Assembly (NCBI GenBank): GCA_000004985.1
Contig: GG739053.1
Strand: one strand, 5' to 3'
Origin: Naegleria gruberi
Lineage: Eukaryota
Length of the DNA: 8,914 nt
Shown: positions 1 through 8,914 of the stretch, piece by piece
Layout: the number at the start of each line of letters is the position of its first letter
Position numbering within the stretch: the stretch's first letter is position 1
Notes under the pieces: generated by a model
The model's database searches: none
Seen by the model: only the letters and a program-made list of their open reading frames with translations
Told to the model about the DNA's origin: nothing
Position numbers and translations under genes: made by a program

Positions 1-55
1 CCAACAGCTGAAGCAGCAGCAATTCCAGAAGTGCTGATGGATGTGGATGGAGCAA
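1..55 (+). CDS. 3' part of an internal coding exon of an unidentified + strand gene. Frame 1 reads PTAEAAAIPEVLMDVDGA, and the exon ends at a GTAAGT donor at 56-61.
   Basis: Open in frame 1 from the window edge. Strong GNN codon periodicity (gct gaa gca gca gca att cca gaa gtg ctg atg gat gtg gat gga gca). A consensus donor A|GTAAGT follows immediately at 56-61. GC content is higher than in the flanking AT-rich sequence. Confidence 0.35.
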
Positions 56-785
56 GTAAGTCAATGGTTGACATGTTTTTTTTTATTTGTTGATTTTTGT
101 GTGTTGATGGATGACTGATGGCAATATTGAAAAGTTTTTACATGACAGGAGATGGAAAAAGTACATTGTTGGAGGATGAACATCTTTTGCTTGAAGTGAA
201 AGTTTGAGAATGATAAGGATTTGTGTTATCCTAAAGTGATTATTTTTTGGAATCGAATGGTGTGAAATTTCATATGGAGGAAGAACCCATTCAATTTAAA
301 CAAATAATAATTATTAATTTTGTTTTAAGTTTAAACTACTATTTTTGAATGCATCTTCAATTCTCTTCAATTCTTTGCTATGCTTCAATGGTTTGCTTCT
401 TTCATTTCTTTCAAATTTTAAACAAACATAATAAAAGTAGATTATTTCTGAATTTTGTTGAATTCTGATTGAATATGAGGAATGGACTTGTTTCCGATTG
501 TAAATTACAAAATAAAGTGAAAATATTCTGAGTTGCTTAATAAGCGATCTCAATTCCGAGTTGTTAACAATTTTCCATGCTCAAAAAATTATTCGAAATG
601 TCTGGAAATAACAAGAAAGGAACTCCACAAAGAAAACAACACACTGTATCATCCCCATCTCATCCTAAACAAAGAGTAGACCCACTACTCCCTCCCAAAA
701 ACTGTTGCGCTCATTAATCTTTGGTAAGGGATTAATTTCTTAGTGAGGTTTTTATCAATATTTCGGAAACATTGTAAAATTTTCT

Positions 786-1088
786 TTATTTCACTAACAT
801 TTCTTTCTCATATTCGCATTTATCGTTGGTCTGACGTTTTTTTCTTATCCTTAGGATAATGATATTATCTCGGGACCTGCTCAATAAAGATTTATATTCT
901 TCAAAGCAGGTTCCAGGCTGTTTCACTATTAAGGTGAACAGTCTCTGAGCTTTAATACCCATTAGTATAATTACTTGTTCTCTTGTTTTTATTAATTTGC
1001 AATGTAACATAAGCTTTATGGTGCTTTTTAATGGTTCCTGGTAATTCAGAATAGTCCAAAGGATTTTATTTTCAATTATAATAGTCAA
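786..1088 (-). CDS. Hypothetical 100-codon ORF with a TTG alternative start and no recognisable domain. It may be an exon or a spurious ORF.
   Basis: Stop-bounded ORF from the six-frame track. Its first codon is TTG, not ATG. No motif is recognisable by eye. It lies downstream of the kinase gene on the same strand. Confidence 0.15.
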   Translation of the reverse strand: MTIIIENKILWTILNYQEPLKSTIKLMLHCKLIKTREQVIILMGIKAQRLFTLIVKQPGTCFEEYKSLLSRSRDNIIILRIRKKRQTNDKCEYEKEMLVK

Positions 1089-1205
1089 GTGAGAACAAGA
1101 GGAGCACTATTCTCGATAATACGGGTACAATTAACAGGATGCAAATATCAAATGAAGCATATGTTTCCCTTCCTGCTTCTAAGAGTGAATCAAATGAATG
1201 GACAT

Positions 1206-1255
1206 NNNNNNNNNNNNNNNNNNNNNNNNNNNNNNNNNNNNNNNNNNNNNNNNNN
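1206..1255. other. Assembly gap: 50 N, a scaffold gap placeholder of unknown true size.
   Basis: Run of exactly 50 n characters. Confidence 0.97.
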
Positions 1256-1272
1256 TTAGAATTTCTAATAGA

Positions 1273-1811
1273 TTATTCATAATTTTGAGATAATGAATAC
1301 ATTCGTCCTCTGTGTGTTGAACGAGATTGGATCATTGTAATTAAACACCTTCCAAGAATATCATTGAATAGCACCTTTTCCAAAAAAGAATTAGGATGGG
1401 AGCAAATAACCTCAAGATTTGGATCTATAAACTTGTCAATTTCCTTTCTAATAGATTGATGAAGCATGGCCTCTCCTTGTGGAGTACTTAATAACTTGAA
1501 AAAGTAATTTTTACCAACTCCAAATAAACAAGATGAACCAGAATCTTCATTCGTTGATATAATACTCAATGTTCTGTTGCAGATCATTTTCATTAAGACA
1601 CATCCCATTGAGTAAGTGTCACAATTTTTTGAGATTTTGAAATTTTCCGTTTGTTTGCCTTCTTCCTCATCATAAACCTCTGGAGCAAGATATTCCCATG
1701 TCCCTATATTCACTGTTATTGAGTGGTTGGATTGAATAACTTTGGAATTGTCAAAATCAATGAGTTTGGCATGTCCTTCATTGTTGATTATTACATTTGC
1801 CAACTTTAAAT
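1273..1811 (-). CDS. Protein kinase (eukaryotic ePK, Ser/Thr-type), 3' terminal exon. Encodes the catalytic loop (H-R)DLKLANVII, DFD in place of DFG at 1750-1758, GTWEYLAPEV (subdomain VIII) and DTYSMGCV (subdomain IX), then a C-terminal tail. The TAA stop is at 1273-1275.
   Basis: The kinase subdomain motifs appear in canonical order in the minus-strand translation. The exon starts directly after the intron acceptor (..ttttgtaaag|AT TTA AAG TTG GCA AAT GTA..). The frame runs to a TAA that sits 18 nt from the 50-N gap. Confidence 0.8.
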
Positions 1812-1854
1812 CTTTACAAAATTTCAGTATTGATTTTGAAAACAATAAACATAC
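1812..1854 (-). other. 43-nt spliceosomal intron of the kinase gene, with a GTATGT donor and an AAAG acceptor. It is phase 1 and splits the Asp codon of HRD (g|at).
   Basis: The minus strand reads cac aga g|gtatgtttattgttttcaaaatcaatactgaaattttgtaaag|at tta aag ttg gca aat. Removing these 43 nt restores the canonical catalytic loop HRDLKLAN. The unspliced read-through instead gives HRGMFIVFKINTEIL* and loses the catalytic Asp. Confidence 0.8.
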
Positions 1855-2774
1855 CTCTGTGTGTGAAATTTAGATTATGCAAACTGATGACACCCTCAAG
1901 AACTTCAGTAAAGTACTGTAAAACTTCAATCAAATCTTGAGTGGATAAGCAATGCTCCAAATTTGAATAATTTTGGTGCATTTCTGACATTACATGATCC
2001 AAAGGAGATCCCATTTCCATAATTAAATAGCTATACTTGCTATTATGCAACTCATAAAAATTACATTCAAATGTTCTGACAATACCCTTCAAATTTGGTG
2101 TTTTCATAAAGTTAAATAATTTCTCAGTTCTTTCTGGTTGCTCTTCTGGAGTAATATTCACTTTTAAAACTACTATTTGTTCAAGTTGTGTGTGAAAGCA
2201 TTTGAAGACAATTCCCTGAGCTCCTTTTCCTATTTTGGATAAAGGAATCAAGTAAGGGAATTTTTGAAGTAGCATTTGGATATATCTCATGTCAAGGTCA
2301 GTACCATGTATATTGTCAATTATACTGACAAGTGAGTTAAAGGATGGGAAATCATTGGAAGAAACCCATTCTTTTATGAATCTAATAACTGTAGATCGTT
2401 TAAACACTTCCAATCTTAATTTTGATGACAGTTTCAAAACACTTTCCTTAAACGTGGAATATAAAACACTTCCACCATCTTTAACAAATTGATTCAAGTA
2501 ATTGGAAAGGAAACATAACTCATTCTCCCCTATTGGAATCTCTTGATCAAATCTCACATAATCAATTACCCAATTATTCTTAATCAAAGAACTAATTCTC
2601 TGAAGAAATGCATAGACAACTACCAATGATTCATCATAGCGTTTGTTAATTAAGAATCTTCCTCCTTCAAATGTTATCTGCAATCGATTAATGTATCTAT
2701 TGAAAACTTTATCCAAATCAGAGGCATATTTCAATGTTGTTTCGTCAATAATCTTATCGATATCGTATATCCAC
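1855..2774 (-). CDS. Protein kinase, upstream exon. It holds an unrecognised N-terminal region of about 170 aa, then the Gly-rich loop IGKGAQGIV (about 2213-2233), the VAIK-type lysine in VVLKV (K at 2162-2164), alphaC Glu (TEKLFNFM), the hinge YLIMEMG, and the start of the catalytic loop LHNLNFTH-R. It is 5'-partial. The frame is open up to 2803 and the gene continues into the large gap.
   Basis: 920-nt continuous minus-strand frame with kinase subdomains I-VIa in order. The ORF track's 'M' at 2732-2734 is TTG, not ATG. The frame stays open upstream to a TGA at 2804-2806. A possible 40-nt intron lies at 2775-2814 (GTAAGT donor, weak AAAAG acceptor), so the 5' boundary is uncertain. Confidence 0.8.
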
Positions 2775-2814
2775 CTTTTACAGGTAAGAAAAATAGAAAT
2801 TCTTCAAAACTTAC
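2775..2814 (-). other. Candidate 40-nt intron of the kinase gene: a GTAAGT donor on the minus strand next to the gap and a weak acceptor ctgtaaaag.
   Basis: The minus strand reads catatat|gtaagttttgaagaatttctatttttcttacctgtaaaag|gtggatatac. The donor is a perfect consensus. The acceptor is weak and 40 nt is at the lower limit for an intron. Confidence 0.25.
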
Positions 2815-2821
2815 ATATATG

Positions 2822-5800
2822 NNNNNNNNNNNNNNNNNNNNNNNNNNNNNNNNNNNNNNNNNNNNNNNNNNNNNNNNNNNNNNNNNNNNNNNNNNNNNNN
2901 NNNNNNNNNNNNNNNNNNNNNNNNNNNNNNNNNNNNNNNNNNNNNNNNNNNNNNNNNNNNNNNNNNNNNNNNNNNNNNNNNNNNNNNNNNNNNNNNNNNN
3001 NNNNNNNNNNNNNNNNNNNNNNNNNNNNNNNNNNNNNNNNNNNNNNNNNNNNNNNNNNNNNNNNNNNNNNNNNNNNNNNNNNNNNNNNNNNNNNNNNNNN
3101 NNNNNNNNNNNNNNNNNNNNNNNNNNNNNNNNNNNNNNNNNNNNNNNNNNNNNNNNNNNNNNNNNNNNNNNNNNNNNNNNNNNNNNNNNNNNNNNNNNNN
3201 NNNNNNNNNNNNNNNNNNNNNNNNNNNNNNNNNNNNNNNNNNNNNNNNNNNNNNNNNNNNNNNNNNNNNNNNNNNNNNNNNNNNNNNNNNNNNNNNNNNN
3301 NNNNNNNNNNNNNNNNNNNNNNNNNNNNNNNNNNNNNNNNNNNNNNNNNNNNNNNNNNNNNNNNNNNNNNNNNNNNNNNNNNNNNNNNNNNNNNNNNNNN
3401 NNNNNNNNNNNNNNNNNNNNNNNNNNNNNNNNNNNNNNNNNNNNNNNNNNNNNNNNNNNNNNNNNNNNNNNNNNNNNNNNNNNNNNNNNNNNNNNNNNNN
3501 NNNNNNNNNNNNNNNNNNNNNNNNNNNNNNNNNNNNNNNNNNNNNNNNNNNNNNNNNNNNNNNNNNNNNNNNNNNNNNNNNNNNNNNNNNNNNNNNNNNN
3601 NNNNNNNNNNNNNNNNNNNNNNNNNNNNNNNNNNNNNNNNNNNNNNNNNNNNNNNNNNNNNNNNNNNNNNNNNNNNNNNNNNNNNNNNNNNNNNNNNNNN
3701 NNNNNNNNNNNNNNNNNNNNNNNNNNNNNNNNNNNNNNNNNNNNNNNNNNNNNNNNNNNNNNNNNNNNNNNNNNNNNNNNNNNNNNNNNNNNNNNNNNNN
3801 NNNNNNNNNNNNNNNNNNNNNNNNNNNNNNNNNNNNNNNNNNNNNNNNNNNNNNNNNNNNNNNNNNNNNNNNNNNNNNNNNNNNNNNNNNNNNNNNNNNN
3901 NNNNNNNNNNNNNNNNNNNNNNNNNNNNNNNNNNNNNNNNNNNNNNNNNNNNNNNNNNNNNNNNNNNNNNNNNNNNNNNNNNNNNNNNNNNNNNNNNNNN
4001 NNNNNNNNNNNNNNNNNNNNNNNNNNNNNNNNNNNNNNNNNNNNNNNNNNNNNNNNNNNNNNNNNNNNNNNNNNNNNNNNNNNNNNNNNNNNNNNNNNNN
4101 NNNNNNNNNNNNNNNNNNNNNNNNNNNNNNNNNNNNNNNNNNNNNNNNNNNNNNNNNNNNNNNNNNNNNNNNNNNNNNNNNNNNNNNNNNNNNNNNNNNN
4201 NNNNNNNNNNNNNNNNNNNNNNNNNNNNNNNNNNNNNNNNNNNNNNNNNNNNNNNNNNNNNNNNNNNNNNNNNNNNNNNNNNNNNNNNNNNNNNNNNNNN
4301 NNNNNNNNNNNNNNNNNNNNNNNNNNNNNNNNNNNNNNNNNNNNNNNNNNNNNNNNNNNNNNNNNNNNNNNNNNNNNNNNNNNNNNNNNNNNNNNNNNNN
4401 NNNNNNNNNNNNNNNNNNNNNNNNNNNNNNNNNNNNNNNNNNNNNNNNNNNNNNNNNNNNNNNNNNNNNNNNNNNNNNNNNNNNNNNNNNNNNNNNNNNN
4501 NNNNNNNNNNNNNNNNNNNNNNNNNNNNNNNNNNNNNNNNNNNNNNNNNNNNNNNNNNNNNNNNNNNNNNNNNNNNNNNNNNNNNNNNNNNNNNNNNNNN
4601 NNNNNNNNNNNNNNNNNNNNNNNNNNNNNNNNNNNNNNNNNNNNNNNNNNNNNNNNNNNNNNNNNNNNNNNNNNNNNNNNNNNNNNNNNNNNNNNNNNNN
4701 NNNNNNNNNNNNNNNNNNNNNNNNNNNNNNNNNNNNNNNNNNNNNNNNNNNNNNNNNNNNNNNNNNNNNNNNNNNNNNNNNNNNNNNNNNNNNNNNNNNN
4801 NNNNNNNNNNNNNNNNNNNNNNNNNNNNNNNNNNNNNNNNNNNNNNNNNNNNNNNNNNNNNNNNNNNNNNNNNNNNNNNNNNNNNNNNNNNNNNNNNNNN
4901 NNNNNNNNNNNNNNNNNNNNNNNNNNNNNNNNNNNNNNNNNNNNNNNNNNNNNNNNNNNNNNNNNNNNNNNNNNNNNNNNNNNNNNNNNNNNNNNNNNNN
5001 NNNNNNNNNNNNNNNNNNNNNNNNNNNNNNNNNNNNNNNNNNNNNNNNNNNNNNNNNNNNNNNNNNNNNNNNNNNNNNNNNNNNNNNNNNNNNNNNNNNN
5101 NNNNNNNNNNNNNNNNNNNNNNNNNNNNNNNNNNNNNNNNNNNNNNNNNNNNNNNNNNNNNNNNNNNNNNNNNNNNNNNNNNNNNNNNNNNNNNNNNNNN
5201 NNNNNNNNNNNNNNNNNNNNNNNNNNNNNNNNNNNNNNNNNNNNNNNNNNNNNNNNNNNNNNNNNNNNNNNNNNNNNNNNNNNNNNNNNNNNNNNNNNNN
5301 NNNNNNNNNNNNNNNNNNNNNNNNNNNNNNNNNNNNNNNNNNNNNNNNNNNNNNNNNNNNNNNNNNNNNNNNNNNNNNNNNNNNNNNNNNNNNNNNNNNN
5401 NNNNNNNNNNNNNNNNNNNNNNNNNNNNNNNNNNNNNNNNNNNNNNNNNNNNNNNNNNNNNNNNNNNNNNNNNNNNNNNNNNNNNNNNNNNNNNNNNNNN
5501 NNNNNNNNNNNNNNNNNNNNNNNNNNNNNNNNNNNNNNNNNNNNNNNNNNNNNNNNNNNNNNNNNNNNNNNNNNNNNNNNNNNNNNNNNNNNNNNNNNNN
5601 NNNNNNNNNNNNNNNNNNNNNNNNNNNNNNNNNNNNNNNNNNNNNNNNNNNNNNNNNNNNNNNNNNNNNNNNNNNNNNNNNNNNNNNNNNNNNNNNNNNN
5701 NNNNNNNNNNNNNNNNNNNNNNNNNNNNNNNNNNNNNNNNNNNNNNNNNNNNNNNNNNNNNNNNNNNNNNNNNNNNNNNNNNNNNNNNNNNNNNNNNNNN

Positions 5801-6591
5801 NNNNNNNNNNNNNNNNNNNNNNNNNNNNNNNNNNNNNNNNNNNNNNNNNNNNNNNNNNNNNNNNNNNNNNNNNNNNNNNNNNNNNNNNNNNNNNNNNNNN
5901 NNNNNNNNNNNNNNNNNNNNNNNNNNNNNNNNNNNNNNNNNNNNNNNNNNNNNNNNNNNNNNNNNNNNNNNNNNNNNNNNNNNNNNNNNNNNNNNNNNNN
6001 NNNNNNNNNNNNNNNNNNNNNNNNNNNNNNNNNNNNNNNNNNNNNNNNNNNNNNNNNNNNNNNNNNNNNNNNNNNNNNNNNNNNNNNNNNNNNNNNNNNN
6101 NNNNNNNNNNNNNNNNNNNNNNNNNNNNNNNNNNNNNNNNNNNNNNNNNNNNNNNNNNNNNNNNNNNNNNNNNNNNNNNNNNNNNNNNNNNNNNNNNNNN
6201 NNNNNNNNNNNNNNNNNNNNNNNNNNNNNNNNNNNNNNNNNNNNNNNNNNNNNNNNNNNNNNNNNNNNNNNNNNNNNNNNNNNNNNNNNNNNNNNNNNNN
6301 NNNNNNNNNNNNNNNNNNNNNNNNNNNNNNNNNNNNNNNNNNNNNNNNNNNNNNNNNNNNNNNNNNNNNNNNNNNNNNNNNNNNNNNNNNNNNNNNNNNN
6401 NNNNNNNNNNNNNNNNNNNNNNNNNNNNNNNNNNNNNNNNNNNNNNNNNNNNNNNNNNNNNNNNNNNNNNNNNNNNNNNNNNNNNNNNNNNNNNNNNNNN
6501 NNNNNNNNNNNNNNNNNNNNNNNNNNNNNNNNNNNNNNNNNNNNNNNNNNNNNNNNNNNNNNNNNNNNNNNNNNNNNNNNNNNNNNNNNNN
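2822..6591. other. Assembly gap of 3770 N.
   Basis: Uninterrupted n run. Both flanks carry truncated coding sequence: the 5' part of the kinase gene on the minus strand to the left, and a + strand terminal exon to the right. Confidence 0.98.
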
Positions 6592-6593
6592 TT

Positions 6594-6659
6594 GAATCTT
6601 GGGTTGTTGGTGGTGTTGATGTTGGTTTCTCTGATGAAGGTTCTTCTTACATTTTTTAA
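6594..6659 (+). CDS. Last 21 codons plus TAA stop of an unidentified + strand gene whose body lies in the gap (…ESWVVGGVDVGFSDEGSSYIF*).
   Basis: Strong GNN periodicity (gtt gtt ggt ggt gtt gat gtt ggt ttc tct gat gaa ggt). TAA at 6657-6659. A canonical AATAAA follows 12 nt downstream. Confidence 0.4.
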   Translation, partial: ESWVVGGVDVGFSDEGSSYIF

Positions 6660-6670
6660 TATTTAAAATT

Positions 6671-6676
6671 AATAAA
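6671..6676 (+). promoter_or_regulatory. AATAAA polyadenylation signal for the gene ending at 6659.
   Basis: Hexamer aataaa 12 nt after the stop codon, in an AT-rich 3' flank. Confidence 0.4.
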
Positions 6677-7038
6677 AAATGTATTAAACTTCTCCTTCAT
6701 CAAACGGGAGAAGAAATCAGCAACCATTAGAACCCGATTCATGTCCAATTCTTGCAACAACAATATTGATATCGGATCACATATTTCAAGATCAACGACG
6801 AATGAACTTTTACTACTAGATTCATAGAAAACAACCTAAGATTCAAGAACAATAATTTATTATTTTAATAAAATACTTTTGTGTTTTCACAAATATTTGT
6901 GCAAGATAAAATGGTCTGTCTACACAAACACAAACACAAATTTGTGAAAATATTTTAGCACAATTTAGCACAAATAGACTTCCGGAAAAAGTTTTGCTAA
7001 AAGTCGACTTTTTTAAGGTACTTTCACGCTAATTTGCA

Positions 7039-7071
7039 AAAAGGCGCCTAAAAGGTGCCTAAAAGGTGCCT
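7039..7071 (+). repeat. Three tandem copies of the 11-bp unit aaaaggYgcct inside the left arm of the element.
   Basis: aaaaggcgcct aaaaggtgcct aaaaggtgcct, followed by ttttt. Confidence 0.7.
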
Positions 7072-7292
7072 TTTTTACCTAAAAACTACTTGAAACACAT
7101 CCAAAGTTTGTTCAAGAAAATCTTGAGCAACTTTCAAACTGTTTTCAAACAATTCCTCAAGAATGATTAATTATTTCTCAACCAAATTCTCAAAACGCTC
7201 AAGTATTTGCTGAAAAAACCCCAAGGGCCTTCAAACTTCTGAACTCACTCTCTTTCTTAACTATATCCTTTTCCAAAAAATCCACCAATTCC

Positions 7293-7697
7293 TTAAGAGA
7301 TCCAAGGTTTTTGAATGTCACCATCTCGGGTCACTGTAGTTTTGATGGATTTTTTTACATCAATCACGAAATCTTTCGAAAGCTCTGGTCTTTTGAGCTC
7401 CTCAATTTTTCTTGGCATGATGATTGTTTTCTTTTTGATAAGGTTCAGGTTTTTTCTCTTTATGGGTGGAGTGATGTTCAAATCAGATCTCTTCCTCTTC
7501 TGGATTTTTAATTGTTTCACACTTTTTTCTTGTTCCTGTTTCAAGCTTAATTCAGAATATGGTGTTTCTTTAAGATTTTCTTCCACTTCCTCAACATCTT
7601 CCGTTCCATCAACAATAGAATCAGCAAGATTAGGGAACCTTTCAACTTCAGCAAATGCAGTAAAGAAAAGGTTGACATCAGGAAAAAGAAAGCTTCA
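7293..7697 (-). CDS. Lys/Glu-rich low-complexity ORF open stop to stop (…DVEEVEENLKETPYSELSLKQEQEKSVKQLKIQKRKRSDLNITPPIKRKNLNLIKKK…). It may be an exon or an element-encoded peptide. It has no ATG at its 5' end, and the track's 'M' is GTG.
   Basis: About 134 codons without a stop in AT-rich DNA. It carries basic KRKR and KKK runs resembling a nuclear localisation signal. The overlapping + strand ORFs are poly-Phe/Leu, as expected for the antisense of K/E codons. No domain is recognisable. Confidence 0.25.
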
Positions 7698-8006
7698 ATA
7701 AATGTGCAGGAAAGGTTTAAACATTTCTTGAATTATGCTCAAACAAATTTCAAAAATTGCTCAAACATTTTTCAAACCACTTTTTTAAAAAGGCGCCTTT
7801 TTATTTCTTTTTGACTTTTCCGGAAGTCTAATATTCACAAAAAATTTGTGTAATTAATTTTTTATTTGTGAATAGTGATAAAATGCTCTCATTGTGGAAA
7901 TTAATTTTTAGTAATGTACTTCACCAATGTCTTTTAGTACTATTTAAATAGATAATAAACATCCTATTTATTATCAGATTTTCGTCCTGTTGTCAATTTA
8001 CGGAAG

Positions 8007-8088
8007 ATTGTCATAATTATGTGGGGGTGGGTGGGTCGTGAAAAAAGGATGTCCATAATTACGTGGTCCAGAGTGGGTCAGAAAGTAG
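8007..8088 (+). repeat. Tandem direct duplication of two units of about 41 bp (gattgtcataattatgtggg…gtgggtcgtgaaa and gatgtccataattacgtgg…gtgggtcagaaa).
   Basis: Unit 1 is 8007-8047 and unit 2 is 8048-8088. They share about 75% identity, with the cores tgtc(c)ataattaYgtgg and gtgggtc. They lie about 560-640 bp upstream of the ATG at 8644. Confidence 0.5.
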
Positions 8089-8643
8089 AGCAGAGCAAAA
8101 ACAAAAATTGGCAAAAGTAGAGCCGAAGGTTTATTAGCCAAGGATATTCTCACTGAAACATCACGAACAGCATTCAGAGGTGCAACGAAGGATCTAAATA
8201 TATTGAAAGATCTGATTCAGGAAAACAGTCCTTCGAACTGAATTCAATGAACCCAATTCGAGTAAATTCAGATGCCTGCCCAACTACTTGATTTAGTTCA
8301 GACAGAATTTGGAGAACACTATGTGGACGGATTCGTGAATTAACCACAACAATTCAGTTCAACTCATGGATAGAGAACGACACATTCTTGAATCCTTGGG
8401 AACAAAATCTAACGAGTTATTGTGTTCCTCCTTTGGGCTAATTTCTCAAGCTCTAGTTCACTGCAAGTCAAAAATTAGCAAAATCTCCAACATTCTTTTG
8501 GTCAAGTTTTGCTTCTGATTATTGATGATATTGATTAATAGACCAAACTGGAAACCGATTCTGAAACTATTTTCCCTGAACGCCGTAAAATCTGTTATCC
8601 GAAACTCACGAATGTCAAGTAACCATTCAACATCCGTTAAAAA

Positions 8644-8914
8644 ATGTCGCAACTTGATGTCAGCTCACATAATGCAAGAGATTCGTCTATTCCACTCCGT
8701 GCTACTACTTCTACCCTTCTAAAACAATCAACACTCGAGCAATCGTGTGAGAAAGTAAACGAAAGTTCATTAATCATTGAAACATTTCCTTCCCAACATT
8801 CTATTGGAAATCAAACACGAAAGGTTCATTCTCCACGTTCAGATCAAACTCTTTCCGAAGAAGAAACAAATTCCATCATTTGGAAAGAAAGAAATGACGA
8901 AATGTTCGAACAAA
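8644..8914 (+). CDS. 5' part of a + strand gene, 90 codons open to the window end (MSQLDVSSHNARDSSIPLRATTSTLLKQSTLEQSCEKVNESSLIIETFPSQHSIGNQTRKVHSPRSDQTLSEEETNSIIWKERNDEMFEQ…). It encodes a Ser/Thr-rich protein of unknown function.
   Basis: ATG in a nematode-type context (gttaaaaaATGtcg). The frame has no stop for the remaining 271 nt. It is absent from the ORF track only because no in-frame stop occurs before the window end. Codon usage is not AT-biased like the flanks. Confidence 0.4.
   Translation, partial: MSQLDVSSHNARDSSIPLRATTSTLLKQSTLEQSCEKVNESSLIIETFPSQHSIGNQTRKVHSPRSDQTLSEEETNSIIWKERNDEMFEQ

Follow-up and report, generated by a model that had tools for sequence, protein, structure and literature searches.

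Which gene occupies the interval between two assembly gaps in an 8,914-nucleotide stretch of Naegleria gruberi DNA (assembly GCA_000004985.1, contig GG739053.1; referred to here as the window), and does it encode a working enzyme? An earlier note, made from the letters alone, had described a divergent eukaryotic protein kinase with DFD at the DFG position, preceded by some 170 residues of no recognised kind and running at its 5′ end into a gap. Every feature described there was recovered from the window sequence at the same positions, on the minus strand. No tRNA or Rfam match was obtained across the whole window, and the chance of a 306-codon open frame arising in DNA of 31% GC is, by our own estimate, about 1e-11. 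The explanation considered best overall, and held to be probable, is that the window carries the central part of one large minus-strand N. gruberi kinase gene belonging to a small Naegleria family.

Gene structure around the two gaps

The elements from which the gene is assembled are listed below.

1206 to 1255, minus strand: 50-N placeholder gap, hiding at least 76 last codons and the true stop
1256 to 1811, minus strand: kinase C-lobe exon, extending into the 50-N gap (motifs, AlphaFold, Foldseek)
1305, minus strand: one surplus base (G on the plus strand), shifting the frame to an apparent stop, TAA, at 1273-1275
1375 to 1410, minus strand: in-frame 36-nt GT..AG segment, GTTATT...GGAAAAG, a candidate intron inside a 14-residue insertion
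1812 to 1854, minus strand: intron B, 43 nt, GTATGT...GTAAAG, in phase 1, interrupting the codon of the HRD Asp after its first base (frame restored, family alignment)
1855 to 2257, minus strand: kinase N-lobe up to His-Arg and the first base of the Asp codon (Pfam Pkinase)
2258 to 2773, minus strand: family-specific linker, about 172 aa, predicted all-helical, aligned over 10 family members
2775 to 2814, minus strand: intron A, 40 nt, GTAAGT...GTAAAAG, phase 2 (spliced product aligns to the intron-less P0004 and P0005)
2815 to 2821, minus strand: final 7 nt of the upstream exon, CATATAT, adjoining the gap and identical to positions 1155-1161 of L001
2822 to 6591, minus strand: 3770-N assembly gap, concealing about 1008 upstream codons (an orphan N-terminal stretch, the four DUF4116 repeats and the spacer behind them)

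The linker and the kinase domain are the sole parts of a reconstructed protein of about 1580 aa that lie inside the window, the remainder falling in the two gaps; the 3.77-kb gap has room for the approximately 3.0 kb of hidden upstream coding sequence. This reconstruction is based on protein overlaps between public fragments and L001, a separate environmental copy with 99.4% identity to window positions 2821 to 1256. It was tiled from L001 together with NAEGRDRAFT_74392, 77043, 76621 and 74391, with identities across the overlaps of 321/323, 330/334, 487/492, 152/153 and 110/110 residues. NAEGRDRAFT_76621 (P0001) is 100% identical to the window product, and NAEGRDRAFT_74392 (P0027) and NAEGRDRAFT_74391 (P0194) share one 236-kb scaffold, where their accessions and locus tags are consecutive. 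Read as a single predicted transcript, the protein would consist of an orphan N-terminus of about 700 aa, four DUF4116 repeats, a spacer, the helical linker of about 170 aa, a complete kinase domain, and a tail of about 95 aa. In the N. gruberi reference, four distinct 'predicted protein' entries apparently represent one gene of about 1580 codons, and the NAEGRDRAFT_76621 model on the window scaffold has a false start as well as a false stop.

Positions 1855-2774 joined to 1273-1811 give a 485-codon frame, and the proposal that the intervening 43-nt intron supplies the HRD Asp was confirmed at the level of the reading frame. Removal of intron B yields FTHRDLKLAN, which aligns without gaps to the relatives P0003, P0004, and P0005, and the public model P0001 already splices it out. 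Its retention gives HRGMFIVFKINTEIL* with a stop after 13 codons, exactly the product predicted by the earlier note. L001 also has intron B, one substitution apart. An intron-retained ending, HRGMFIVFKINIEIL, in P0002 was considered as evidence of read-through and set aside because P0002 was called as an ORF from a metagenome contig, which says nothing about read-through transcription. The HRD-codon intron, suggested earlier as an orthology marker, is not a broad one, being missing in P0003, P0004, P0005, and the L005 gene; intron positions vary between the window gene and its Naegleria relatives.

Position 2774, taken earlier as the start of the open frame, proved to be an exon boundary, from which intron A connects to an exon bearing DUF4116 repeats. 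Splicing out intron A gives ...GKYTYMWIYDIDK..., free of gaps against P0004 and P0005, neither of which has an intron there. The upstream exon ends in ...AAA TAC ACA TAT AT/G, so that the spliced protein reads KYTYM/W (the slash marks the junction), and the public model P0021 stops at ...KYTYM because the TAA of intron A is read. Only two indels in all separate the window from L001, one of them inside this intron (40 vs 41 nt). The placement of the 5′ end of the gene within the 3770-N gap was correct: the L001 frame stays open upstream for 387 codons or more, in which four DUF4116 repeats occur (PF13475, E=5e-38). DUF4116 repeats are present in P0021 and P0027 as well (E=5e-38 and 3e-37 among copies) and absent from the window itself, where the region falls in the gap.

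Beyond the 321 of 323 residues that it shares with the L001 exon, P0027 continues for 626 residues toward the N-terminus. A word-indexed search with its N-terminal 713 residues returned P0027 alone, and a proposed kinship with the CNH/Vps39 extension of P0098 was dropped after no similarity was found. These 626 residues could belong to a mis-fused model, since they come from a single gene model and have no homologue anywhere.

One further splicing question concerns the C-lobe exon, where a 14-residue insertion, ICSHPNSFLEKVLF (1366-1407), is unique to the window gene among the family sequences that span that point in the alignment. The 36-nt GT..AG segment at 1375-1410 is kept in public models, and AlphaFold places a beta-hairpin there with a block-mean pLDDT of 79-93.

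At the other end of the gene, the TAA at 1273-1275 is truly in frame in the window as deposited. It depends on base 1305, which is missing in the other copies, and the coding sequence therefore does not truly end at 1273. The C-terminus RMYSLSQNYE* of the deposited frame had to be abandoned as the product of a 1-nt frameshift: L001, which lacks the surplus base, NAEGRDRAFT_74391, and the paralogues read ECIHYLKIM... and then the helical tail. With the base removed, the window translation matches NAEGRDRAFT_74391 at 110 of 110 residues, and the frame agrees with the paralogues (R..C..Y..IL). Past the 50-N gap, L001 and P0194 read on ...EILKEPTKHFTHVDLL...RFENQSMRAQLLRYEQTLREICNISRTTDSSHMAESLDNIYQTCKKVLQ, and no trace of this continuation was found in window positions 1-1205.

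The small gap begins 50 nt away from the surplus base, and read quality would usually be poor so close to a contig edge. It is most likely a sequencing error close to the contig end, and otherwise marks a frameshifted allele. If the deposited base were genuine, the window copy would be a non-functional allele or pseudogene fragment, truncated just past the subdomain XI Arg and without its helical tail. Such an origin would fit the description of Naegleria as a heterozygous diploid, in which small redundant scaffolds could be second haplotypes, and no strong constraint is visible in the 5 non-synonymous and 2 synonymous changes that distinguish the window from L001 over 492 codons (rough dN/dS about 0.6), differences too few to prove constraint. 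However, no other stop or frameshift occurs in those 492 codons of the window copy, the environmental L001 is intact, and P0194 on the main scaffold has no frameshift and is otherwise identical in protein sequence; these points, together with the closeness of base 1305 to the contig edge, make loss of function unlikely. The reading preferred here is a sound coding sequence, most likely with an error in its deposited form.

Catalytic residues of the kinase domain

The motifs of the kinase domain were located as follows.

2213 to 2230, minus strand: G-loop, GKGAQG
2159 to 2173, minus strand: beta3 Lys, in VVLKV
2102 to 2137, minus strand: alphaC region, PERTEKLFNFMK
1795 to 1861, minus strand: HRDLKLAN, across intron B
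1750 to 1758, minus strand: DFD (residues 326-328)
1711 to 1722, minus strand: S-I-T of the activation loop
1678 to 1704, minus strand: GTWEYLAPE
1600 to 1668, minus strand: acidic insert and subdomain IX
1306 to 1359, minus strand: subdomain XI, ILGRCLITMIQ...R

The assignment to the divergent eukaryotic protein kinases is well founded, with the spliced frame matching Pfam Pkinase (PF00069) at E=1.3e-34 and 120 bits against a cut-off of 31.7. An AlphaFold model of the kinase domain showed canonical secondary structure (pLDDT 81.2, pTM 0.82), and its best Foldseek matches were all protein kinases, namely CDK2, ERK2, Pho85, and MYT1, at E of about 1e-14. The unusual motif can be read directly at 1750-1758, where the window protein has no Gly at the third DFG position and Asp instead. 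The earlier note had also stated that all catalytic residues are present, which holds for the G-loop, the beta3 Lys, the HRD Asp, the catalytic-loop Asn, and the first, Mg-binding Asp of DFD. It is less certain for the alphaC Glu: the predicted alphaC helix PERTEKLFNFMK does have a Glu, but HMMER alignments to TTK and CDK put it one or two residues out of register.

The window protein most likely works as a Ser/Thr kinase of the RD type, which would be turned on by phosphorylation of Ser/Thr in its activation loop. A pseudokinase, serving as a partner-binding scaffold without phosphate transfer, is the contrary reading suggested by the loss of the DFG Gly and the possible loss of the canonical alphaC Glu, whose register is ambiguous. 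Degenerate relatives do exist, such as P0097, whose domain 1 has NFN, and P0095, whose domain 1 has YRD and no DFG equivalent, and HRDLK is replaced by HRDLD in one family subgroup. Yet none of the losses by which a pseudokinase would be recognised (beta3 Lys, HRD Asp or DFG Asp) is found, the window protein having all three in addition to the G-loop and the catalytic-loop Asn. These same residues are conserved across the family at a mere 29-54% overall identity, and the DFD kinases MNK1/2 and plant AGC VIIIa are active. A scaffold without catalysis is accordingly a distinctly improbable interpretation, and the active kinase is retained as the working one.

A Naegleria kinase family with DUF4116 repeats and a private linker

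A profile search of 1.84 billion representatives returned about 12 clusters that cover linker and kinase at 248 bits or more; below them stand generic kinases, matched over the kinase part alone. All named members of this family are from Naegleria, among them the uncharacterised NAEGRDRAFT_59622, 74877, 74558, 79712, EFC41087, and EFC46766 in N. gruberi and C9374_010472, C9374_005323, and C9374_005304 in N. lovaniensis. The hallmarks of the family are DUF4116 repeats, the linker, D-[F/L]-[D/E] in place of DFG, an S-[I/V]-T activation loop, a TMIQ...R..C segment, and a helical tail. Membership of the window gene is established by sequence comparison: a homologous linker of about 170 aa stands immediately before its kinase domain, and both DFD and SIT are present. 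Its TMIQ...R..C segment, ITMIQSRSTHRGEC, and the following tail emerge in the window only after removal of base 1305.

Whether DFD is conserved in relatives, a check proposed in the earlier note, can be answered in the affirmative. In a set of 15 family kinase domains, DFG is replaced by DFD in seven, by DLD in four, and by DFE in two, and is degenerate in the other two; the third residue is thus acidic in 13 (Asp in 11, Glu in 2) and Gly in none. A 12-sequence family alignment shows no variation at the beta3 Lys, HRD, Asn, or Pro-Glu, and has the first Asp of DFD in at least 90% of its members.

Like the window gene, the Naegleria relatives have the order DUF4116-linker-kinase (most paralogues carrying DUF4116 N-terminal to the linker), a helical/coiled-coil tail, an acidic third DFG residue, and an insert after APE. 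They differ from it in sequence, with kinase-domain identities of 29-41%, and the window gene is set apart by a far longer orphan N-terminus, an additional spacer, some 140 aa in length, behind the repeats, and the 14-aa insertion. It reads HRDLK, whereas the P0097-P0102 subgroup reads HRDLD. Protist kinase-DUF4116-kinase proteins (P0019, P0062) also combine these repeats with kinase domains, but they have GDFG and HGD/HAD loops, lack the linker module, and place the repeats between two kinases, and represent a different lineage.

As regards the residues upstream of the G-loop, which the earlier note matched to nothing, no Pfam match was obtained in the first 180 residues of the spliced frame even at E<=1. 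It can now be added that they form a predicted helical linker private to the Naegleria family: in the search of 1.84 billion representatives, the linker positions of the profile were covered by family members alone, whose matches ran from about positions 2-60 to positions 455-460. An AlphaFold model built with 10 sequences was all-helical, at low confidence (pLDDT 48.9). The possibility that the linker is a degenerate DUF4116, raised by the TLKYASDLDK with which the open frame begins, was rejected, as hhalign against 27 repeat units gave a probability of 0.2% (E=0.25) and Pfam was blank. The DUF4116 repeat has been modelled as an alpha-solenoid; the repeats and the N-terminal regions may have a role in targeting or partner binding, and the C-terminal tail, helical and about 95 aa long, may do so in oligomerisation, perhaps as a coiled coil.

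No description of this Naegleria family or of a DUF4116-kinase link was found in the literature. The family is apparently undescribed, and the window gene is real yet fairly ordinary, much broken up by assembly gaps. Protists commonly have lineage-specific kinase families in which motifs vary, and the Naegleria DFD kinases do not overturn current understanding.

Relation to named kinases and the acidic DFG residue

Could the window kinase belong to a named family or derive directly from one, be it TTK/MPS1 or a family known for DFD, MNK (CAMK group) or plant AGC VIIIa? TTK was the best solved-structure match of the family profile (E=2e-23, 86 bits vs 79 for the next family) and also came first with P0100 alone (44.4 vs 43.9 bits). 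Both the dual-specificity kinase TTK/MPS1 and the window family have KLIDF-x-...-Q following the Mg-binding Asp, as well as an insert, placed after APE and the P+1 loop and ahead of subdomain IX, that ends in KIS-x-x-x-D. Nevertheless, the lead of TTK amounts to just a few bits, and TTK is missing among both the best 60 solved sequences listed for the window sequence and the first 50 Foldseek matches listed. TTK/MPS1 furthermore has DFG and HSD, no linker, and no DUF4116 repeats, and is probably not an orthologue of the window kinase. Family assignment by structure was also attempted and given up, since Foldseek returned generic CDK2, ERK2, and MYT1 at a TM of about 0.6 and did not discriminate between families.

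MNK1/2 are active Ser/Thr kinases that share DFD with the window kinase. Their flanking domains differ, the window activation loop NSKVIQSNHSITVNIGT is without the Ser/Thr-Pro sites typical of MNK (its Thr-Pro MAPK sites are lacking here), and MNK chains were absent from the best 60 listed in each of three sequence searches. DFD in the window kinase evidently arose independently of MNK, as far as these comparisons indicate. The plant AGC VIIIa kinases (PINOID, phototropins, PKV), where DFD opens the activation segment, are marked by a T-loop insertion of 50-80 aa and a C-terminal FxxF PIF motif. Read from sequence, the window kinase shows no insertion of this type, with 21 residues from DFD (326-328) to APE (350-352), and no FxxF motif was found in the reconstructed tail. 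Descent from any of these named families is on this evidence highly improbable. The earlier note could not place the kinase in a named family, and none fits in these comparisons. Its DFD can now be placed, as a feature kept throughout a small Naegleria family, apart from degenerate members and the Glu variants, with precedents elsewhere.

Given these precedents, the Naegleria family might represent a third independent origin of an acidic residue for the DFG Gly, a proposal put forward tentatively. The Asp/Glu would have become fixed over paralogues of about 30-40% identity, with HRDLD in one subgroup, and always in company with DUF4116 and the private linker. In MNK1/2, the Asp biases the motif to an autoinhibited 'out' state, and the MNK D228G mutant samples both DFD states. 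By analogy with that unrelated DFD kinase, the acidic residue of the Naegleria kinases could bias the motif in the same manner, to an 'out' state from which release would be needed.

If the acidic residue enforces an MNK-like autoinhibition that is released by the linker or the repeats, the family would show a type of regulation not yet described and serve as a natural experiment on the role of the DFG Gly. According to one proposal, regulatory conformational switching is what this glycine evolved for. As an independent case of kinases without it, the Naegleria family, in comparison with MNK1/2 and plant AGC VIII, could be used to test the switching idea. DUF4116 is a widespread repeat whose function is unknown, and through this family it gains a catalytic partner that recurs. 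The Naegleria kinase catalogue holds 265 predicted kinases, and merging the fragment models improves it.

Reconstruction of the gene

The window is AT-rich (~31% GC), and ORF calling on its minus strand returned two long frames, listed here with the adjoining introns and gaps.

1206-1255: run of N
1273-1845, minus strand: long ORF
1812-1854, minus strand: 43-nt phase 1 intron, GTATGT...GTAAAG, whose removal unites the frames
1814-2734, minus strand: long ORF in a different frame
2775-2814, minus strand: 40-nt intron, GTAAGT...GTAAAAG, directly upstream of the ORF
2822-6591: run of N
6592-6660, minus strand: open frames, e.g., ...RRTFIRETNINTTNNPRF, reaching into the 3770-N gap from its other side

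Splicing out 1812-1854, an intron placed after the first base of the HRD Asp codon, joins both ORFs into a single 485-codon frame, whose product contains GKGAQG, VVLK, HRDLKLAN, DFD, and GTWEYLAPE and matches Pfam Pkinase with E=1.3e-34. This bears out the earlier note, which had described a kinase split by a 43-nt intron, with DFD instead of DFG and an HRDLKLAN catalytic loop; the unrecognised domain that it placed before the G-loop agrees with the first 180 residues of the spliced protein, for which there is no Pfam match. P0001 (EFC35721.1, NAEGRDRAFT_76621), entered for Naegleria gruberi as a 'predicted protein' of 319 aa, shows 100% identity to the spliced protein; its gene model already excludes the intron and, starting at an internal Met (MLLQKF...), leaves out the linker upstream of the kinase. 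The window kinase is a real gene with a correctly described core, and this gene lies in more pieces, and is far longer, than had been supposed.

The 3′ end was clarified by L001, a 2849-nt environmental contig 99.4% identical to window 2821..1256 (8 substitutions, 2 indels). The first indel, at window 1305, gives the window one base more than L001; the frame reads ...STHRG RMYSLSQNYE* when this base is kept and ...STHRG ECIHYLKIMNNLLEIL..., open into the 50-N gap, when it is left out. The open reading is favoured because three sources agree on it: L001; the paralogues, which share the pattern R..C..Y..IL and, after it, a helical tail that is in part a coiled coil; and P0194 (EFC37945.1, NAEGRDRAFT_74391, 236-kb scaffold), which agrees with the window, once its frame is corrected, at 110/110 residues and extends the C-terminal end to ...TCKKVLQ. 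Naegleria has been described as a heterozygous diploid, which speaks for a frameshifted or defective allele, an unlikely reading given this agreement. The stop is most likely a frameshift artefact, with sequencing error as the likeliest cause since the base lies 50 nt from the contig edge.

The second indel falls within the 40-nt intron, the splicing of which joins ...GKYTYM to WIYDIDK... in ungapped alignment with the intron-less relatives P0004 and P0005. Upstream, L001 carries an exon whose frame is open for 387 codons or more and encodes four DUF4116 repeats (PF13475, E=5e-38). The same exon is covered by two N. gruberi models, P0021 (NAEGRDRAFT_77043, 1525-nt scaffold), which runs on into the TAA of the intron and so stops after ...KYTYM, and P0027 (NAEGRDRAFT_74392, 953 aa), which adds 626 N-terminal residues and has an accession adjacent to that of P0194 on the same 236-kb scaffold. 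Overlaps of 321/323, 330/334, 487/492, 152/153, and 110/110 identical residues link the pieces into a composite of 1580 aa, and the 3.77-kb gap has room for the ~3.0 kb of coding sequence upstream, consistent with the claim that the 5′ end is lost in the 3770 N. As the N-terminal region has neither Pfam match nor homologue, its inclusion depends on the P0027 model; some support comes from L001, where 38 codons of open frame separate the beginning of the contig from the first Met able to start the exon. Since the beginning of P0027 is not matched by the open frames at 6592-6660, these may represent an additional 5′ exon or sequence lying upstream.

Family and classification

A search of 1.84 billion cluster representatives with a linker-plus-kinase profile (A4) yielded ~12 clusters covering both parts at ≥248 bits, below which followed generic, often multi-kinase proteins matching in the kinase part only. 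Named members comprise six paralogues from N. gruberi and three proteins from N. lovaniensis, the remainder being metagenome or read-archive assemblies of ~32% GC. Members typically carry DUF4116 repeats, followed by the linker, the kinase, and a coiled coil; P0098 has CNH and Vps39_1 domains in addition, and P0095 and P0097 have two kinase domains each. The linker aligns over ~170 residues in all ten members, is predicted to be all-helical (in a poor model, pLDDT 48.9), and bears no detectable relation to DUF4116. A further member at L005 1088-3516 (JGI metagenome 3300022665), with DUF4116, linker, DLD kinase, and coiled coil, is divided by ORF calling into three pieces at short introns. In the metagenome-derived protist proteins P0019 and P0062, two kinase domains with canonical GDFG enclose 9-10 DUF4116 repeats, so the DUF4116-kinase pairing recurs outside the Naegleria family.

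The phase 1 HRD intron, proposed earlier as a useful orthology marker, proved too restricted: it is present in the window and L001 and absent in P0003 (L004), P0004 (L003), and P0005 (L002), and because these relatives lack it, it marks only very close copies. The L005 gene has short GTAAGT...AG introns at other places, including one of 46 nt (GTAAGT...AATTAG) inside the GT.TY/.PE segment of the P+1 loop, where the spliced reading is YLPPE, as in TTK.

The best solved relative by family profile is TTK/MPS1 (E=2e-23), which shares with the family an insert between APE and subdomain IX and is again the top match for the paralogue P0100 alone. Membership of a named kinase family is nonetheless very improbable: TTK leads the next matches by only a few bits, it was not found among the 60 best-scoring solved sequences listed for the window alone, and the structural neighbours of the confident AlphaFold kinase-domain model (pLDDT 81.2, pTM 0.82) are the generic CDK2, ERK2, Pho85, and MYT1. 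These narrow margins and generic neighbours agree with the earlier note, which could not place the kinase in a named family from its motifs, and the gene is filed as a lineage-specific eukaryotic protein kinase family with TTK as weak nearest neighbour.

The DFD triplet and catalytic function

At the DFG position, 15 family kinase domains carry DFD (seven), DLD (four), DFE (two), or degenerate sequences (two), and none has Gly. The beta3 Lys, HRD, catalytic-loop Asn, and Pro-Glu are invariant, the first Asp of the triplet is conserved in ≥90% of members, and an activation-loop S-[I/V]-T is conserved. Retention of these core residues at only 29-54% overall identity argues, on conservation grounds, for catalytic function, which makes a pseudokinase quite unlikely. 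In the P0097-P0102 subgroup of N. gruberi paralogues the loop reads HRDLD(P)xN, not HRDLK, the catalytic-loop Lys being replaced by Asp. The first domains of P0097 (NFN) and P0095 (YRD, no DFG equivalent) look degenerate and pseudokinase-like, each in tandem with an intact domain.

The position after a DFG triplet is usually hydrophobic; the family mostly has a polar residue there (N, S, Q, or T). Judged from the alignment, DFD is characteristic of the family, and it has precedents elsewhere. In MNK1/2 its 'out' conformation prevents ATP from binding, and both conformations are sampled in the D228G mutant; plant AGC VIIIa kinases have DFD too. Since the other hallmarks of both groups are missing from the Naegleria gene, its DFD appears to be convergent.

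The gene encodes a complete catalytic core within a large multi-domain protein. It would act as an RD-type Ser/Thr kinase switched on via activation-loop phosphorylation, with the tail driving oligomerisation and targeting supplied by the repeats together with the N-terminal region; the acidic DFG+2 residue might, as in MNK, impose a ground state that is autoinhibited.

Other features of the window

1-208, + strand: apparent 3′ end of another gene, with an exon to ~55, a putative 93-nt intron (GTAAGT...GACAG, 56-148), then GDGKSTLLEDEHLLLEVKV and a stop
8644-8914, + strand: ORF starting MSQLDVSSHNARD..., 90 codons, continuing past the window end
6975-7830: ~860-bp element with a perfect 15-nt inverted repeat at its ends, TAGACTTCCGGAAAA / TTTTCCGGAAGTCTA
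within 1366-1410, minus strand: 14-residue insertion ICSHPNSFLEKVLF, from the family alignment

The gene end at 1-208 has no significant Pfam match, and the ORF at 8644-8914 has none. Further similar copies of AAAAAGGCGCCT flank the element at 6975-7830, and the Lys-rich ORF of 97 aa inside it (7293-7586, minus strand) is without a Pfam match; the element may be a transposon-like unit of small size. The insertion is absent from the other family sequences spanning that alignment point and includes an in-frame 36-nt GT..AG segment (1375-1410, GTTATT...GGAAAAG), which could be a third mini-intron. Public models retain this segment, it forms a beta-hairpin in the AlphaFold model, and L001 carries a Phe-to-Tyr change within it.

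Follow-up and report, generated by a model that had tools for sequence, protein, structure and literature searches.

A probable non-autonomous DNA transposon with short terminal inverted repeats in Naegleria gruberi

What is the palindrome-rich DNA that separates two divergent genes on a short scaffold of Naegleria gruberi? A preliminary description of this DNA had read positions 6884-7877 as a foldback or MITE-like transposon relic, with a structured regulatory or origin-like region as the alternative, and had placed it in a nematode. The window that we analysed is a whole 8914-bp scaffold of the N. gruberi reference assembly (G+C approximately 32%), which contains two runs of N (1206-1255, 50 N, and 2822-6591, 3770 N). 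Its host is not a nematode, as the first exon (1856-2764) of the protein kinase gene NAEGRDRAFT_76621 (1260-2820, minus strand, with a 43-nt GT..AG intron at approximately 1813-1855) shows 100% identity to the 319-aa protein XP_002668465.1 / EFC35721.1 of the heterolobosean amoeba Naegleria gruberi. The words ttgtttcac and ctgtttcaag at 7515-7545 look like the upstream motif of nematode piRNAs, a likeness that is due to chance, the host being Naegleria.

The DNA in question lies between a minus-strand gene and a plus-strand gene. On the left, positions 6592-6850 (minus strand) hold a probable gene fragment, in which an exon end near 6690 is followed by an intron of 45 nt (gtttaa...tgtaag) and by a Ser/Thr/Pro-rich exon that runs into the N gap; this fragment has no Pfam match. 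On the right, two direct repeat pairs are found upstream of a plus-strand ORF that starts at 8644, namely CATAATTAYGTGG..TGGGTC (8012-8037 / 8054-8079, 77%) and AAAGTAGAGCMGA (8082-8094 / 8114-8126), and the direct repeat pairs within 7960-8130 may be promoter elements. Exact look-ups of two right-flank ORFs (8458-8652 and 8174-8347) returned no record in the protein collection, and Rfam and tRNA scans of the whole window returned nothing. A metagenome contig (L002, from ERZ929261) is 99.4% identical to window positions 1256-2821 and could fill part of both N gaps: its positions 1-1154 reach 1154 bp into the 3770-N gap, and its positions 2721-2849 extend 129 bp into or past the 50-N gap, these last 129 bp being unlike window positions 1-1205.

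A repeated unit of 856 bp and its second copy

The extent of the element is given by comparison with a second copy. The longest internal frame of the region (7293-7694) has a sole relative among 5.8 billion proteins, P0001, which is the same ORF in that second copy, and this relative led to its contig, L001, a 1701-nt Logan contig from a short-read assembly of the metagenomic run ERR1078381 (project PRJEB11402). Aligned to the opposite strand of the window (7830-6975), positions 1-856 of L001 are identical at 846 of 856 bases (98.8%) without a single indel. The repeated, presumably mobile unit thus occupies 6975-7830 of the window, and we assign it to the minus strand, that of its longest sense ORF. 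The boundaries at 6884 and 7877 that had been proposed earlier are accordingly replaced by 6975 and 7830. The pair ataaaat/gataaaat, formerly put forward as a weak candidate for a target-site duplication, lies 90 bp and 47 bp outside these ends and is not supported.

The similarity between the two copies stops exactly after ...CCGGAAGTCTA (...GTCTA). Beyond this point, L001 continues with 30 nt of unrelated DNA and then with the 3′ end of an eIF2D-like gene with WH_eIF2D and SUI1 domains (L001 889-1701, minus strand), such that the second copy lies 30 bp downstream of the stop codon of this gene. At the corresponding position the window carries CACAAA-rich DNA instead, and BLAST of the window flanks against the L001 flank found nothing in common. 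The first bases of L001 are TAGACTTCCGG, so that the contig terminates exactly at TAGAC, as it should if the assembly graph forked where a repeat meets differing flanks.

The ENA assembly of ERR1078381 also holds the orthologue of the kinase locus of the window, the contig L002 mentioned above, with 1557 of 1567 positions identical (99.4%). An N. gruberi strain was therefore present in the sample, which argues that both copies come from N. gruberi. Used as a protein query, the eIF2D-like neighbour had no relative in the database at E <= 1e-20, and the collection lacks its 270-aa fragment. Such a result is surprising in a strain that is 99.4% identical to the annotated reference and casts a small doubt on the organism from which L001 derives; the gene may be unannotated in NEG-M, or it may have been overlooked by the search.

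The two copies of the element differ by 1.2%, about twice the 0.6% seen at the orthologous kinase locus. All 10 differences fall within element positions 262-657 (window 7174-7569), i.e., in the central 396 bp, such that the terminal 261 bp and 199 bp are identical between the copies (P ~0.006 under uniform placement, calculated post hoc). The difference-free ends are compatible with cis-acting ends being kept intact. Further copies were sought by scanning JGI metagenomes, IMG/VR and prokaryotic genomes with the ends of the element, and metagenomes with an internal 37-mer, with 0 hits in either case. Two copies were seen, the window and L001, in unrelated contexts with unrelated flanks.

Thus, we have an 856-bp unit that is bounded by a perfect 15-bp inverted repeat, that occurs in at least two unrelated contexts, and whose identity between copies ends exactly at these repeats. 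From this it is very probable that 6975-7830 is a TIR-bounded mobile element, namely a class II DNA transposon of N. gruberi (cut-and-paste, TIR) that is non-autonomous and of which the window holds one copy. The suggestion of a non-autonomous DNA transposon in the preliminary description is thereby supported by the 98.8% identical copy in a different context. The presence of two near-identical copies in different contexts is furthermore a hint of recent activity.

Ends, subterminal motifs and internal frames

The left terminal inverted repeat (TIR), TAGACTTCCGGAAAA (6975-6989, plus strand), is 100% complementary to positions 7816-7830 and identical in L001. Its counterpart, TTTTCCGGAAGTCTA (7816-7830, minus strand), was defined by strict alignment as well as by the comparison with L001. 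The two TIRs sit at the exact ends of the repeated unit, and a perfect inverted repeat of 15 nt arose in 1 of 300 shuffled versions of the region. The initial TA of the left TIR could be a target-site duplication rather than part of the TIR.

Could the inverted repeat extend further inwards, as a foldback element would require? When 6870-7100 is aligned locally, under lenient settings, with the reverse complement of 7690-7900, the score is 192; dinucleotide shuffles give 178 +/- 21, and 76 of 300 reach 192. A comparison in direct orientation is no better. Strict alignment of the arms recovers a single perfect inverted repeat, the 15 nt of the TIRs. Folding points in the same direction, since 6975-7830 folds as single-stranded DNA with an unremarkable z = -2.0, and 2 of 20 shuffles fold as well. 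With arms that align at chance level there are no long inverted arms, and we therefore reject the foldback interpretation. The element does resemble foldback elements (FB of Drosophila, nematode and plant foldback elements, palindromic MITEs) in its many short palindromes and in having subrepeats near both ends, but it departs from them in that the inverted repeat makes up 15 bp of 856.

Inside the TIRs, short motifs are found at both ends. On the left, the perfect palindrome AAAAGTCGACTTTT (6999-7012) contains the half-site AAAAGTCRA, which recurs beside the right TIR (7811-7819, minus strand). It is followed by three tandem 11-bp units, AAAAGG(C/T)GCCT (7039-7071, plus strand; period 11, 3.0 copies, 95% matches), which are candidate transposase-binding sites. 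On the right, two inverted copies of a AAAGGCGCC unit form the perfect 18-bp palindrome TAAAAAGGCGCCTTTTTA (7786-7803). The shared motif AAAGGYGCC has 5 matches where 0.02 are expected, and TTCCGGAA occurs twice (0.07 expected). In neither copy do the subterminal motifs occur outside the element. Class II elements usually build their transposase-binding ends in this way, as a TIR accompanied by short subterminal repeats of mixed orientation.

All palindrome cores of the element (CCGG, TCGA, GCGC) contain CpG in otherwise AT-rich surroundings. Of the tandem units at 7039-7071, the first has GGCGCC and the second and third have GGTGCC, a CpG-to-TpG difference; the GGTGCC variants are CpG-to-TpG derivatives of GGCGCC. 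The perfect short palindromes noted in the preliminary description are real and non-random (6888-6901, 6935-6946, 6999-7012 and 7786-7803), and the mirrored block order that it reported is real for the TTCCGGAA block and for the GGCGCC/GTCGAC blocks. The palindrome cttccggaag, on the other hand, is absent as written: the arms carry ACTTCCGGAAAA and TTTTCCGGAAGT, and the palindrome common to them is the 8-mer TTCCGGAA.

Further inwards are two blocks of TCAAAC words, one on the left (7128-7154, plus strand), which forms a direct repeat with 74% identity to 7744-7770, and one on the right (7738-7777, plus strand; period 11, 3.5 copies). Both have the same orientation. The inner arms had been described as filled with YTCAAAC words, some of them direct rather than inverted. 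In the window as a whole these words are not enriched (7 against 3.65 expected, a count reached by 18 of 200 shuffles), but 6 of the 7 do lie inside the element, and all are on the plus strand.

The longest internal open frame (7293-7694, minus strand) has 133 codons, is lysine-rich with NLS-like lysine runs, and contains no ATG before codon 93. Between the two copies, 6 of 6 codon differences in this frame are nonsynonymous, and it is probably not a functional gene. An ORF of 128 codons that overlaps it in antisense (7315-7701, plus strand), with 5 of 6 codon differences nonsynonymous, is probably spurious. Neither frame has a Pfam match, and exact look-ups of five ORFs of the element (7315-7701, 7199-7324, 7547-7678, 7704-7814 and 7066-7170) returned no record in the collection. 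The codon differences between the two copies give no sign of purifying selection on the internal frames. Thus, by Pfam, by the protein collection and by the nonsynonymous substitutions, no functional transposase was detected inside the element.

How might such an element move? A transposase encoded elsewhere in the genome would recognise the TIRs together with the subterminal repeats and mobilise the element in trans. The subterminal repeats so recognised may be AAAAGTCRA beside each TIR and the AAAGGYGCC units, three in tandem on the left and an inverted pair on the right. The transposase would excise the element and then reinsert it, with a TA dinucleotide as the probable target. The open frames inside the element would in this case be relics or chance frames that do not code for a transposase.

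The palindromic flanks and competing readings

The DNA that abuts the element is itself unusual. The left flank (6878-6974) is rich in CACAAA/TTTGTG, contains the two perfect palindromes CACAAATATTTGTG (6888-6901) and CACAAATTTGTG (6935-6946) as well as the simple repeats (ACACAA)3 and (TTTAGCACAA)2, and is absent from L001. The right flank (7831-7877) has the palindrome CACAAAAAATTTGTG plus one more TTTGTG half-site. A split direct repeat, TATTTGTG(N3-7)GATAAAATG(G/C)TCT, i.e., TATTTGTG..GATAAAATGSTCT, is found at 6894-6917 and 7863-7889 and nowhere else; it brackets the element plus its CACAAA-rich flanks, and could have arisen by local duplication or mark where an older element ended.

The strongest competitor to an element with ends at 6975 and 7830 follows from these flanks. 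It holds that the entire block 6884-7877 is a foldback or MITE with CACAAA...TTTGTG termini, of which 6975-7830 would be a conserved core or a nested insertion. Several observations speak for it. CACAAA/TTTGTG words cluster on both sides of the 856-bp unit, with 11 of the 14 in the window located at 6878-6974 and 7836-7870, and CACAAA(N0-4)TTTGTG occurs three times where 0.01 is expected, although four copies had originally been claimed and we count three full palindromes. When the element is removed, the joined flanks (6860-6974 + 7831-7900) fold strongly (-26.8 kcal/mol, z = -5.3 relative to mononucleotide shuffles), which implies that the insertion took place near the centre of a palindromic tract. 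The split direct repeat, with its two occurrences around the block, likewise makes an older palindromic element that was hit by an insertion possible.

However, the flank of L001 diverges right after GTCTA, and the contig ends at TAGAC on the other side, such that the CACAAA...TTTGTG motifs are located in the flanks of the window copy and are missing from the flank of the second copy; they are not the termini, as had been proposed. The CACAAA..TTTGTG palindrome is also missing from the approximately 13 kb of other loci represented by L001-L003. In addition, alignment of the whole arms gives no more than chance similarity, and the left flank is in part plain tandem repeat. We thus regard an element that spans the whole block as improbable and prefer to place the ends at 6975 and 7830. 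The CACAAA...TTTGTG palindromes would then be part of the palindromic, simple-repeat-rich intergenic DNA that received this insertion, which could itself be an older small element or else a favoured target prone to forming hairpins.

Another reading takes 6975-7830 for a duplicated small cellular gene, or for a regulatory or origin-like region, in which the palindromes would be transcription-factor sites of a promoter and a terminator around the minus-strand ORF. The location in a divergent intergenic region, the 133-codon open frame with its NLS-like lysine runs and the palindromic, CpG-cored motifs, which look like dimeric factor sites, would all suit such a function. Yet in two unrelated contexts the edges of the duplication fall on the exact outer bases of a perfect 15-bp inverted repeat, and the second of these contexts is the 3′ region of another gene. 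No ATG is found in the first 92 codons of the frame, its one homologue is the other copy, it is without a Pfam match, and its substitutions are nonsynonymous throughout. This makes a gene or regulatory region very unlikely, and given the evidence for a transposon an origin-like or regulatory function need not be invoked.

Least probable of all is that the second context is an assembly artefact, with L001 being a chimeric metagenomic contig or stemming from another organism and the element being single-copy: L001 does come from a short-read metagenome assembly and its eIF2D-like gene is without a database relative at the threshold used, but a chimera would hardly be joined precisely on the outermost base of one TIR while the contig also stops precisely at the opposite TIR, the 10 private differences of the L001 copy mean that it is not the window locus, and the same run contains N. 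gruberi at 99.4% identity.

Junctions, affinities and meaning for Naegleria

To which superfamily does the transposon belong? With a slash marking the edge of the element, the junctions in the window read ...AGCACAAA/TAGAC...GTCTA/ATATTCAC..., and the junction in L001 reads GTCTA/ATAAAATT. Direct repeats of 3-10 bp are lacking at the window junctions. All three junctions that can be seen carry TA; since these two bases open TAGAC and close GTCTA, a TA duplication and the bases of the TIR are inseparable. TA is thus the sole possible target-site duplication, and if it is one, the TIRs shrink to 13 bp, GACTTCCGGAAAA.

Our leading guess, which is a tentative one, is a TA-targeting, Tc1/mariner-like origin of the element. 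Like Tc1/mariner (ITm) derivatives, among them the Stowaway-like MITEs that insert at TA, it has compatible junctions (A/TAGAC ... GTCTA/A) and compatible 13-bp TIRs. In contrast to these, the TA may simply belong to the TIR of the element, and comparison of the internal frames with Pfam found no DD(E/D) transposase. Furthermore, the TIR appears unlike the classical Tc1/mariner ends of the CAGT or TTAGG type. Elements of the ISL2EU type, with 2-bp duplications, fit equally well.

The lack of a direct duplication of 3, 4, 8 or 9 bp argues against several other superfamilies. For hAT, an 8-bp duplication is required, and AGCACAAA on the left differs from ATATTCAC on the right. PIF/Harbinger makes a 3-bp TWA duplication; with ends at GAC...GTC the flanking triplets would be ATA and TAA, which are not a direct repeat. 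Mutator is rejected on the length of the target duplication, as the junctions have no 9-bp direct duplication. Kolobok, a DNA transposon superfamily known in Naegleria and thus sharing the genus with our element, has TTAA duplications and 5′-RR...YY-3′ ends (PMC9587614). A TTAA duplication is required for Kolobok and piggyBac alike (PMC9587614), whereas the flanks here are CAAA and ATAT (CAAA/TAGAC and GTCTA/ATAT).

With respect to its general organisation, the 856-bp element is an ordinary non-autonomous TIR DNA transposon. It shares with MITEs and other non-autonomous TIR elements (class II, subclass 1) the short perfect TIRs, the short subterminal repeats in direct and inverted orientation, the AT-rich interior without a transposase, and the occurrence of near-identical copies at unrelated, gene-proximal intergenic sites. 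Unlike typical MITEs, it is at or above their usual size limit (~800 bp), and it has kept a long, apparently unconstrained open frame of 133 codons. A high copy number is furthermore a defining trait of MITEs; this element is known from at least two copies.

N. gruberi is reported to be poor in transposable elements, with 0.28% of the genome assigned to them in one survey (bioRxiv 10.64898/2026.06.24.734286). Only a small fraction of its repeats has been assigned to known transposable elements, and young ones are preferentially methylated (PMC12344493). We found no description of this 856-bp element in the literature. To a genome with few classified repeats it adds a TIR element whose exact ends, 15-bp TIR and subterminal motifs are defined, and it contributes little beyond annotation. 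Possible uses lie in strain typing or, in an organism for which genetic tools are scarce, in tracking down the responsible transposase.

A more far-reaching interpretation, which we consider unlikely, is that the element belongs to a DNA-transposon family not yet described and has been active recently, and that its transposase recognises the CpG-centred palindromes (TTCCGGAA, GTCGAC and GGCGCC) and prefers hairpin-prone palindromic targets. If this were true, the element would be polymorphic between strains and might serve as a marker or tagging tool in Naegleria.
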